Source: an uncultured delta proteobacterium (lineage in GTDB: Bacteria; Desulfobacterota; Desulfomonilia; Desulfomonilales; Desulfomonilaceae). From it: a stretch of 64,000 nt of DNA. The notes below the pieces were generated by a model. The model saw nothing but the letters and a program-made list of their open reading frames with translations. It made no database searches and was not told the origin of the DNA. The stretch's first letter is position 1, and each line of letters begins with the position of its first letter. This document shows positions 1-64,000 of the stretch, one piece after another. A program made the translations under genes and the position numbers. Where the stretch lies: NCBI GenBank assembly GCA_963789265.1, contig CAWBKB010000001.1, positions 1,504,001 through 1,568,000 of the forward strand, in the 5' to 3' direction.

Positions 1-1004
1 AAATAGTCCCTGAGATTGCGGGGAGTTTCTCTCAGGCATTCCATACGTGACGTAAACCGGGCAAAGGGAGTCTGGCCGGTGGAAGAATGTACCCGCTGGT
101 GGTAGATGTCACCCAGCCAGAAGAAGAGGGCTTGATTCAGATCGGCAAGCGTAGTGCCTTTGAAGCCGGACAGAAAATCGCCCCTCACTGTGCGGAAGAA
201 CCGCTCGATTTTCCCTTTGCCTTGTGGCTTGTACGGCCGTGCATGGATAAGGGCGATCCCGAGGCTCGCGGTGACATGCTCCAGGTGATGGGAACGAAAG
301 GCGCTCCCATTGTCGGTATAGATTTTCCTGGGGAGTCCTCTGGTCAAGAGGGCTTCCTCAAGGGCTTTCAAATACGATGGAAGCGACTCGGTGAGATAAA
401 ACTCGGCATGAGGAACCAGGCGAGAGTGATCGTCGATGAATGCAAGGAGATAGGTTTTCCTCTTCTTCCCCTCGTGCTCCACGCTCGGGCCATGCATGCA
501 GTCGGACTGCCACAGATCGTTCGGTAACTCAGCTTCGAATTTCCGTCGATCTTCGAGCCTGGCCTCATCTCCCTTCATCAGACCATTGGTTCTCAGGAAG
601 CGGTGTACCGTTGTAGCGGTGAGAGTGATGCCAGGCGATACCAGTCGTCTCTTGTTCATCTCACGGATCAGCCGGGCGACCGTTGCCTTGGAAAGCTCCG
701 CCCTCAAACGGATCAAAGCCAAACCGGTCTCTTCATCTATGGCGCGGCTCTTCCCATGATCTGATCTATCATGGTTAGCCAGCGCCTCCAGTTTGCCGCC
801 AGAGTCTTTGTAGAGCTTCACCCAGCGCAGGATAGTGCTCCGGGTAATACGGGTCTTGTCCGAGAATGGAATCACCCATTTTCGGTCGCACTTGTCCCTT
901 ATGAGCCTCTCCTGCTCGCCAGGTTCGAGCGCCGCATGTCCTACGAGGTCATGAATCACCCCGAACCGAAACGTTGCAATCTGCTTTTTCTTATCTTCCT
1001 CCAT
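1..1004 (-). CDS. DDE (rve integrase-core) transposase, 3' end outside the window
   Basis: Manual translation MEEDKKKQIATFRFG...RFTSRMECLRETPRNLRDYF; colinear and in frame with the 12599 paralog; absent from the ORF track because it has no stop in the window. Confidence 0.9.
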   Translation of the reverse strand, partial: MEEDKKKQIATFRFGVIHDLVGHAALEPGEQERLIRDKCDRKWVIPFSDKTRITRSTILRWVKLYKDSGGKLEALANHDRSDHGKSRAIDEETGLALIRLRAELSKATVARLIREMNKRRLVSPGITLTATTVHRFLRTNGLMKGDEARLEDRRKFEAELPNDLWQSDCMHGPSVEHEGKKRKTYLLAFIDDHSRLVPHAEFYLTESLPSYLKALEEALLTRGLPRKIYTDNGSAFRSHHLEHVTASLGIALIHARPYKPQGKGKIERFFRTVRGDFLSGFKGTTLADLNQALFFWLGDIYHQRVHSSTGQTPFARFTSRMECLRETPRNLRDY

Positions 1005-1108
1005 CGATCTGCCTCCTTGGGTATGTTGTCTGGGGTGGTACTCCCAAGACAATCCCAGGACAACGACACTCTTCGGTAGGGTGTGTGAGCGTCGATGGAC
1101 AGTGCAGA

Positions 1109-1555
1109 TTAGATGCGACGGGAAACCGGGTTCTCATTTTTGAGTATCAGCTCATCGAATCCCTCCAGCAGGCGTTTGCTCCATTCCTGCCCAAACCGGG
1201 CACACACTCTCCGTGTAAGAGACCTCAGCCAATGGCCCTGCCGAGACCGTGAAATGCCTGCGGGCCATCTCCCATGCTCCAGCCTGAAAGCGATGGACGA
1301 ACGGACCGTCTCGATAGACGCTTGTACCCGTTTGAAATAGCCCGATGGTCGCGCCCTCATCACGCACCTGCACTCCGGGCAGCGATACCGTCGCAAAAAG
1401 AGCTGTTCAGAAAAACCGTCAAAAAAGGCAGGGACAAAGCCATGATACCAGACCCGACGCCCCTCACACCGAGGGCACGCCTCCGGTCTCGGCCAAGGAA
1501 AATCCCGCCCCCTCGCAACTATCTCCTTGATGGAAACAAGAACAGGGAATATCAT
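1109..1555 (-). CDS. IS accessory zinc-ribbon protein (DUF6431-like)
   Basis: CPRC..WYHG..RYRCPEC motifs; 148 aa, paralog of 12047..12493. Confidence 0.85.
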   Translation of the reverse strand: MIFPVLVSIKEIVARGRDFPWPRPEACPRCEGRRVWYHGFVPAFFDGFSEQLFLRRYRCPECRCVMRARPSGYFKRVQASIETVRSSIAFRLEHGRWPAGISRSRQGHWLRSLTRRVCARFGQEWSKRLLEGFDELILKNENPVSRRI

Positions 1556-1723
1556 CAGAACATCCTTTTGTAGGGCCTTACGGCCCGTACATGTTTCGGG
1601 CGGTAGCTCCGTCAAGCCACCGCCCTCTTCATTCCGTCCATCTATTCTGATATTTTCCCCTGCCAGGTCAACCTATTCTGAAAATTTCACCCCTTTTCTG
1701 TCCATTCAATTCGAAATCCTACA

Positions 1724-2262
1724 CAAGGTTCAGACTACCCCTTCTTCGCGTCAGCTATGATCATGTAGTCAAGCGAGAAGGGGTGGCTTTTCTCGAATAT
1801 ATGATAGACCTTCACTTCGGAGAGGAGGCTGTCAAGAAAGGAATAGAAAAAGGACTGTTTGACCCTGATGAAGAGTACTTTCCCGGTATCGAATTCCCAG
1901 GTACTACGAAACTGCATAAAGAGATTCACAACCATGGCGTTTACGCCCCTGGAGATATGCTAAGGTTTCTGAATGAGGAGGAGAGGGAGACTCAACTTTG
2001 GTATCGTGTCCAAGATGAATCCCTAAACTGTCCTACACCTCCTGAACAGGGTCCGTGCAAAGCAACTGTCCAGTTAAAGATTCTAAAAGGTTGGAAGCAG
2101 CCGCAAGAGATTCTTTCCATCAAACGAACAGCAATTCTAACGGACTGCTCTCCGAATCTCGATATTCTTGGAGTCCACGGGTGGCATATAGCATTGGAGT
2201 TTGCAGAGTTCCTATGCTTTCAGGAACTCATGGGAAAGGTTGACAATCTGCTCCACTCGTGA
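1724..2262 (+). pseudogene. 3' part of a hypothetical gene interrupted by IS copy 1
   Basis: The frame of ORF 1783..2262 stays open upstream (RFRLPLLRVSYDHVVKREG) right to the IS end. Confidence 0.6.
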
Positions 2263-2319
2263 AGAGAGATTCCTAGGAGAACAAAATAGCGGCATGAGCG
2301 ACGGGACGAGGAATAACCG

Positions 2320-2622
2320 ATGGGAGCCAACTCTCTGAAAAAAGATAGAGAAACAATTATGTTGGAAAGTAGGGAATCCAGATTGATGCTGTGGGACCTG
2401 CTACGATTGAGGTATCCCCGATGGAACCTGATCGAGAGACCAATTGCGGTGGACGAAATACGGATAGAACTCAGGCAAGTCCTAAACCTCTTTTATCCTG
2501 GGCGAAAGAAATCGACCTTCAAGATATGGCAGCGTTTGAGGTTGTGGCCCCCACCGGAAATTCTTCACGATTGCCGGGATAAGGAGATTGCAGATGACGG
2601 ACGAAGAGAGCATCCGAATTGA
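2320..2622 (+). CDS. hypothetical protein
   Basis: ORF with GAGG RBS; no recognisable motif. Confidence 0.4.
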   Translation: MGANSLKKDRETIMLESRESRLMLWDLLRLRYPRWNLIERPIAVDEIRIELRQVLNLFYPGRKKSTFKIWQRLRLWPPPEILHDCRDKEIADDGRREHPN

Positions 2623-2914
2623 TGACAAAAAGGTTGGGGAGGTTAATCGAATAATGGCTTCCCTGGGCTTTCATCTGTATAAATCTCTCGATTCTCCGAG
2701 AGGTCTGGGTCAGTTTACGAGCCTGATCATGTATGTGCATGGAGATACCGAGGAGTCGATGTTCGTTTCATTTCCAAATCGGGTAGAAGCCGAGCGAGGC
2801 ACTGGGATCACCATTGAGGCAGAATACCGCGACAAGTCAGAGCTATGGGCGTCTTTAAGCGAATTTGAGGAAAATGTGGCATCGTGGATGGAAGAATGCA
2901 GAGGTAGATCATGA
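2594..2914 (+). CDS. hypothetical protein
   Basis: AAGGAG RBS before ATG at 2594; acidic, globular-looking sequence. Confidence 0.6.
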   Translation: MTDEESIRIDDKKVGEVNRIMASLGFHLYKSLDSPRGLGQFTSLIMYVHGDTEESMFVSFPNRVEAERGTGITIEAEYRDKSELWASLSEFEENVASWMEECRGRS

Positions 2915-3195
2915 GTGAATAAGTCCCTCAGCGTGTTTAGCCAGCCTGTCCTAACCCTTTTCGATTGTGCGAGGCACATAAAAAACCTCGACGGGTGCTA
3001 CCGGTTATCCCCCCTAGCACTGAAAAGAGAGGGCTAGCACGCTGGCGGATCCAACATAAACGTGCTGAGCAGGCCAGGAAAGAGATACCGGTACTGTCAC
3101 CACATTTTCGTTGCCTATTCTGCACATCATCTGGTAGCCTGCCCGCATTCAATTTCCTGCCTCATTGGCTTACCTCCAGTAGCTATGAGTGCTGC

Positions 3196-3225
3196 CCGTT
3201 GGTTTGGCAGCGGGCTTCTTTTTTT
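3196..3225 (+). terminator. Intrinsic terminator-like hairpin
   Basis: GCCCGTTG...CAGCGGGC stem followed by a T-run. Confidence 0.5.
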
Positions 3226-3349
3226 GGGGGGAGTCCCCAAAACGCCCCTGGTATCATGAACTTTTGCTCTGGCCTTGACTTCCAGGCGGCCTGGTGGTGG
3301 ACCCGTTCCGCAGTAGGGGTATCCCAATTGAGATCGAGAACGTAAGAGC

Positions 3350-4624
3350 ATGTCTCTAAATATCGGGGAACAAAAACGACCAAGCAGGCAAAGTCTATAC
3401 GCGCTGGATTGCCTCAATTTCTTTCTTGCTGATGTTCGTACAGGCGTCGGACCATTTCTGGTGACTTATCTCCTAGCCGTTCACCACTGGAACCCTGCTG
3501 AAATTGGGGTAGTGATGTCCGTTATGGGAATTGCCAATCTCCTTGCAGACACCCCATGTGGGGCATTGGTCGATACAGTCAAAAGGAAGCGCCTCTTGAT
3601 CGTTGCCGCCGCCTTGTTAATGGGCGTTAGCTGCACTTTTATAACGATTTTCCCAACCTTTTATTGTATCAGTGCGGCGCAGATCGTCAACGGGGTCGTA
3701 TCGGCTCTTTTCGCTCCGGCTCTAGCCGCTATCACGTTGGGCATCGTGAGTCAACCAACGTTCGCAAGTCGGATCGGGCGTAATGAAGTCTTCAATCATG
3801 CGGGAAATGTTGCTACTGCTCTATTGGCCGGTATAGTGGGACATCTCTTGGGACAAGAGTGGATTTTCTACTTGGTTGCGATTATTGCGGGTGCCAGTGC
3901 TGTGTCCGTACTTTTGATTAGAAACGATGACATTGACTACCTCCGATCGCGAGGGGGCGCTCTAAAGATAACACCCGACGGGGTGGTTGCTTTGGGTATA
4001 AGAGCTTTATTCGCTGACCGAAAGATCTTGATCTTTGCCGTTGCCGTGACTTTGTTTCATTTCGCTAATGCGGCAATGCTCCCTTTGGCAGGACAATTGC
4101 TCACGCGGAATAACGAGAGATTTGCTTCCCTTAATATGTCGGCATGCATCGTCGCCGCCCAACTGATTATGATTCCCGTGGCTTTTTTATCTGGCAAATG
4201 GGGCAACACCTGGGGCAGAAAACCCATTTTTATGATAGGTTTTGCAATTCTGCCTATCCGAGGCTTTCTCTATATCCTGAGTGATAATCCGATCTTCATC
4301 GTTTCTGTACAATTGCTTGACGGGATTGGGGCCGGTATTTTCGGAGTGTTGTCAGTCGTTGTGGTAGCCGATCTCACCCAGGGGACAGGACGATACAATC
4401 TCGTGTTGGGAGCTATTGCCACTGCTCACAGCATCGGGGCCTCACTCAGCAACGTGGTGTCAGGCTATATTGTGCATGCTTGGGGCTTCAATACAGGCTT
4501 TCTGTTTCTCGCCTCTGTTGCGGCATTGGCCTTGGCTATCTTCGGCTTGATGATGCCTGAGACCAAGAGACTTCAGCCGATTTCAGCGGCATCCCTTTCG
4601 GAAGAGATAAAGAATTCATCTTAG
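3350..4624 (+). CDS. MFS transporter
   Basis: 424 aa, about 12 hydrophobic segments, G-x-LVD-x-x-KRK and GKWGNTWGRK MFS loop motifs. Confidence 0.92.
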   Translation: MSLNIGEQKRPSRQSLYALDCLNFFLADVRTGVGPFLVTYLLAVHHWNPAEIGVVMSVMGIANLLADTPCGALVDTVKRKRLLIVAAALLMGVSCTFITIFPTFYCISAAQIVNGVVSALFAPALAAITLGIVSQPTFASRIGRNEVFNHAGNVATALLAGIVGHLLGQEWIFYLVAIIAGASAVSVLLIRNDDIDYLRSRGGALKITPDGVVALGIRALFADRKILIFAVAVTLFHFANAAMLPLAGQLLTRNNERFASLNMSACIVAAQLIMIPVAFLSGKWGNTWGRKPIFMIGFAILPIRGFLYILSDNPIFIVSVQLLDGIGAGIFGVLSVVVVADLTQGTGRYNLVLGAIATAHSIGASLSNVVSGYIVHAWGFNTGFLFLASVAALALAIFGLMMPETKRLQPISAASLSEEIKNSS

Positions 4625-4737
4625 TTTCTTCGAACTATGCTCCATCAGTGTTGGACTGAGTCGTCACTCCGGGATCACGGCTGGGCAGATTCGGCAACAT
4701 GGTGAAGTAGATAGGCAAGGTGCCTGATTCAGAATAA

Positions 4738-4950
4738 AAACTTCTGGCAATCATCAAGACCAGCCTCATCGCCGGAGAGGACTTAATGATCTCCGGCTTC
4801 GGAAAGTGGAACGTCAAGTCAAAGCACGCCAGGCGTGGCAGGAACCCTCAAACCGGCGAGGAGATGGTGCTTGATGCCCGTAGAGTCGTGACCTGGAGTT
4901 ATTCGCCGGTATTGAAGAAGGCGGTGAATGTGGCTGGGAAAACGTCTTAG
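4738..4950 (+). pseudogene. N-terminally truncated IHF/HU-family DNA-binding protein
   Basis: Manual translation KLLAIIKTSLIAGEDLMISGFGKWNVKSKHARRGRNPQTGEEMVLDARRVVTW...; TAA at 4735-4737 and no first helix. Confidence 0.8.
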
Positions 4951-4965
4951 ACAGTCCTGCTATAA

Positions 4966-5886
4966 ATGAAACGAGAGCTGATGATGTCGCGAAAATCCCA
5001 AAAGAAAAAGACCAAAGGGACAAAGCCGTCGGACTGGATCAAGTCCAGGCAGAGGAATCAAGAACTCTTTCACGACACAAATTTTGTCTCTTACAGGCCG
5101 GGAGAAGAGAAGATGTCCGAAGATCTGACAAAGATCGTGAATGATGCGACGATAGCAATTTACAAGTGCCAGCTCTCCATTGGTGGAGATCAGGCCGCGA
5201 TGGAGGCTGGGAAACGTGGGGAACACATAGCTCCGTTCGTTTTATACCAGCACATCATTGCAATGGCAGATGGTGTTGCGGTCTTGATCTCACAGGATCG
5301 TTCAGCGGGGTCAATGGTGCCCCTTCTGCGCAGCATGTTCGAAGCGGTCCTATTCTTGGAATACATATTAGAAGGGAATTATGAGGAACGGTCTCTCTCC
5401 TGGTTTTGCTCCTACATCCACAAGAGCATTGAACGTTACGAGCTAATAGACCCGTCAACACCCAAAGGAAAGGAACTATTGAAAACGCTGGGGGAGGAGG
5501 GGACACTGGACTCTTTTCACCCTGATCCCGCACCAGGCACTGTTGTCGAGAAACTCAACAGAGTGTTGGTCAACGAGCTATCTGAGGTGGAAAAGAAATA
5601 CAAGAAAGGCAAAGACTGGTACTCGTCGCTCGATAATGGTCCTAGTAACATACGCGAACTCGCCCGCCATCTTCACAAAATGGGCCATTACCTTCTCCTC
5701 TATCGGCACTGGTCTTCCACAATCCACGCCTCGGATGCGTCGCATTTTCTGACTAAGAACGCGACCGGAAGGCTCGCATTCCGTCCCCGAGAACAGCCTG
5801 AGCTGATTGCACATTATGGCCACGCTGCTACCATGTTTATGAAAATGGCTACGTCATCAATGACTAGGAAGTTCATTCCTGGTTAA
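4966..5886 (+). CDS. DUF5677-like helical protein
   Basis: LLRSMFEA and Y..WS..IH motifs typical of this family. Confidence 0.65.
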   Translation: MKRELMMSRKSQKKKTKGTKPSDWIKSRQRNQELFHDTNFVSYRPGEEKMSEDLTKIVNDATIAIYKCQLSIGGDQAAMEAGKRGEHIAPFVLYQHIIAMADGVAVLISQDRSAGSMVPLLRSMFEAVLFLEYILEGNYEERSLSWFCSYIHKSIERYELIDPSTPKGKELLKTLGEEGTLDSFHPDPAPGTVVEKLNRVLVNELSEVEKKYKKGKDWYSSLDNGPSNIRELARHLHKMGHYLLLYRHWSSTIHASDASHFLTKNATGRLAFRPREQPELIAHYGHAATMFMKMATSSMTRKFIPG

Positions 5887-6188
5887 GACCTCAGTTGGTG
5901 ACGTATATCTACACCTTTGACAATTGAAAACGAGTCAACGGCAGCTTCATAGGAATGACGTAGCGCGCCGATTTTGACCTGGGCAACGTTTGGTGGGATT
6001 CGCTCCGGCCCCCTCTCAGATCGCCTCTGGTTGCCTCTGAGTCAAAGAGGATCTGCTGGAGCGGATTGCTTTCCGAGATTCTACTCAAGACTGTACGCTG
6101 ACAGTCTCTACAACCGTGACCAACCCTTCCTCCATCACCGCTAAATTGCCTTGATACCATCCGATGGTAATCCCATACCACTAATTTC

Positions 6189-6226
6189 TTGACCAGCACA
6201 ACCTCTGCGTGGTATAGCATTACCAC
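6189..6226 (+). promoter_or_regulatory. Sigma70-like promoter overlapped by palindromic operator GTGGTA-N6-TACCAC
   Basis: TTGACC at 6189, operator 6209-6226; same layout repeated at 6696-6733. Confidence 0.6.
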
Positions 6227-6317
6227 AAAGTAATTGTCTTCTAGGCCCTATCCTGGCTTCCGTTGGCTATGAATAAGAGCCTCTGCGCTCAAATCAAAGC
6301 CATACGGAGGAGAGAGA

Positions 6318-6677
6318 ATGAAGCCCAAGAAACAGCAAACCAACCCCAAAGCGCCCGCTACCACATCTTTACCACAATGGCTGTTAGAAGAGTCCGACAC
6401 GCTCAAAGACATGATTGAGTGGTGGAAATCGAGAGAATCCGCCAGTATGGATGCAGCCGGTCGCAGACCGTTGTTCGTCGGGAAAACCAAAAATACTGGA
6501 ATCAGAGTCAATGAGACGATCTTGGAGAGAGCCGTAGAGAAATCTAAGCGTGAAAGAGCGAAAACGGGCGGTAATCTCTCGCAGCTTATGGAATGGCTCT
6601 TATGGATTTACATCGGCAGCCCGGAAGATGTGGTGGAAGATCCGCATCCGCCAAAACAAAATACCCCTACCGGGTAA
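6318..6677 (+). CDS. Putative ribbon-helix-helix-like DNA-binding protein (paralog 1)
   Basis: GGAGGAG RBS; NTGIRVNETILERA...GGNLSQLMEWLLW beta-alpha-alpha pattern shared with the next gene. Confidence 0.65.
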   Translation: MKPKKQQTNPKAPATTSLPQWLLEESDTLKDMIEWWKSRESASMDAAGRRPLFVGKTKNTGIRVNETILERAVEKSKRERAKTGGNLSQLMEWLLWIYIGSPEDVVEDPHPPKQNTPTG

Positions 6678-6695
6678 CATGATACCACTTTCTGA

Positions 6696-6733
6696 TTGAC
6701 ATAGTGGGGATGAGTGTGGTACTAAGTTACCAC
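6696..6733 (+). promoter_or_regulatory. Sigma70-like promoter overlapped by operator GTGGTA-N6-TACCAC
   Basis: TTGACA at 6696, operator 6716-6733. Confidence 0.6.
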
Positions 6734-6757
6734 ATAAAAACCGGGAGGGTGTCCGCG

Positions 6758-7213
6758 GTGTCAGCAGAAAGCCAGCCCATTCACAAAACGGCTGAAAAGG
6801 AAGGGTCACTCCTCGATTGTCCCCCTAGCACCCTATCCTCACCTGAAGATCCTTCCGAACAAGATACCGACCCAGACAGCCCCTGCGAGGCCGAAAAAGG
6901 CGGAGAGAAGTCTCCTCTGGGGGAGGATGATCTCGACACTTTGAAGCGGATGGTGGAGGAGTACAAGGCCCATCGCGTAGATTTCACCAGTTTGCCCAGG
7001 CGTCCGCGATTCAAAGGACCGAGGATCAACACCGGTATCACTATTCGCGCTGAGATAAGAAATAGAGCATTGGAAAGGGCTAAAGCGGATCCCGATGGTA
7101 CGGGAGGCGGGAACTTCAGTGGACTGATTGAGCTGCTGTTGTGGGTGTTTCTGGGGTGTCCCGAAGATGTCATAGACAGGGCTGCTGCATCAGAGAGCGA
7201 TCCTCAAGAATAA
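6758..7213 (+). CDS. Putative ribbon-helix-helix-like DNA-binding protein (paralog 2)
   Basis: GGGAGG RBS then in-frame GTG at 6758; NTGITIRAEIRNRA...GGNFSGLIELLLW. Confidence 0.65.
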   Translation: MSAESQPIHKTAEKEGSLLDCPPSTLSSPEDPSEQDTDPDSPCEAEKGGEKSPLGEDDLDTLKRMVEEYKAHRVDFTSLPRRPRFKGPRINTGITIRAEIRNRALERAKADPDGTGGGNFSGLIELLLWVFLGCPEDVIDRAAASESDPQE

Positions 7214-7315
7214 TTTTCGGACTTTGTCCCTATCTGACACACAAGGGTGAGAAACTAGGGGGGGACGCCCCTGAAGAAGGAATCGTATCTCACAAGGTCA
7301 TGAAAGGGAAATCTT

Positions 7316-7558
7316 ATGAAGACGATTCTGACGGTGCTGATCTTGCTCTGCTTCCCTGTCTTCGGGTTCGCTGCTGACAAGACCATCAAAGGCGAAATCA
7401 GGGATAGTTCCGGGAAACTGCTTTACAAGAGCTATACCAGAGGCAATACGACCGAGACTCGTGATCCGATGGGAAAATTGGTCACGAAGTCCAGGACAAG
7501 AAACGGTAAGACCGAGGTCAGGTCTCCGAGTGGGAAACTTCTGTACAAGGCGAAATAA
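7316..7558 (+). CDS. Small secreted protein with three E.R...GKL..K repeats
   Basis: Signal peptide; repeats EIRDSSGKLLYKS / ETRDPMGKLVTKS / EVRSPSGKLLYKA. Confidence 0.75.
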   Translation: MKTILTVLILLCFPVFGFAADKTIKGEIRDSSGKLLYKSYTRGNTTETRDPMGKLVTKSRTRNGKTEVRSPSGKLLYKAK

Positions 7559-7596
7559 CCGGAATTCATCTACAGAGGTTGAAAAGGAGAATCTTT

Positions 7597-8145
7597 ATGA
7601 GGCGGATATTCTCTTTGTTTTTTTTTATTTCTATATCCCTCGTTTCGACTGTCCTGGCTCAAACGAGCGATCCAGGGGCTTGTGACATCAATCGAGCAAT
7701 TTTCAACAACGACCTAGACCGGATCGAGAAGCTCCTGGACGCCGGATGCGACGTGAACGGGAAGTGCGGGGGCGAGACGCCGCTGCTGGCTGTCTGCAAG
7801 CTCATGGGAAGCCCCGTTGGAGACGAGCAAAAAGCAAAGGTGATACGGATTCTCCTTGAAAGAGGCGCAAATCCGAATACTCAGGACAACCTGGGAGAAA
7901 CCCCTTTAATAAAAGTGTTGAAAATCTCTTCTGCCGATAATCTCTCCGTCTCAGTTATCGAACTCCTGCTGGACAGAGGAGCCGATCCCAACGTGAAAGA
8001 CCGAACTGGCAAATCTGCGATCCAAGCAGGTTTGACCCACAACAACAGGCAGGTATCAGACGTTTTTGCCGCATATCTGAAACGTCAGAAGCAAGCCCAG
8101 CGGGAGGTACAGCCTGCCGCTGAGAGAGACGTTCAGCAGAAGTGA
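7597..8145 (+). CDS. Secreted ankyrin-repeat protein
   Basis: Signal peptide; GETPL, LLERGANPN, LLDRGADPN repeats. Confidence 0.9.
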   Translation: MRRIFSLFFFISISLVSTVLAQTSDPGACDINRAIFNNDLDRIEKLLDAGCDVNGKCGGETPLLAVCKLMGSPVGDEQKAKVIRILLERGANPNTQDNLGETPLIKVLKISSADNLSVSVIELLLDRGADPNVKDRTGKSAIQAGLTHNNRQVSDVFAAYLKRQKQAQREVQPAAERDVQQK

Positions 8146-8249
8146 TCAGAATATCCGGTCAACGAAGCGCAACAGGATTTCGGGGTACAAGGCAATAGAG
8201 CGACTTCCTCAGACGATCCGAGACTAGGCTGTAAAAGGGGCGGGGTTTA

Positions 8250-9296
8250 ATGGGCTTATTGGGGAGGTTATTCGGGAAGAAATCAGATGACGGCTCTCAG
8301 GCTGCTAAGGACGAGCAGCTTGCCTGCCTCTATGAAGCCTGCTCAACTGGGAATCTTCCCATCATCAGCGATCCTCCGGTGATCCTGAAAAGAGGCGAGA
8401 CGGCACATTTCGTATCCCCCGTCGCCGTGATCGAGCAGAAAACCGATATAACAACTTATCGAGCCTATGCCGGGACTCGTTTGAAGATAGGAAGCCTCCC
8501 CATCTACCTTGGAGGAAGTGCGCCGAAGAAGGTCTCCAACGAAGCTCTGACTCCGATGGGTGACGGCTGGCTTATCATCACGAACCGGCGGGTTGTCGTC
8601 TCAGGAACCAAGATCAATTACAGCACCCAACTCGACAGGATTACCAACTGGAAACTGTTCACAGACGCCATTCAGATACTGTGGGAAGGGAGATACGGCG
8701 GCAGATTCTACAAAATGGATGATCCAAGAGTTCCTGCCCTCATACTTGAAACCCTCATATCAGGGGTCCCGTCCCCCGAATCAGTGGGGCTGGACTCAAG
8801 TGTGTCTCCAACGACTCCTGAAGACTTCGTGTATGCGGCTTCGGAGGGGCTACTAGACGTTGTGGTCGAAAGCCTGGACAAAGGCATGGACCCTAACACA
8901 ACGGAAGACGATCACGGCTTCACCGCTTTGATAGCTGCCGCAAGCAACGGACATTCCGACCTGGTGAGCCTTCTTCTTGATGTAGGCGCGGATCCCGACG
9001 TTAAAACAGACCTTGGCTACACGGCTTTGATGTTTGCAGCTTTGGACGGCTACGTCGAGACAGTAAAACTTCTTTTAGGTGCTGAGGCCAAGGTGAACGT
9101 CAAAAACGATGAAGGCGCAACGGCACTGATACTCGCAGCCTTGAATGGTCATTATGAAGTCGTGGAAAGCCTGCTCCGAAAAGGAGCCAGGGTAAATCTT
9201 AAAACCAAAAATGGAAGAACTGCTCTGGATGCTGCCATCTATGGGGACCACGCGGAGATAGCAGAGCTTTTGCGGGCGTATGGGGCGAAGGGTTGA
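8250..9296 (+). CDS. Ankyrin-repeat protein with N-terminal beta-rich (PH-like) domain
   Basis: N-terminal LKRGE...GWLIITNRRVV; C-terminal G.TAL..AA..G ankyrin repeats. Confidence 0.88.
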   Translation: MGLLGRLFGKKSDDGSQAAKDEQLACLYEACSTGNLPIISDPPVILKRGETAHFVSPVAVIEQKTDITTYRAYAGTRLKIGSLPIYLGGSAPKKVSNEALTPMGDGWLIITNRRVVVSGTKINYSTQLDRITNWKLFTDAIQILWEGRYGGRFYKMDDPRVPALILETLISGVPSPESVGLDSSVSPTTPEDFVYAASEGLLDVVVESLDKGMDPNTTEDDHGFTALIAAASNGHSDLVSLLLDVGADPDVKTDLGYTALMFAALDGYVETVKLLLGAEAKVNVKNDEGATALILAALNGHYEVVESLLRKGARVNLKTKNGRTALDAAIYGDHAEIAELLRAYGAKG

Positions 9297-9368
9297 GAAT
9301 CAACTACTTTTTGAGTCGCAGGGTTGTGCCTGACAACCCTAAGAAACTTCGAGGGAAGGGGTACGAAG

Positions 9369-9884
9369 ATGTCTGAGGAAGTTGTAGTTATGTCACCGGC
9401 AAAGGCTAAGCTTCAACTGGCCTTGTTAAACTCATCAGCGGCGAATCTGGAAAAGCGGGATTTCATCGTCCGGTTTACCAATGCAGGGCTTCCACAAGAA
9501 ATTGTCGTGAGGCTCGATGAATGGTGGGACAAAACCAAAATCGTTGCGGGTGAGGTCATAAACATAGGGAAAATCCTGATCCAAAAAATCTGGGAATTCG
9601 TTGCTGCCACTCCCAACATGTTGATAGGTGCGGCTGTGGGTGCGGCTATCGGTGCGTTGGTGGGTTTGATTCCGTTCATCGGCCCTCTATTAGCACCCGC
9701 CGGTATGACTATCGGGGCAGTCCTGGGTGGACTCTGGGGCTTTGAACAGGACAGGGCTAATCGTGGTGACGTCATAAAAGGGGGACCCATCGGCGTAGCT
9801 GAAAACCTGGTTGGTCTCGCTAAGGAATTTTTCAAACTCTTCGCGGGAATAATGATAGCCCTCAAAGACTACTTTGCAGCTTGA
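9369..9884 (+). CDS. Glycine-zipper membrane protein
   Basis: GAAVGAAIGALVG...GAVLGGLWG hydrophobic hairpin. Confidence 0.7.
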   Translation: MSEEVVVMSPAKAKLQLALLNSSAANLEKRDFIVRFTNAGLPQEIVVRLDEWWDKTKIVAGEVINIGKILIQKIWEFVAATPNMLIGAAVGAAIGALVGLIPFIGPLLAPAGMTIGAVLGGLWGFEQDRANRGDVIKGGPIGVAENLVGLAKEFFKLFAGIMIALKDYFAA

Positions 9885-9958
9885 TTTTACACTCAGGGGG
9901 GCGGCTCTTACAGCCGCTCCCTGAAGAAATCCGAGAGGATTTTAGGGAGGTATGTGGG

Positions 9959-11092
9959 GTGGAATCCAGTAAAACCAATCAACCTACCAGTGGTGTAGTG
10001 GCTCAGCCACAGAAGAAGACGGTGTCGGCAAAAGAGATTGTAGCGGATATTAAATCAGGCATGTCCGACAGATCTCTTGAGCAGAAGTATCAACTCGATC
10101 AGAGCGGTCTCGACAATTTATTTAGCAAGTTGATCTCCGCGAAATTTATCACGGAGGAGGAACTACGTGGGCGAAGGAATGTTGTGAAAGACCAGACGAT
10201 TCCTGTTCCTTCCACTATACGACAAAATGGAACCGTTGCGATTCCTCAATCACAGACTACGACTACGAGCCTTATGTCGTTTGGCTTGCACGATGTGAAA
10301 ATCGTCGCAGTAGGAGCAATCCTGGGTGGAATCAGTGCAGCAGTAGTGACCTCATACTGGGGAACCGCAAAGACTTGGACAAAATGGCTGGGCAAAGCTC
10401 ATGGAGGCACATCTTGGAAATGGATCATAGCATGCGCAATCATCGGAGCAATCCTTGCCTTCTATGTGGACTGGATTCTGAAAAAACGGCGGATAATGAG
10501 GACTTCAAATCAACCACTACCCGTAACAAAGGCTTCCCAATCCGGTAAGGTCAGTGCGGAAGAGATCGAGAAAGCCATTATAATAATGCAGCGCGCCCGC
10601 AGGGACATGTTCGGTATTGCAGGCGACATAGGGATCCTTGGCATAGGCGCAGCAGGAGGCGGGATAGCCGCGACAGCGGTAGCAGCCTTCTTTGGGGCCA
10701 CAAGGATTTGGGGGGTTACCACGGCGGCAAGATGGATGGGATTCAGTTTTCACGGAGGTACACCTTGGAAATGGATCGTAGGGTGTGCAATCGTCGGAGC
10801 AATTCTGTCCTTCTCAGTTAGCAGGCTTGTTAGAAGTGGCGCACAAGGTGACGAACGGAGGAAGAGGAATATAGATGAACTGAAGAGAGAGATCGAGCAA
10901 CGAAGGAAAGCAGCCGAGAAGTCCACGGTGGATAAGGACAAGTTTGATAAGCTCGTACAATCCCTTACGATGCTCCTGAGCAATGGTAAAATGACTCCCG
11001 AAGAATCCGATGGACTCATCAACGGGATTAAGGGCGGCAACATAACCTACGAGTTTGCTTTTGCGTCCGTTGAAGAATACCTCAAAGAATAG
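9959..11092 (+). CDS. Membrane protein with N-terminal helical 'ADIKSG' domain, duplicated WKWI TM module and coiled coil
   Basis: GGGAGG RBS before in-frame GTG at 9959; internal repeat HGGTSWKWIIACAIIGAIL / HGGTPWKWIVGCAIVGAIL. Confidence 0.7.
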   Translation: MESSKTNQPTSGVVAQPQKKTVSAKEIVADIKSGMSDRSLEQKYQLDQSGLDNLFSKLISAKFITEEELRGRRNVVKDQTIPVPSTIRQNGTVAIPQSQTTTTSLMSFGLHDVKIVAVGAILGGISAAVVTSYWGTAKTWTKWLGKAHGGTSWKWIIACAIIGAILAFYVDWILKKRRIMRTSNQPLPVTKASQSGKVSAEEIEKAIIIMQRARRDMFGIAGDIGILGIGAAGGGIAATAVAAFFGATRIWGVTTAARWMGFSFHGGTPWKWIVGCAIVGAILSFSVSRLVRSGAQGDERRKRNIDELKREIEQRRKAAEKSTVDKDKFDKLVQSLTMLLSNGKMTPEESDGLINGIKGGNITYEFAFASVEEYLKE

Positions 11093-11134
11093 CTGCTTGG
11101 AGGGAGAAATAGTCCCCAGAGCGGGCTGAGTCCG

Positions 11135-11311
11135 ATGAAGAAAACCATACCAGTAGAAACGATCACTGCGGATATCAAGAATGGGATCCCGGACGCGGAA
11201 CTTATGAAAAAATACGGACTGCCGGAAGAAAGCTTAAAGAAGGTGTTTGACAGGCTGTTGAGGGCTGCGTGTAATGGGTCTCGTCACGCAGAGGTAGAGG
11301 TTAAAGAATAA
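11135..11311 (+). CDS. Stand-alone small helical domain protein (58 aa)
   Basis: MKKTIPVETITADIKNGIPDAELMKKYGLPEESLKKVFDRLL..., homologous to the N-terminal domain of the preceding gene; below the ORF-track cutoff. Confidence 0.65.
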   Translation: MKKTIPVETITADIKNGIPDAELMKKYGLPEESLKKVFDRLLRAACNGSRHAEVEVKE

Positions 11312-11352
11312 CGCTCCCGATGACCTGAAGGATCTCTGCAACGGTTGCAGAC

Positions 11353-11596
11353 GGGGAGGCAATGAGTCGTAGGAAAGCAATGATGGAACCCGGCGTTCAG
11401 GCAGACCCTCCAAAGGGGTCCCGTGAGAACATCACTCAGTAACCACTCTGAGCTACGGCAGGTGCGTTGGCTCTCTGGGGTATCCTCGACAGCCCTGGAA
11501 AAAGAAGGCAGCTCTCGTGGAGCCTGGACCTCTCCCAGTGAGGGTCGCGAGAGTAACGCCTCCGGTTCATTCCGGCGGGGTTGTTCGGGGGATACC
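11353..11596 (+). ncRNA. Putative structured non-coding element, family A copy 1
   Basis: Conserved blocks shared with 18487-18737; long-range complementarities and variable hairpins. Confidence 0.6.
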
Positions 11597-12046
11597 AAAA
11601 CTACTTCTAATGATGCTATTGGGCATCAACCAGAGTTTACAGGATTCTCTTTGATGAACTTCTGACGTAAGGGAATATATAGTTGGAGTCCTTTCAACTC
11701 TTCAGCATCGGCCAGCCAGTTTCGGGGCAGCCAATAAGCCTATTTACGGTTGATAGCCTTTTTCTGGGCTTTCCTTGGCTCCGTGCGCCTTCAGGAGTCG
11801 TACTATCTCGACTTCACCCCTTTTCGAAGCCTCCGCCACCGCCGTCTCACCCTTGGCATTGACATCCGCTCCCTTGTGTAGATTTTCAAATTGTATGGAC
11901 TGAAAAGGGGTGATTTTCTCAGAATAGATTGACCTGGGGAGAAAAAATATCAGAATAGATGGACGGGATGAATGAATAGGGCGGTGGCTTGACGGAGCTA
12001 CCGCCCGAAGCATGTACGGGCCATAAGGCCCCTCAAAGGTATTGTC

Positions 12047-12493
12047 ATGATAGTCTTCCTGTCTGTCTCCATCAAGGAGATTGTGGAGAGGGGGCGGGAT
12101 TTTCCCTGGCCCCGGCCCAAGAATTGCCCTCGGTGCGGCGGTACTCGGTTATGGGGTCATGGATTTGTCACTGCCATTTTCGATGGTTTTGTTACCCATG
12201 TTTTGCTCCGACGCTGGCGTTGTCCGGAATGCCGCTGCGTGGTGAGGATTCGGCCCAGCGGATATTTCCCTCGATTTCAGGCTTCTGTTGACACTATTCG
12301 TTCGTCCATTGCCTTTAGGCTGGCAAATGACAGATGGCCTGGAGATATTCCACGGTCCAGGCAAGGGCATTGGCTGAGATCTCTTAAAAGGAGAGTGAAT
12401 GCCTTGCTTGGCCAGAGATGGAGCAGACGTCTGCTGGAGGGTTTCGATGAGTTGATGCTCAAAAATGAGCCCCCGGTTTGCCGTCGCATCTAA
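12047..12493 (+). CDS. IS accessory zinc-ribbon protein (DUF6431-like)
   Basis: CPRC..WGHG..RWRCPEC. Confidence 0.85.
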   Translation: MIVFLSVSIKEIVERGRDFPWPRPKNCPRCGGTRLWGHGFVTAIFDGFVTHVLLRRWRCPECRCVVRIRPSGYFPRFQASVDTIRSSIAFRLANDRWPGDIPRSRQGHWLRSLKRRVNALLGQRWSRRLLEGFDELMLKNEPPVCRRI

Positions 12494-12598
12494 TCTGCGA
12501 AGCCCGTCGATCCGGTTGCACCCTACCGAAGAGTGCCGTTGTGCTGGGATTGTGTTCGGGGTACCACCCCAGGCAACATACCTAAGGAGGGAGACCCG

Positions 12599-13901
12599 AT
12601 GGACGAAGATGAGAAAAAGCGGATTGCGGCCTTCAGGTTTGGCGTGATTCACGACCTGGTGGGGAATGTGGAGCTGGAACCCGGTGAGCAGGAGCGCCTG
12701 ATACGGGAGAAGTGCGACCGGAAATGGGTGATACCCTTTTCACAGAAGACTCGTATTACCCGCAGCACAATTTTGCGCTGGGTGAAGCTCTACAAGGAGT
12801 CCGGCGGCAAATTGGAGGTGTTGGCCAACCGAGGGAGGTCTGATAACGGCAAGAGTCGCGCCATAGACGAAGAGACCAGTTTGGCTTTGATCCGTTTGAG
12901 GTATGAGCTTCCCAAGGCTACCATAGCCCGTCTCTTGCGTGAGATGAACAAGCGACAACTGGTCTCTCCGGGGCTAGTCCTTACTAGATCAACAGTACAC
13001 CGCTTCTTGAGCAGCAATGGTCTCATGAAGCAGAATCAGATCACGGCCGAAGACCGCAGACGGTTTGAAGCTGAACTGCCCAATGATCTGTGGCAGTCGG
13101 ATTGCATGCACGGGCCAAAAGTGGATCATCAGGGGAAGAATCGAAAGACCTATCTCATTGCTTTCATAGACGACCATTCCAGGTTGGTTCCTCATGCCGA
13201 GTTTTACCTCTCCGAGTCACTCCCGTCGTTTCTGAAAGCCCTTGAAGAAGCCCTCTTGACCAGAGGGCTACCCAGAAAAATCTATACGGACAATGGAAGT
13301 GCCTTTCGCTCCCATCATCTGGAACACGTCACGGCAAGCCTTGGGATTGCTCTCATCCATGCAAGGCCGTACAAACCACAGGGAAAGGGAAAAATAGAGA
13401 GGTTCTTCCGAACCGTGAGGGGGGACTTTCTGTCTTGCTTCAAAGGAAATACGCTTGCCGAGCTGAATCAAGCCCTGTTCTTCTGGTTGAATGACATCTA
13501 TCATCAGAGAATACACTCCTCAACAGGGCAAACCCCCTTTGCTCGGTTCACTTCAAGAATGGAATGCCTGAGAGAAGCCCCTCACAATCTCAAAGACTAT
13601 TTTCGCAAGACCGTGCGGCGCAGAGTAGCAAAGGACAGGACCATAAGCCTGGACGGAAGGATCTATGAAGCACCTGTCTCACTCATCGGGCGTCAGGTGG
13701 CCCTTCTGTACCACGAGGGGGAACCGGAGCGAGTAGAGATCATGCTCGGCGGGGTCTCCTACGGTATGGCCACCCCCGTAAACCTCCACGTCAATTGCCG
13801 GGTGAAGCGGGATAAGGTACAGCAGCATTAGACTGGAAGGCACGGAACAATCCGAAAAATACCAGAGTGGCGGCCTCTGGGGGAAGAGAGGCCGTAAATG
13901 A
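12599..13901 (+). CDS. DDE transposase (rve core + Mu-type C-terminus); apparent +1 frameshift at ~13816
   Basis: WQSD, FIDDHSR, YTDNGS, GKIERFF motifs; as given it stops at 13831; removing one G extends it to TGA 13899-13901, overlapping the ATPase ATG. Confidence 0.9.
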
Positions 13902-14707
13902 GTACCAATTACCGCTCATTTTTCGGTATGACTCGTGAGGCTTTCCCAACGGATATAAGCGTCAAGGACATCATGGAGACTCAAGATATCAAGGCTATCA
14001 AAGAGCGCTTTGATTATACGGTCAGGCTGGGGGCCATTGCGACCATCACCGGTGAGGTGGGATCGGGAAAGTCTACAGCGCTCCGGTACGTTATCTCGAA
14101 GCTTCACCCCTCAGAATACAAAACCCTCTGGATTACTGCCTGTTCAGGCTCGATCCTGGAGTTTTATCGGCTCTTTCTCGCTGAATTCGGCGTACACATG
14201 GCAGGCTCGTCAAAAGCGGTGATGGTACGCCTCATAAAAAAGGCAATACGGGAAATCATCCTTGAGAAGAAGATGAAAATCGTGCTGGTCGTCGATGAGG
14301 CGGGCCTATTGCGCCTGGAGGTCCTTGCCGAACTCCACACCATCACCCAATTCGAGGCTGACTCAAAACCCTGGCTCCCCATCATCCTTACGGGGAGGTC
14401 GAATCTCATCGACAAACTCATGTATCAAACATCCCTGCCGCTCGCTTCAAGGGGCGTCGCACGAACCCACATGGAACCTGTAGAAAGACAAGAGATGGAG
14501 CATTACCTACTCCATCACCTTGCTCTCACCGGCGTCAAATCCAACCTCTTCGATGATCCGGCCATCACAGCCATCCATCAAGGCTCAGGAGGAATATTCA
14601 GAAAGGCAAATCATCTGGCAAGAGGGGCTCTCATCGCAGCGGCCGACAGCCAATCTACCCTCGTTACCGCCGACCACGTCAGGCTGGCTGCCACGGAAAT
14701 CTTTTAA
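13898..14707 (+). CDS. ExeA-like AAA ATPase (transposition helper)
   Basis: Walker A GEVGSGKS, Walker B LVVDEA. Confidence 0.92.
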   Translation: MSTNYRSFFGMTREAFPTDISVKDIMETQDIKAIKERFDYTVRLGAIATITGEVGSGKSTALRYVISKLHPSEYKTLWITACSGSILEFYRLFLAEFGVHMAGSSKAVMVRLIKKAIREIILEKKMKIVLVVDEAGLLRLEVLAELHTITQFEADSKPWLPIILTGRSNLIDKLMYQTSLPLASRGVARTHMEPVERQEMEHYLLHHLALTGVKSNLFDDPAITAIHQGSGGIFRKANHLARGALIAAADSQSTLVTADHVRLAATEIF

Positions 14708-16097
14708 GCAACCAAAACCGGGCCGGACCACCAGGCCCGGTCCAGACAATCTGAAAAAAACAGGAGGATTATCCCAAATAATCAGAGAAAATCGGTCAAT
14801 CTAATGTGGGAAACAACACCTTGTCCAACAGAACCTTCACTGGTTCCACGTTACGACTACGTGAGGCCCACATCAGTGCTGTCCCACCATCCCTATCCTT
14901 GGCATTGACGTCCGCTCCCTTGTCCAACAGGGTCTTCAGCACCTCAACGTGACCAAACCACGAGGCATACATCAGTGCTGTCCTGCCAAAGAAACCGATG
15001 GCATTGACACCCGCTCCCTTGTCCAACAGAACCTTCACTGTCTCCACGCGACCAGATAATGAAGCCTCCATCAGTAATGTCAACTCACTCGGTGTCATCG
15101 CATTGACATCCCCACCTTCAGCCAAGAGACCTTCCACAGCAGCGGTGTCGCCTCTTCTGACAGCTTGATCTAAAAGAAAGTAGCTATCACGCTTGGCTTC
15201 ATGCTCTGAACAGAAACAGACTTCGATTTCAGCATGAGGATCACTCGGTTTGAAATCACTTATCTCGTATTTCACTTGTTTAGGGGAAATAAGTGTTTGA
15301 GTGCTTGTCGCCGGTTCTCCACGTACTCGAAAATTCATTTTGCTAGCCTGATTTCCATCTATAATAAAAACAGCCTTTCCTATCGTACCGTTCCAAAACG
15401 AACCTGTTCCGTAAATATACCTCGCGCAAATACCCTCGTATTTCGCCTTGTATCGCACGCGCGTCACCGTAGCAGAATGACCTGAAAACGTCACTTTCTT
15501 TGCCATCCAGTGATCGCCCGGAACCCCCGTGGGTTCGCCGTCTTCGTCTGAAAGAAACTTGTGGACGGAATCCCACAACCCCGGAAGATTACCTTTCTCA
15601 CTTACTTCTGTGAATTCTACTTCTTGGTCGTTAACCCAAGTTTCAAATTTAATAAATTGAAAGGTCTTACCAAAAACTTTCGGAAAACCAACCCACTCCG
15701 TGGTGGTTTCCCCAGCGTTAAAGAAGTGAAAGACAGCATCGACGATATAGCTATCGTACAGCAACTTAATAGTTACTTCTTCGGATTCCATTCTAATCGA
15801 TTGGTGGTGACCTTTTGGCGACGGACCTCCCCCAACTAATCCCATCGGCATCTCATTTGTTTCTCCCAGACTAGTGAAGAAAAGAGATGCCCCGCTCGCC
15901 AGGCACAAAAGAAGTACAAATAATCTCATGGGTATCCCCCGTAAAACCCATTGCCTGCTCAGTTTTAGTGTGAGCAGTCCCCCGTGACCGGACCCAGGCA
16001 AGAACCGGCGTGACGTTGATGAAAAAGTCCATTTTAGGCTGTTGCTAAATATACCTAGCCCTCCGCTGCTGCGTCAACCATTTCTTCCACCGCATCG

Positions 16098-16290
16098 TCA
16101 CCCGAACACCGTTCGGTAGTATCAAGCCAAAGCGAAGGCTGAAGCCACATGGACCTGCCACCTCCTACCGTGATATGCGACCTTCGCTCCGACTTTGATC
16201 AGACGCTTGACGAGCCATTTTAATGGCCGTTTGACTTCTTCGCCCGTCAAGTAGAATTGCCGGAGCATGTGCAGGAAGATCAGGAAACGT
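16098..16290 (-). pseudogene. C-terminal remnant of a transposase (IS1380-like)
   Basis: FLIFLHMLRQFYL..WLVKRLIKVGAKVAYHGRRWQVHVASAFALA*YYRTVFG; internal TGA. Confidence 0.6.
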
Positions 16291-16320
16291 AAACGTGTCC
16301 ACTCACGGTCACAGGCTAAC

Positions 16321-16540
16321 CAATGATTCTTACCTGTCCTTCGAAGGGACACCTAGCCTCAAGGCGTCACCGCATGTTGTCCTTCCGTACTCGTCATCTC
16401 GTTTGTCAGCTCCCCCAGCGGATATTCTCGACAAAATTGACCTCCTGAGAACCACGTAGGGCGACGATCTGGGTCAGAGCAAGGGGTAAGGCAGGGGGCA
16501 ACAGAGGTTGCGGGAAATCGCATCTGAGTGGCTCGTCTGC
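16321..16540 (+). ncRNA. Putative structured non-coding element, family B copy 1
   Basis: Homologous to 18772-18990 with conserved stems and swapped hairpin sequences; no shared reading frame. Confidence 0.55.
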
Positions 16541-16779
16541 TCGACCGAACCCGGTCCCTTTCTGCTTGACGGTTTTCACAGTCCCTTATACTGTCCGAAT
16601 TGTTCCAGCAGGCATCAAGCCGGTGCCATAGATATTCCGGGTATCAGGATTGTGCCTCCCGAGAAGCGCCGCGGGAGGAGAGCAGCTTACATTCTTGGAA
16701 TCCCTAGAAATGGAGGCTCAAAACGTCAAGTATAAGACACAGAGCCATACAAGGCATCAAAGCGGGGGACGAATTTTCG

Positions 16780-17205
16780 GTGTCACGCACTTTCACGGAA
16801 CAGGACGTGATGCAATTTGCGGACTTGTCCCGAGATTACAACCCCGTCCATCTGGAGGATCGATTCGCCAAGGCAAAGAAGTTCGGTGGAAGGATCTGTC
16901 ACGGTCTTCTCGTGGGGAGCATGCTTACCGAAATCGGTGGACAGATAGGCGTCCTCGCCTCTCATATGGACTTCGTGTTCAAGAAGCCGGTCTATTTTGG
17001 AGATACTGTGACCTGCTGTTGGACCTTCACTGAGATTGACCAGAAAGGTCGCGCCAAAGCACAGGTAGTGTTTCAAAATCAAGACGAGATCGTCGTACTC
17101 ACTGCCACTGTCAAAGGAATTATACCGGGCGTGCCGGAAAGAGCAATCTTGAAGGCTATGGTCGAAGAAGGAGATCCAACAAACAAGCTTTCCGGGAAGT
17201 TGTAA
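16780..17205 (+). CDS. MaoC-family dehydratase
   Basis: FADLSRDYNPVH...ICHGLL...FKKPVYFGD hot-dog fold motif. Confidence 0.88.
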   Translation: MSRTFTEQDVMQFADLSRDYNPVHLEDRFAKAKKFGGRICHGLLVGSMLTEIGGQIGVLASHMDFVFKKPVYFGDTVTCCWTFTEIDQKGRAKAQVVFQNQDEIVVLTATVKGIIPGVPERAILKAMVEEGDPTNKLSGKL

Positions 17206-17229
17206 GCCAGTGGGTTGATGTCACTAAGA

Positions 17230-17267
17230 TAACGCCTCCGCTAGTCGGCGGGGTTGTCGGGGGATAC
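17230..17267 (+). repeat. Partial (3' module) copy of family A element
   Basis: TAACGCCTCCG-ctagt-CGGCGGGGTTGTCGGGGGATAC matches 11554-11595 and 18695-18735. Confidence 0.7.
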
Positions 17268-17340
17268 GAAGACGATAGAATAATCACCATCGAAATCCCC
17301 AATCCTGCAGCCGAGCTATCGCTTCGTTCAAAACGCCTTT

Positions 17341-18405
17341 CTAATCTTCGAGGCGTGGCACTGTGTCTTCGGCAATGAGATCGTCAAGAATAGCAATCCC
17401 TTTGATCGGGTGTTCGTTGAGATGCGAGATCATGGGAAAGATGTGTTTCTGAGCAAACTCCAGAGCGAGCAGAACATGGCTGAAGAACCACGTCTTGTCT
17501 TGGGGCTCCCTGTCAGCCACATTCATGCACTCTAAGATTTGCTGCCATTTACTTCGCCGCTTCGACTTCTTACCTGCGAAAAGGCTCCTAGCCTGCCCGT
17601 GAGCAACTGCTGAGCGGATGTCATAAAGGTGTCCTAAGAGCGTTGTCATTTGCGTGAAATTGAGTTTTCGAGCCGTCTGATCAAAACCCCACAGATCAGC
17701 ATCCTTCACGAATTTGGTGTAATAGGCTGAGCCAATCAGTCTGAACTGCACAGAGATTTCTGCCGAGGCTCCTTGAACAAACAGACTTTCAAGACCGGCA
17801 ATCATGAGAACGACGGCTTCGCAGAGGTCCAAGTAATCGTAATAACGATATTTCCCAGAAAAACCGTTTATAGTCCAAAAAGACTTCTGGAGGAGCACGA
17901 TGCTCCCCGCCAAGGATTCGTTGCTGTGAAAGAGATCAAACCAGGCTTCAACAGAGGAATTAGAAGGAATCCAGTCCTGCTGATCGGGTCGCCGATTAAG
18001 CGAGAAACCGCTGTGAGAAGATGATTCCGTGAAAATCTCTTCGTCAGTGGCTTGGCCCTCTTTTTTTGGCTGGCCCAGCATGAAAAGCAGCTTCAGCTCA
18101 ATATCTTTTGGCAGATTCTTAGGATACGAGAAATAGAATATTTTCCGCGGACGACGATCATTCACGAACAAGGCAAGCAAAATGTTTTCCAAATCCTGGA
18201 CTGCTCGGTAAATCTCGGCGTCTTGAAAGTTGAGCCGAATTTGTCGGTTAAAAATCATGGAGAAGGAGCGGTCATCGACGCACCAATCGGCGAATCTGAA
18301 CGAGGAATATTTTGCAGTAGTGTAAGAGCCAGGCCCCACTACTGCCGAAAGCATAAAGGTTTCTTGCTCAATTTGCTGCCGCTTCAATGTTCCTACCTTC
18401 AACAT
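17341..18405 (-). CDS. HEPN-domain protein (ApeA-like C-terminal HEPN)
   Basis: IAGLESLF and LYDIRSAVAHG (RxxxxH) motifs. Confidence 0.75.
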   Translation of the reverse strand: MLKVGTLKRQQIEQETFMLSAVVGPGSYTTAKYSSFRFADWCVDDRSFSMIFNRQIRLNFQDAEIYRAVQDLENILLALFVNDRRPRKIFYFSYPKNLPKDIELKLLFMLGQPKKEGQATDEEIFTESSSHSGFSLNRRPDQQDWIPSNSSVEAWFDLFHSNESLAGSIVLLQKSFWTINGFSGKYRYYDYLDLCEAVVLMIAGLESLFVQGASAEISVQFRLIGSAYYTKFVKDADLWGFDQTARKLNFTQMTTLLGHLYDIRSAVAHGQARSLFAGKKSKRRSKWQQILECMNVADREPQDKTWFFSHVLLALEFAQKHIFPMISHLNEHPIKGIAILDDLIAEDTVPRLED

Positions 18406-18486
18406 CTCGGTACTGTCTTGGTCGTTGTGTTGGATTGGAGCTATAGATACGACATGGAAAGAAACTTCGCAATATGATGAAGCGAA

Positions 18487-18737
18487 AGGGAGGCGATTCT
18501 GCCCAGGAAGGAAATCACGGAACCCTCAAGTTCAGGCAACCGGCAACGGTGAGTGCAAACGTGACCGGGTACACGGGTACTGCGAAGGACCCACCCCCGG
18601 CTGGGACTTGACATCGCCTCTCAAGGGTATCTCCGACAGCCTTGGAAAAAAAAGGCCCCTCCGCGAAGCCTGAACCTCGAAAGAGTCGCGAGAGTAATGC
18701 CTCCGACGAAAATCGGCGGGGTTGTTGAGGGATACCC
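18487..18737 (+). ncRNA. Putative structured non-coding element, family A copy 2
   Basis: Same conserved blocks as 11353-11596; GCAA and GAAA tetraloop hairpins in the variable positions. Confidence 0.6.
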
Positions 18738-18771
18738 AAGTTCACTTGCCCTTCATGACTCACGGGTTTAC

Positions 18772-18990
18772 CCAATGATTTCTACCTGTCCTTCGATGGG
18801 ACACCTAGCCTCAACTCTCGGCACTTTGTCCTTCCGTACTCATCATCTCGTTTCTCAGCTCTCCCAGCGGATATTCTCAAAAGATGGACGCCCTGAGAAC
18901 AACGTAGAGCCACGATCTGGGGTCGGTGAAGGGTAAGGGTCGGGAGAAAAAGCACGACCCGCAAATCGCATCTGAGAGGCTCGTGGCTGC
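18772..18990 (+). ncRNA. Putative structured non-coding element, family B copy 2
   Basis: Homologous to 16321-16540. Confidence 0.55.
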
Positions 18991-19292
18991 CGCGCTTCAG
19001 GAGCGTATTGGAGAGGCATCGTGTCGCTACCGGAAGTGGGCGGAGGGACATTTCGGGTAGAATATCTCCCTTCGCTTTGTCATGCGGGTCCGCTTAATAA
19101 CCATCCTGAAAAAATATTCACCTTATTTCATAAGGGGATTTTGTATATTTCGACTCGCTGCAAGTTGCATTCTAAACATGTTGACTTACATTCTAGTCTA
19201 CCAACCTTGTCTCTCAGATAAGACGAACCTGCCAAACATCTCTGTCACGGAAAACGTCTTTCTTACATCAACACTCAATGGAGGTGTGCAAC

Positions 19293-19472
19293 ATGATACC
19301 GGAATACCCAGCATCCATAACAATAAGGGTTCCACATGACATCCGCTCACAGCTCGAATCCATGTCTCTGAGGGAGGATAAGCCCATCTCTCGCATAGTC
19401 AGGTCAGTTATAGCAGAGGGGCTGAAACAGAAAATGGCTCCTGACAATGACTTCATCGAACTCGAAGCGTAA
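19293..19472 (+). CDS. Ribbon-helix-helix (CopG/Arc-like) protein
   Basis: GGAGGT RBS; SITIRVPHDIRSQLESMS...ISRIVRSVIAEGL. Confidence 0.75.
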   Translation: MIPEYPASITIRVPHDIRSQLESMSLREDKPISRIVRSVIAEGLKQKMAPDNDFIELEA

Positions 19473-19666
19473 TCGAAAAAACAAAAACCCGGATGGGCTA
19501 AGTCCGGGTTTCACAAGAAGTTAGTTTTGGTGCCTTCTTTGCTTTGGAATGTAAGCACCTGTGGTCAGCAACAGCGGCTTGGGACCGCCATTACCGATGG
19601 GCTTTTGTATAGTATAGGCATACAGAGTGCAAAAGTCCATCGCCGGGTAACGATGGAGCGATATAA

Positions 19667-20821
19667 ATGCTAACAGAAAGACACAAAACAGAGCCAGATT
19701 TACCCCCTCAAGACCTCGTAACCGCTGCCTTGGACTACGCCCGCAAAGGCTTCCGAATCTTTCCCCTTCATTCAGTTGACGATCAGGGACATTGCTCCTG
19801 TGGAAAACAAGACTGCGGCAGCCCCGGCAAACACCCGCGGAACTGGAACGGTCTCAAGGGAGCCACCACCGACGAGACCCAAATCCTCAAGTGGTGGACG
19901 AAGTTCCCTGATGCGAACATAGGTATCCGCACCGGCAAGGGTCTCTTCGTCCTAGACGTGGATGAGGACGAAGGCGAAGATTCTCTCCGTGACCTTGAAG
20001 AGAAGTGTGGAAAACTTCCAGAGACCTGGGAATGCCTCACCGGACGTGGACGCCATATCTATCTGCTATCACCCACCGACAAATACATAAAGAGTTCAAG
20101 AAGCCTGATCGGAACCAAACTGGACGTCCGCTGTGAGGGAGGCTACGTAGTTGCGCCTCCTTCCCGGCATTACTTTGGAAACCGCTATGAATGGGAATGT
20201 ACGTGTCATTCAGAAGATATTCCTATGGCGGAGGCTCCTGAATGGATGATTCGACTCGCGTGTACGAAGAAGAGATCGAAATCAAATCAGAGGTGGGGCA
20301 GTACCTTCAAACCAGTCCTTCACATCGGGGAGCGGAACGAGACCCTGTTCAAAGAGGCATGCCATCTCAGAGACCTGGGCTTATCCAGGGAAAGGGTAGA
20401 GCATTATACACGCCTCCGCAATCGGTGTGATTGCCAGCCTCCTCTCAAAGACACGGAAGTGGAGACCATACTTCGTCAGGCATACAGATATTCCAAACGC
20501 CCCTGTCGAAAAGGCCGATTGTCTCCGGGTTCCGAGAGAGTTTTCCGTTACCTCGTGGAAAGATCATTGCATAGGGGCAACTGCTTGCTCAGCAAGGAAG
20601 AGATAGCGATTGCTGTCGGTTTGAAGAAGAGGCAGGTCTTCACCTGTATTCGCCAGTTGGAAAGACAAGGGCTATTACGGGTTCAGGAGCATAACGGTAT
20701 GGAAAGTCTATATTTTCCCCAGACCCATGCAGTACCCATGCAGTCCTTACATATAGGGGCAAGGGAAAGTACAGATTCTGAGTCCCCTATACAAGAGACA
20801 CCCCTGAGAGTCATGAAATAA
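19667..20821 (+). CDS. Bifunctional DNA primase/polymerase (Prim-Pol) with PriCT-like and C-terminal wHTH domains
   Basis: ALDYARKGFRIFPL, CSCG..C..PGKHP, ANIGIRTG, VLDVD, GRHIY, GGYVVAPPS, GERNETLF. Confidence 0.9.
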   Translation: MLTERHKTEPDLPPQDLVTAALDYARKGFRIFPLHSVDDQGHCSCGKQDCGSPGKHPRNWNGLKGATTDETQILKWWTKFPDANIGIRTGKGLFVLDVDEDEGEDSLRDLEEKCGKLPETWECLTGRGRHIYLLSPTDKYIKSSRSLIGTKLDVRCEGGYVVAPPSRHYFGNRYEWECTCHSEDIPMAEAPEWMIRLACTKKRSKSNQRWGSTFKPVLHIGERNETLFKEACHLRDLGLSRERVEHYTRLRNRCDCQPPLKDTEVETILRQAYRYSKRPCRKGRLSPGSERVFRYLVERSLHRGNCLLSKEEIAIAVGLKKRQVFTCIRQLERQGLLRVQEHNGMESLYFPQTHAVPMQSLHIGARESTDSESPIQETPLRVMK

Positions 20822-20869
20822 GCAAAAGATCAATCTATCCGTAGAGACGATCCAAAGAAAGGATACGTA

Positions 20870-22064
20870 ATGCCTAGTGAAATTAAAGAAATACGAACAG
20901 CAGACATCACTCATCGTAAGCAGTACCGAGAAATTCGTCCTAGAAAACGGAAATCCTACCGTATCCAAACTAATCGTCCTCTGGAACTACTGGAATAAGG
21001 AATTCTTTGACAATGCCTTCAAAGCCTGTCCCATAATGCTTCTAGCAGAGCCATCGAGACCTTCGGTACTTGGAGACTATTCGGCAGTTGGAGCCTACGG
21101 GAATAGAGCGCAGATAAGAATCAGACCGTCCCTGATGTCGGGGACACATCCCCATACTCTTCCCGGTGATGAATATGAAAAAGGCAGGTTCCTCTTCGTA
21201 GCAGACGTAGCCCTGCATGAAACGATTCATCTTTGGCAGGACGAAGTTCAGGGCGACCTTGAGCCAGCCTATCACGGGCATGGGCCTCTCTTCAGAGACA
21301 AATGCAACGAGATCGGAGAGAAGTTGGGACTCCCGCCGGTAAGAACCTGTAAGAAGAGGGGCAAGGATGCCGAATTACCGAGTTGTAGTCATTTTCCTCA
21401 CAACGTCAGACCGGACGACTATTACCAGGGAGCCTATGTTCGTGAACATGAGGAGCCTAGACCTCTCAAGGGTAGGCTGGAACGACTGCTGAAGGACTTT
21501 ACGGGTGAAGAGATCGTTCAGGAACTGAAGGCTATGGGAGTTTTGGAAACACGGCACGGGTATGGGGGACAAGATGGAAATCTGATAGAGAATCTCAGGG
21601 CTGTGAGTATCGCTGATGTTCTACAAACCGAAGAAGATCTATCAATCGTAGAACATGTAGTAGCGTCCGGAGAACAGGCTTCGTTGAAACACGAATGGTT
21701 CATTCAGGCTTTCCAGACCGCCTGCCTTGCGAGAGGCATCAGTCCAGATCTCAGGATAGATTCTTCTCTCTCCGCTACCTTGGATGCCTGGCTCGACGAA
21801 AAACTCACCCGTGGAAGCTACTTCGGAGCGAAATTCTACACCCACGAGAAGCAAAGCAGCCTGAGGGAGAAACTCTGCGAGATCGTCGCCCAGTGGGAGT
21901 TTATAGAAATCTCTGTGCTGGGGCAGAGGGTCGAGGTGCCTTCTGTTCCAGACCTCGAATTTCTCGTCTCATATCGAGAGAAACTCTTCGACTGGATTAC
22001 CGAGCAGAGAATGCGAAAAACCGAGGCAATCATGGATCGATTGCAGTTGGGAGGGCAGTGCTGA
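20870..22064 (+). CDS. SprT-like zinc metalloprotease-family protein; probable +1 frameshift at 20927
   Basis: HETIH...HGPLF..KCNEIG motif; RBS and ATG at 20870 join the main frame if one C after GTAC is removed (ORF track gives 20877..22064). Confidence 0.75.
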
Positions 22065-22158
22065 GAGACAGTCCCGTGTATCGGGGACGCAATTAAGATT
22101 TCCAACGCCGCGAGGTGATGCGTAGCGGTCTAAAACCTGATTGACGAGGAGTAGAGAA

Positions 22159-22767
22159 ATGGACTCAGACCATGACAGTTCCCAATATTACATCGAAGAC
22201 ACGTTGCTTTTGCATTTTCTGATCGTCCGCTACACCGAAATGCTCCAACTCAAGGAGCCGAGACTTGTTCCAGTCTGGGCCGGGCTTGGTTTGGTCGCGC
22301 TGCACCAGAATAAAGAACTGGCAAATGCTTTCGAAACCCTGATTTCCTCCGACTCATATACCGTCGAAGAAGTCCTCACGTGCTCCATAGACTTCTTTTT
22401 GGTAGAGATAGACCGACTGGCGACGGCAGATGCTGCTGATTACGTGGAGAAAAGGGTCGCACGCCGTCCCCTGAGTAGGAGGACTGAAAGAAAATTCCAA
22501 TCTTGGGCTTGGCATGAAGGCAGGAGGATGAAGAAGGAGAACTGTTTCGAATACTATTCCATTTGGGAATTGGTCTCCTTCTTGGCACTGACCTCCGACG
22601 AATACATTAAAGCATTTGAGGAAAGATGCCGGTTTTCAGAGTCTCCTGAGGAAGTGAAACTCGAACAGGGGTTGGAGGTTATTAAGTCGGCAACATTTAG
22701 ACGCAGGATAGACAACACTTCTTTTCAACCGAACATGCTCAAGAGTGGCACACCAACAAATGAATAG
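22159..22767 (+). CDS. hypothetical helical protein (paralog of the next gene)
   Basis: GAGGAG RBS; aligns with 22779..23348. Confidence 0.7.
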   Translation: MDSDHDSSQYYIEDTLLLHFLIVRYTEMLQLKEPRLVPVWAGLGLVALHQNKELANAFETLISSDSYTVEEVLTCSIDFFLVEIDRLATADAADYVEKRVARRPLSRRTERKFQSWAWHEGRRMKKENCFEYYSIWELVSFLALTSDEYIKAFEERCRFSESPEEVKLEQGLEVIKSATFRRRIDNTSFQPNMLKSGTPTNE

Positions 22768-22778
22768 GAGACCAAGCT

Positions 22779-23348
22779 ATGAAGATTACAGTCACTGTAC
22801 CCAGATCCGGCCCACGAGTGGAGCCGAAATTACTTGTGAAATTTGTCATCAGTAAATGTGCCGAAGTAATCCAGCAGAATTGGACCCAACTTCCCCCAAT
22901 TTGGGCAGCTCTTGCCCTATCCGCCATCGCTCACGACGAAGATTTCCACAGTCGTCTTAAAGAAGTTATAGCCTCGTCCTCTGTTGAGGCGGAAAAGATT
23001 CTCGTAATGTGTCGAGATATCTTCTTACCTGCCTTGGGTCAGCCCCAGGATGGACACACGCCGGAGTGTTCAGATGAGGAAGAGAACTATCACCTCCCCG
23101 ACGAGCGCAACTGCAGACGGGTTTTACGATACGCTCAGCGTGAAGGGGAGAAGATGCTCTCATCGAGAGATTATGAATTTATCAGAGTTTTCGAATTACT
23201 CTGTTGGTCAGGCTTGCAGTGCTACGCAATGAGGCTCTACCAGTTCGAGGCTTTGCGCCAGACCTTTGGGGCTGATCCCGAAAACCTTGTGCGAACAAGT
23301 GTAGAAATTATAAGGGCTACGGTTGTCAGCCCGCGAAAGAGGGTTTAG
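22779..23348 (+). CDS. hypothetical helical protein (paralog of the previous gene)
   Basis: AGGAG RBS; LPPIWAALAL vs LVPVWAGLGL, YAQREGEKM vs WAWHEGRRM. Confidence 0.7.
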   Translation: MKITVTVPRSGPRVEPKLLVKFVISKCAEVIQQNWTQLPPIWAALALSAIAHDEDFHSRLKEVIASSSVEAEKILVMCRDIFLPALGQPQDGHTPECSDEEENYHLPDERNCRRVLRYAQREGEKMLSSRDYEFIRVFELLCWSGLQCYAMRLYQFEALRQTFGADPENLVRTSVEIIRATVVSPRKRV

Positions 23349-23432
23349 TTCTGCCCTTTCCAGACTAATTGATAGACAGCCGGGACAATTACTCAGAGAC
23401 CGGCGCACAACGAATTGATAAGGAGAAATCTG

Positions 23433-23687
23433 ATGGTTACAGCACGATTTCAGGAACTCATGACCCAGGGGTACGCCCTCAGCAATAGACTTTACTTCGG
23501 AGAATGGAACCCGGACGAGTTCGAGGCATGGATAAAGGACTGTCAGAGCCTTCTTGCTTGCTGCGAACCGGAGCCATATTTCCCCTCGTGTCCCGATCAC
23601 CGACACATCGAGGAGATCGTATTTCTGCTTCAGAAGATGTCGGGCGAGATTTTGAGGGGACACGTCCAATATATGGGTGTCTTGTAG
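23433..23687 (+). CDS. hypothetical protein
   Basis: AAGGAG RBS, 84 aa. Confidence 0.6.
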   Translation: MVTARFQELMTQGYALSNRLYFGEWNPDEFEAWIKDCQSLLACCEPEPYFPSCPDHRHIEEIVFLLQKMSGEILRGHVQYMGVL

Positions 23688-23770
23688 GTCTTTCTTTTGA
23701 GCCTCACTTTGGGTGAAACCGGTGTGGTGGTTCAGCCCACACGAGGCATCAAATGCACGGAGGTAACGAC

Positions 23771-23983
23771 ATGTCCAGCAAAGCAAGAAAACTGCTCTTG
23801 GCTTCAGCCAGAGGCGATAATTGGAGATCAAAATTACTCTCCCGTCGCGAAGACGGAAGGGAAATGTGGGAATTCATTGATCCCTCAACCGGGGACACGA
23901 AGGCGATCCAAATTACCTATCCCGACGGACGGGTAGAGACGAACATCATCAAGCATGATTACAGCAAAGATTTCGAGGGGTAA
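23771..23983 (+). CDS. hypothetical protein
   Basis: GGAGGT RBS, 70 aa. Confidence 0.6.
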   Translation: MSSKARKLLLASARGDNWRSKLLSRREDGREMWEFIDPSTGDTKAIQITYPDGRVETNIIKHDYSKDFEG

Positions 23984-23984
23984 A

Positions 23985-24356
23985 ATGACTGAAACAAATC
24001 GAGAGACGGGGATCAAGAGAGCCACGGCAGACTTTTCAGGACAATATTTGGATCTCACCATACCCTATTGGTTCAGTTCGATGGCTCGACGGAGGCAGGA
24101 GAATCTGCTACCGGGAGATTACGTCACGGTTCAGGGCTTAGGCGAGAACCAAAAATTCGAACTCGTGGATGTTTTCCCTCAGTTCGGGTCTTGCCGCGTA
24201 CGAGGGATCGGTAAAACTGAGTGCCTCTTGATGCCCTGGGCCTATGTCTCGCCGTGGAAGAAGGCGCAGGAGGGGTGTACAAGTGCCTTAACGCAAGCCA
24301 TCGGAAATTGGTTGTTCGGTGGAAATCGCGTTTACCGGTTGTCAGAGCCAGGATAG
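23985..24356 (+). CDS. hypothetical protein (possible SH3/KOW-like barrel)
   Basis: Operonic spacing; PGDYVTV...FELVDV...CRVR...MPW. Confidence 0.55.
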   Translation: MTETNRETGIKRATADFSGQYLDLTIPYWFSSMARRRQENLLPGDYVTVQGLGENQKFELVDVFPQFGSCRVRGIGKTECLLMPWAYVSPWKKAQEGCTSALTQAIGNWLFGGNRVYRLSEPG

Positions 24357-24357
24357 A

Positions 24358-24498
24358 ATGCTCAAGCAAAGAAAAATCCACTGGAACACGCAAACCTGCG
24401 ACGTGGAGGCTGAGGACGGGACGGTGTTTTACGATGTTTCGTGGGACGATTTGGAATTTGCGGACGATGTAGAGTGCCATCTTGCCAAAGATGAATAA
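24358..24498 (+). CDS. small hypothetical protein (46 aa)
   Basis: ATG 1 nt after the previous stop; MLKQRKIHWNTQTCDVEAEDGTVFYDVSWDDLEF... Confidence 0.4.
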   Translation: MLKQRKIHWNTQTCDVEAEDGTVFYDVSWDDLEFADDVECHLAKDE

Positions 24499-24683
24499 GG
24501 AACCCCCGTGCTTTGGGACTCTTTCAGCGAGCGACATTAGGTAAGGTCTGCCCTGAAGCTCGGCCTGTGGCGGGAGAAATAGGTGCAACGATCACAAAAG
24601 ACTCGAAACGAATAGTAACCCGTACCGCATGGCCCCCAACGCCTTCGAGCCCAGCCATGAGTCACTTCTGCGCCGCAGCCTTC

Positions 24684-25115
24684 TCAGTAGTATTGAGACT
24701 GTGGGGGATCAGGGGCGTAATCGCCGCCAACCTGCCAATAGTGCCAAGACTGTCCAAAGTGATCGTGGGCGTATCTGGAATCGGTACAGAGATCGCTCTC
24801 GTGAAGATCACGTAAAACGAGCCAACGTAGGGGAACTGGTTGTCGGTCTCCCTTTGGTTTACGGTATGGTCTCCCGCTCTCGTATCTTATCACTCGGTCA
24901 AGGACGGCAGATAATTTAGGGTCGCGTGCGTACTGGAGTTTTTGTCGGATCACTTCGAACAACTCAAAGGAAGTCAGGTTGTTACTTTTCAGAGCCTGAA
25001 ATATCCTATCAGTGTCCCATTCGTGCCATTTGATGTGGCTGAGGGATTTTGATTTTGCCCTGAGAAGCTGGCTGTCCCTGCGTCTGCCACGTTGATTTAC
25101 CGTCCAGAAGGACAT
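24684..25115 (-). CDS. hypothetical protein
   Basis: GGAGAG RBS, 143 aa. Confidence 0.5.
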   Translation of the reverse strand: MSFWTVNQRGRRRDSQLLRAKSKSLSHIKWHEWDTDRIFQALKSNNLTSFELFEVIRQKLQYARDPKLSAVLDRVIRYESGRPYRKPKGDRQPVPLRWLVLRDLHESDLCTDSRYAHDHFGQSWHYWQVGGDYAPDPPQSQYY

Positions 25116-25188
25116 CTGTGCTCTCCGTATCCCGGATGATGGAAAATCAGCTCCTGAACGTGATCTCTGATCCTGCCTTTACTAAGCC

Positions 25189-25719
25189 TCACACCGTCAT
25201 ATAGGGGAAATGCGCTGAAGCATCCGGGGTCGCCGTCTGCCGGAACCTGAACCGCCCTTCTTCGTCAAACCAAAGGCTCTCACGCCGGTTCAGTACCAGG
25301 CAGACCCTCTTTTCCTCGTCTGCCGCTGTCGTTGCCGCGTACTGCTCCACTTGATCAACAGGTACGGAGTCTGGAACCCATCTACGTTGATAAACACCCG
25401 GAATAAGCCTGATGATAAGGTGAGGCAGTTCCGATTTGCTGCACCAGTCCTCGAATTGACGGTGTAGGTCTTGCCTGTCCTGCTCTATTAGCCTTTTCAG
25501 GTCTTCGTCGGAGACACTCAGGGCTTGTACAACTTTTTGCAGCAATTCGTCAGTAATTGTCCCCTCTGACTCAAAGAGATGGAGCCGCTGAACTCCCCTG
25601 TTGACATTCCTGTACCCGACAATATGAGCCAGTTCGCTGAGGCGAATCCCGCGCTGGGTGCGAACCTGTCTGATATGCCTACCAGTTTGAAGCAGACCGG
25701 TGAGTTTCCTTTGCTTCAT
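25189..25719 (-). CDS. XRE-family HTH protein
   Basis: IRQVRTQRGIRLSELAHIVG...LHLFESEG; AGGAGG RBS. Confidence 0.8.
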   Translation of the reverse strand: MKQRKLTGLLQTGRHIRQVRTQRGIRLSELAHIVGYRNVNRGVQRLHLFESEGTITDELLQKVVQALSVSDEDLKRLIEQDRQDLHRQFEDWCSKSELPHLIIRLIPGVYQRRWVPDSVPVDQVEQYAATTAADEEKRVCLVLNRRESLWFDEEGRFRFRQTATPDASAHFPYMTV

Positions 25720-26250
25720 TTCTCGCCTCCTAAAACTAACTATACCATATGGTTATGTGGTATGTCTGGAAAGAAGGTTCCTAAGCACGGCGCGGATCGC
25801 TGCGTCCCGTGTCAATCTGAGTTGACACTCGACCGATCTGATGGATGCCATGACACCGAAGCTTGTTCTCAAGAGGATTCACGATAAGAGTATATGCGCG
25901 GGCATGCACGGCACCGACTATGATAGGAATTACTGGCACTGTGGACTCCTGGCGAAGATCCTTCGTACGATGCGGAACATCAGCCTCCATACTTCTGTGG
26001 GCGTTGCGGTCGGGGGATAACCTACGGATCGTTGAGAAAGAAGTACAGGTCAGGCAGATTCTACGAATGGAGGCTGTTTTGTGACCGATGCACCCTAGTC
26101 TCCAGACTCAGACCGAGATTTCCTAAAGACTTGAAAGAAAAAAGCTCAAGCGAGGGTGACCACGGCAAACGACAGATTCCCTAACTGGACATAGAACTGC
26201 ATGGAGCGTGGACAGTGCGTCTACCCTTTTGATAAAGCAGGAGAAAGCCA

Positions 26251-27006
26251 ATGCGTTGGGGTGGCTGCGCTAAGACGCCAGCAGACATCGAGATATTGAA
26301 GGATCTTAATTTTGATTTCGCAGAGATTATGCTTTCCTTATCGTCTTCACGACGGCTCTGGTGGGAATCCGGCATCAAAAACAATTTTGAGGACTTCTTC
26401 CTTGTTGCTCATGGACCGATAACAGACCCGACAGATGACGCAAGGGGTCTCTGGGACCATTACTTTCCAGCATTGAAATCTACCGTAGATACAGCACACA
26501 GGATGGGAATCAATCTGCTTACTATTCACATGGACATAAGCAGCCCTGTTCCGACATTTCTAAGACAGGAGAAGCTGCGAGCAATCGCCGAGCTGGTCCA
26601 ATATGCACAAGCTTCAGGTATAACCGTTGCGTTGGAGAATGTCTCGGAATCCGCCGTAGAGATTATGGAAGCATTCCGGGCCGCACCAAGGCTAGGGATT
26701 ACCTTGGATATTGGACACGGACAGATCCACGCGGAAAGGAATCGATCTCTTGAAATCATAGAAAATCTTGGACAATCCATAGTCCATGTCCATATCCACG
26801 ATAATGATGGGATTGACGATCTTCACCTCCCGCCGGGGAAGGGAATCATTGATTTAAGAAATATTGTTACTAAGATTCTTCGGCAGGGCTATGACGGGAC
26901 ATTCACCCTTGAAGTGGGGCATCAAGACCTGGTGTTTTCCAGAAAGTATGTTCAAGGGCTGATCGACGGTTCAGATCGTTACTCATCGTGGACGCGATCA
27001 CCGTGA
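26251..27006 (+). CDS. Sugar phosphate isomerase/epimerase (xylose isomerase-like TIM barrel)
   Basis: ALEN, TLDIGH, HVHIHDN...DLHLPPGKG, TLEV. Confidence 0.88.
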   Translation: MRWGGCAKTPADIEILKDLNFDFAEIMLSLSSSRRLWWESGIKNNFEDFFLVAHGPITDPTDDARGLWDHYFPALKSTVDTAHRMGINLLTIHMDISSPVPTFLRQEKLRAIAELVQYAQASGITVALENVSESAVEIMEAFRAAPRLGITLDIGHGQIHAERNRSLEIIENLGQSIVHVHIHDNDGIDDLHLPPGKGIIDLRNIVTKILRQGYDGTFTLEVGHQDLVFSRKYVQGLIDGSDRYSSWTRSP

Positions 27007-27207
27007 AACCGGCTAAGGGGGAAGACTTTGCCGCCAATCTTGAACCGGACGTGAGGGAGAAGTTCATAGAAATCATAACCACATCGAAAATTGCTGGTCG
27101 ATGATCAGGAGATAAATTCACGCTCTCACATTGTTTTTCTTTTGCTCAAAGGGAGCCTCGAAGCCCAGGTTATGAATCCTCGATTATCCCGGTCTCGGAC
27201 TGACATT

Positions 27208-27888
27208 TTAGGCATCGCCCAAATCTTCGTCGCTCAGCCCGTAACGTTTTTTTACTGATTCAATCTCTAAGCGTCTGAATTCTAGTCCATCCTCCAGGAG
27301 GGCCACAAGAGCCTCTCCATCGTACGGGCCAATAATAGGGTCATGATAACGATACTCGCTTTGGCAGTAGTAACCTTCGATGGTGTTCATATACTTGCGC
27401 ATGAGGACGAGTACATCTTCAATCATCTGTCGCGATACGCCGGGCAGGGGGTCTGCCCCAGGCTGAATTGAGGCGTTGTCGAGATGCGCTATGCGCTTGT
27501 TACGATGAGTCCGAATTGCCCCACATTTACCAGGCTTGTCCGAGCTGTTGGGGACACCACAAAGCTCAACCAATATCTCGCTGAGTTTGGAGGAAAGCCC
27601 TTGGTCGCCGAGTTTCTCCACTTGTTCCTGCAATCGCAAGAGTGAAAGGTTCTCATTCCCGCCGATGGTAGCACGATCAATGAGTTTCCCCAGCGAGAGC
27701 TGGATCTCATCTATCAGTACCCCATGAATAAAGAAAAAAAACGTAGAGGCACAGCTATTTAACAATCTCACTCGCGCATCGGAGTGTGCAAAGAGCTGGC
27801 GGTAGATTTTCCACCGGGCGTGCAGGGACGTGATTTCATTCTTCAGTTGGTCGAATACGACTTTTATGGATTCAGGAACATCGTTCAT
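27208..27888 (-). CDS. HEPN protein (AbiU2-like)
   Basis: LGKLID...NLSL..L and RNKRIAH (RxxxxH). Confidence 0.75.
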   Translation of the reverse strand: MNDVPESIKVVFDQLKNEITSLHARWKIYRQLFAHSDARVRLLNSCASTFFFFIHGVLIDEIQLSLGKLIDRATIGGNENLSLLRLQEQVEKLGDQGLSSKLSEILVELCGVPNSSDKPGKCGAIRTHRNKRIAHLDNASIQPGADPLPGVSRQMIEDVLVLMRKYMNTIEGYYCQSEYRYHDPIIGPYDGEALVALLEDGLEFRRLEIESVKKRYGLSDEDLGDA

Positions 27889-27946
27889 AGCCTGTGCCTC
27901 TCATGAGACGGGTTTGGTGTGGCTTCCTCATTATACGGTCGCCGCC

Positions 27947-28519
27947 TCAAGCCTTCTGTTCAGCCTTTCGTTTGTAATCTCGTTCGACAAAATCACGTTG
28001 GCTCATCAGGTCTAGCCTCTGAGACATCTGGTTACACAGATATGCAGAATCCTCATCTGAAATGTGGTCGCAAAAGTCGAAAATCATGGATAGGACATCC
28101 TGTGCGAGACGATCCACATTGAGATGATCTAGTCCATCGAAAAAATCAAAAAGAGGAGACTCCTCCCCGGCCTTGCGGATACCGCACGCCTTTGGGAAGA
28201 TTTGATGCATTAGCCCATTTCGGAACAAGTAAACGAGAGTGTCCAAACGGGTCAAGTACTCATTTGGGAAGGAGGCAAGCGGATGGGAAAAGATAGCCTT
28301 GAAGTTACCCTTTGTGTCATCAATCTTTGGCTTCCGAGAATCCGTGCGGACGAGAAAGCCAAACAAGTCGATAATCACGAAAAGTAGCATCGCAGTGGGG
28401 ATCGTACATCCTGCAAGTCCCTCAGGGCCTTGGGGGCGCAGTCTCATCAATCGTTCTATATCGGGGATAAGATATTTGGTGACCTCCCCATGCAAAAAGT
28501 TTTCAGCGCGCGTGTTCAT
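27947..28519 (-). CDS. Putative HEPN-like protein
   Basis: LLFVIIDLFG and FRNGLMHQ (RxxxxH). Confidence 0.65.
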   Translation of the reverse strand: MNTRAENFLHGEVTKYLIPDIERLMRLRPQGPEGLAGCTIPTAMLLFVIIDLFGFLVRTDSRKPKIDDTKGNFKAIFSHPLASFPNEYLTRLDTLVYLFRNGLMHQIFPKACGIRKAGEESPLFDFFDGLDHLNVDRLAQDVLSMIFDFCDHISDEDSAYLCNQMSQRLDLMSQRDFVERDYKRKAEQKA

Positions 28520-28605
28520 AATCTCTCTCTATTTTTTGCCTGACCTAACCCATTGATTTCCCTATAGACCTCCTCTCTCCGCATGTCAACCACAAGCAGC
28601 CCCCG

Positions 28606-28775
28606 TCAGATCATCATACACCGCCAGCGGATCGGGTCATCAGCGGTAGCCCTCTGCCGAAATCTCAGCCGCCCTTCCTCATCGAACCGAACACTCTCCC
28701 GACGGTTCAGCACCAGGCAAGTCTTCATTTTCCTCTCAGACGCTGTCGTTGCCGCGTACTGCTCCAGTTGACCAG
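28606..28775 (-). pseudogene. Duplicated 3' fragment of the XRE gene at 25189..25719
   Basis: QLEQYAATTASERKMKTCLVLNRRESVRFDEEGRLRFRQRAT vs QVEQYAATTAADEEKRVCLVLNRRESLWFDEEGRFRFRQTAT. Confidence 0.8.
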
Positions 28776-28899
28776 CAGTCAGACACAATCCATCAGCCCG
28801 TAGTTGCTGGCTCTTTTCCTGGACATAGCTTTATTCCTGATTGACAACTCCACCACAGAAATGGAAAACTCAAGAAAATGCCAGGAACGGAGGTCTATC

Positions 28900-29217
28900 A
28901 TGTCAGAGCCCTAACGAATCAGTCCAGAAGGGACTTACGATAGATTGAAAGCCGGGACTGCCCTTCTGGTGTGCGCCTATGACAGCGATGAGAAATTCAA
29001 GACGATGCCCCTGGAAGGTGCCATTTCCCTGAGCGCATTTCGGTCCAAACGTTCTTCATTATCTAAGGATCAGGAAATTATCTTTTATTGTGCCTGACCT
29101 GATGACGGAGCGGCTGTCGGTCAGGCAGCAAAGCACATCAAACTCGGATACAAGAATTCTAAAGTCCTCAATGGTGGCGTCGAAGCCTGGAAGCGGGCGG
29201 GGTACAGGCTTGTCTAA
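28900..29217 (+). pseudogene. Rhodanese-like selenoprotein gene (CAU motif, in-frame TGA 29095-29097) with a premature TAA at codon 5
   Basis: GGAGG RBS; ...LEGAISL...DQEIIFYCA-TGA-PDDGAA...GY.NSKVLNGGVEAWKRAGY; hairpin directly after the TGA. Confidence 0.8.
29098..29125 (+). promoter_or_regulatory. Candidate bacterial SECIS hairpin
   Basis: CCTGAT-GACGG-agcgg-CTGTC-g-GTCAGG with G in the apical loop, immediately 3' of the UGA. Confidence 0.7.
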
Positions 29218-29453
29218 GGGAACTGGGGCCTAGAAAAAAGTTTCTTTTGCTCTGTCTTATAACGATTATTTTAAGCCGTTTTGGAAACTGAGGGCCTACC
29301 ACTGTCCCAGCCTAAGAACGACGAGAAAGGCCACGTACTCGCATTTCGCTGTGGAATTGGCACTGCCGAATTGATGATGGGGGTACGGTTTGCAAAAAGC
29401 GACGTATGCCCAAGCAAACGGTAAGAAATCAATTGCGAGGGGAGGAACCAAGC

Positions 29454-30188
29454 ATGCCACGAGTGGACCTAGACACGATCAGAACCAAGCAAGGAAATCA
29501 ACACGTCTGCACCGTCTGCGGATTCAATATGGTCGGATACTACCCCGAGTATTGCCCGTTTTGTGGTGCTCACCAGCGCAACTTTATCACTTCGGAAGAA
29601 TGCTCAGCCCGGTACAAGGTCCAAGGCACGCGGGTCAACGAGAAGGTCACAAGTCTCCGGTCGGAGCCTTCCTTGGGGTTAGAGCATGCGGCTTACCGCA
29701 TCGAAACGAATGGAAGTGCGTACTGGATCGACTGTCCTTCGTGTTTTGACGCCAGTCTCGACCCGGTTGAAGCCGTGATCTTTACCCATCATCATTTCCT
29801 TGGGGCTTCAAATTTGTACCGAGACCTGTTTCCAGCTCGGGTGGGAATCAACAGGTTGGACTCACTTCATAACATAAGCAAATCCTTCACTTTTGATGAC
29901 CTGTTTACCGGTAACTTCTCGATTGGTCAGATAGAGGCGTTCCACATTGCGGGACACACACCGGGATTCACATTCTACATCTTCGAGGATGCGCTGCTGA
30001 TTTGCGATTACGTTTTTCTCAAGGGAGACGGAGCGGGCCTCAATCCGTTCGGACCTCCCGTGGAAACGAAAGAAGGGTTCAACAAGATGATGGAGCTGAT
30101 ACGGGATAGGGACATAAACGTCGTCTGCGGGTATAACTACATGATCGATTTCGCCTCCTGGAAGCAACGAGCAGATCTGACACCGTAA
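29454..30188 (+). CDS. Rubredoxin-like zinc ribbon fused to an MBL-fold domain
   Basis: CTVCG...CPFCG; FTHHHFLG, GHTPG, ICD motifs; GGAGG RBS. Confidence 0.8.
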   Translation: MPRVDLDTIRTKQGNQHVCTVCGFNMVGYYPEYCPFCGAHQRNFITSEECSARYKVQGTRVNEKVTSLRSEPSLGLEHAAYRIETNGSAYWIDCPSCFDASLDPVEAVIFTHHHFLGASNLYRDLFPARVGINRLDSLHNISKSFTFDDLFTGNFSIGQIEAFHIAGHTPGFTFYIFEDALLICDYVFLKGDGAGLNPFGPPVETKEGFNKMMELIRDRDINVVCGYNYMIDFASWKQRADLTP

Positions 30189-30324
30189 ACCAATCAAGTT
30201 TGCCTACGGGTAATCCGCTGATCTGGGTTTCGGGAATTTTTCTGTCATGAGCTAGATCTTTTGACTAGATGATAAAACAGGTTCATAGGGTTCCTGTAGT
30301 CCCCGGATTTCTTCTGAGAATTTG

Positions 30325-30780
30325 ATGCCTAAAGTCTACCTCGCTTCACCCCTCGGTTTCTCGCGAGAGCAGAAGCCATATCTTGAAAGGATCAAGGCTC
30401 GTCTAGTTGAACTCGGCTATGAAGTTTTCGATCCCTGGGCGCAGCCATTCTCCAAAGCGATCCGTGAGGCATCTGGAATTGCAGATCACGATGAGCGACT
30501 CGCAGCCAACACTCGTCTCGCCAGAGATATTGGAGCCGCCAATGAAAACGGTATTAGTGAATCGGATATACTCTTGGCAGTGCTTGACGGCACAGAGGTT
30601 GATTCGGGATGCGCCGCTGAGGTAGGGTTCGCAGCAGGTATTGCTAAACCGGTTTTCGGACTAAGGACGGACTGGCGTGACTCAGGCGAGTTCGGACTTC
30701 CCTTGAATCTTCAAGTGCTTCACTTCATAGAAAAAAGTGGGGGAAGGCTTTTTCGGACCATCGAAGAGATTGAATTCTGA
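30325..30780 (+). CDS. Nucleoside 2-deoxyribosyltransferase-family protein
   Basis: VYLASPLGF, FDPW, LDG.EVDSG.AAEVGFA, RTD.R. Confidence 0.88.
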   Translation: MPKVYLASPLGFSREQKPYLERIKARLVELGYEVFDPWAQPFSKAIREASGIADHDERLAANTRLARDIGAANENGISESDILLAVLDGTEVDSGCAAEVGFAAGIAKPVFGLRTDWRDSGEFGLPLNLQVLHFIEKSGGRLFRTIEEIEF

Positions 30781-30859
30781 CTCGGGTCGAGAATTTCTTT
30801 CCCACATTGAGCCTACTGAGTCGCTTGAGACATCTCATGCGACAACTGTCAAGACTCGG

Positions 30860-31681
30860 TTAAGGAAGGATTGCAAAGACGCGGGCGGGAAAACCAAACC
30901 CCCGTTTGGGCTTCGCAAAACTTACGATAACCATAGCGCCATATTCCGGTACTTGATCCAGATTGGCGAGGAGTTCTATTTGGTACTTGTCCTGGGAAAG
31001 AATGTACGCTTCCAGAGAATAGTCGTCTTTGCTGGTGGAAATTCCCGGATCAGTATCCGTTGTTTCATGACCGGAAGCCGTTATGCCTCTCGTCTCGTAC
31101 AAATAGGTCAGGACCTCTTTGCTCCAGCCGGGATAATGAGCAATTCCGTTTGCGTCGGAGTTGCGCATCCTCTCCGGACTAGGCCATCGTTTTGACCAAT
31201 CCGTCCTCATAGCCACGAATGATTTTGCAGAAATTATTCCGTACTTCGATTCCCACGCTTGGACATCATCCATGTGGATTTGATAATCGGGATTGAGTTC
31301 AACCTTCCTGCTGACATCTATTACAACAAGGGGCAGTACCATTTCATTGACCGGGATTTGGTCAAGGAATCGTTTTCCCTTCGCGAAGTGCGCTGGCGGG
31401 TCTACGTGAGTGCCCCATTGACCAGGAATCTTATATTGATGAGCAAGGAATCCAAACCCCTTCGTGCCTATTCCTTCGTCATAGTAATAGATTGTCGTAC
31501 GTTCCTCGTTATCGAATCCGGGCCAATGGGGTATTCCAGGTCCGAACGCGTGCGTTAAATCAACAAACTGCTTGGATTGCAACAATCTCACAGTATCGTA
31601 GAGGCTGCGAGATTCCTCGGCAAAGGAAAGGCTGGGAACAAACACTATCAGGACAACAATCAAAAACCATCTGAGTCTCAT
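30860..31681 (-). CDS. Secreted cyclase-family (kynurenine formamidase-like) protein
   Basis: Signal peptide; VDLTH, GTHVDPPAHF, RTDWS, PARVFA. Confidence 0.9.
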   Translation of the reverse strand: MRLRWFLIVVLIVFVPSLSFAEESRSLYDTVRLLQSKQFVDLTHAFGPGIPHWPGFDNEERTTIYYYDEGIGTKGFGFLAHQYKIPGQWGTHVDPPAHFAKGKRFLDQIPVNEMVLPLVVIDVSRKVELNPDYQIHMDDVQAWESKYGIISAKSFVAMRTDWSKRWPSPERMRNSDANGIAHYPGWSKEVLTYLYETRGITASGHETTDTDPGISTSKDDYSLEAYILSQDKYQIELLANLDQVPEYGAMVIVSFAKPKRGFGFPARVFAILP

Positions 31682-31897
31682 GATATCAGGTCTCCCTCAA
31701 AACAATGCCTATGGCTGTGAAATGACTTTGGCTCTATTATAAGGATTTCTTGCACACGTCAATTCCATCGGAGTCGGTGTACCCTTATAGGGGCTGCGTC
31801 CTCTTCTTTACTAAAGAGGTCTTTAGCAGACTCCCTCGCTATCAAAAAGGAGCGGCTTATTCCTTAATGGCAAAACTTTTGCGCCTGGAATCGAAGA

Positions 31898-32333
31898 GAC
31901 CTAACCTGGTCCCGATCAGGAACTCCTCAAAAACCAACCACACCGCATGCTCCCCTCGGTATCCACCGCATTCCGGTAACACCCGTGAGCCCCGTCTTCC
32001 TCCACACCATGCCCCGTAGGTCCTCAGGGACCCAGTGCGGCACCCAAGAGACTTAGCAAGTCTTTGTCCCTCTTAGGTGTTGCGACCTAAATGCAGGAGC
32101 GATTCTTCCGTTTACCAAAACCGGTAAGGTCGTTAAGGGTTAAGTCCCGGCTTTTGTTTCCCAGGTGTTTCGTAGCCAGCCTTGTCAATCGTTCGCTGCC
32201 GGACCTAACCGTGTCCAAATGTCCAGCACTGAAGTACCGCGCTAAAAACCGACCATACTGAAAACAACTTAGGTGTGTCTTTAAGTATAGACACCCTCAT
32301 CCGGCTTCTTAGGTCAAAAAAACGGACTTAACC
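31898..32333. repeat. Array of GAC(C/T)TAA(CC) boxes in both orientations
   Basis: Copies at 31898, 32050, 32084, 32138 (rc), 32201, 32309 (rc), 32324. Confidence 0.5.
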
Positions 32334-32420
32334 CCAAATTGGAATTGACGACAGTGAGGTTAATGGCATACTCTTAATTGCTAAATGAATACCGTTTATC
32401 GTTTTTCTAAGGAGCCCGAT

Positions 32421-33326
32421 ATGGCCGCACCGGAAAAGTCTCCACTCTTCTCAAGACTCCAAGAACTCCGCTCTCAGGAAGGCAAGGGCTGGGAAGAGAT
32501 TGCCCATATCCTGGAAGAGGAGGGGTACGCAGAAAAGGGAAAGGCTCTGACCGCCAACACGCTCAGGAAACGTTATACGAGGTGGGGCAAGATTGAGACA
32601 TCAGACAAGCCGCCCGTCGCATCGGAGCCGGAATCAAAGCAGGAACACGAGAGATCTGATTTCGAGCGGTTGCAGAAGAACAGGATGGATTCTCCACTCA
32701 AAGGATTCGGGAGAGGCGGATCAGCCCCTGGTGGTTCCGTTGAGGACGCCATTGCCGGTCTCATAACCCTGAATAATCAACTGCTGGAACAAGTTCGGGA
32801 ATCGAACAGCCTGATGCAGCGGTTGGAGAAACGATTAGAAGAGCAGGAATCTAAAACAAGCCATACCCAACATACCGACGAACAGCCCATCACCTCAAGA
32901 GATTTGCTTGAATTGCTAAGGGAACTGGGCGCAGGGAGATTACAAATGATGCACATCGAAGAAGAAAGAAAGGATTACCCCTCCCGGGAGGAAGTCCTCC
33001 ACTTGCTGGAAGAGAAGGTGGAGGAAAAAGTGGATACCGAACTCAAAGTCATGCTCTCCGAGGAGGGAAGTTTTTCCAGGGAGCTTACCCACCTGATTGA
33101 CCAGAGACTGAAAAGTCTTTTTTCAGGTGGTGAACCCGTCGTTCAGACTCCACACGCCGGTCCCGGTCGCGGGTGGAAAGGGAAAACTCACAAGAAGTTC
33201 TCCGCCAGCCTGGAAGAAAGCTTATTTAATAGGGTGAAGAGTTTACCAGGGCAGTTTTCGGGGCATCTCTCCAATGCCTTGGAAGCCTACTTAGCGGTCA
33301 TGGGTAAAGGGGTAGACCAAGAGTGA
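32421..33326 (+). CDS. Putative DNA-binding protein: N-terminal HTH-like, coiled coil, C-terminal RHH-like
   Basis: AAGGAG RBS; GWEEIAHILEEEGY..LTANTLRKRY; KKFSASLEESLFNRVK...SGHLSNALEAYL. Confidence 0.65.
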   Translation: MAAPEKSPLFSRLQELRSQEGKGWEEIAHILEEEGYAEKGKALTANTLRKRYTRWGKIETSDKPPVASEPESKQEHERSDFERLQKNRMDSPLKGFGRGGSAPGGSVEDAIAGLITLNNQLLEQVRESNSLMQRLEKRLEEQESKTSHTQHTDEQPITSRDLLELLRELGAGRLQMMHIEEERKDYPSREEVLHLLEEKVEEKVDTELKVMLSEEGSFSRELTHLIDQRLKSLFSGGEPVVQTPHAGPGRGWKGKTHKKFSASLEESLFNRVKSLPGQFSGHLSNALEAYLAVMGKGVDQE

Positions 33327-33728
33327 TACGGGTCCTGCCCCCAGAGGAGATCAGCCATGCCAATGTTCCGATAGAGGGGTTCTAGGAGCATTCCTGGCAT
33401 CGCTGATCGTCCATATTAACTACTTGCAGTTTGAACAGGACTTCACAGGTTTTCCACCAGCCTTCAGGCAATCGGATTTTTTTAATTCTCTGCAAAAGCT
33501 TCCTCTGAAACAGCATGCTTTCCGGTTTTTCATTTCAACACCTCCACCGAACCGTACTACATCCTACTCATAATTTAGTCAGACAACCTGGTCAGTCAAT
33601 CCTCATTGGACGGTGTTAAGGCGGCGAACTAGTATGAATGAGTGCTTCTTAAAAATAGTGGCGCGCATCCTCTGCAAGTGGGAAGCTGATTCAAGATCGA
33701 TTTGACATGGTATGGTTGTTGAGGTAAC

Positions 33729-34737
33729 TTGGGAATACCGTTTTCTGTGGGAGGTGTTCTTTGGATACCACGACGACCGCGCTGCCAAGACCTGGTTCCG
33801 GCATCCTCACCCGCCACCTTCAATAGTGTCGATACAGACGAACTCCTCGCCGCCTTTCTTTCCGACAAATCTCCCAAAACCATAGAGGCGTACAAAAAGA
33901 GACCTGGAAGACTTCAGACAGTTCCTGGGAGCCGATGACAGGGATCAAGCCGCTCGTATCTTTCTTTCGGGAGGACTCCACAAAGCGAATCACACAGCTC
34001 TGAAATACAAGAATCACCTTGCAGACGACAAGAAGCTCCAACCCACAACGGTAAACCGAAAACTTGCGGCCCTGCGCAGCCTCACGGATATGGCGTACAC
34101 CCTCGGCATGATTAACTGGAAGGTGCGCGTTAAGAATCAAAAGGTCTTTGCTGCCGCTCGTGACACAAGAGGACCTGGAAAGTCCGGCGTACAAAAACTT
34201 CAGGAAGAGGTCTCTAAGCGAACGGATCCCAAGGGATTGAGGGATAAGGCTGTCCTCCATCTTCTTTACGATCTCGCTCTCCGCCGATCTGAGGTCGTCG
34301 GTCTTGACCTTGAAGATGTTGACCTTGAGAGAGGAACACTGCGAATCCTTGGTAAAGGGCGGCTCCAGAAGGAAACCCTGTCCCTCCCAACAAGGACAAG
34401 GAAGATTCTCTCGGAGTGGATGGCAGTCCGAGGAAATTGTGAAGGGGCGTTGTTTATAAACTTTCATCATAATCCGAAGATTCAAGGCAGCCGTCTCTCA
34501 GCCACAAGCCTGTACAGGATTATCCGTGACCTGGGAACACAAACGGGACAGAAGGTGCGTCCTCATGGGCTGCGTCACACAGCCATCAGCGAAGCTGTGC
34601 GGAAGGTGCAGGCAGTCGGAATGGACGTGACGAAAGTCCTCCAATTTTCAAGGCACAAGGATTTGAAGACGCTTCAGGTTTATATTGACTCTGTGGAGGA
34701 TGTTCAGGGTAAGATAGCGGAGTTGGTCGCTGGATAG
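33729..34737 (+). CDS. XerC-like tyrosine recombinase; apparent +1 frameshift in the A-run at 33894-33898
   Basis: SPKTIEAYK joins RDLEDF after removing one A; catalytic LRRSE, GKG, HGLRH, SRH, VY intact; start uncertain. Confidence 0.85.
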
Positions 34738-34768
34738 AAATTTGAATGAGCAGGGGAGGAAACACTAA

Positions 34769-35818
34769 ATGGCAGCCATTGATCAATTATTGAAATGGGC
34801 TAAAACTTCCGAACGCATGCACCAGATTATTCTGGCTCGCCTATTAAGAAGGACTGATCTACTGAGCTACGTCGGAATTACCGGTAAGCCGACCGATCTT
34901 GAAATCGAAACCCAACATCGACTTTACGATTTTACCATCACTCTCGATACCGGGCAGCGAGTTCATGCTGAACTCAAGGTCAACAGCAATTTGGGTGAGG
35001 ACCAGATCCAGCGGCAAGTCGCCGCTCTAAAAATGACTGCGCCAGAAGATATTCTCGCATACTTTCTCGTCGGAACGGCTCAATTCGTTTGGAATATTCA
35101 CAAATTAACTAACATCGCCACAGCAAACAACCCTAATCTGAAAAGCAGTTCCCTCATGATGGTGGATTCACCCATGATGCAAGCAGCATTGCACAAGATC
35201 CTTGGGCAGCCACTTTATAGCAACGATGACCGTGACTTGACAGTCGTTTATTTGAGCCATCTCCAAAAGATGGACCGGTCTTATGAGAAATATAAATCAC
35301 GCCCCTTGTTCCCCCGTTGGGACGGCGACCAGTGGTTCGGTTTCTATAATGCCTTAAATAAACAACCAGGTATATTTGCTCCCGGCAACAACATGTTTTA
35401 CGTTCCAAATCCGAGGGGTGGTTTCTTTGGATTCGCGTGGCACAGGATCGACCTACCGCAAAAAGGAGTTTCAGCATATCTACAGCTTGAAGAAAGCAAA
35501 TTGTGCCTGAAAGTATATGTGGAAAACCCTCAATTTCGCGGACAGTTCAGGGACAGGCTCTCAGGCATTGTTCTAGAAGCGTGGCAAGAGTTAAGAAACA
35601 GTGGGGGGATCACCATACAGATCCAAAGACCTTCAAGATTTGGGAGCGGCGAATACATGACGGTTGCTGAGATGCCTGGCGATTACCGTTGCAATGCAAG
35701 CGGACGAGACCCTCTGCGTCTCGACTTGGATTATGCTGTTGCTGCCTTGACCCAAGCACAAAATGTATTGGATGGAGCCGTTCGCCTCTGGACACAATCC
35801 AACATAGTGTTGGTATAG
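34769..35818 (+). CDS. PD-(D/E)XK nuclease-family protein
   Basis: SERMHQ, YDFTI...HAELKV...DQIQR; YVPNPRGGF. Confidence 0.7.
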   Translation: MAAIDQLLKWAKTSERMHQIILARLLRRTDLLSYVGITGKPTDLEIETQHRLYDFTITLDTGQRVHAELKVNSNLGEDQIQRQVAALKMTAPEDILAYFLVGTAQFVWNIHKLTNIATANNPNLKSSSLMMVDSPMMQAALHKILGQPLYSNDDRDLTVVYLSHLQKMDRSYEKYKSRPLFPRWDGDQWFGFYNALNKQPGIFAPGNNMFYVPNPRGGFFGFAWHRIDLPQKGVSAYLQLEESKLCLKVYVENPQFRGQFRDRLSGIVLEAWQELRNSGGITIQIQRPSRFGSGEYMTVAEMPGDYRCNASGRDPLRLDLDYAVAALTQAQNVLDGAVRLWTQSNIVLV

Positions 35819-36191
35819 TGACTTGATCGACACTTTATATGAACCAGGGTGGGAATCAGATTTACGTACCTTAACTCCCCTTCTGGTACGTAAAAACCCA
35901 TTATCAAACGCGGCTTTTTTGAGTCCGTATCCGATATTATCAAGAGCAGAAATCCGGGGGAAGCGTTCCCTCTCGAACCACTTGACCGAGTTCCTTCTCT
36001 TTCCAATGACCGTACCATCATGAGCGGCTTCCAAGCCTTTTCAGACGTGGAATATCCGTGACCGCCAGCCCTAACCGAGAGTATAATAGGTTAAAGAAAT
36101 TTGCCGTAGAAATGGTGGGAGCGTCTCGAATCGTTGCCATATCCCTGTTCGGTCGAACAGACAGACTCAAAGGTCCGGGGAGGCGAGCAAG

Positions 36192-37022
36192 ATGAGAACT
36201 GAAGAAGTCAAGCAGGTGGTCAAGGGCCGTTATGGTAAGTTCGCTGAAACAGGAGGGAACAAAGAGTCCTGTTGAGCCAGCAAACAAAAGCCCGGTTCGG
36301 GCTATGCAGTGGATCAGGGATTCTATGGAGAGGCAGAACTCTCCTCAATACCGGAACTGGCCCGCAACTTGTCCAGGGGATGCGGCAACCCAACCGGTTT
36401 CGCAAACCTTCAACCTGGGGAGACCGTTGTAGATTTTGGCTGCGGAGGCGGGATAGACGTTATCTTGGCTGCTCACAAGGTGGGTTCACAGGGGAAAGTG
36501 GTAGGGATAGATTTTGCCGAACAAATGATCGAGCAAGCGAAGCAGGCGGTTTCCAAGGCGGGATCACAAGACAGGAACATTGAACTTTACGTCGCGGATA
36601 TGGAGAAGACACAGATTCCAGAAAGTCTTGCTGATGTTGTCATTTCCAACTGCGTCATCAACCTATGCCCTGACAAGGACGCTGTGTACAAGGAAGCATT
36701 TCGTATCTTGACCCCCGGTGGTCGGATCGCCATCTCCGATATTGTTCTTACCCAAGATATTGATCCGAATCTTAGAGAGCGTTTTCAGTCAACCTGGGCG
36801 GGATGTTTGGGAGGGGCAATTCCTGAAGAGGACTACCTCCAGATGGTGAGCGAGGCGGGGTTCCACGATGTCCATATTGTCGTTGACCATACCCTTACCG
36901 CGGAAGAACTGGGGGCAATGGCTCGTTGTCCAGGAGAGGAATTCACGCCTGCCCCCGCGAAAGAGGATCTCTCAGTGGTGCAGGGGAAAGTGAAGAGCAT
37001 CAAGTTCACAGCCTTTAAGTGA
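36192..37022 (+). CDS. arsM: Arsenite S-adenosylmethionine methyltransferase with N-terminal Cys-Sec (in-frame TGA 36273-36275)
   Basis: GGAGG RBS; MRTEEVKQVVKGRYGKFA...ESC-TGA in frame with GCGNP, VDFGCGGGID, ISNCVINL, GCLGGA. Confidence 0.85.
36289..36303 (+). promoter_or_regulatory. Candidate bacterial SECIS hairpin
   Basis: AGCCCG-gtt-CGGGCT beginning 14 nt after the UGA, G in the loop. Confidence 0.6.
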
Positions 37023-37070
37023 CCCATGTAGAACAACACAATCGAGTTTTGCTCCGACCTGGAGACGTTC

Positions 37071-37367
37071 ATGGAATTCTACGAGGAGCCTCACCACTAC
37101 GAAAAAACCATTATCTCAGACCTACAAGGGGCTTGGGAGAATTTACGGGCAACGGTAGCCGACAATCATCCATTCCCGGAATCCGAAAGGCTCCTGTTCC
37201 ATATAGATGAAGGGATGAGCTGGGAAAGTGTCCGCAACCTGTCCCGGATGAGAAAGGCTCTGCTCCTGATTCAAAATATCGCGAGCATGAATCAGATGCC
37301 GGAGGAAGTGACCGAGGGGATAGAGGAGGTGCTGGGCATCTTGAGTCAGATACCGGAGCAACGATGA
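37071..37367 (+). CDS. hypothetical protein
   Basis: GGAG RBS, 98 aa, helical. Confidence 0.65.
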   Translation: MEFYEEPHHYEKTIISDLQGAWENLRATVADNHPFPESERLLFHIDEGMSWESVRNLSRMRKALLLIQNIASMNQMPEEVTEGIEEVLGILSQIPEQR

Positions 37368-37558
37368 CTATCAAGGCAAGCGTAGCATTCTTCTTCTCCC
37401 ACGAGGGAGACCTGATCCAGGTCGCGGACAGTCACATCGCCAGGATTATCCGTCATCCTGAGAGATTTGGGTTGACGAAAGAAGAAATTCAAAGCATCTA
37501 TGAGATGCACGGAGAGAGGATCGGAGTTGGAGGCGATCTCGACAGGAACCCATCTTAA
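37364..37558 (+). pseudogene. hypothetical protein, probably 3'-truncated
   Basis: ATGA overlap with the previous gene; HIARIIRHPERFGLTKEEI then an abrupt end. Confidence 0.4.
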
Positions 37559-37663
37559 TGGTCATCAGCCGGTGGTGGAGAGCGGATTACTGTTGTTAAG
37601 TATCTGGCTATTGACTCTACTCAGCGTAGAGACAGCGTCCTATGAGGAAAAGAGGTAACCAAC

Positions 37664-37825
37664 ATGAAGGTGAACTTGATCAAGAACATAGGGTTTATCC
37701 TGCTTGCGATTTGGCTCATCGTTGGGGGCATATTGCAACTGGTCGGTGGTGCGAGTCTATCAATCGGCACTCTGCTGTCGATACTTGGTATCGTCGCTGG
37801 TGTCTTCATCTTGCTTGGTCTATAG
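37664..37825 (+). CDS. Small two-TM membrane protein (53 aa)
   Basis: GAGGT RBS; MKVNLIKNIGFILLAIWLIVGGILQLV...LGIVAGVFILLGL; not in the ORF track. Confidence 0.75.
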   Translation: MKVNLIKNIGFILLAIWLIVGGILQLVGGASLSIGTLLSILGIVAGVFILLGL

Positions 37826-37977
37826 CGGTCTAGGGGTACGAGTCCTGGGACGGGGAGCATTTCGATACGCCAAGAACACAACTAATCCGCTGAGTAGGGT
37901 CAATAGTCAACTCTATAATTATCAACCGTGAAAAACCCCCGATTCTTCCTGGGACACTTAGGGGTACGGAGACCCGA

Positions 37978-38394
37978 ATGACTGATATGTCCGAGCCTGA
38001 AGTCGGTATTTTCTTCATTGTCGGAGACGAGTTGTTTAGAAAGTCCACCCCTCTCTGCGATGCTGAACTTTCCGACGACTCCCGGATTCATCTTGGCAGC
38101 CATAGAGCCTTCTGGGAAGAAATACGACGAGAAAAAGCGGTTCTGTCAGGTGTTCCTTATGATTTTTATCCGAGGGGTAGGGTGTTGTTCAGCGCGAACG
38201 ATGAGCGGTTCTGGGTTTACGTTGACCGGCCCACCCGTAAAGACCACGTAATGATTGTGAACATATTGAGTGAGTTCCATCTCCCGCAAGACAAGACTAA
38301 GATCCGTTGCGATCCTCAGTATAAGTGCCGTGCTTGCAATCCACACAACGTCGCTGACGCCATTGGCCTAGACATAGATGATTACCTGCCATAG
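37978..38394 (+). CDS. hypothetical protein (GIF...H...W...PRGRV...Y.C..C family)
   Basis: Paralog at 40018..40380. Confidence 0.7.
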   Translation: MTDMSEPEVGIFFIVGDELFRKSTPLCDAELSDDSRIHLGSHRAFWEEIRREKAVLSGVPYDFYPRGRVLFSANDERFWVYVDRPTRKDHVMIVNILSEFHLPQDKTKIRCDPQYKCRACNPHNVADAIGLDIDDYLP

Positions 38395-38636
38395 AGGTGT
38401 CAGGGGACTCTACCTATATCCCACGGCCTGACAAAAATCTCCTGTGAGCCGATTACCGTCCTATTGGCGTACTACACCCCGTCCAAAATGCCCCACACAG
38501 CGCCTAGTTGGAACTTTTCGGTGATGTCCCTGCCAATGTTCATGAATTATTGTTTTTAAGTGAGGGGCTTAAACATTGCTCGATTCTTCTTGACTGTCCA
38601 AAGCGATATATGTAGAATGATAGATGTGGAGGTTTT

Positions 38637-39044
38637 ATGCCCGCTCTGTCACCCAAGAATTGCGTTGCTCCTGAGGTTTCGGCTTGGAGTATCAACCCCC
38701 AAAGAACACCTCAACCAAGAGTAACGATTGCTCTCGCAGAGCCACGGAAGAGACATACTCCAAAGCGCGAACTTGTTACCATAACGGTTACAAAGGAAGA
38801 TTATGCAAGACTCAAGGCTGTTGGAGGACCGCATCCGAGTTACATTGATATGGCCTTGCGTCATTATTTGCGTGTAATAAAGGAAACAGGGTCGTACCCA
38901 CAAGTAAACGACGCTGGATGGCGCAGGGGTCCTGTAATGACTTTTCTGTGCGCCATACCGAATCATCTCTCCGATGAAATCCGGCATCTCACCGGTCGCT
39001 TTGACAGCCACACAATTGAAGCCGTGCGCTTATACCTGCTTTGA
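38637..39044 (+). CDS. Putative tandem RHH-like protein
   Basis: GGAGGT RBS; two units VTITVTKEDYARLK..G..SYIDMALRHYL / MTFLCAIPNHLSDEIR..G..SHTIEAVRLYL. Confidence 0.6.
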   Translation: MPALSPKNCVAPEVSAWSINPQRTPQPRVTIALAEPRKRHTPKRELVTITVTKEDYARLKAVGGPHPSYIDMALRHYLRVIKETGSYPQVNDAGWRRGPVMTFLCAIPNHLSDEIRHLTGRFDSHTIEAVRLYLL

Positions 39045-39525
39045 CACCTCGTTTCCTAAAAGCCATTTCGGGGACCTTCCGTTGCAAAGTTAACCAGCCG
39101 CTCCTGTTCTCATAACGGTATTAGCCCCGTCAGATCATAGGTGGTTGAACTAAAAAAGACGGGCCGCCCCATGAAACGTACGTGACGTTGTTACGAACAT
39201 GAAGTGGCCCTATTCCAATTCACCGAAGACTGGATGTACGCAAGAAAGGTAACAAGAATTTGGGGTCAAAGCAATTTGAAAATAGAACAACGACTCTTGT
39301 CCCTGGTACGAAGGACTTCTCACCATTCTTCATTAAAAAAGACTCCTGTGCGTTGCTTGGCACTCTCTGCACAAAGTGCAGCAGCACGCCTAAATCGCCC
39401 CACAGAACATCTCCGTCCCGCCTGACCAATTCTCCGTGGCTTTCTATATTGCTCATTGGTCGGCTCCCGTGATATAGTGCCAATCAGTCCATCCCCGCAC
39501 GCAACCCAATCATGAGACATAAGAC

Positions 39526-39936
39526 ATGGTTAAATCTGCCAAGGTCGCGAGGAAGTCCCTATCCAAATCTCGTAAACCGCAAATTCCAGAGGACGTAAAA
39601 TCTGAACTCTCCCTCAAGGCGCAAAAACTGGTCGAGCAGCACTTGAAGCCTGCGCATGTGGAACTGCCAGAAAACCCGCAGTGCAATTATATCTCTGACA
39701 TCTACACCAGATGGCATCGGGAGGAACTCTATTTCTGCGCCACGTATGTAGCTCCTTTTCCTGACGCTGTTTCCCCAACCTCTGAAGTCCGCTTTGCGAG
39801 AATGGGCTATTTAGGTAATGGAAAGTTTAGCCTGGCTTACAAGGGGCAGACCGGCAGGTGGTGCCAAATGTACCCGTGCCTGTCAATTCAAAAATGCCTC
39901 GAAGTCGTCCGGGACGAGCCTCATTTTATTCCCTGA
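39526..39936 (+). CDS. hypothetical protein (DUF3024-like)
   Basis: YTRWH...FARM.Y.G...FSLAY...TGRW. Confidence 0.6.
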   Translation: MVKSAKVARKSLSKSRKPQIPEDVKSELSLKAQKLVEQHLKPAHVELPENPQCNYISDIYTRWHREELYFCATYVAPFPDAVSPTSEVRFARMGYLGNGKFSLAYKGQTGRWCQMYPCLSIQKCLEVVRDEPHFIP

Positions 39937-40017
39937 CCCGATTAGAAAACTAGACCCAGGTTCATCCCTTCTGACAGATATTTGTGGCTCCTCATAGCAA
40001 TAAAGGGGAATCCAAAC

Positions 40018-40380
40018 TTGTCGAAGAACTGCATCGGAATCTTCTACTTGATCAACGGACGTATCGTCTCCGAAAAAGCCCCCGTATCTTCGATTTAAAC
40101 CTCCGGTGCTGTCCGAGCCTACCCTCGCCAGCACTACGACCTGTGGACCGACCTTCAAAAGAAGGACCCCGATCTTTACGATTTGGACGGCTATTCTCTA
40201 CCCCGTGGGAGAGTCTGCTATAATGAGAAAAAGAAGAAATTCGAGGTCGTTGCTGATCGCCATATCCTGGATAAAGATGAGGCCATTGCTCGTATCATTC
40301 AGGACTTTCGTGTTGAGAAGTCTGAAGTCGTCTTCAAAGAAGACGAGAATTATCGCTGCTCCATCTGCGAAAATGGCTAG
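40018..40380 (+). pseudogene. Paralog of 37978..38394 with an in-frame TAA at 40096-40098
   Basis: MSKNCIGIFYLINGRIV...*...HYDLW...LPRGRVCY...YRCSIC in one frame. Confidence 0.75.
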
Positions 40381-40422
40381 AGTAACGCTGACAGCTTAAT
40401 CTTCCGAGTCCTTCGCCATATT

Positions 40423-40439
40423 GTGCGAAACTTTCGCAC
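40423..40439. promoter_or_regulatory. Palindromic candidate enhancer (UAS)
   Basis: GTGCGAAA-C-TTTCGCAC about 110 bp upstream of the sigma54 box. Confidence 0.55.
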
Positions 40440-40547
40440 TTCACGTGAAAACCCGCTCAAAACCGTGAAGGAATTGACCATCTTAAAGCCACGACAGATC
40501 ACCCCCATTATCAGTAATCCGCCAGGATATCAGGCTATATTCGTACT

Positions 40548-40563
40548 TGGCACTGTAATTGCT
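40548..40563 (+). promoter_or_regulatory. Sigma54 (-24/-12) promoter
   Basis: TGGCAC-tgtaa-TTGCT, perfect consensus and spacing. Confidence 0.8.
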
Positions 40564-40572
40564 TATAGAATG

Positions 40573-40634
40573 AGGCAACAACGTATATAATCCATACCCT
40601 TCTTAGCAATCCTCCTTTTGGATTGCTTTTTTTT
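40573..40634 (+). ncRNA. Putative ~60-nt sigma54-dependent small RNA
   Basis: Lies between the sigma54 box and the terminator AGCAATCC-TCCTTTT-GGATTGCT followed by a T-run. Confidence 0.6.
40605..40634 (+). terminator. Intrinsic terminator
   Basis: 8-bp stem AGCAATCC/GGATTGCT plus T-run. Confidence 0.8.
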
Positions 40635-41334
40635 GCTCTAAAACGGGACCACGGACTCGCTGGACCTTGCTCGGCTCTGCTAGACGGGATATCTCGACCT
40701 ATTGGGTGGGTCTCTTCCAGGTGTGTCTCATCTCGTAGCCGGTTCCTCCCACGACCAGCAAACCAAAACCTAGGGCTGTAATCCGCTAAACCGCTGTCAT
40801 CACCGTATCTTCCTACAAAGAGAAGTGGACCGAGGCTTGCTGACGGAATATCCGGGCATCCTAATCGACAGGTGACTTCGATCCTATGTTACCAGTTTTC
40901 CCGGTTTCCAGAAAATTGCTAAGAGGTTGGATGACCTCAAGATTGGCACGCCCGGACTATGGTCGCAGGACTCTTCATAACGGTGTGGCAGCGAAAAATC
41001 TTCTATCTTGGTAATACAGGTGCTGTTGACAACTTAAGGGATTTTGCACTGGGGCGATCAAGAGTAGATCGTCTTGTACTTCACGTCTAAAGAGCTTTAT
41101 CAAAAGAGTTCCTTGCCTTCTTTCGTAGAGCACGACCAGTTTGAAAAATTCTCTGACCGAGAAAAAGACCTTTAAGCATGTTAAACCAATGCGTTAAGCC
41201 GCTCAGGACAGGTCATGCGGACAGTAAATAGGTGCTAGGGGTAAAAAAGTACTTGACATTGGATCTACAAGTATGGTCTGTTAATTGACAGACTGGGTAA
41301 TAGGTAAGAAGTTGAACTTTGAAGGAGATGGAAC

Positions 41335-41745
41335 ATGGCAATTCAGGTCCTAATAGATGATAAGCATCGACACAGAGGGGACACGTACGTCAGCATAAAT
41401 CCGAAGCTGAACCGCCTCCTGTTGTACAAAAGGGCCTACGAGGACATGAAGAAAGCCTATGGAAAGGACATTGATCATGTCCTGGTCCTTTGGGACGATG
41501 AACGTCCCCATCTGTTTTGGATTCAGCCTTGCGAGGCCGACGTAGAGGGAGCCCGGAAGTTGGATACGCCAAGTGAGAATACGCGCACCCTCTCGATCAG
41601 GATGCTCCTCAGCAAACTTGGATGGAAAAAAGACAGAGGAACCGTGAGGCTGCCTCTCGATTGGGATAAGGATCAGAAGGCGGCGATCATAGATACCAGC
41701 AAGGCCGAAGAGGCACCCGGATCGGGACGTAAGAGAGGCAAATAG
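41335..41745 (+). CDS. hypothetical protein
   Basis: AAGGAG RBS; TTGACA promoter-like boxes at 41253 and 41285. Confidence 0.65.
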   Translation: MAIQVLIDDKHRHRGDTYVSINPKLNRLLLYKRAYEDMKKAYGKDIDHVLVLWDDERPHLFWIQPCEADVEGARKLDTPSENTRTLSIRMLLSKLGWKKDRGTVRLPLDWDKDQKAAIIDTSKAEEAPGSGRKRGK

Positions 41746-41972
41746 AGAGAAGGACTGAAGAGAAAAGGCTGGATTACCGAACCTGATTGGAATCCACCCT
41801 GTAACAAAAAAATAGACCTTGCGCCGATTTGAAGCACACAGCTTGCTGGGCGCAGAAGAAATACAGGCTAAAGCGTGCATGGACCCGTCCAGCCGCAGAG
41901 CTTGGCGGGTTTTTGTTTTTGAAGGGTTGCTCGGGAGCCGCCGAACGGAGGCGGCAACCTGTGAGGGAGAAG

Positions 41973-42329
41973 ATGAGTTCCAACGTAATCCTGTTACCAA
42001 GGGTGATTCGACGCAGGGATGCAGCAGCATATCTGGGCATGGACAAGAATCGATTTGATCGAGAAGTCCGACCCTCCCTGACCGAATTCCCTATTGGGGA
42101 TCAGGGCGTTGGATTCGATAGGCTTGACTTGGACAACTGGTATGAAGAGTATAAGGCTCGCAACGGTCGTCCCGGCAAGCAGAAAGGAGCAAATAAGCTA
42201 TGGGACGAAAGAAAGTCGCCGGTCTCATCAACCGTAAAGGGATATGGCACCTCGACAAAGTTGTCCGAGGAAGAAGAGTTTGCGAAAGTACTGGCGAAAG
42301 TAACATCGAGAAAGCGGAAGAGTATCTAG
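41973..42329 (+). CDS. Excisionase-like HTH protein
   Basis: IRRRDAAAYLGMDKNRF...FDRLDLDNW; GGGAG RBS; overlaps the integrase 5' end by 130 nt. Confidence 0.8.
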   Translation: MSSNVILLPRVIRRRDAAAYLGMDKNRFDREVRPSLTEFPIGDQGVGFDRLDLDNWYEEYKARNGRPGKQKGANKLWDERKSPVSSTVKGYGTSTKLSEEEEFAKVLAKVTSRKRKSI

Positions 42330-43297
42330 CACGTAGAATTGAGGCGATCAGGCAAGCAGAGATTTACGGCGTGAGGCCGAAGAGAAGTTTTCGCCAGGCT
42401 GCAACTAAGTATTTGAAAGAGGCCACGAAGGCCAGTATAGGTCGAGATGCAGACCTACTGAAAGTATTGGAACCATTCATCGGGGACCTTCCCCTAGACT
42501 CCATCCACATGGGGAAGCTGCAGGCGTTTATTGTGAACCGTGAGGCTGCTGGGTGGAAAAAACGGACTATCAACTATGGCTTACAGGTGGTCAGGCACAT
42601 CCTCAACTTGGCTGTGAACGAATGGATAGACGAGTACGGTATGACTTGGTTGTCTCATACACGAAAGGTTAAGCTCCTCAAGGAAGACGACAAGAAGGAG
42701 CCGTACCCTCTGTCCTGGCAGGAGCAGGTACGCCTCTTTGACGAGTTGCCGCCTTATTTGGCGAAGATGGCACTATTCAAGGTCAATACGGGATGCCGGG
42801 ACCAAGAGGTTTGCAACCTCTTGTGGGAATGGGAAGTGCCCGTGCCTGAACTGAACACCTCTGTCTTTATCATCCCTGCCCACCTGGTTAAGAATCGGCA
42901 GGATCGACTGGTGGTGTTAAACCGGGCCGCTAAGGCAGTGGTTGAGGAAATGCGCGGAGTCCATCCTACACACGTGTTTTCCTACAAAGGTAAGCCCCTT
43001 CAAAGGATGTACAACCGGGCCTGGAGGGAAGGGCGTAAGCGTGCCGGACTCCCCCATATCCGGGTTCACGACTTGAAACATACCTTCGGGCGCAGGCTCC
43101 GATCTATCGGAGTGTCTTTTGAGGATCGGCAGGATTTGTTAGGCCACAAGTCCAGCAGGATCACAACCCACTATTCTCGGGCCGAACTGGCGAATCTCAT
43201 CTCCGCCTCGAACAGAGTGTGTGACAACGAGTCCCGCAAAAGTCCCGCACTGGTTATCTTGAAAAAGAAACCCCGCCTTGCCGTCGTCAACAACTAG
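42200..43297 (+). CDS. int: Phage-type tyrosine integrase
   Basis: TGCRDQE, KN, HDLKHTFG, LLGH, TTHY catalytic motifs; adjacent to a tRNA. Confidence 0.95.
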   Translation: MGRKKVAGLINRKGIWHLDKVVRGRRVCESTGESNIEKAEEYLARRIEAIRQAEIYGVRPKRSFRQAATKYLKEATKASIGRDADLLKVLEPFIGDLPLDSIHMGKLQAFIVNREAAGWKKRTINYGLQVVRHILNLAVNEWIDEYGMTWLSHTRKVKLLKEDDKKEPYPLSWQEQVRLFDELPPYLAKMALFKVNTGCRDQEVCNLLWEWEVPVPELNTSVFIIPAHLVKNRQDRLVVLNRAAKAVVEEMRGVHPTHVFSYKGKPLQRMYNRAWREGRKRAGLPHIRVHDLKHTFGRRLRSIGVSFEDRQDLLGHKSSRITTHYSRAELANLISASNRVCDNESRKSPALVILKKKPRLAVVNN

Positions 43298-43317
43298 GCG
43301 GGATTCTTAATGATTCG

Positions 43318-43393
<76 letters not shown>

Positions 43394-43497
43394 TCCAATG
43401 GCAGAGCATCATATATATGGAAGGGCATATCTGTCAACGAATTTCCGGGAGCGTCCGGGTATGCATTCAGTTACAGCCGGAATTTGCGGGTGGCTTC

Positions 43498-43564
43498 GTG
43501 GGGTGGGCTTTCTAGCCCGCCATTGAACAGGGGTTTCCCCGGCAGGCTGGAAAGCCTGCCCCAC
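43498..43564. repeat. Inverted REP doublet
   Basis: GTGGGGTGGGCTTTCTAGCCCGCC ... GGCAGGCTGGAAAGCCTGCCCCAC. Confidence 0.7.
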
Positions 43565-43608
43565 AAGACTGAATGGTTACACGTCCGGAGGGCGGTTGCA
43601 CGCGGCCG

Positions 43609-45450
43609 TCACTTTTTAAGATAGTCGCGGGCAAGGTTGCGCACGCCCTTATTCTGTAACATGTGGAATGTGCGCATCCTTTTCACGTGTATAGGGTTGA
43701 GCGAGCCCAGAGGGATGTAAATTATTCTCTTCCCCATGCTCTTCGCCAACTTCTTCCATCGCATAGCCGGCGCCTTACGAGCGACATAAACCACTCCCGG
43801 CTTCTCTGAATAAACGATTCCCGCGACCAACAACCGTTCGTGCCGAGTACGCACAAAGTCGAATGCGGGATCGGTCCAAATATCGAACATTCTCAGCGGG
43901 GGATAAGACATCGCAAATCCGCCATGTTCCATTCGACTGATGCCCGGTCCCACGACCTCCGCTCCAGGCAATGTCGAATAAAAGGCCATGTCCGACTCCT
44001 GGGAGTGTTCACCAAGCCAGGTCATCTGAAACGGATAGCTGACAAACTTCTCGTCTTCATCGAAAATCACTACAATTGAGCCGAATTCCAGGCCGCCTTG
44101 ATTCTCTGTTTTGACGTAGATGCGATTCTCGTAAAATCTTCTCAGCGTCTGTCGAATGTCGGGTCCTTCACCGAAATCGGCAACAAACGGCTGCGCATCC
44201 GTCTGAGCTGTCTGCAGCAAGTGATTCGCGTGCTTCATGAGGGCATCGCCCCAACGTTCCACTTGCACATCCTCGGGCGGGTATGAGCAGATATCCAGCT
44301 CATTCGGATCGGCAGTCTCCCAATTGCGCTTGAGGTGTTCCCTCCACTTCGCGGTGTTGACGGCCTTCATTCTGTACTTCCTGGAAACATGGAAGAAGGT
44401 GCGTAGCTTCTTGTGCAGGACTATCTTGTGCCCGTGGAACATCAAGTTGTCCTCGTTCAAGAGCACCGCGGAAGGATCGAAAGGGTCGTTGGCCCAGGCA
44501 TACTCCGAGAGGAATTCGTGCACATAGTAACCGAAGTCTTCATCCATGGCCGAACGTGCAGCAGAGACAAGATGGTACAAATCCGGAAGTAACTCTCCCT
44601 TGTACGCAAGCCATTTCCTAAGAAATTTCGCCCAGGTGACCCGGACATAATTGGGTACCTCCTGGCGCGTCTGACGAGTGAAGTAACCAATTGCGGCCTC
44701 CATGAGCGACACGATCATATCATGGCGATTCTGCGGCGGATCCTCTCCAGGGTCTTTACGCCATTTCTCAAAGGCCTCGGTGATTCTGGGTATTTCAGTA
44801 AAGCCTTTTTTTAGGGAATCCGGATGGACTGGAGCCACAAGCGCAGCATTCACACCTGTTCTCATCAACGGGAGCGGCTGAGGTGCTTGGAGCCGTTCCA
44901 GTATCCCCGGAATGTGAGCAAGGCCGCCGACAAACAGGACCTTATTGTAATCACGGGCCGCGCCTTGTAAGCGTGAAACCATGAATGTCTCGCGTTGAGC
45001 ATTTCCCTCGTCTTGCCAGAGGAGGTCCTTGCCGTGAGACGAGACAGTCTCTATGAAAGTCTTTTGGCCGACCTTGTCGATCAGGTAAGCATCGGGTATG
45101 CGGTCCATAAACAACGGGTAACGCAGCGGAAGAGGATCTATGAACCAGACTGGGATTTTGTTTTCCAAAGCCGACCGTGCCGCCTCCTGGACACCGTCGG
45201 ACCCTTCCATTATGAGAACCGCATTTTCCTTCTCGGCAGTTTCATAGAGAATTACAGAATGATACGGAAGTCGTCGCACACCGGAGATAATTTCGTTGCG
45301 CAAAGCATTGGGTAGCTCAACGCAGATACAATCGGGCTTCTCGTTTCGGACATAAGTATTCACCAGGACCGAGAATTCAACCCGGTAGTGCAGGACCCCA
45401 ATGAGCGTAATGTTGCCGAACCTGACGAGATCAGACCAGTTTTGGCCCAT
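43609..45450 (-). CDS. Conserved hypothetical protein, MoxR partner (N-terminal TraB/ChaN-like fold)
   Basis: GVLHYRVEF, CICVELP, RETFM..RL, FVGGLAH; overlaps the ATPase stop. Confidence 0.75.
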   Translation of the reverse strand: MGQNWSDLVRFGNITLIGVLHYRVEFSVLVNTYVRNEKPDCICVELPNALRNEIISGVRRLPYHSVILYETAEKENAVLIMEGSDGVQEAARSALENKIPVWFIDPLPLRYPLFMDRIPDAYLIDKVGQKTFIETVSSHGKDLLWQDEGNAQRETFMVSRLQGAARDYNKVLFVGGLAHIPGILERLQAPQPLPLMRTGVNAALVAPVHPDSLKKGFTEIPRITEAFEKWRKDPGEDPPQNRHDMIVSLMEAAIGYFTRQTRQEVPNYVRVTWAKFLRKWLAYKGELLPDLYHLVSAARSAMDEDFGYYVHEFLSEYAWANDPFDPSAVLLNEDNLMFHGHKIVLHKKLRTFFHVSRKYRMKAVNTAKWREHLKRNWETADPNELDICSYPPEDVQVERWGDALMKHANHLLQTAQTDAQPFVADFGEGPDIRQTLRRFYENRIYVKTENQGGLEFGSIVVIFDEDEKFVSYPFQMTWLGEHSQESDMAFYSTLPGAEVVGPGISRMEHGGFAMSYPPLRMFDIWTDPAFDFVRTRHERLLVAGIVYSEKPGVVYVARKAPAMRWKKLAKSMGKRIIYIPLGSLNPIHVKRMRTFHMLQNKGVRNLARDYLKK

Positions 45451-46279
45451 CAATTGAGGCACGGTCTTCTCCGGTGATTTGTAGGAGTGATTGGTCAAGA
45501 GCCTTCCGTTCATCGAACTTCGAATCGGATTTTATCAATCTATGAGCGTACCTGGCGATGTTCAGTCCGTCGCGGATGCTCAAATCCTCGTCTCTTGTGT
45601 GCGATTGCTGAAGTATGGCAACCACCTGGCGGATGAGATCATCGGACGGCCCATCCAGCTTGCCCCTGAGGATGCGATATTCTTCGTCTCGGGTCGGGAA
45701 ATCCATGTGTATGGCAGGCTGAAGTCGAGAATGAATGTATTCGGGGACCTCGAAGGTGGAAGCATCTTCGTTCATTGTAACACATACCCTGAATTCGGGT
45801 CGTGCCTTGATCTCGACTCCGGCGACTATCGAGTACACGCTGCGCCGCATGTCCAGAAGAGGGGCGATTGATGCCCAACTTTTTTCACTCATTCTGTTGC
45901 CTTCATCGAGGAGGCAGATTCCGCCGCGTACCATGGCCGTGACCAGTGGCGAAGCCATGTACCGAATTTTATTGTTGTCTGCTATGACTGGTGACACGAT
46001 GAGATCCTCGGGCTTGGTGTCAACGGTACACTGGGTGATGTACAGATCCTGTTTCATCTCCTTGGCGGCCGTGATCGCCAGAGAGGTCTTCCCAACGCCG
46101 GGCTTCCCCAATATTCTGGGCTGCATAGGTGGATCGAAGTCGTCCTCGGACCATGCAGCCAGCAGTTGCGTGAGGGGCTCTTTCATCCCCACCCATTCCA
46201 CCTCCAGTTCAGGTGGATCTACCAGATAAATATCCACGCCTTTCGAGGTAATCTTGTCCAAGTTCTTGGTCATTTTCAT
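45431..46279 (-). CDS. MoxR-family AAA+ ATPase
   Basis: GKPGVGKT, CLLDEGNR, FRVCVTMN. Confidence 0.9.
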   Translation of the reverse strand: MKMTKNLDKITSKGVDIYLVDPPELEVEWVGMKEPLTQLLAAWSEDDFDPPMQPRILGKPGVGKTSLAITAAKEMKQDLYITQCTVDTKPEDLIVSPVIADNNKIRYMASPLVTAMVRGGICLLDEGNRMSEKSWASIAPLLDMRRSVYSIVAGVEIKARPEFRVCVTMNEDASTFEVPEYIHSRLQPAIHMDFPTRDEEYRILRGKLDGPSDDLIRQVVAILQQSHTRDEDLSIRDGLNIARYAHRLIKSDSKFDERKALDQSLLQITGEDRASIDGPKLV

Positions 46280-46650
46280 CCTGTCTTCTCGGTTTTCGGC
46301 TCAAGCGACCACAGGTCGTACCGGGGAGTGCCTGTAATCGCTCGCCAGCGCTGGGGAATCAAGGAGTGAAAACTCGCGTTCCGCTGTCTCAGCCTTGGCA
46401 TTGCAGGAGATCAGCTCGTCTCGCTCGCAATGACAATTTTCATCTTATGTGCGCCAATGTTTATGAATTCCTCAGCATTATGGCTTGATTGTAGGCGAGG
46501 AAACTCGTGCTGTCAACCGACAGCCGAACGGCAAAGGGCAGGGCGAGGGATGAATCTGTTTCTGAAGGGCAGGTAGTACGGGCATTTCCATGAAGTCATT
46601 ACGGCAGTAAGGTATGTCCTTTGCCACTGCATACAGATCCAGACTGGAAC

Positions 46651-47835
46651 TCAAACCCACCTGGAGAAAACCACATTGGACAACAGGCGACCTTTAGGAG
46701 TGAGAGCAAGGTGGTGTCGGTCAAGAATGAAAAGACCGGCCGGTTCCAGATCTCCGATCGTGTTCACTACGAAAGTTCGAGCATCTATTGAGTAACGTTT
46801 GCCTATAAACTCCAGATCGATCCCTTTCACCAGTCGTAGCCCCATGATGAGGGCGTCTTTGAATCGGATCATCGGGGTTAGCTCAGCCCGCGAAGCAAAA
46901 GGCAGTCTGTTGTTCTGCACGGTCTGTTCGTATCGTTCCAGATCCTCGATGTTCGCGTACCGATGGTGCCCAGTCATTCCGTGCGCACCGGGTCCCAATC
47001 CAATATAGATCTGGTCCTGCCAGTATTTGAGATTGTGTCGAGCGAAAAGACCTTTTCGGGCAAAGTTCGACAGCTCGTAATGCTCGTACCCGGCCTCCTT
47101 CGCGAACAGGCAAATGTCTTCATAAAGATCCGCGGATAAATCGTCGTCAAGAGGCGGTATCCGCCCGTCACGTATCAGCGCTTCGAGTTTCGTGCCGCGC
47201 TTCAGTTCCAAAAGATAGATCGAAAGATGCTCCGGCCCTAGTTCAATGACCTTCTCCAGACTGTATCGAAGCGACCCGCGGGACTGCCCGGGAAAGCCCA
47301 CGATGAGATCCACCGAAACATCCTCAAAGCCTGCATTGCGCAGGTCCTCATAGGTTGCGACGGTTTGCCGTGCGGTATGCGGCCTCCCCATGGAGTCCAG
47401 CTCGATGTCGTGTGCGGACTGCATCCCCAGGCTGACCCGGTTTACTCCTGCCTGCCGGAATTCGCGGACCGCGGATCGGGTGGCCGTCGCGGGGTTGATC
47501 TCCATTGTAATTTCGGGCGTTTGGGTGACACGAAAAGATGACTGAACAGCTTCGATCAATTTCGCTATTTTGCTTGGGGGCAAGAGGGAAGGGGTGCCGC
47601 CTCCGAAGTAGATGGTGTCCACAAATGTGTCGTCAGAGACGGAGCCGGATGCCGACTGCCCGCTCCTTAATCGGATTTCTTTGATGACGGAATCGACGTA
47701 AGGATCTATTAGACCGGCTTCATAGAGATTCGTCACAAATGCGCAGTAATGACAGCGGCATATACAAAACGGCACGTGTATATATATTCCAACGGGGCCG
47801 AGGGCCGGAGGAAATACGGGATCAAAGGTGTTCAT
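46651..47835 (-). CDS. hemW: Radical SAM heme chaperone HemW (HemN-like)
   Basis: IYIHVPFCICRCHYCAF, YFGGGTPS, YELSNFA, HNLKYW. Confidence 0.92.
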   Translation of the reverse strand: MNTFDPVFPPALGPVGIYIHVPFCICRCHYCAFVTNLYEAGLIDPYVDSVIKEIRLRSGQSASGSVSDDTFVDTIYFGGGTPSLLPPSKIAKLIEAVQSSFRVTQTPEITMEINPATATRSAVREFRQAGVNRVSLGMQSAHDIELDSMGRPHTARQTVATYEDLRNAGFEDVSVDLIVGFPGQSRGSLRYSLEKVIELGPEHLSIYLLELKRGTKLEALIRDGRIPPLDDDLSADLYEDICLFAKEAGYEHYELSNFARKGLFARHNLKYWQDQIYIGLGPGAHGMTGHHRYANIEDLERYEQTVQNNRLPFASRAELTPMIRFKDALIMGLRLVKGIDLEFIGKRYSIDARTFVVNTIGDLEPAGLFILDRHHLALTPKGRLLSNVVFSRWV

Positions 47836-47999
47836 GGCAGTTTCGGTTGATGGCATGGATACAGTAGGTGGCAAGCGGACGTAACGCTAATCGTGGCGGA
47901 ATGCCCCAACTCGATAGTATTAGCTGCTTTTCAGTTCAGGCCAACGCGGGAGACTAGCCAAGACTTTAACATCCCTAAGTGCCGCAGAGTGAGTCCCGA

Positions 48000-48298
48000 T
48001 CATTTCCTGCCTCTGTGCCTTCCGTGCTTAGGCATCCGGCAAGGGTAGGGTGGTTCCAGAACCGGAGCAGGCTGCATTTGACCCGGACAGCAATAGGACG
48101 GCGGAGGAGGATAGTCGCAACCATAGGACCCCTCGCCACCATAGCGCGACCGCCACTGCATCCTCTCTCCATAGCTCACTCCCCACAAGCTGAGCGCCCG
48201 TACGAGCTTTGTCCACAGGCAGTGCCTGTTGGAGCCATAGAAGACATTATGCTCAATCCTACAACTAAAACCAACCCTCTTAGAATAGCCTTCAACAT
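48000..48298 (-). CDS. Secreted Cys/Gly/Pro-rich small protein, apparently frameshifted near 48180-48200
   Basis: RBS plus signal peptide MLKAILRGLVLVVGLSIMSSMA; continues in another frame as GVSYGERMQW...YPPPPSYCC. Confidence 0.45.
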
Positions 48299-48548
48299 AA
48301 CTCTCCCTCTCTCTTGAAGCAGGCGGCATAAATCTCACCGTCGAGAAGTATATTATCAGACTTTTTGGTGCACAGGGGAAGATTTTTGACGGCGCCGTAG
48401 TGTTCCTGGCAACTTGCAGACAGCGGGAGGAGCATTGTGATCCGCGAATATCCAAATACCAACCAAGTTCAGTGGGGATCCGGTGACGGACAAACAGCGA
48501 CGAGCACCTGAGGAAGCACTTGAGCTTCTACTCTCGTGAATCTAATGC

Positions 48549-49008
48549 TTAAGCGCTCTTTGACGGAGGGTTTACGATGCGAAGGCCCCAGAGGATGAGC
48601 GCAAAGGAAATAAGACCTGTCGGCCCGGACGAATACGCCACGCCTCTGATCAGAGCCTCTTGAAAGGCACTTCCGTGTGCAGCTCCTGCCGCCAGCGGCA
48701 TTGTTTCGTTGCCGACTCCCCAGATGCCGGCCATCACGTATGCGGCCAAGATAGCGAAAGCCGAATAGAGCAGAAACCAGAACGCAATTCGTGAAGTTGC
48801 GACGCCGAGATTGAGCTTGGGCCACAACAGCCCCAGAGCCAACAGCATAACGCCCTGTAACGCGCTAAGCCTATGTACCTGACAGTCCAAGGGGCGGCGA
48901 GGCCAGGTGTGGAATCGCGAAGCCTTCTAATGACGTGAACAAGAAGAGGGCAATGCCGAACTGGAGCAGACGACAGCCCTGACGTGATAGTACGATAGAT
49001 GTGTTCAT
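48549..49008 (-). CDS. StyC-like (styrene oxide isomerase family) four-TM membrane protein; apparent +1 frameshift at 48879
   Basis: LLQFGIALFLFTSLEGFAIP..GLS joins VHRLSALQGVMLLALGLLWPKL when one base is removed. Confidence 0.7.
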
Positions 49009-49494
49009 GAGTCCTCCGATACCAGGCCGTTTGATTGCGGCCCAAATTGGAACTGATGAACTGCACAAGCGTCGGCGTCGCTTACTACGCGGCGAACAGA
49101 GTGGGACGTATCGCGGATTCGATCTCGTGAGAGACGCCATGTCTCGTAAGGCGGGAGACCCCAGGATGACACTCCACTACCAATTGGGAGTCGAAAACGT
49201 AGTTGCTCGCAGCGCTGTGCGATGACCTCGCGCCCGGGGCGGGACGGATCATGGCGAGTCGCAGGCAGGCACCGCGGAGGAATGGGGAAAGAGAATAATC
49301 CACCACATCGTACGCAGAATGGTCTCGTACTTGGACAGCAGAATTTCTCCGTATCGAAGTGGGACCTGCGCGCTTCCCGACCTCCACGGCTGCCTTGCGG
49401 CCCATAGGCAATAAGCTATTAAAATTTGCTAGAGATTGCCGTCTGGGCCATTCCTGCGAAGTCCACAAAAGGGAAGAATCTCTGAGGAGCCTAC

Positions 49495-49971
49495 CTATCC
49501 CCGCATTTCTGCCATAGCCGTTTCATGCCGCTTTCGCAACTCCTCGAAAGGTACGTCCTCTTTGTGCGTTGCGAGCGACCAGGAATGGCCGAAGGGATCG
49601 GTTACTTGTCCGAAGCGATCTCCCCAAAACATGTCCGCAACCGGCATTGATACCTTGGCGCCGGCCGAGACAGCCTGGTCGAATACTTGGTCAACATCCT
49701 TTACGTACAAGAAAATATTGACCGCCGTACCACCTAAAGCCTGAGGAGAACGACAGTCGCCGCTTTCCATCTCGTCGGACAACATGATAATGGAATCACC
49801 GATCCTGATCTCAGCGTGGCCGATTTTTCCGGGAGGACCTTCAATGCGATACAGTTCCTCGGCCCCCAAAGCCTGTTTATAGAAATCAATGGCTCCGGCA
49901 GCATCACGTACAACTAAATACGGAGTCACAGTGTGAAAACCTTCTGGGATTTCTTTTGCTTGACTTGCCAT
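49495..49971 (-). CDS. VOC/glyoxalase (PhnB-like) protein
   Basis: TVTPYL, AIDFYKQALGA, HAEIRIG, MFWGDRFG.VTDPFGH.W. Confidence 0.92.
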   Translation of the reverse strand: MASQAKEIPEGFHTVTPYLVVRDAAGAIDFYKQALGAEELYRIEGPPGKIGHAEIRIGDSIIMLSDEMESGDCRSPQALGGTAVNIFLYVKDVDQVFDQAVSAGAKVSMPVADMFWGDRFGQVTDPFGHSWSLATHKEDVPFEELRKRHETAMAEMRG

Positions 49972-50280
49972 TGTTCTTTCCTCGTCAATTCAGATTGCGT
50001 TTCAATTGGTCAAGATTTTAACAAAATGTAATCATCGTCTTGAGAATGGGAAGAGGCCGAGGAACGGAATTGCGCGGCAGCCATGCGATCTCGAACATTT
50101 TTCGGGTCTGTAACTGCTTGCGAATACTTTCGATACCCCCATACAAGTTGCGTCTCCGGAATATAACCTCCATCATAATGGTATATTAACGGAAAATAAA
50201 TGTGATTGCTTGAAGTCGCTTGCTTTGGGATTTACTGACGTGTTTTTGAAGAAGTATATCTAATGATTACAATATGTTAT

Positions 50281-50354
50281 TGGCTGGGGGACGAGGATTC
50301 GAACCTCGGTTAACGGGGCCAGAACCCGCCGTCCTGCCGCTAGACGATCCCCCA
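50281..50354 (-). tRNA. tRNA-Gln(CTG)
   Basis: TGGGGGATCGTCTAGCGGCAGGACGGCGGGTTCTGGCCCCGTTAACCGAGGTTCGAATCCTCGTCCCCCAGCCA. Confidence 0.95.
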
Positions 50355-50528
50355 AGCAGTTCATCATCTTAGATTTCGAGTGACAGCATGTCAAGATCAA
50401 AATCCAAGGATCTGTTTTGGCTATCTCTGTGGCGCTCGCCAACGAGAAGAGCGTGCCGACCATTGCGATCTTTTCCAAAAAAGTGCAATGCTAATACGGT
50501 CTAACTAGACCAAACTGAGATCAATGCA

Positions 50529-51305
50529 ATGATAGACACGCACAATCACCTTCTCCCAGGCATTGATGACGGCGCCCGAGACATGGAGGAAACTTTGAGA
50601 ATGTGCCAGGTGGCCCTGGATGACGGAATTAGAGTCATTGTTGCGACCCCTCATTCTTTTGACGGAAGGTTTCGTAATCACGCGGACCCAATAAAATTCC
50701 TCGTCCGGGAGCTGAATGCAGCGTTGACTTCGGCCGGTCTTGACTTAAGAATTGTGCCGGGAATGGAAGTCCGAATTGTGGCAGACCTCCTTGAACTAGT
50801 AGCAGATGGAAAAATCCTCCCCTTGAACGAAGGAAAGTACATTCTACTCGAATTCCACCCCTCTCAATTGCCCGCGGGTTTTGAAAATTTGGCTCGCCAC
50901 CTTGCCTCATCAGGGTTCGGCCTGATCCTCGGTCATCCGGAAAAGAACTCGGCAATTCAGCGCGATCCGGAATATCTCTTCCATTTGTTGAACGAGTTCA
51001 AACCTTGGGACATTCTCATTCAGGTCTCGGCGGACGCTCTAACCGGAGAGCATGGACTTCGCGCGGCAATGACAGCCAAGACGCTTTTCAGACACAATCT
51101 TGTCCACATCATCGCGACTGACGCCCATTCTTCGAGCAAGAGAGCCCCACGCTTGTCAGAGGCGGTGGAGGTGGCTTCGAGCCTGATTGGAAGAGAAAAC
51201 GCCTTGAAAATGGTTCATGAAATACCTAAGGCAGTGCTCGAAGGACGAGCCTTTCCGGAACCGCTGGAACCCATGAATCCCCGGCGCTGGTGGCGGATCT
51301 TTTGA
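50529..51305 (+). CDS. CpsB/CapC-family tyrosine-protein phosphatase (PHP fold)
   Basis: MIDTHNHLLPGIDDG, VATPH, GHPEKN, ATDAH. Confidence 0.92.
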   Translation: MIDTHNHLLPGIDDGARDMEETLRMCQVALDDGIRVIVATPHSFDGRFRNHADPIKFLVRELNAALTSAGLDLRIVPGMEVRIVADLLELVADGKILPLNEGKYILLEFHPSQLPAGFENLARHLASSGFGLILGHPEKNSAIQRDPEYLFHLLNEFKPWDILIQVSADALTGEHGLRAAMTAKTLFRHNLVHIIATDAHSSSKRAPRLSEAVEVASSLIGRENALKMVHEIPKAVLEGRAFPEPLEPMNPRRWWRIF

Positions 51306-51413
51306 TGCGAGCCGGCGGTCCCCGATGCCTCAACTGCTGAATTTTGCAGGGAAATAGCAGGGGCCGAGTTGTTCCCGGCGATGGAATCCCACAAGAAATG
51401 GTGCCGGCCATGT

Positions 51414-52379
51414 CTAAGAGGTGCTGTTTGTTTTGATGATGTGTTGATAGGCTTCCCGGATGAGGTGAAATTTCTTGTTGGCAAATTCCACAAAATCGGC
51501 CGGTAAGCCCTTTCCTTGAATTACGTCGGGATGATACTGTTTCACCAAGCTGCGATATTTTGCTTTAATTTCTTCAGCCCCATCGGTCTTCTTACAATTG
51601 AGAATGGCATAGTACTTGTTGACATTATCAGCTTCCGGGCCATTCTCCTCACGAGGAGCAAATTTGTTGAACACAGCTCCATACGCTCTCAGAAGTTCCA
51701 ATAAATCATCCCAACCCGTCTTAAAGGCCATGTCAAGGGGAGTCTCCCCGTACCTGTTTCCGGCATTGACGTCGGCTCCTGCCTTGATGAGCAACAGGAC
51801 CATTTCCATGTCTCCACTTTCAACAGCTCCCATCAACGCAGTCTTTCCGCTTGCTCGGCTCCTGAAATCTATCTTGGCCCCGCAACTCACCAGGATTCCG
51901 GCTATTTCGTAGTGTCTTCTCTCAGATGCTCTTATCAACGCTGTTTTTCCACTTCTCCCTCCAGTGGCATTAACTCGGGCGCCCATTTTCAGCAAATATC
52001 TTACCATCTCAACATGTCCGTTCTGGGTGGCCACCATTAAGGCTGTCTTTCCACGGTTCGTTCTCCTGGCATTGACGTTGCCTCCAGCCCCTATGAAGCG
52101 CCTTGCGTCATCCAATCTGCCCGATTCGCATGCTCCCAGGAATTCTCGCACGGGTTGGGTCTTCGTCTTTGACCTCGGCAGGGTTGTCCACCATCTGCTC
52201 GGCGATTTGGTAATCTTAGTTCTGTGGGTAATCCGGGCCAAGTCCTGTTCGGTCTTCAATATACGAAAACCTACGAACGAGCGTTTCACCCTGAGCTTGA
52301 TGTAGAATACGGCAAGCACAATGCCAGTGCCGGCGGCGCCCAACAGGAACAGATCTATGATGAATTGCGTGTTATGCAT
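51414..52379 (-). CDS. Membrane-anchored ankyrin-repeat protein with C-terminal DnaJ domain
   Basis: N-terminal TM; GKTALM repeats; YYAILN...IKAKYRSLVKQYHPD. Confidence 0.88.
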   Translation of the reverse strand: MHNTQFIIDLFLLGAAGTGIVLAVFYIKLRVKRSFVGFRILKTEQDLARITHRTKITKSPSRWWTTLPRSKTKTQPVREFLGACESGRLDDARRFIGAGGNVNARRTNRGKTALMVATQNGHVEMVRYLLKMGARVNATGGRSGKTALIRASERRHYEIAGILVSCGAKIDFRSRASGKTALMGAVESGDMEMVLLLIKAGADVNAGNRYGETPLDMAFKTGWDDLLELLRAYGAVFNKFAPREENGPEADNVNKYYAILNCKKTDGAEEIKAKYRSLVKQYHPDVIQGKGLPADFVEFANKKFHLIREAYQHIIKTNSTS

Positions 52380-53435
52380 TGTACGCCGGAGCGAGGTCAA
52401 ACTTGAATTTGTTAAGGAACCCTCGCGAAAATTTGCGTTCACTTGCGGATAATGGTGCTGTGACAATCAAACAAACCAAACGCATCAACTGTTCGGCTTG
52501 CGAAGACGCTCCACATTTTGCCTCGGATACCAAAGCTTATTCGATGAAAGAGACCTTACTCGAGTAATAGATGCGACCAATTGGTTGATGGAACCACCAC
52601 TGGAAACACGTGCGGCCCGTAAGCCCGACAATAAGTAGTCCTATGATAGTCTTTCCGGGCATTCCGATCAAGAAAATTGTTAAAGAAGTGTAAAGGTTTG
52701 GTTAGTACGGCGGATGATATGTAGGTTCGCCATCTTCCCTATTCTAGGAGTCGGTGGAGCATGTTGCATGTCGCATTGTGGCACGGCATGACGTGCCCGG
52801 GTGCCAAGCAAAGCATTAAATGGAGTTCATTGCACCGGCATAAGTTTGTCATCGCTTGCTCCAGTGTCCCTCGCCACGAGCGATCTTTCTCCTTTAACCG
52901 CGAGACTACTCCCCGCAAGTAGCCGGATTTCACCCCTCGCAATCACAGAGGCCGGAAGGTTCTCCACGCAAGCAAATGGATGTGCCGTTATAACGAAACT
53001 CTTGGCAAGGTATCCCCCCATGATATATACTTCGTCTCTCAAGAAATTTTTCCGGGGCGCCGCAAGCGTCTGAAACACCAATTTCGCGAATGAGGTGAGA
53101 CCGGAACTCAGACATATCGAGAAGGTCGACGGCTTAGATAGGACCTCAGAATCGTCAGTTGTAATTTCATTCTCCGGTGACGAGACACTCCAGATCGTCG
53201 ACGGACGAAAGCGCCGGGTAGCATTCCCATTGTTCGGAGATGGCATCCCCAAAATTGTTTTGCAGCCTTTAATATCCCATGACGTTGATTCAGCCGATGC
53301 CGCAACGTTGGCCTATAACTCATTCCAGGAGGTGATCGCCGAAAAGAACCGCCGGACGCCCATGAGTGCCAACCCCCGCGGTGGAGGATTGGCAAATCCA
53401 TTCTAAACTTTCCTATCGTATGAGGAGGGAGCGAC

Positions 53436-54629
53436 ATGAATGCATTGAAGAAGATTCTGTTTGTAATGATCCTTGTTACTCTGGCGACTTGGATTGGCTG
53501 GACTCCGCCGGCAATGTCGGCCGGCGCTGTCAAGGTAGGCTTCATGGCCCCTTATGTAGGCGTTTATGCGAAGTTGGGCATGGACATGGACAAAGGCTTC
53601 AAGATGTACATGGATGAAGTCGGGTGGAAAGGCGGAGGCCGCAAGATAGAGATGATTAAGTCGGATACCGAGGCCAAGCCGTCTCTGGGACCTACCAAGG
53701 CAAAAGAGCTCGTTGAAAAGGATAAGGTCGACATTATAGCCGGCATCGTGCACAGTGGTGTGGCAATGTCCGTCAGAGATTACGTCACAGAAAAAAAGAT
53801 TCCTCTTGTCATTACGAACGCGGGCGCTCCGGCACTGACAGCAGCGAAAAAGAGCCCCTACATATTCCGTGTGTCATTCGCCAATGGTCAACAGGACCTT
53901 GCGGGTGGCTGGTATGCATATAACAAAGAGGGCTACAAGAAAATGGTGCTTGTTGCGCCTGACTATTCCGCGGGCCATGACAAGGCCAAGGGCTTTGCGA
54001 AATATTTCAAAGAGTCAGGGGGCACGGTCGTCAAAGAGATTTATAATCCATTATCTACGCAAGATTTCGGCCCTTATCTTATAGAGGCCAAGAAGGTGGG
54101 CAAGGACATTAACGCAACCTGGAGTTTCGAATCAGGAAGCGACTCGATTCGATTTGTTACCCAATACGCAGAATTCGGCCTGAAGAAGCTCGCTCCTTTG
54201 TTCTGCGTGGGGGACACGATTGATGACGCTTTCATCCCGTCCATGGGTGACGCGGCCTTGGGTTCCAAGACCTATACGCACTATTGCATTTCCATAGATA
54301 ATCCGCAGAACAAAAAGTTTGTCGCGGACTACCGGAAGAAATACAAGCAAGATCCCAGCATGTTCTCGGAAGCGGCATACATAGGGGCGAAAGCCATCGT
54401 TGAGACACTCAACGCGATTCATGGCGAAGTCGAAGATAAGCCCGCATTCCTTGCCGCTATGAGGAAAGTGTCATTCGCGGCACCTCGCGGCCCGTTCAAA
54501 TACGATGCCAATCAGAACGTGATCGAGAATGTGTACATCACAAGTGTCGAAAAAGTTGGGAACAAGATTCTGAACGTAGTAAAAGGCGTGATCCCCAATG
54601 TCGATCAAAATTGGAGCCCCCCTAAATAG
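53436..54629 (+). CDS. ABC transporter substrate-binding protein (LivJ-like, aromatic-acid type)
   Basis: Signal peptide; KVGFMAPY.G.YA, G.VHSGVA, APDYSAG, PRGPF. Confidence 0.9.
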   Translation: MNALKKILFVMILVTLATWIGWTPPAMSAGAVKVGFMAPYVGVYAKLGMDMDKGFKMYMDEVGWKGGGRKIEMIKSDTEAKPSLGPTKAKELVEKDKVDIIAGIVHSGVAMSVRDYVTEKKIPLVITNAGAPALTAAKKSPYIFRVSFANGQQDLAGGWYAYNKEGYKKMVLVAPDYSAGHDKAKGFAKYFKESGGTVVKEIYNPLSTQDFGPYLIEAKKVGKDINATWSFESGSDSIRFVTQYAEFGLKKLAPLFCVGDTIDDAFIPSMGDAALGSKTYTHYCISIDNPQNKKFVADYRKKYKQDPSMFSEAAYIGAKAIVETLNAIHGEVEDKPAFLAAMRKVSFAAPRGPFKYDANQNVIENVYITSVEKVGNKILNVVKGVIPNVDQNWSPPK

Positions 54630-54748
54630 GGCTTGCTCAAACATGTCCTTCGGGGCCAATGCTCTGATGAAGAGTTGACCGCCCCGAAGAACTTCTCAGA
54701 GGTCCTCACATATACGCAGTAAGCATTCACTTACGCGCGGGGAGAATT

Positions 54749-54918
54749 TGTCATTGCGAGTCCCGCCTCCCGCGGGACGAAGCAATCTTTTCCTTTAAAC
54801 GCCGCTAAGATTGCCGGTGGGACGTCCCGCGCGGAACGCGGGATTGCCCGTCATCCCTAATGAACAGGCTGTCCCGCGCCTCGCTGGACTGTCCCACCAT
54901 GCACTCCTCGCAATGACA
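54749..54918. repeat. Palindromic REP-like repeat (TGTCATTGCGAG...CTCGCAATGACA)
   Basis: Terminal inverted repeat with internal GAAGCAATCT/AGATTGC; degenerate copy at ~46396-46435. Confidence 0.75.
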
Positions 54919-54998
54919 AGATGAAGAAGATCCCCCGCATACGTGAATGGTGACTATACGCACCTAATTCTCCTGACAAGAACCAAGGAGCAGAACAG

Positions 54999-56672
54999 AT
55001 GGAAGGTTTCACGCCTTGGCCCCCGGAATTCGCTCAAAGATACAGATCTGCCGGCTATTGGATCGACAAAACTATCAGCGAAGTCATGGATGAGAGTTTC
55101 GCTCGCTTCGAGTCGCGAACCGCTCTTGTCGTGGATACCGGGCATAGGTTTACGTACGGGGAGTTGGGAAAACGGGTACACCGACTGGCCTTGCACCTGA
55201 ATAGTCTGGGGTTGAAGGTTTACGATCGGCTGGTGTTGCACATGCCCAACGTGGCTGAACTGGTGATTACTTACTTGGCCGCTATCAAAGCAGGAGTAAT
55301 TCCCATCATGGCGCTGGCCGCCCACCGGGAGACGGAGATCGGATATTTTGTCAAACTCTCCGAGGCGCGGGCTCTGGCTATCACTGCTTCTTTCAAGGGT
55401 TTCGACTATCAGCAAATGGCAGCGGCGGTTCAGGCCAAAAATCCTACGCTCGAGAATGTACTCGTCGCCGGCGGCGACCCAAGAACGGGTTATCACTCCA
55501 TTGATGCTTTTCTAGCGGATCCGATTGAGGAAAGAGTAAGCACTGCCGGGCTTCCCAGGCCGGATCCCGATCTACCCGCGGCGATAATTCTTTCCGGCGG
55601 CACAACCGGTGATCCGAAGCTGGTTCCCCATACCCACAACGATTACGTGTACATTTCTCGGCGCAATGCCGAAATTTGTGAGTTTGACCGGGACACCATC
55701 ACGCTGATTGCGATTCCGCAAGGCCACAATTTCGCTCTAGCCACCCCGGGTCTTCAGTCGGTGCTCTTTAGCGGCGGCTGCGAAGTGCTGTCAAGCGACC
55801 CGTCGGCGGGTGGAATGATGGGAATGATACAAAAATATGGAGTTACGCATTGTTCTGCCGTTCCAACAATTATTCTGGGTATGCTCGATCACCCGAAACT
55901 ATCCGACTATGACCTAAGCTCCCTGAAGGTCATTTTGACCGGCGGGGCAAAATTGAACCCAGAGATAGCCATACGCATACGGCCCGAACTCGGCTGCGAA
56001 GTCCAACAAGTTCTTGGAATGGCTGAAGGCTTTTTGTTCTGGACGCGACTCGGTGAACCGGACGAAATCAATCTCTATACCCAGGGGCGTCCGCAATCGC
56101 CTGCTGACGAGCTCAGGATCGTGGACCCCGCTACCGGAGCCGACGTTCCCCCGGGTGAGATGGGAGAGGCCTGGGGCCGCGGCCCCCACACTATTCGTGG
56201 ATATTATCGTGCCCCTGAACGTAATGCCGTGGCGTTCTCACCCGACGGATTCTACAAAACAGGAGATTTGGTTCGGCTCCATCCAAGCGGGAACGTGATA
56301 TACGAAGGCCGCATCAAAGATTGCATCAACCGGGGCGGTGAGAAAATAAGCGCGGAAGAAATTGAAAATCATCTCCTGGCCCACCCCAAAGTGGCCAACT
56401 GCGCCTGCGTGGCCATGCCGGACCCTATTCTCGGAGAACGGACCTGCGCTTACGTGATCCCAACTCCTGGAGAGGCGCTGACTTTGGCGGAACTCTGTGA
56501 ATTTCTTGTCAACGAACGCAAGATAGCAAAATTCAAGCTTCCGGAGCGTCTCGAACTGGTGGATTCTTTCCCGGTGACTGCTGTAGGAAAACTCAGCAAG
56601 AAGATGCTTCGCGAAATGATAGCGGCAAAGGTTTCGGGTGAGAGACAAGCCAATCAGGCCGCTGCACGTTGA
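54999..56672 (+). CDS. Aryl-acid AMP ligase (EntE/DhbE-like)
   Basis: LSGGTTGDPKL, HNFAL, VLGMAEG, YKTGD, NRGGEKI. Confidence 0.9.
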   Translation: MEGFTPWPPEFAQRYRSAGYWIDKTISEVMDESFARFESRTALVVDTGHRFTYGELGKRVHRLALHLNSLGLKVYDRLVLHMPNVAELVITYLAAIKAGVIPIMALAAHRETEIGYFVKLSEARALAITASFKGFDYQQMAAAVQAKNPTLENVLVAGGDPRTGYHSIDAFLADPIEERVSTAGLPRPDPDLPAAIILSGGTTGDPKLVPHTHNDYVYISRRNAEICEFDRDTITLIAIPQGHNFALATPGLQSVLFSGGCEVLSSDPSAGGMMGMIQKYGVTHCSAVPTIILGMLDHPKLSDYDLSSLKVILTGGAKLNPEIAIRIRPELGCEVQQVLGMAEGFLFWTRLGEPDEINLYTQGRPQSPADELRIVDPATGADVPPGEMGEAWGRGPHTIRGYYRAPERNAVAFSPDGFYKTGDLVRLHPSGNVIYEGRIKDCINRGGEKISAEEIENHLLAHPKVANCACVAMPDPILGERTCAYVIPTPGEALTLAELCEFLVNERKIAKFKLPERLELVDSFPVTAVGKLSKKMLREMIAAKVSGERQANQAAAR

Positions 56673-56749
56673 CGGCAATTGGGTGCAGTGAGAATCATGC
56701 GAGTTCTGGGTACACCACAATTAATTGACAAGTGATGTGGGATTGATTT

Positions 56750-56872
56750 GGGGTCAGGTCTTGCTTCTTGCGCATTTTGCTCGTGTTGGACAGAGGGACA
56801 AGCTGCGATCTGACTCACGCAGGGATCAAGACCTGAGCCAAGGACAGACCCGCCTGACCCTTGCCTGACCCC
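56750..56872. repeat. GGGTCAGGTCTTG-type REP/MITE, degenerate copy
   Basis: GGGGTCAGGTCTTG ... CAAGACCTGAGCC plus extra CCTGACCC ends. Confidence 0.55.
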
Positions 56873-56910
56873 TACTCACAGGGGCTTTCCTTTCGGCGAG
56901 GCCTTGGCCT

Positions 56911-56988
56911 CGTCGTCATTCCGGCGGGGGCCGGAATCCAGGTTTTCGTAATCTTCTCTGGACCCCGGCCTTCGCCGGGGTGACGGCG
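56911..56988. repeat. Palindromic REP-like repeat (CGTCATTCCGGC...GGGGTGACG)
   Basis: Multi-hairpin palindrome; related copy at 57513-57573. Confidence 0.7.
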
Positions 56989-57088
56989 CTAGTAGACGGC
57001 GTTCTCTTAAGTCAACAGCATTGGGCCGGCGCTGCCGGCCAAGGAGTTCTCATTCTTTTGAACGCGAAATGGTTCAACACACCACCCG

Positions 57089-57418
57089 CTACTCCTCTTG
57101 CTGGAAGATATCCTTCGCAAGAAGGATCGCCGACATTGCTGTGGGCCACCCTGCGTAAAAGGCGAGATGCGTAATCAATTCGACGATTTCATCCTTGCTG
57201 ATGCCATTCTCAAGAGCCCGCGCGAGATGGAAGGGCAACTGCTCGGTGCGGTTGAGCGCGACGAGAGTCGCGACCGTGATCAGACTACGGTCGCGCTTTG
57301 ACAGGCCGGGCCGTTCCCAAATGTCTCCAAAGAGAACATCCTCAGTGAGTTCAGTGAGCTTCGGAGCGACTTCGCCGATAAGCTCGCGTACGGTCGGAGT
57401 GGGCTGGTTCGATGCCAT
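57089..57418 (-). CDS. Carboxymuconolactone decarboxylase-family protein
   Basis: LFGDIWERPGLSKRDRSLIT...HLAFYAGWP; AAGGAGG RBS. Confidence 0.92.
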   Translation of the reverse strand: MASNQPTPTVRELIGEVAPKLTELTEDVLFGDIWERPGLSKRDRSLITVATLVALNRTEQLPFHLARALENGISKDEIVELITHLAFYAGWPTAMSAILLAKDIFQQEE

Positions 57419-57657
57419 TGTTTCCTCCTTGGTGTATAAGTATACCGATTCCCTTTCGAGCAAGTGATTCCGTGATTTTGGTGGGACAGTCACGCCCGGG
57501 CGTGATTGCCTGTCGTCATGCCCGCGTACGCGGGCATCCAGACTGGACCCCGGATCGGAGTCCGGGGCGACGAATAGCAGGCAGTCCCGCGTTCCCGCGC
57601 GGGATGCCCCACCACATCCTGTTTTGGGATTGTTACTTGCTTGATGGCGCATTGTTA

Positions 57658-58764
57658 TTAGATCTCTATCATCTCGTATTCTGACGTACCTAGACCTATC
57701 TCCTCTCCATAAGTGATCTGCATGAGGCCACGGGTATGTTGCCAGACCGCGCCGAATTTGTCTTGTCCGGAAGCCACTGGCCGATCTAGAATTGATCGCT
57801 CGATACTCGCCTGAGCCGTCACCAGATCATAGCTCGCCTTGTCCAGTGCGACGGGATCCGTCGAAGCGAGGATGCCGATGTCAGGAACGATTGGCGAGTC
57901 GCTCCAAGGCACGCAGTCGCAATCCGGGGTGATGTTGAGAAGGAAGTTCATGTAACATACTTTGCCTGTCTTGTTCTTAACCGCTCCGTACGCGTATTCG
58001 GTCAATCTTTCCATGAACTCCGGAATATCTGAAAACCAGTCGGGCTGTACGGCTGTCTCCTGGCACACGGTAACGCACTCGAAACACCCGATGCACTTTT
58101 CCTGGTTCACGACAGACTTACCGTCCTCCACGAGCACTGCCCCTGCCGGACACGCTTCTTCACACAGTCCGCAGCCAATGCATTTTGCCTGATCCACAGT
58201 GACTCGGGCTGAATGCTGTTCTCGCCTGCCCCCATTCGATGCGCACCCCATGGCAAGATTCTTGATTGCTCCAGCGAACCCCGCGACCATGTGCCCCTTG
58301 AAGTGAGAAAGGACCACCATAGAGTCCGCCCGGTAAATGTCCTGTCCGATGGAAACCTCCTTGAGCCGCTTGAGATTGACTTCGACCTGAACCGCATTGT
58401 GGCCGCGGATGCCATCCGCGATGATTACCGGGGCACCTACCACGGAAAAGGCAAATCCGTGTTCGAACGCCGTAACGATATGATCTACCGCGTTCATTCG
58501 GGTGCTCATGTAGAGGGTATTCGTGTCGGTAAGGAATGGCTTGCCCCCGGCGGTCTTCACTTTGTCCACGATCTGCCTGACATACATGGGCCGCAGGTGA
58601 GAATCGTTTCCGTGCTCTCCAAAGTGGAGTTTGATGGCGGTCAGATCTTCCTTTGCTACGATCTTATCCAAACCTACGGCCTCGGCCAGCCGCCTCACTT
58701 TGGCAATTTTGTTATCCAGATGGCTTCTTGTCCTTGCGTTGCAAAAATATACAGGTGACGGCAT
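57658..58764 (-). CDS. DUF362 iron-sulfur protein with 2x[4Fe-4S] ferredoxin insert
   Basis: IKLHFGE, SHFKGH, KNLAMG, two CxxCxxCxxxC motifs, PDCDC. Confidence 0.92.
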   Translation of the reverse strand: MPSPVYFCNARTRSHLDNKIAKVRRLAEAVGLDKIVAKEDLTAIKLHFGEHGNDSHLRPMYVRQIVDKVKTAGGKPFLTDTNTLYMSTRMNAVDHIVTAFEHGFAFSVVGAPVIIADGIRGHNAVQVEVNLKRLKEVSIGQDIYRADSMVVLSHFKGHMVAGFAGAIKNLAMGCASNGGRREQHSARVTVDQAKCIGCGLCEEACPAGAVLVEDGKSVVNQEKCIGCFECVTVCQETAVQPDWFSDIPEFMERLTEYAYGAVKNKTGKVCYMNFLLNITPDCDCVPWSDSPIVPDIGILASTDPVALDKASYDLVTAQASIERSILDRPVASGQDKFGAVWQHTRGLMQITYGEEIGLGTSEYEMIEI

Positions 58765-59022
58765 GTTTCCTCCTATTCTTCAATCGTGGTCCGTCGTCCG
58801 TAGTGATGGCTCAGTTTTCGAGGTAAAATCACGGCCGACTGTTGCCTCATGATAGGGTTAACATCCGGAACATTCCATACACGATTCTACGAAAGTCTTG
58901 CCTATTCCTGCCGGATCTGCCAAACCCGGCGAGACTGTTGCAGAAACCTTGTGTGTTCCGCGCGGAAACGTATTGCCGTAAACTCACAAGGCGAGTCTGC
59001 AAGGAGGACGAGAGCAGTGAAA

Positions 59023-59946
59023 ATGGCTGAAAAAGAACGGCTGGTCGAATTGCTGAGAAAACTCGCTGCGCAGGAAGGCATCTCGCAATCCATCCTGAAT
59101 GGTGTTCAGTTCATGCGTGCTAACAATTCCTATCCCCGTGCGCCGGTGATATACGACCAGCGCATCGTCATTGTAGGACAAGGGCGCAAGAAAGGTTACT
59201 TGGGTGATCAGGTCTACACTTATGGTGCTTACAACTACCTGGTGCTCGCCGCGTCACTCCCATTCGAGTGCGAGACGGAAGCGAGCCCGGAAAAGCCCTT
59301 GCTCGCCGTGTCGATCCAAGTCTCTTCAGTCGGGCTGGGAGAGTTGCTCGTGGACATGGATGGAGATGCCGACGACGACCGACCCGCCCCACTGGGGATC
59401 TATTCAACACCGTTAACTGATGCGCCGATTAGTGCAACCGTCCGCCTATTGGAATGCCTGTGCTCCCCCATGGACAGTCGCATTTTGGGGCCACAGATCG
59501 TGCGGGAAATCACGTATCGAGTGTTGTGCGGGGAACAGGGTGGGGCTTTGCGGGCACTGGCGACCCGGCACAGTTCTTTCGGCCAAATCGCTCGGGTTCT
59601 AAGGCGAATCCATTCGGAATACTCCAATGCGCTCGACGTTGAGACATTAGCCGAAGATGCCAGCATGAGCGTGTCGACATTCCACCGGACCTTCAAGGCG
59701 GTCACAGCCACCTCACCCCTGCAATATCTGAAAAGCATTCGACTGCACAAGGCGCGGTTGTTGATGCTCCAGGAAGGACTCAATGCCGGCACCGCTGCGG
59801 CGCGGGTCGGCTACGAAAGCGCCTCCCAGTTCAGCCGTGAATTCAAACGCTTCTTTGGGAACAGCCCTGTTGTTGAGAGTGCAAAGATGCGGGGAATGGA
59901 GCGCCTGTTACCCACTCTGTCGACAGAGAGTGGATCGTTCGCTTGA
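59023..59946 (+). CDS. AraC-family transcriptional regulator
   Basis: GQGRK N-terminal domain; MSVSTFHRTFK..SPLQYLK..RL; VGYESASQFSREFKR.FG. Confidence 0.93.
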   Translation: MAEKERLVELLRKLAAQEGISQSILNGVQFMRANNSYPRAPVIYDQRIVIVGQGRKKGYLGDQVYTYGAYNYLVLAASLPFECETEASPEKPLLAVSIQVSSVGLGELLVDMDGDADDDRPAPLGIYSTPLTDAPISATVRLLECLCSPMDSRILGPQIVREITYRVLCGEQGGALRALATRHSSFGQIARVLRRIHSEYSNALDVETLAEDASMSVSTFHRTFKAVTATSPLQYLKSIRLHKARLLMLQEGLNAGTAAARVGYESASQFSREFKRFFGNSPVVESAKMRGMERLLPTLSTESGSFA

Positions 59947-60023
59947 CTCCGTTACACAGACAACGTTCGCATTGCTGCTGTCGCGAGTTCAGGGACGATT
60001 TTGAAAGGAGAAGCGGGTGTCTC

Positions 60024-60139
60024 GGGTCAAATCTTGCTTTTTGTCTCATCGAGATCGCGGCGCAGATGGGGCTCCATTGCTCCCTGGTGAGCAGAACTGC
60101 CCAGCGCGAAAGGCAGTACTCAAGAAGCAAGGCCTGACC
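60024..60139. repeat. ~115-bp MITE/REP-like repeat, copy 1
   Basis: Terminal inverted repeats GGTCAAATCTTG/CAAGGCCTGACC; homologous to 61826-61943 and 63595-63710. Confidence 0.8.
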
Positions 60140-60480
60140 ACATCGCGCGGAGTATCATCGCCAAAGTGATGCGACCAACGGGATGCAGCGGGAGGATTGC
60201 AAAAACGGACTAATGCTAAGAAAATAGACCTAACCACGAGTATTGCGGGTGCGAAAATTGATTGACGGAGCGGCATTGGGTGAAGTATGCTCAATGCTCA
60301 ATAGGAGTGCAAAAAGAGCTTTCTCAAATCCACCACGATGGTTTGGTCTCTTCGCGGTCTCGCGGGAGCTTGTCGCATAAGCGATTTAGATTTGCGGAAC
60401 CGGTGTTGGGAATCTAACCGGTCTCAGGACATCCAAGGTAAAGAACTGCCGCATGATGTCGGTCAATTGGGAAGGATGAG

Positions 60481-61767
60481 ATGAGTGCTGATACCCCAGC
60501 TATGAATAATGGGCCTCGCGGTTACGTCATCCGCGCCCTAGTCACAATCCTTGCTATCTTTGCCTATGGCTGGATAATTTTTCTGCTTAACCCAGTGGCA
60601 ACCTTGGGAACAGCTAAGTTTGCCTCCAAACAGTTTGAAAATAGTGATATCGGATATGCAGTATCACTATTCGGAATGGATTTTTTTAAGAATTTGGGTG
60701 TTCCAACCGTAGTAATCGTGCTGGTCCTCATTTGGATCTGGTGGAAACCCATTAAGTCTTTTTTCAAATCGAATGGGGCACCGCTTGCAATGATGGCTCT
60801 TGTCCTGTTAACAAGCACGCAGCTATTTGCCTACTATGATAAGACGGACTACACCGAGGCTTACTTTGTTCTTCCAAACGAGTCAGCCTTCTTTATCCCG
60901 GACGTCGGAGCCAACAAGAGTAGTCAGAGCCAATTCGGTTCTGAGCAGTATTTGAGGGAGAATAAGATTGCGGCCAAGAGGTTCATCATCCCGCATGCCA
61001 AACTTGCCGGCTCTGGTGCCTGGAGTGACTTCTACGTACCGACCGGCCGGTTGATTATAGTCGACCGCACGCCATACAACCGTGAGTGGGTTAAATCCAT
61101 ATCGCGAGGAACTTCAGCCAGGAATCAAGGATTCCCGGTCCAAAGCAAAGAAGGGCTCAATATCACGGTTGGAATAGCCATTGCTACTTCGGTGACTGAA
61201 GATGACTCACCCAGGTTTCTGTTCCGTTTTGGTGTGAAGCCTCCTGTAGGCGATCGAACCAAGCCTCAGGTTATTTTTACCTCTGTGTATTACGGACGTA
61301 GTCTTACCGAAGTGATGGACGGTGTCGTAAGAGACAAGGTTCAAGCTTTGTTAGGCAATGAGTTTACCAAGCGTGCTTTCGATGAGGCTAACGCACAAGC
61401 CGAACAGATTATGGCGAGTGTCCAGACAAACCTCGAAAAATATCTGAAGTCAGTTGGTATCACACTTGATTACATCGGCTGGGCTGACACATTTGAGTTT
61501 GACGCTTCTGTGCAAAATGCGATTAACCGGCGCTATATAGCGACGCAGGATGAGGCGATTGCGCAACGACTGAGTCCGTACACGTCAACCATACAAAGTC
61601 TGGCAGCGGCTGAAGCACTGAGGTCCTTCGGCAACAAGACGGATGGAAAGCTTCCTACCAACGTCTCGTTGTGGTGGCTTCCATCCAGGCTGAGTGAGTT
61701 CTTGGAAGGACTGTTGAATCCAAGATCTGAAACGGCTCTCCCCACAGGAAAAGCTCCAAAGAAATAG
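60481..61767 (+). CDS. SPFH/Band 7 domain membrane protein
   Basis: N-terminal TMs; VQSKEGLNITVG, GITLDYIG, VQNAIN. Confidence 0.75.
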   Translation: MSADTPAMNNGPRGYVIRALVTILAIFAYGWIIFLLNPVATLGTAKFASKQFENSDIGYAVSLFGMDFFKNLGVPTVVIVLVLIWIWWKPIKSFFKSNGAPLAMMALVLLTSTQLFAYYDKTDYTEAYFVLPNESAFFIPDVGANKSSQSQFGSEQYLRENKIAAKRFIIPHAKLAGSGAWSDFYVPTGRLIIVDRTPYNREWVKSISRGTSARNQGFPVQSKEGLNITVGIAIATSVTEDDSPRFLFRFGVKPPVGDRTKPQVIFTSVYYGRSLTEVMDGVVRDKVQALLGNEFTKRAFDEANAQAEQIMASVQTNLEKYLKSVGITLDYIGWADTFEFDASVQNAINRRYIATQDEAIAQRLSPYTSTIQSLAAAEALRSFGNKTDGKLPTNVSLWWLPSRLSEFLEGLLNPRSETALPTGKAPKK

Positions 61768-61825
61768 CCTAACCGACGGCTTAATCGAGACCGCGATCGT
61801 TGCGGAACTTCAGTAGGTGGGGCAT

Positions 61826-61943
61826 GGGGTAGGGCCTTGCTTTTTTGGGGCAGGGAGATCGTCGCGCAGGTTGAGTTCCGTCACTCGAGGCGGGCAGAAC
61901 TGCCCTGCGCGAAAGCCAGCAGTCGAGAAACAAGACCTGACAC
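61826..61943. repeat. ~115-bp MITE/REP-like repeat, copy 2
   Basis: Shared GAGATCG..GCGCAG and CAGAACTGCCC.GCGCGAAAG blocks. Confidence 0.75.
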
Positions 61944-62344
61944 ACCGTCCTGCGCACTAGGCGCGAGACCGGCAATGACAAGCTTTCGCCGCGCGTAACT
62001 GAGGGATTGCATGGATTCCGGAATTTTGCTTGACAGGTGTATGCAGTTTATGTGAGATCTAGATTAAGTAAATGTGTCGTAATTTATCGGTTCGGAGCAA
62101 AGCTCGATAGTAGGTGTTCCCTCTTTCGCGTGCTTGGCCCCAGATCGCTCCGGAAGCGGAGCTTCCACGTTTTTGCCGGAGCACGGATTTTGGGATGATG
62201 GGGGTTTGTGCAGCTCGCAGCCCGATGTGCTGTAGCGGCTTTCGCAAGACGACTTCCGGGCCGGGACACCTCTCGGCGTGTGAGTGCTCGGTATCCATTT
62301 TGTTTTGAATCCGTAGGTCGGAAGTACTGTGTGGGGGTAGAGGT

Positions 62345-63469
62345 ATGGCTGGGCACGGTCGTTCGTTCAGATGGGGGCTGGCTGTTGTTGCCGGGCTTTT
62401 GACTTGTTTGTCTGCAAGTGGTTTGCAAGCACAAAGCCTCGCAGCGTTGCCTTGGGTTGGGGCGCTCGATTGGGGCGCGGTGAGGGTAACCCCAGAGGTG
62501 AACGTTGGATACCAGTCAATGGGAGTGAATTTTAATTTACCCGCCCGCCTGCTTCCGGGCAGCCTTCTTGTAGGCGTTCCGATATCCGGTAATAGTAGTG
62601 TGGACCTCAAGTTGCGAGATGCCAATGTAGGTGTAGGCTCAGTGGGGCTGGACTTCACCACGAATTCCCCATTCAGTTTGTTTTTGAGTGGCGAGGGGAG
62701 TTTGAAAAGAAATGTGGGCGCCGTCACCACGGAATATCCGGGCCTGGAGAATTTGGGATTGTCCTTTCCGGTTCAATGGAATGCACCAGAATTTCAATAT
62801 TGGGCCATCGAAGGCGGAATTGGTATATTCTGGAGACCAGGGTACTCGCTGGTATGCGGTTTGAGGCGAGAGAAAGTGTCGGTTCAGCTTAGGGAACCTT
62901 CTCCGTCTTCCATTAGCTTGGGACCGGTACCTCCGCCGATAGTCCTGCAACTCAATGCAATCGAAAGTTTTGGGGATTTCGAAGAGAATTCGTGGATACC
63001 ATACTTCGGCATTAAGATAGCCGGACCGGGCTATCGGTGCACTATCATTGGAAGTCCATTTGTCGCCACGGAAATTAGGTTGCCCTTATCGGCGATTTCC
63101 AATTTTAGGAGTGGTGTAATTTCCGGAGGATTATTTTCCGGTTACACTCAGAATCGGTCTGTTACCTGGGACTATAAAGTGAGCGATCCCAGCCTTTTTC
63201 TGGAATGCGCGTTAGAGTATGACACCAGTCCGTTTGGATCTGACTCTATCAAATTTACTCCCTGGGTGAAGGGGAGTTGGCTACACTACAGGGGCCGCGG
63301 GATTTTGGACGCAAGCACAGTAGTTGCTGATTACTATAGCCACCCCTTCGGCCCTCCTCCCCCTTTCACCGGAGTCAGGGTCCAGAGCACCACTTCTTCT
63401 GACACAGACACGGCCACCTTAGGCAGATATTTTGTTGCCGGTGGGGTTAGCGTCCTGTTTTCCTTTTGA
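62345..63469 (+). CDS. Putative outer-membrane beta-barrel protein
   Basis: Signal peptide, alternating beta pattern, C-terminal Phe. Confidence 0.7.
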   Translation: MAGHGRSFRWGLAVVAGLLTCLSASGLQAQSLAALPWVGALDWGAVRVTPEVNVGYQSMGVNFNLPARLLPGSLLVGVPISGNSSVDLKLRDANVGVGSVGLDFTTNSPFSLFLSGEGSLKRNVGAVTTEYPGLENLGLSFPVQWNAPEFQYWAIEGGIGIFWRPGYSLVCGLRREKVSVQLREPSPSSISLGPVPPPIVLQLNAIESFGDFEENSWIPYFGIKIAGPGYRCTIIGSPFVATEIRLPLSAISNFRSGVISGGLFSGYTQNRSVTWDYKVSDPSLFLECALEYDTSPFGSDSIKFTPWVKGSWLHYRGRGILDASTVVADYYSHPFGPPPPFTGVRVQSTTSSDTDTATLGRYFVAGGVSVLFSF

Positions 63470-63594
63470 TTTTTTAGCTTGAGCAGAGCCGTCTCGCGCA
63501 GACCCAGTGGGGAAGGGCTTCTGTCTATTTGCGTTGCCTCGTGCTCCATGCAGACAATATTACTTTAGTTCTTAGCCATATATTGCACGTGCCT

Positions 63595-63710
63595 GGGGTC
63601 AAGTCTTGCTTTTTGTCTCATCGAGATCGCGGCGCAGATGTGGCTCCATTACTCGCTGGTGAACAGAACTGCCCAGCACGAAAGATAGAAGTCAAGAAAC
63701 AAGGTCCGAG
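63595..63710. repeat. ~115-bp MITE/REP-like repeat, copy 3
   Basis: Nearly identical to 60024-60139 over its 5' half. Confidence 0.8.
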
Positions 63711-63891
63711 TCTTGGCCCTTCGTGACCGCTTCGCTTCCCCGGCGCTTAATTCTTCTTGACATTTGACCCGCTCTGTGGCTTAACGATATATGTTTCAGG
63801 TCTTATATTTCATTTCTCTCTTGACGCCGACTGACGATCAAACTTGCAGGCCGTAGATGGCGTGAAGGGTGGTGTACGTAGGGGGTTGGGT

Positions 63892-64000
63892 ATGGGATCA
63901 CGTTCCGTCGGGCGGATGCTGCTCGTCGTAATCATGGGATCGTTTCTCGCCTGCAATCTGTTTACGGTTGCGGCGTCGCAAGGTATTCAACAATTCCCAC
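63892..64000 (+). CDS. Start of a secreted protein (runs off the window)
   Basis: MGSRSVGRMLLVVIMGSFLACNLFTVAASQG signal peptide. Confidence 0.5.
   Translation, partial: MGSRSVGRMLLVVIMGSFLACNLFTVAASQGIQQFP

Follow-up and report, generated by a model that had tools for sequence, protein, structure and literature searches.

A probable multicopy structured RNA of the Desulfomonilaceae that is new to Rfam

Two full copies and one 3′ fragment of a folded RNA element lie in a 64,000-nt stretch of DNA (the window) from an uncultured delta proteobacterium of the Desulfomonilaceae. The element is real, previously uncatalogued and new to Rfam, measures ~255 nt, and was found only in this one bacterial family. 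With moderate confidence, and on the strength of sequence comparison, we read it as a multicopy, gene-like module that probably specifies a plus-strand structured non-coding RNA and travels with mobile DNA.

The first-pass annotation of the window had not recognised the family, and a check against Rfam 15 agrees with it: no family reaches its gathering score on any copy, the only passes in the whole window being two tRNAs. When E values up to 10 were admitted over positions 11000-19200, six weak matches appeared, none of which overlaps a copy, and no Rfam ribozyme or intron model matches the element. Among the full-text matches listed, no publication was found that joins Desulfomonile or Desulfomonilaceae with an RNA motif, ncRNA, repeat or riboswitch.

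Copies in the window and their relatives

The copies were placed with two covariance models, one per domain (R2 for the 5′ domain and R1 for the 3′ domain). The features concerned are all on the plus strand:

11135..11311, plus strand: p58, a conserved 58-aa ORF directly 5′ of copy A
11312..11352, plus strand: leader with the palindrome TCTGCAACGGTTGCAGAC (11335-11352)
11350-11601, plus strand: copy A, whole, by covariance-model placement
11350..11478, plus strand: copy A, 5′ domain with helices H1-H7 and strand GTTCAGGC at 11395-11402 (R2, 94 bits, E 2.3e-22)
11475..11601, plus strand: copy A, 3′ domain with closing helix H8 (11479-11497 with 11576-11596), A-rich junction (11498-11508) and GCCTGGAC (11522-11529) (R1, 114.7 bits, E 2.6e-25)
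17230..17268, plus strand: 3′ fragment comprising the junction, hairpin H12 and the 3′ strand of H8
18484-18741, plus strand: copy B, whole, by covariance-model placement
18484..18625, plus strand: copy B, 5′ domain with H1 (18488-18497 with 18613-18622) and GTTCAGGC at 18530-18537 (R2, 118.1 bits, E 9e-29)
18622..18741, plus strand: copy B, 3′ domain with H8 (18626-18644 with 18717-18736) and GCCTGAAC at 18668-18675 (R1, 122.6 bits, E 3.1e-27)
18738..19081, plus strand: stretch X, a conserved non-coding stretch after copy B

The two full copies and the 3′ partial that the first-pass annotation had reported are borne out with these boundaries, and the conserved blocks lie where it had placed them. 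Searched with a profile of copies A and B, the same genome yielded four further full-length copies (E 5.6e-45, 5.6e-45, 3.9e-42 and 5.5e-30); the profile's values for A and B, 2.4e-78 and 1.4e-77, are self-matches. With three mismatches or fewer allowed, the window holds two occurrences of a 23-nt 3′ motif and 100 shuffles hold none. The likeness of the copies is far beyond chance.

Within the Desulfomonilaceae the element was found in 12 of 70 genomes and 6 of 26 genera; none turned up in the 52 sister-family genomes searched or in 150 others from the rest of the phylum. One pattern match in viral contigs proved not to be the element. Carrier genomes hold 1-13 copies, which are clustered at spacings of 1-20 kb, with adjacent copies co-oriented. 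Many copies are truncated, which fits selfish or decaying DNA too. An excess of 5′-truncated copies is not claimed, because the wide searches used the 3′ domain and are biased toward such copies; the split was ~5 to 3 in unbiased searches.

Fold, covariation and long-range pairing

Forty-two distinct full-length copies were gathered from relatives and metagenomes, and their plus-strand consensus comprises two multi-helix domains with 76 nested pairs. H1 (GGGAGGCGAT/ATCGCCTCYC; as RNA, GGGAGGCGAU/AUCGCCUCYC) closes the 5′ domain, which holds a three-way junction (H2, H3 and H6), an arm of H4 and H5 and a hairpin, H7. In the 3′ domain, the 19 pairs of H8 enclose an H9/H10/H11 stack and the H12 hairpin. 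GNRA-type loops occur on three hairpins, and several unpaired stretches, including GGAACC and GAAAAAGAAGG, are near-invariant.

Selection on this fold, as proposed from the window's own copies, is supported by covariation in three alignments, two of them fitted to the structure model and the third made with MAFFT only. Across 44 distinct sequences of the 5′ domain, 89.0% of cells are paired and both sides have changed in 26 of 36 pairs, with a covariation score of 0.354 versus 0.158 in shuffles and at most 0.078 with slid partners. The 3′ domain (53 distinct sequences) is 91.0% paired, with both sides changed in 28 of 40 pairs and a score of 0.194 versus 0.148 in shuffles and at most 0.091 with slid partners. 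The MAFFT-only alignment of 41 full-length copies, scored for nested pairs plus the pseudoknot, gave 89.1% paired cells and 0.239 versus 0.154 and at most 0.087, respectively. None of 500 shuffles reached the observed score in any of the three, a count that overstates independence because all the sequences are relatives from a single family. Pairs kept by compensatory change above controls, the generic sign of a structured ncRNA, are what these alignments contain; the expectation that hairpins persist while their sequence is replaced is confirmed in H6, two pairs of which each occur as three Watson-Crick types across copies. Absence of a shared reading frame, which the first-pass annotation had noted, is suggested by indels that are not multiples of three and by the pair-wise substitutions.

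The plus strand had been favoured from the start, and two measures agree. Single-sequence folding z-scores are −3.43 and −2.17 on the plus strand and −0.48 and −0.28 on the minus strand, and the consensus pairs include 304 G-U versus 146 A-C. The single-sequence folds give the same helices, H1, H2, H3 and H6 being visible in the minimum-free-energy fold of copy B. RNA is accordingly favoured, although not proven, over single-stranded DNA as the molecule that would fold. DNA also tolerates G-T pairs and GNRA-like loops, a point for the view, taken up below, that the fold acts in DNA; an excess of G-U over A-C of about 2 to 1 speaks against that view.

Four long-range pairings had been proposed, several of them crossing, and two of the four give way to local helices. 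Compensatory change is absent from GGAGGC/GCCTCC but present in GGGAGGCGAT/ATCGCCTCYC; CTCTC/GAGAG is 66% paired, not above shuffles, and GAGAG pairs locally with CTCTCACGA. The pairing GGTATC..GACAGCC/GGTTGT..GATACC stands, as the 19-pair helix that closes the 3′ domain. Since local helices better explain the first and third pairings, a single crossing pairing remains, GUUCAGGC/GCCUGAAC, in which 8-nt strands of the 5′ and 3′ domains are complementary to each other in nearly all copies. It is kept as an inter-domain pseudoknot in 96.6% of cells, versus at most 50% when the strands are slid, but barely covaries: both sides changed in one of eight pairs, no more than in shuffles (256/500). This candidate pseudoknot draws on conserved complementarity, through which the two domains would be docked as a single compact body, in the manner of large ribozymes and riboswitches.

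Boundaries, neighbouring genes and the p58 leader

Homology between loci either stops ~5 nt or less from the RNA 3′ end or begins at the RNA 5′ end. Divergence within ~5 nt of the 3′ end is seen at three glyoxalase-linked loci and in one further pair of loci (L105/L128); other copies instead carry a conserved 50-nt tail after the RNA. Where a glyoxalase-gene homologue lacks the RNA, the part in common is the coding region only. In an empty-site comparison, the flanks of one copy fall on different contigs in relatives, and an insertion junction could not be made out. Inspection by eye showed neither inverted repeats at the ends (AAAGGGAGGC... and ...GATACCAAAT) nor a target-site duplication in the flanks, so the element does not have the termini of a MITE.

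The surroundings in the window are variable and mobile-looking, with IS21 genes, an integrase adjoining a tRNA and a Prim-Pol gene, much as the first-pass proposal of a mobile island had it; no repeat of the tRNA 3′ end marks an island boundary within the window. PADLOC defence models applied to 20 window ORFs gave ankyrin-repeat matches only. No transposase gene adjoins a copy among the copies examined, nor does any of the five reverse transcriptase matches in the genome.

These features bear on the possibility that the element is non-autonomous mobile DNA (MITE-like or derived from an IS200/IS605-type element) or a single-strand replication signal, its fold acting in single-stranded DNA for a transposase, recombinase or primase. 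Its multicopy, patchy, clustered and often truncated occurrence would suit such an element, as would the sharp ends, the flanking of a subset of copies by a palindrome suited to protein binding, the Prim-Pol gene downstream of copy B and the six Y1-transposase matches in the genome. We nonetheless regard this explanation as unlikely, though not negligible. Besides the lack of inverted ends, target duplications and adjacent transposases, the nearest Y1 match is ~4 kb from a copy and none adjoins one, the genome's single Prim-Pol gene is near just one of ~7 full copies, and about a dozen helices with invariant unpaired stretches far exceed what transposon ends are known to need.

The genes adjoining different copies are unrelated. 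Most often the gene upstream has the same orientation as the element and ends ~40-65 nt before it (p58, glyoxalase, a zinc-ribbon-like ORF recognised by eye, and DUF1003 are examples), and the downstream gene is diverse and mostly convergent; some copies have a divergent upstream gene or a co-oriented downstream gene instead. A riboswitch or 5′ leader would be expected to precede a recurring class of co-oriented downstream gene, and the downstream genes here share no relationship. No conserved promoter was found across copies; a sigma-70-like site before copy B is a 9/12 match from a scan whose site count is no higher than chance. On our reading of the element as an RNA module, it would usually be transcribed with, or just after, the co-oriented upstream gene.

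The same layout could reflect a cis-acting 3′ untranslated element (an mRNA stabiliser, processing site or terminator module) behind accessory genes, since the upstream gene commonly ends close by in the same orientation and the downstream gene is often convergent. This we consider improbable: known stabilisers and terminators are far simpler folds, H8 has no U-tract after it, no feature unites the upstream genes, and the orientation exceptions do not fit. An antisense-strand terminator was likewise dropped, as the fragments begin right after the A-tract, which is why they have no U-tract.

Stretch X, which follows copy B, shares 82% identity over 585 nt with DNA 3′ of the RNA at another locus (L153), and its relatives also follow the RNA at other loci. 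Their alignment has no supported consensus fold (covariation term +1.78).

On the 5′ side, the neighbour of copy A is p58. It resembles DUF433 weakly (E 0.0035, below the cut-off), has no PDB match in a fold search at E ≤ 0.001, and belongs to a set of 15 proteins of 53-88 aa, the window's own included, retrieved from 5.8 billion proteins. A p58 homologue lies directly 5′ of the RNA at eight loci, and remnants precede two more copies. Full-length p58 gave six matches in the 70 genomes, all in RNA-bearing genomes, and in five of the six the RNA 5′ domain comes immediately after the gene. Within the completeness of the assemblies, full-length p58 is absent from 8 of the 12 RNA-bearing genomes; the RNA therefore needs no p58 in cis. 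The palindrome in the leader of copy A is exact on both strands, a related leader lies 5′ of the RNA in ~10 further copies, and in some copies a palindrome stands next to the element, at one end or at both.

The oldest recognisable form of the module would then be a gene for a helix-turn-helix-like 58-aa protein, a palindromic leader and the RNA, with the RNA spreading alongside mobile or variable DNA by duplication and by recombination that breaks at its ends. As to function, our best guess, held tentatively, is that the RNA may belong to a small protein-RNA module carried by a mobile element, as its RNA half; p58 would bind either the palindrome or the RNA. A bolder option, which we think rather unlikely, is a new class of catalytic or protein-partnered RNA able to spread by its own action, for instance through recombination at its exact ends that the RNA guides or catalyses; p58 and the palindrome would be what remains of the autonomous unit.

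Significance and comparison with known systems

The elaborate, conserved fold suggests a sophisticated role. Bacterial large RNAs of such conserved architecture have repeatedly proved to be ribozymes, riboswitches or guide RNAs, as with HEARO, for long an orphan and now understood as the IscB omega RNA. The present element comes with ~12 helices supported by covariation, a candidate pseudoknot, a clearly bounded taxonomic range and a putative protein partner, so that structure, processing, binding and mobility are directly testable. Should it turn out to be nothing more than a selfish repeat, its elaboration would be unusual all the same, and it would serve well to mark the variable regions of these genomes.

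A guide-RNA scaffold for an RNA-guided nuclease or recombinase encoded elsewhere, comparable to IscB/TnpB omega RNAs and IS110 bridge RNAs and with most copies orphans, would account for several features together: the pseudoknot, the many copies, a length of ~250 nt, the sharp 3′ boundary and the co-oriented ORF that ends shortly before the RNA. Such a layout resembles that of TnpB omega RNAs, and copy homology that ends at the RNA 3′ end (to ~5 nt), as for TnpB omega RNAs and IS200/IS605 derivatives, is found here. We nevertheless judge this explanation very improbable. The genome has no TnpB zinc-ribbon domain (the control search was positive in 8 of 14 genomes), its Y1-transposase matches are never adjacent to a copy, and none of its five IS110 transposase matches lies anywhere near a copy, leaving no DEDD (IS110-type) gene of the kind that accompanies a bridge RNA. 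No HEARO or other Rfam model matches the copies at E values up to 10, and where a variable guide would be expected, just outside either end, a conserved leader or tail is often found. A search for the RRXRR domain gave no match in the genome, its control being equally silent.

HEARO, the omega RNA of IscB and IsrB, is alike in being large, pseudoknotted, multicopy and borne on mobile DNA with many ORF-less copies. The element differs in lacking a variable guide-like flank and an adjacent nuclease ORF; the ORF directly 3′ on the same strand that marks IscB/IsrB omega RNAs is replaced by diverse, often convergent ones. Its helix layout also differs, with two closed domains and a candidate kissing pairing between them.

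Orphan RNAs of the ROOL, GOLLD and raiA type also combine complex conserved folds and GNRA loops with frequent placement in mobile or variable regions. The element is much shorter than ROOL or GOLLD, and differs from all three in being confined to one family, in its copy number of up to 13 per genome, in its many truncated copies and in the small protein gene that accompanies a subset. The Bacillus cereus bcr1 and ERIC repeats are likewise intergenic, multicopy, oriented to neighbouring genes and marked by compensatory changes, but they form one or a few simple hairpins with terminal inverted repeats or target duplications, in contrast to ~12 helices, a long-range pairing and ends that are not inverted. 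Integron attC sites are imperfect hairpins of 57-141 bp with RYYYAAC/GTTRRRY cores, in dense arrays beside an integron integrase; the element is ~255 nt and multi-branched, its ends do not match those cores, and its copies are kilobases apart. Finally, single-strand origins and primase sites of plasmids and phages are also orientation-dependent, modular, folded, 150-300 nt long and near replication genes, whereas the element has one copy near a primase gene and the others among ordinary genes, with a wobble bias that favours RNA.

Copies, boundaries, and gene neighborhoods

Both full copies of the element and the 3′ fragment reported by the first-pass annotation are present in the window, with the conserved blocks in the order that it described.

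Copies of the element in the window
11353–11596, +, copy A, full
18487–18737, +, copy B, full
17230–17267, 3′ fragment, partial

The genome carrying the window (6.06 Mb, 9 contigs; window at C1:1504001–1568000) was searched with a profile made from copies A and B, which re-found both together with four further full-length copies (one within a 6.6-kb duplication), a weaker full-length match on contig C6, and five fragments at E < 1e-10; the window fragment was matched at E 0.04. The duplicated 6.6-kb segment, with its one RNA copy, lies on two contigs (G000 C1:1470058 and C5:419025) at 99.4% identity. Outside this duplication, likeness between the genome's copies is limited to the element itself, and an all-against-all comparison of their flanking ORFs revealed no neighbor in common. 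Genes near element copies are diverse and ordinary (histidine kinase, NicO, sulfatase, CBAH, EamA, DUF4424, glyoxalase, and others); with exceptions, the gene upstream usually runs in the same direction as the element, and that downstream is often convergent.

The element is sharply bounded. A glyoxalase gene and the RNA are common to three loci at 87–89% identity, and these loci diverge within ~5 nt of the RNA 3′ end, as do L105 and L128; similarity between L008 and L022 starts at the RNA 5′ end. In other copies the RNA is followed by a conserved ~50-nt tail. L105 and L128 are very similar in upstream ORF, leader, and 3′ domain and differ in the compensated helix variants of their 5′ domains, suggesting that copies recombine or that the 5′ domain changes fast. 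At the metagenomic locus L131 (1–1232), the two domains are separated by ~660 nt containing a 136-aa ORF and bounded by the direct repeat TGCATTGCCT; this stretch appears to have entered the element at a later time.

Fold and covariation

The collection of homologs and covariation analysis suggested by the first-pass annotation bore out a conserved fold. The 5′ half (helices H1–H7) and 3′ half (H8–H12, with H8 as closing helix) were modeled as separate covariance models; since the resulting alignments are model-fitted, a MAFFT-only alignment served as a control, with base pairs projected onto its columns. All but one of the 42 different full-length copies entered this control; L089 was omitted because its 3′ domain aligns poorly. 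Covariation exceeded that of shuffles in all three alignments.

Covariation of the proposed fold (distinct sequences; cells paired; pairs changed on both sides; score; shuffles, with number reaching the score; slid partners)
5′ domain, model-fitted; 44; 89.0%; 26/36; 0.354; 0.158, 0/500; ≤ 0.078
3′ domain, model-fitted; 53; 91.0%; 28/40; 0.194; 0.148, 0/500; ≤ 0.091
Full length, MAFFT only; 41; 89.1%; 36/84, pseudoknot included; 0.239; 0.154, 0/500; ≤ 0.087

The four long pairings originally proposed fared differently. The fourth corresponds to H8, a well-supported helix of 19 pairs. The second, GUUCAGGC/GCCUGAAC, connects the 5′ and 3′ domains and is complementary in 96.6% of cells, versus ≤ 50% when slid; covariation is hardly present and cannot prove this pairing, because its strands hardly vary. 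The first, GGAGGC/GCCUCC, is paired in 84% of cells with zero compensation; when its 5′ strand changes from G to A, AUCGCCUCYC, an alternative partner, co-changes in 4/10 and 3/6 cases and GCCUCC in 0. The third performs no better than shuffles; its GAGAG strand belongs to the local helix H10, in which 8 of 9 pairs have changed on both sides. Scanning every pair of alignment columns without bias yielded no additional strong long-range pair.

Unaided minimum-free-energy folding recovered H1, H2, H6, H8, H9, H10, and H12 in both window copies, and H3 and H11 as well in copy B. The proposed preference for the + strand is upheld by pair counts (304 G–U versus 146 A–C) and by folding z-scores of the window copies (−3.43 and −2.17 on the + strand versus −0.48 and −0.28 on the − strand). 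The main rival to an RNA, a fold that functions in single-stranded DNA, we consider unlikely.

p58 and other features of the window

A candidate partner of the RNA is p58, a 58-aa ORF (window 11135–11311) that stops 42 nt ahead of copy A. Homologues with 48–78% identity occupy the equivalent position at L035, L127, L132, L052, L111, L171, and on contig C6 of the same genome, and two further element copies are preceded by C-terminal remnants of p58. All six full-length matches among 70 Desulfomonilaceae genomes fall in RNA-bearing genomes, five of them with the RNA 5′ domain directly afterwards; 8 of the 12 RNA-bearing genomes have no full-length p58. Searching a large protein set retrieved 15 proteins of similar length, including the window's own. 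The N-terminal 44 residues constitute a domain common in the family, matched in 48/70 genomes. Genome-wide, the related domain of ~44 aa heads many larger proteins, for example at window 10013–10141; at E ≤ 1e-8 it reaches as many as 27 matches in a single genome and is absent from two genera (0/8 and 0/14 genomes). The AlphaFold model of p58 (pLDDT 80) predicts a three-helix unit with two short terminal strands, for which a PDB search gave no significant match. The leader between p58 and the RNA holds the palindrome TCTGCAAC-S-GTTGCAGAC; such a leader precedes about ten copies, and the palindrome recurs ~50 nt past the RNA at several loci.

Other features of the window
12533–14707, IS21-like pair (integrase-core transposase and AAA ATPase), ankyrin-repeat gene fragments on its flanks
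16317–16536 and 18738–19081, X, a second repeated non-coding stretch
19082–19339, +, 85-aa ORF, no Pfam or NCBIfam match
27208–27888, −, AbiU2-type HEPN protein gene, same variable region
42200–43393, tyrosine integrase gene with adjoining tRNA gene

The stretch that follows copy A is probably interrupted by the IS21-like pair. The two window copies of X are 80% alike across 221 nt, and relatives follow the RNA at L153, L132, L017, L133, and L145, past the 50-nt tail and palindrome; X has conserved blocks and no supported consensus fold. Between X and the Prim-Pol gene (19667–20821), the 85-aa ORF, which by eye looks like a small DNA-binding protein, sits in a 585-nt stretch 82% identical to L153. 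An integrase gene adjoining a tRNA gene typically marks an integrated island; the window was searched for a second occurrence of the tRNA 3′ end, and none was found.

Distribution and comparison with known systems

BLAST with copy B matched 6 of 41 related genomes. The 3′-domain covariance model identified the element in 12 of 70 family genomes and 6 of 26 genera, the window's own genome counted, with 1–13 matches per genome and neighboring copies on one contig in the same orientation. The order comprises these same 70 genomes; neither the 52 genomes from the class's only other family nor 150 further genomes sampled from the phylum gave a match. A strict 3′-domain sequence pattern was also run on 185,579 species genomes and on metagenomes and viral contigs. 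The model confirmed 17 of 42 species-genome loci, titled Desulfomonilaceae bacterium (10), Desulfomonile tiedjei MAG (1), uncultured delta proteobacterium (5), and uncultured Syntrophobacteraceae bacterium (1); chance matches in unrelated phyla account for the remaining 25. Metagenomes contributed 57 loci, 25 of them confirmed, and the single matching viral contig does not carry the element.

The genome encodes no TnpB, and no reverse transcriptase or transposase of the Y1 or IS110 type was found beside an element copy; its single Prim-Pol gene adjoins copy B and no other copy. Neither terminal inverted repeats nor target duplications were visible when ends and flanks were inspected by eye, and the element's size and ends do not fit an integron attC site. 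Comparison with Rfam 15, likewise suggested at the outset, matched no family to the element: gathering scores returned two tRNAs only across the window, and none of six weak matches within 11000–19200 (E up to 10) overlapped a copy. Taken together, the results favor a new family of structured RNA, with somewhat better than even probability for this RNA reading.

Follow-up and report, generated by a model that had tools for sequence, protein, structure and literature searches.

Integron arrays carry one type of site, 60-140 nt in length, between their cassettes. This site, attC, is an imperfect palindrome with conserved outer core words and extrahelical bases. IS200/IS605 elements and REP/BIME sequences have hairpin-bearing ends, a strong orientation bias and passenger-carrying derivatives. 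HEARO/IscB omega RNA, ROOL, GOLLD and raiA are orphan structured RNAs found on mobile DNA, and Correia-type elements are 100-155 bp long and have terminal inverted repeats. According to part of one published account, the Correia-type repeats of Neisseria are multi-copy and intergenic, carry promoters and terminators, and are proposed to affect the transcription of neighbouring genes (PMC5039591). For IS1380-family elements, including ISEcp1 and ISPme1, a portion of another account describes outward promoters and remnants of ~200 bp that lie directly upstream of cargo genes (PMC9330008).

The window considered here, a stretch of 64,000 nucleotides from an uncultured delta proteobacterium of the Desulfomonilaceae, contains two copies (B1 and B2) of a repeat, B, together with copies of another repeat, family A (Table 1). 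B is a multi-copy, hairpin-rich repeat in a few soil sulfate-reducer relatives, and a narrow literature search returned nothing on such repeats in this bacterial group. As in integron cassette arrays, or attC clusters without an integrase, single cargo genes, unrelated to one another, lie between repeated non-coding elements of one orientation in accessory DNA, and a B hairpin is kept by its fold and not by its sequence. Unlike integrons, the arrays contain two long modules (~255 and ~330 nt) in place of one short site, the A and B sequences are strongly conserved between helices, the genes run both ways but always from B to A, and this genome has no integron integrase match over the cut-off. 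Hairpin ends, orientation bias and passenger-carrying derivatives are also shared with IS200/IS605 ends and with REP/BIME and their tyrosine (HUH) transposases; however, no such transposase lies by the arrays, TnpB is not found, A and B are far longer, and their end hairpins are unlike.

Like the Correia-type repeats, as far as that part of the account goes, B is multi-copy and intergenic, with a proposed effect on neighbour-gene transcription, but no terminal inverted repeats were found in B and B is paired with a second module. With HEARO/IscB omega RNA, ROOL, GOLLD and raiA it shares a size of several hundred nucleotides, multiple hairpins, a non-coding nature, multiple copies and a location by mobile genes. 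It differs from them in having no Rfam 15 match and no linked nuclease or other partner gene, in its moderate covariation, and in single-sequence folding that is not above shuffles. The likeness to IS1380 transposable modules, within the portion described (PMC9330008), is that right-end remnants lie beside B, directly upstream of cargo. In contrast to those modules, B lies inside of the remnants and not in captured DNA, and full-length copies are without B.

Table 1. Features of the B/A region and the B-like match elsewhere in the window
Feature	Position	Strand	Basis
Weak partial B-core-like match	6017..6067	+	R1, 21.4 bits, E 4.5e-4, model positions 58-108
Remnant of IS1380-family right end (transposase C-terminus and terminal region), abutting B1	15970..16352	-	
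B1, 3'-truncated B copy (5' two thirds only)	16290..16540	+	80% identical to B2
H1 counterpart in B1, GCAAC/GTTGC	16498-16511	+	
MaoC-like dehydratase gene, cargo between B1 and short A piece	16780..17205	+	PF01575, E 5.2e-17
Short 3' piece of family A, just after MaoC-like gene	17220..17270	+	blastn, repeat search, nhmmer A positions 221-266
354-aa ORF between short A piece and full A, running towards A	17341..18405	-	
Family A copy abutting B2	18472..18749	+	nhmmer E 2.1e-77
B2, full B copy (originally 18772-18990, with conserved 3' part)	18745..19075	+	Homology to G005:C201, G006:C15
Family-wide conserved B core	18905..19065	+	Covariance model R1, 144 bits, E 2.3e-38
Hairpin H1, GGGTCG/CGACCC around purine-rich loop	18937..18960	+	
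Terminal hairpin H3, 11-nt arms, G-rich 10-nt loop	19028..19059	+	Outside the originally predicted coordinates
Short palindromic hairpin, then T-rich run, B2 tail	19121..19150	+	Read from sequence
Sigma-70-like promoter candidate, TTGCAT, 16 nt, TACATT	19165..19192	+	By eye, B2/G005/G006 alignment
Small gene downstream of B2, RHH-like by sequence reading	19278-19472	+	ORF
Prim-Pol gene downstream of B2	19667-20821	+	PF09250, E 9e-46

Identity and extent of the B repeat

B1 (16317-16536) and B2 (18769-18984) are direct repeats with ~80% identity over ~220 nt. A repeat search returns three blocks of 91%, 89% and 71% identity, blastn aligns the copies at 79.6% over 221 columns (E 1.3e-45), and the MAFFT alignment has a column identity of 83%. 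The second repeated element of ~220 nt in the original prediction is thus a real repeat, and the shared sequence blocks named there are present in the sequence and in the MAFFT alignment. The 220-nt unit itself has to be redrawn: B2 extends to at least 19075, and half of the best-conserved multi-copy core lies outside the coordinates first given. Homology to B2 covers 18612-19219 in the relative G005 (contig C201) and 18761-19172 in the relative G006 (contig C15). The conserved part of a full B is ~330 nt long, and copies of the B2 lineage have an AT-rich tail after it. B1 ends near 16537, without the 3' half of the core; its nhmmer match is limited to positions 5-94 of the 203-position core profile, and covariance model R1 does not find it at E <= 0.01. 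B1 is probably a truncated, dead copy, and B1 and about half of the B copies are fragments.

B is not a protein-coding gene. Substitutions in comparison with four relatives fall evenly over codon positions (for example, 17/12/14). As had been proposed, insertions and deletions leave the copies without a shared reading frame: B1 is out of frame with B2, and 23 copies fall 9/7/7 into the three length classes modulo 3. No frame is stop-free in more than 7 of the 23. A decayed or very short protein-coding sequence, such as the minus-strand ORF 18782-19051, is scarcely credible as an explanation of B, even though B2 overlaps ORFs of 54-89 aa on each strand and a + strand ORF is found over the same region in B2 and G005. 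The minus-strand ORF (89 aa), whose conservation had been named at the outset as the sign of a coding function, has no Pfam family and has a counterpart in G006 with stops in all three minus frames.

Copies of B and A are patchily distributed. Of the 70 genomes and 26 genera of the order, 11 and 5, respectively, have a B core match to R1; nine of the 11 genomes have 2-12 matches each, often clustered on one contig, and G082 and G089 have one each. Both repeats are present in 9 of the 70 genomes, A only in 5, B only in 2, and neither in 54. A pattern scan of a genome collection returned only three already-known relatives and two hits taken for chance, and a metagenome pattern scan returned 119 loci, swamped by unrelated abundant sequence, none of which is B-like by blastn (E <= 1e-3).

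Fold and covariation of B

The support for a conserved B structure is moderate, and two hairpins, H1 and H3, contain clear compensatory changes. In the helices of R1, 70.3% of cells are paired, compared with 35-47% when the partners are slid, in an alignment that was fitted to the proposed structure and hence leans towards it. The covariation score of 0.126 is reached by 0 of 500 shuffles and compares with 0.03-0.09 for slid partners. Among the cells of the modelled helices, 261 of 1154 (23%) are neither standard nor A-C pairs, and 30% are not standard pairs.

H1 is the hairpin that had been described as wholly swapped between B1 and B2, and at family level it is a covarying hairpin. Its 36-nt segment folds with a mean MFE of -6.2 kcal/mol over 27 copies, compared with -4.4 kcal/mol for shuffles; stems of at least 4 bp are present in 13 of the 27, and all 13 differ. 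H3 (helix 6) is the best-conserved piece of the B family, with 83% of cells paired and changes on both sides in five of 11 pairs, and by eye it forms an 11-bp palindrome that is nearly perfect and free of bulges. B2 alone has a 10-bp match between the H3 loop and the following pyrimidine tract. Pairing of the H3 loop with a downstream pyrimidine tract was rejected for the family, given a 29-copy mean of 5.7 bp, compared with 5.3 bp for shuffles and 5.4 bp for the upstream control. Five further pairings had been predicted in the 5' part, TGTCC/GGACA, TTCTC/GAGAA, CCCAG/CTGGG, TACC/GGTA and AGCC/GGCT, the last two of which would cross. None of them, the crossing pair included, shows covariation among the five copies that hold this part of B. 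Of 500 shuffles, 120 score at least as high as their observed covariation of 0.110, and no double change occurs in helices 1-4 of that prediction in the five copies.

RNAalifold predicts no pairs from a plain MAFFT alignment of 25 copies; from a plain alignment of five sequences it predicts 54 pairs, for which the covariation term is positive (penalising). The column-pair scan of B returns the terminal hairpin only. Of the proposal that G-U placement favours the + strand, the direction holds, and the preference is mild (108 G-U compared with 82 A-C cells in the model-fitted alignment). In 21 of 23 B copies the MFE is lower for the + strand (mean, -48.8 compared with -40.3 kcal/mol), and B2 alone folds no better than shuffles on either strand (+ strand, z = -0.66; - strand, z = +0.52). 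A covariance search of Rfam, suggested with the original prediction, leaves B1 and B2 without a match. At the gathering score, Rfam 15 returns two tRNAs only from the whole window, and at E <= 10 the region 15800-19400 has three weak, unrelated hits, all of them outside B1, B2 and A.

These features could be those of a free-standing structured small RNA gene of ~300-400 nt on the + strand, with its own promoter and end, that is carried on mobile DNA and lies beside genes incidentally. Such a gene would account for a multi-helix model with covariation above controls, for the pairing kept through double changes in H1 and H3, for conserved unpaired motifs between the helices, for the + strand preference in folding and for the missing coding signal. 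In the B2 lineage, moreover, the core is followed by a hairpin and T-run, which a terminator scan flags on both strands in B2 and G005 only. Against such a gene, no promoter was found upstream of B, and a consensus scan finds no sigma-70-type promoter in it. The promoter candidate in the B2 tail, which lies ~85 nt before the RHH-like gene, is seen in the B2 lineage only and is absent from the consensus scan output. A conserved + strand terminator that ends B was rejected: among 29 copies, the 190 nt after the core contain a terminator-like site on the + strand in four and on the minus strand in 11. The folding energy of B2 is not significant by z-score, many B copies are partial, and a free-standing gene would leave the relation of B to family A and to the flanking genes, described below, unexplained. 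An RNA gene of this kind is therefore an unlikely explanation.

Association with family A and the flanking genes

Family A and B are linked, as had been proposed. Among 44 distinct B copies, 17 have an A copy within 2 kb, and in all 19 neighbour relations the two are on the same strand; adjacent B copies within 10 kb are on the same strand in 12 of 13 pairs. The 35-nt gap that had been placed between A and B2 is not present: the A match ends at 18749, and B homology starts at ~18745-18762, a start set by homology to B1, G005, G006 and the copy on contig C8 of G000. B likewise starts directly after A in G005. The A 3' end is a sharp boundary. A VOC gene and its A copy in G000:C8 share 89% identity across 840 nt with their counterparts in G005:C201, and this homology stops at the A 3' end.

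The genes in these arrays point from B to A. The longest ORF runs in this direction in 14 of 15 intervals, which come from related genomes, are not independent and include two that share one ORF and one that is reversed. In B-to-A intervals that hold an ORF, the longest is on the strand of B in seven of eight, and in A-to-B intervals it is opposite to the strand of B in seven of seven. In the window, the short A piece closes the unit B1 - MaoC - A. The 354-aa ORF has no Pfam or NCBIfam family. The same is true of the small RHH-like gene after B2; this gene is conserved behind B in G005, and a counterpart exists in G006. The cargo is unrelated from unit to unit and comprises MaoC, VOC/glyoxalase, MFS transporter, S41 peptidase, choloylglycine hydrolase, Schlafen-AlbA_2 and multihaem cytochrome genes.

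An arrangement of this type could also arise if B and A act only as DNA, as cassette ends or as the arms of a joined attachment site, on which a site-specific recombinase or HUH-type transposase works; the hairpins would then form in single-stranded DNA, as those of integron attC sites or IS200/IS605 ends do. The co-oriented arrays with single unrelated cargo genes, the sharp A 3' boundary with B directly after it, the patchy multi-copy distribution, the palindromic H3 and the fold kept while hairpin stems vary are all in keeping with this. So are partial copies that retain terminal pieces, namely the last 45-90 nt of A or the H3 region of B. The enzymes themselves are not seen near the arrays: searches for integron integrase, Y1 and TnpB found no recombinase or transposase tied to them. 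The best match to the integron integrase TIGR02249, a single family model, in this 95.6% complete genome scores 82.4 bits against a cut-off of 265, and the integrase of the window itself scores 18.9 bits. Six matches to PF01797 (Y1) in G000 are either on different contigs or well away from the arrays, which is compatible with action in trans, and PF07282 (TnpB-type) has no match in the genome. The modules are also at odds with pure enzyme sites, since conserved stretches of 250-400 nt are long for that purpose, the A hairpins are unlike the B hairpins, and the ends read show no conserved target word or duplication. Genes lie between A and the next B as well, unlike in a simple B-cargo-A cassette, and neither a target-site duplication nor a terminal inverted repeat was found for the B-to-A unit. 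A role of B and A solely as DNA is consequently doubtful. The idea that B marks the tRNA-Phe attachment repeat of the island was also rejected, with no repeat of the tRNA end near B.

Relationship of B to IS1380-family elements

B1 abuts a truncated IS1380-family right end. This remnant has a weak PF13701 match and 75-82% DNA identity to full-length copies in relatives, and the same junction is found in G006:C15. B could accordingly be a decaying piece of an IS1380-family element or of a miniature derivative of one, with no function of its own. Several copies in G080, G083 and G005 begin with an IS1380-family terminal repeat and ~240 nt of that element, an outward-facing terminal repeat lies after one copy on G000:C8, and miniature derivatives with these terminal repeats are present in the genome. 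These complete miniature derivatives, however, are without B. The B core is likewise missing (nhmmer E <= 0.1) from seven full-length IS1380-family loci (ORFs of 442-448 aa), which have the 'C' part at 74.7-83.3% identity and were viewed with ~400 nt upstream of the ORF. B2, G005, the C8 copy and others have no IS1380-family end beside them, and covarying hairpins are not expected in neutral decay. Descent of B from such an element by decay alone thus appears highly unlikely.

Related candidates were also rejected. B as the antisense of the IS1380-family 5' untranslated region does not agree with the full-length copies, which are without B. In a MITE test, no inverted repeat brackets B in seven loci and no duplication is seen at the ends read. 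B as the inside of a complete miniature element has one supporting copy, the G000:C8 copy with an IS repeat after B. The 3' part of A as a surrogate IS end was ruled out on orientation, by eye only.

Discussion

B and A may be the head and tail modules, respectively, of mobile accessory-gene cassettes. This reading, with its proposed start signals, folding and spread, is adopted tentatively and at somewhat less than even confidence. Several of the results above count against it too: the z-scores of B2, the empty RNAalifold prediction for 25 copies, the share of unpaired cells in the fitted alignment, the small G-U excess, the negative promoter scan of B, the negative searches for a linked recombinase or transposase, for a target-site duplication and for terminal inverted repeats, and the small, non-independent set of intervals behind the gene polarity. 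B would be the conserved non-coding head of small accessory-gene units and A the matching tail, and the units would accumulate with a single orientation in islands rich in mobile elements in some Desulfomonilaceae. Since the flanking genes run towards A, A would sit where transcription ends, and the A copy in the window has a terminator-like site on the minus strand (18671-18653, a 7-bp stem and eight T). B, with the genes on either side running away from it, would sit where transcription starts and may supply start signals; in the B2 lineage, the candidate promoter in the B tail could serve the RHH-like and Prim-Pol genes. The B hairpins would form in a single-stranded nucleic acid of + strand sense, with a leader or short transcript as the likeliest form. 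As a part of the head/tail reading, and with the same reserve, B would not be a free-standing 220-nt RNA gene.

Recombination or transposition at the sharp 3' end of A and 5' end of B may be what spreads the units, with the moving enzyme presumably supplied in trans. Four DNA runs, which consist of short contigs only, contain no joint that showed excision; one contig runs unchanged across the A|B2 junction, and others are broken at A ends and around H3. A bolder version, in which A and B form the ends of a new kind of small mobile gene cassette, is quite unlikely. The cassettes would be stacked head-to-tail without an integron integrase and their ends joined A|B when excised, and the RNA or single-stranded DNA fold would be used by an enzyme in trans and would also set cargo transcription.

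If B is only a regulatory or decaying repeat, the value of the analysis is practical: the 220-nt unit with its pseudoknot is unfit for an RNA family description. If B and A are indeed head and tail modules, part of the accessory genes of these bacteria would be held in ordered, one-directional arrays of two long non-coding modules, a gene-capture layout different from that of integrons. Family A would then gain a defined partner and a defined place at gene ends.

Architecture of A, B, and the Cargo Genes

The arrangement of the two repeat families and the genes between them is the main new result. Family B is a ~330-nt repeat and family A is a second non-coding repeat; in the DNA examined, 44 distinct copies of B and 18 of A are mapped. 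Seventeen of the B copies lie within 2 kb of an A, always on the same strand (19 of 19 relations), and 12 of 13 pairs of neighboring B copies no more than 10 kb apart are co-oriented. Of the eight intervals that lead from a B to the following A and contain an ORF, seven have their longest ORF on the strand of B; in all 7 that lead from an A to the following B, it lies on the opposite strand (one ORF is common to two intervals, and three A-to-B gaps leave no room for an ORF). The genes thus point away from B and towards A. These polarity and co-orientation counts derive from related genomes. The association of A with B that the original prediction suspected holds beyond the window, in strand as in occurrence: nine genomes contain both families, five A only, two B only, and 54 of the 70 neither, counts that, given the differing search methods for A and B and the relatedness of the genomes, are not a statistical test.

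Within the window, the order is B1, a MaoC gene (+), the short A piece, a 354-aa ORF (−), the full A copy abutting B2, and RHH-like and Prim-Pol (+) genes. Cargo genes between the modules are mutually unrelated. Two genomes share a VOC/glyoxalase gene and its A copy at 89% identity over 840 nt, with homology ending at the 3′ end of A; family A also contains a minus-strand terminator-like hairpin with eight T. In a 20-kb array of a related genome (L243), five B cores on one strand are interspersed with pieces of A, terminal repeats of the IS, and unrelated cargo (an MFS transporter, HU-like protein, S41 peptidase, choloylglycine hydrolase, Schlafen-AlbA_2, and multihaem cytochrome).

Elsewhere in the window, an IS481-family transposase (NCBIfam, 226 bits) is followed by an AAA_22 ATPase, and an inverted second copy of this segment shares 79% identity over 1738 nt. 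Only 20 nt separate the end of a tyrosine integrase gene from tRNA-Phe, a juxtaposition that points to integration of an island at this tRNA; the tRNA end is not repeated anywhere else within the window.

Coordinates of features in the window and in related loci (G, genome, with G000 that of the window; C, contig)
Feature	Coordinates	Strand	Remarks
B1	~16290-16540	+	
B2	18745-19075	+	core 18905-19065
Hairpin H1	18937-18960 (B2); 16498-16511 (B1)		
Hairpin H3	19028-19059		terminal hairpin of B core
Promoter-like motif	19165-19192		
Family A, short piece	17220-17270	+	
Family A, full copy	18472-18749	+	
Family A 3′ tail motif	15929-15949		inverted
354-aa ORF	17341-18405	-	between two family A pieces; without Pfam or NCBIfam family
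IS1380-family right-end remnant	15970-16352	-	directly upstream of ankyrin-repeat gene 14796-16001 (-)
IS481/AAA_22 segment	12533-14707	+	
IS481/AAA_22, second copy	1-1728		inverted
Tyrosine integrase/tRNA-Phe region	42200-43393		tRNA-Phe 43318-43393 (-)
Shared VOC/glyoxalase unit	G000:C8:117869-118697; G005:C201:14039-14869		~100 nt upstream included, A downstream; flanks differ
20-kb array (L243)	G080:C135:1-20000		
B, small ORF, A unit	G000:C1:1469298-1470317; G000:C5:419017-420036		
1.7-kb IS1380-family derivative	G000:C1:107243-108926		L171 273-1956

Extent and Spread of Family B

B1 and B2 are direct repeats according to find_repeats (three blocks at 91%, 89%, and 71% identity), MAFFT (83% column identity), and blastn (79.6% over 221 columns, E 1.3e-45), and the sequence blocks and swapped hairpin originally described are present. 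The 220-nt unit proposed for them is merely the overlap of a fragment with a full copy. B1 ends near 16537, matches the core profile only at positions 5–94 of 203, and is not matched at E ≤ 0.01 by R1, a covariance model of the B core (164 positions, 40 pairs, built from 18 copies); its sequence therefore identifies it as a truncated copy. B2 lies within a longer conserved block, with 18612–19219 matching contig C201 of G005 (75% over 619 columns) and 18761–19172 also aligning with contig C15 of G006. A third, diverged copy is located on contig C8 of the window's own genome. In the family-wide DNA search, the 3′ region is the best kept and most repeated (~160–330 of query 18745–19090), and half of it lies beyond 18990, where the proposed unit ended.

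R1 has 36 matches in the DNA examined. Across all 70 genomes of the order (here equivalent to the family), it has matches in 11 genomes and 5 of 26 genera, with 2–12 matches in nine genomes and one each in G082 and G089. All B copies come from this single bacterial family, and many are fragments; a metagenome scan returned no sequence related to B. The B, small ORF, A unit that occurs with identical search statistics on contigs C1 and C5 of G000 reflects either recent duplication or a duplicate in the assembly.

Coding Potential and Fold of B

No Rfam 15 family matches B1 or B2: at gathering score the whole window gives two tRNAs and nothing else, and at E ≤ 10 the region 15800–19400 gives three unrelated weak matches, none on B or A. 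That B is a coding sequence is extremely improbable. Substitutions against four relatives are even over codon positions (17/12/14, 14/16/16, 12/14/20, and 10/13/14), the lengths of 23 copies are spread 9/7/7 modulo 3, and any given frame is stop-free in at most 7 of those 23. The minus-strand ORF 18782–19051, conservation of which had been named as grounds for abandoning the RNA interpretation, has no Pfam family and, on this combined evidence, is not a conserved coding sequence.

The structure of the B core was drawn by the authors, with several helix readings made by eye, and the alignment was then fitted to it. In this model-fitted alignment, 70.3% of 1154 cells are standard pairs, versus 35–47% with slid partners, and 30% of modeled helix cells are unpaired. 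The covariation score is 0.126, versus 0.03–0.09 in controls, and none of 500 shuffles reaches it. H3 is the best helix (83% paired; both sides changed in 5 of 11 pairs). H1, the swapped hairpin, has a stem of at least 4 bp in 13 of 27 copies, all 13 stems differing; its segment (the 36 nt leading up to the next conserved block) averages −6.2 kcal/mol over the 27 copies versus −4.4 when shuffled. In 21 of 23 cores the MFE is lower for the + strand, and the predicted + strand bias in G-U placement is only mild in the model-fitted alignment (108 G-U versus 82 A-C cells). RNAalifold on a plain alignment of 25 copies gives no pairs, and the stability of whole B2 is not above shuffles (z = −0.66 on +, +0.52 on the other strand). 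The five pairings first named for B show no covariation in the five copies holding the 5′ half (the score is equaled or exceeded by 120 of 500 shuffles), nor does the crossing pair show a double change in these copies; the 75% pairing of the five is no surprise, as two of the same five rows were their source. B is unlikely to be a free-standing RNA gene.

The IS1380-Family Element Beside B

To the left of B1 lie the C terminus of an IS1380-family transposase and a terminal region, on the minus strand. The family is very rich in this element, both as intact copies (ORFs of 442–448 aa) and as many fragments; a 79-aa query detects it in 41 of 70 genomes. Several B copies in G080, G083, and G005 start with its terminal repeat plus ~240 nt. 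Membership of B in the element was considered and rejected: seven full-length copies, viewed with ~400 nt upstream of the ORF, hold the "C" part without B. Complete miniature derivatives in the genome likewise are without B. A published review (PMC9330008) describes IS1380-family members as having strong outward promoters, mobilizing DNA adjoining their 3′ end, and leaving ~200-bp remnants upstream of genes. The behavior described there fits the remnants directly upstream of cargo genes and leaves B, on the inner side of these remnants, unexplained. That B is neutral mobile-element debris is quite improbable.

The 1.7-kb derivative of the element in G000 is bounded by 46-nt inverted repeats (80% complementary) and contains two small ORFs, antitoxin/toxin-like by eye, and, of the transposase, only a C-terminal stub; 5 nt past the end of the derivative, a choloylglycine-hydrolase-type gene begins. 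In the window, find_repeats places an inverted family A 3′ tail motif where the IS remnant is broken off and the ankyrin gene starts.

Proposed Roles of A and B

The covarying hairpins argue for a role of the + strand in some single-stranded form. Folding is more likely to occur in a transcript than in single-stranded DNA, since the modeled core has several helices, some long-range, and conserved unpaired blocks. That A and B act as DNA-only ends is unlikely. The sharp A 3′ and B 5′ ends, the fragments consisting of terminal pieces only, and the patchy spread in several copies all point to movement of the units. Searches for an enzyme gave no integron integrase above cut-off, no Y1 transposase near any array, and no TnpB.

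Similar to integron arrays, co-oriented repeats separate single cargo genes and a hairpin is kept by fold. The A/B layout departs from them in its two long modules, in gene polarity that runs both ways, and in the absence of an integron integrase above cut-off, which sets it outside integron arrays. In size and setting, B is also like the orphan RNAs of mobile DNA, yet it matches none of these and its support is weaker. B belongs to the broad kind of multi-copy structured intergenic repeats on mobile DNA.

In the combined reading, which we put forward tentatively, B would be the head module of accessory-gene units that accumulate in one orientation, carrying the start signals of a unit (a promoter-like TTGCAT-16-TACATT, noted by eye, is common to the three B2-type copies), and A would be the tail module, carrying its stop signals.
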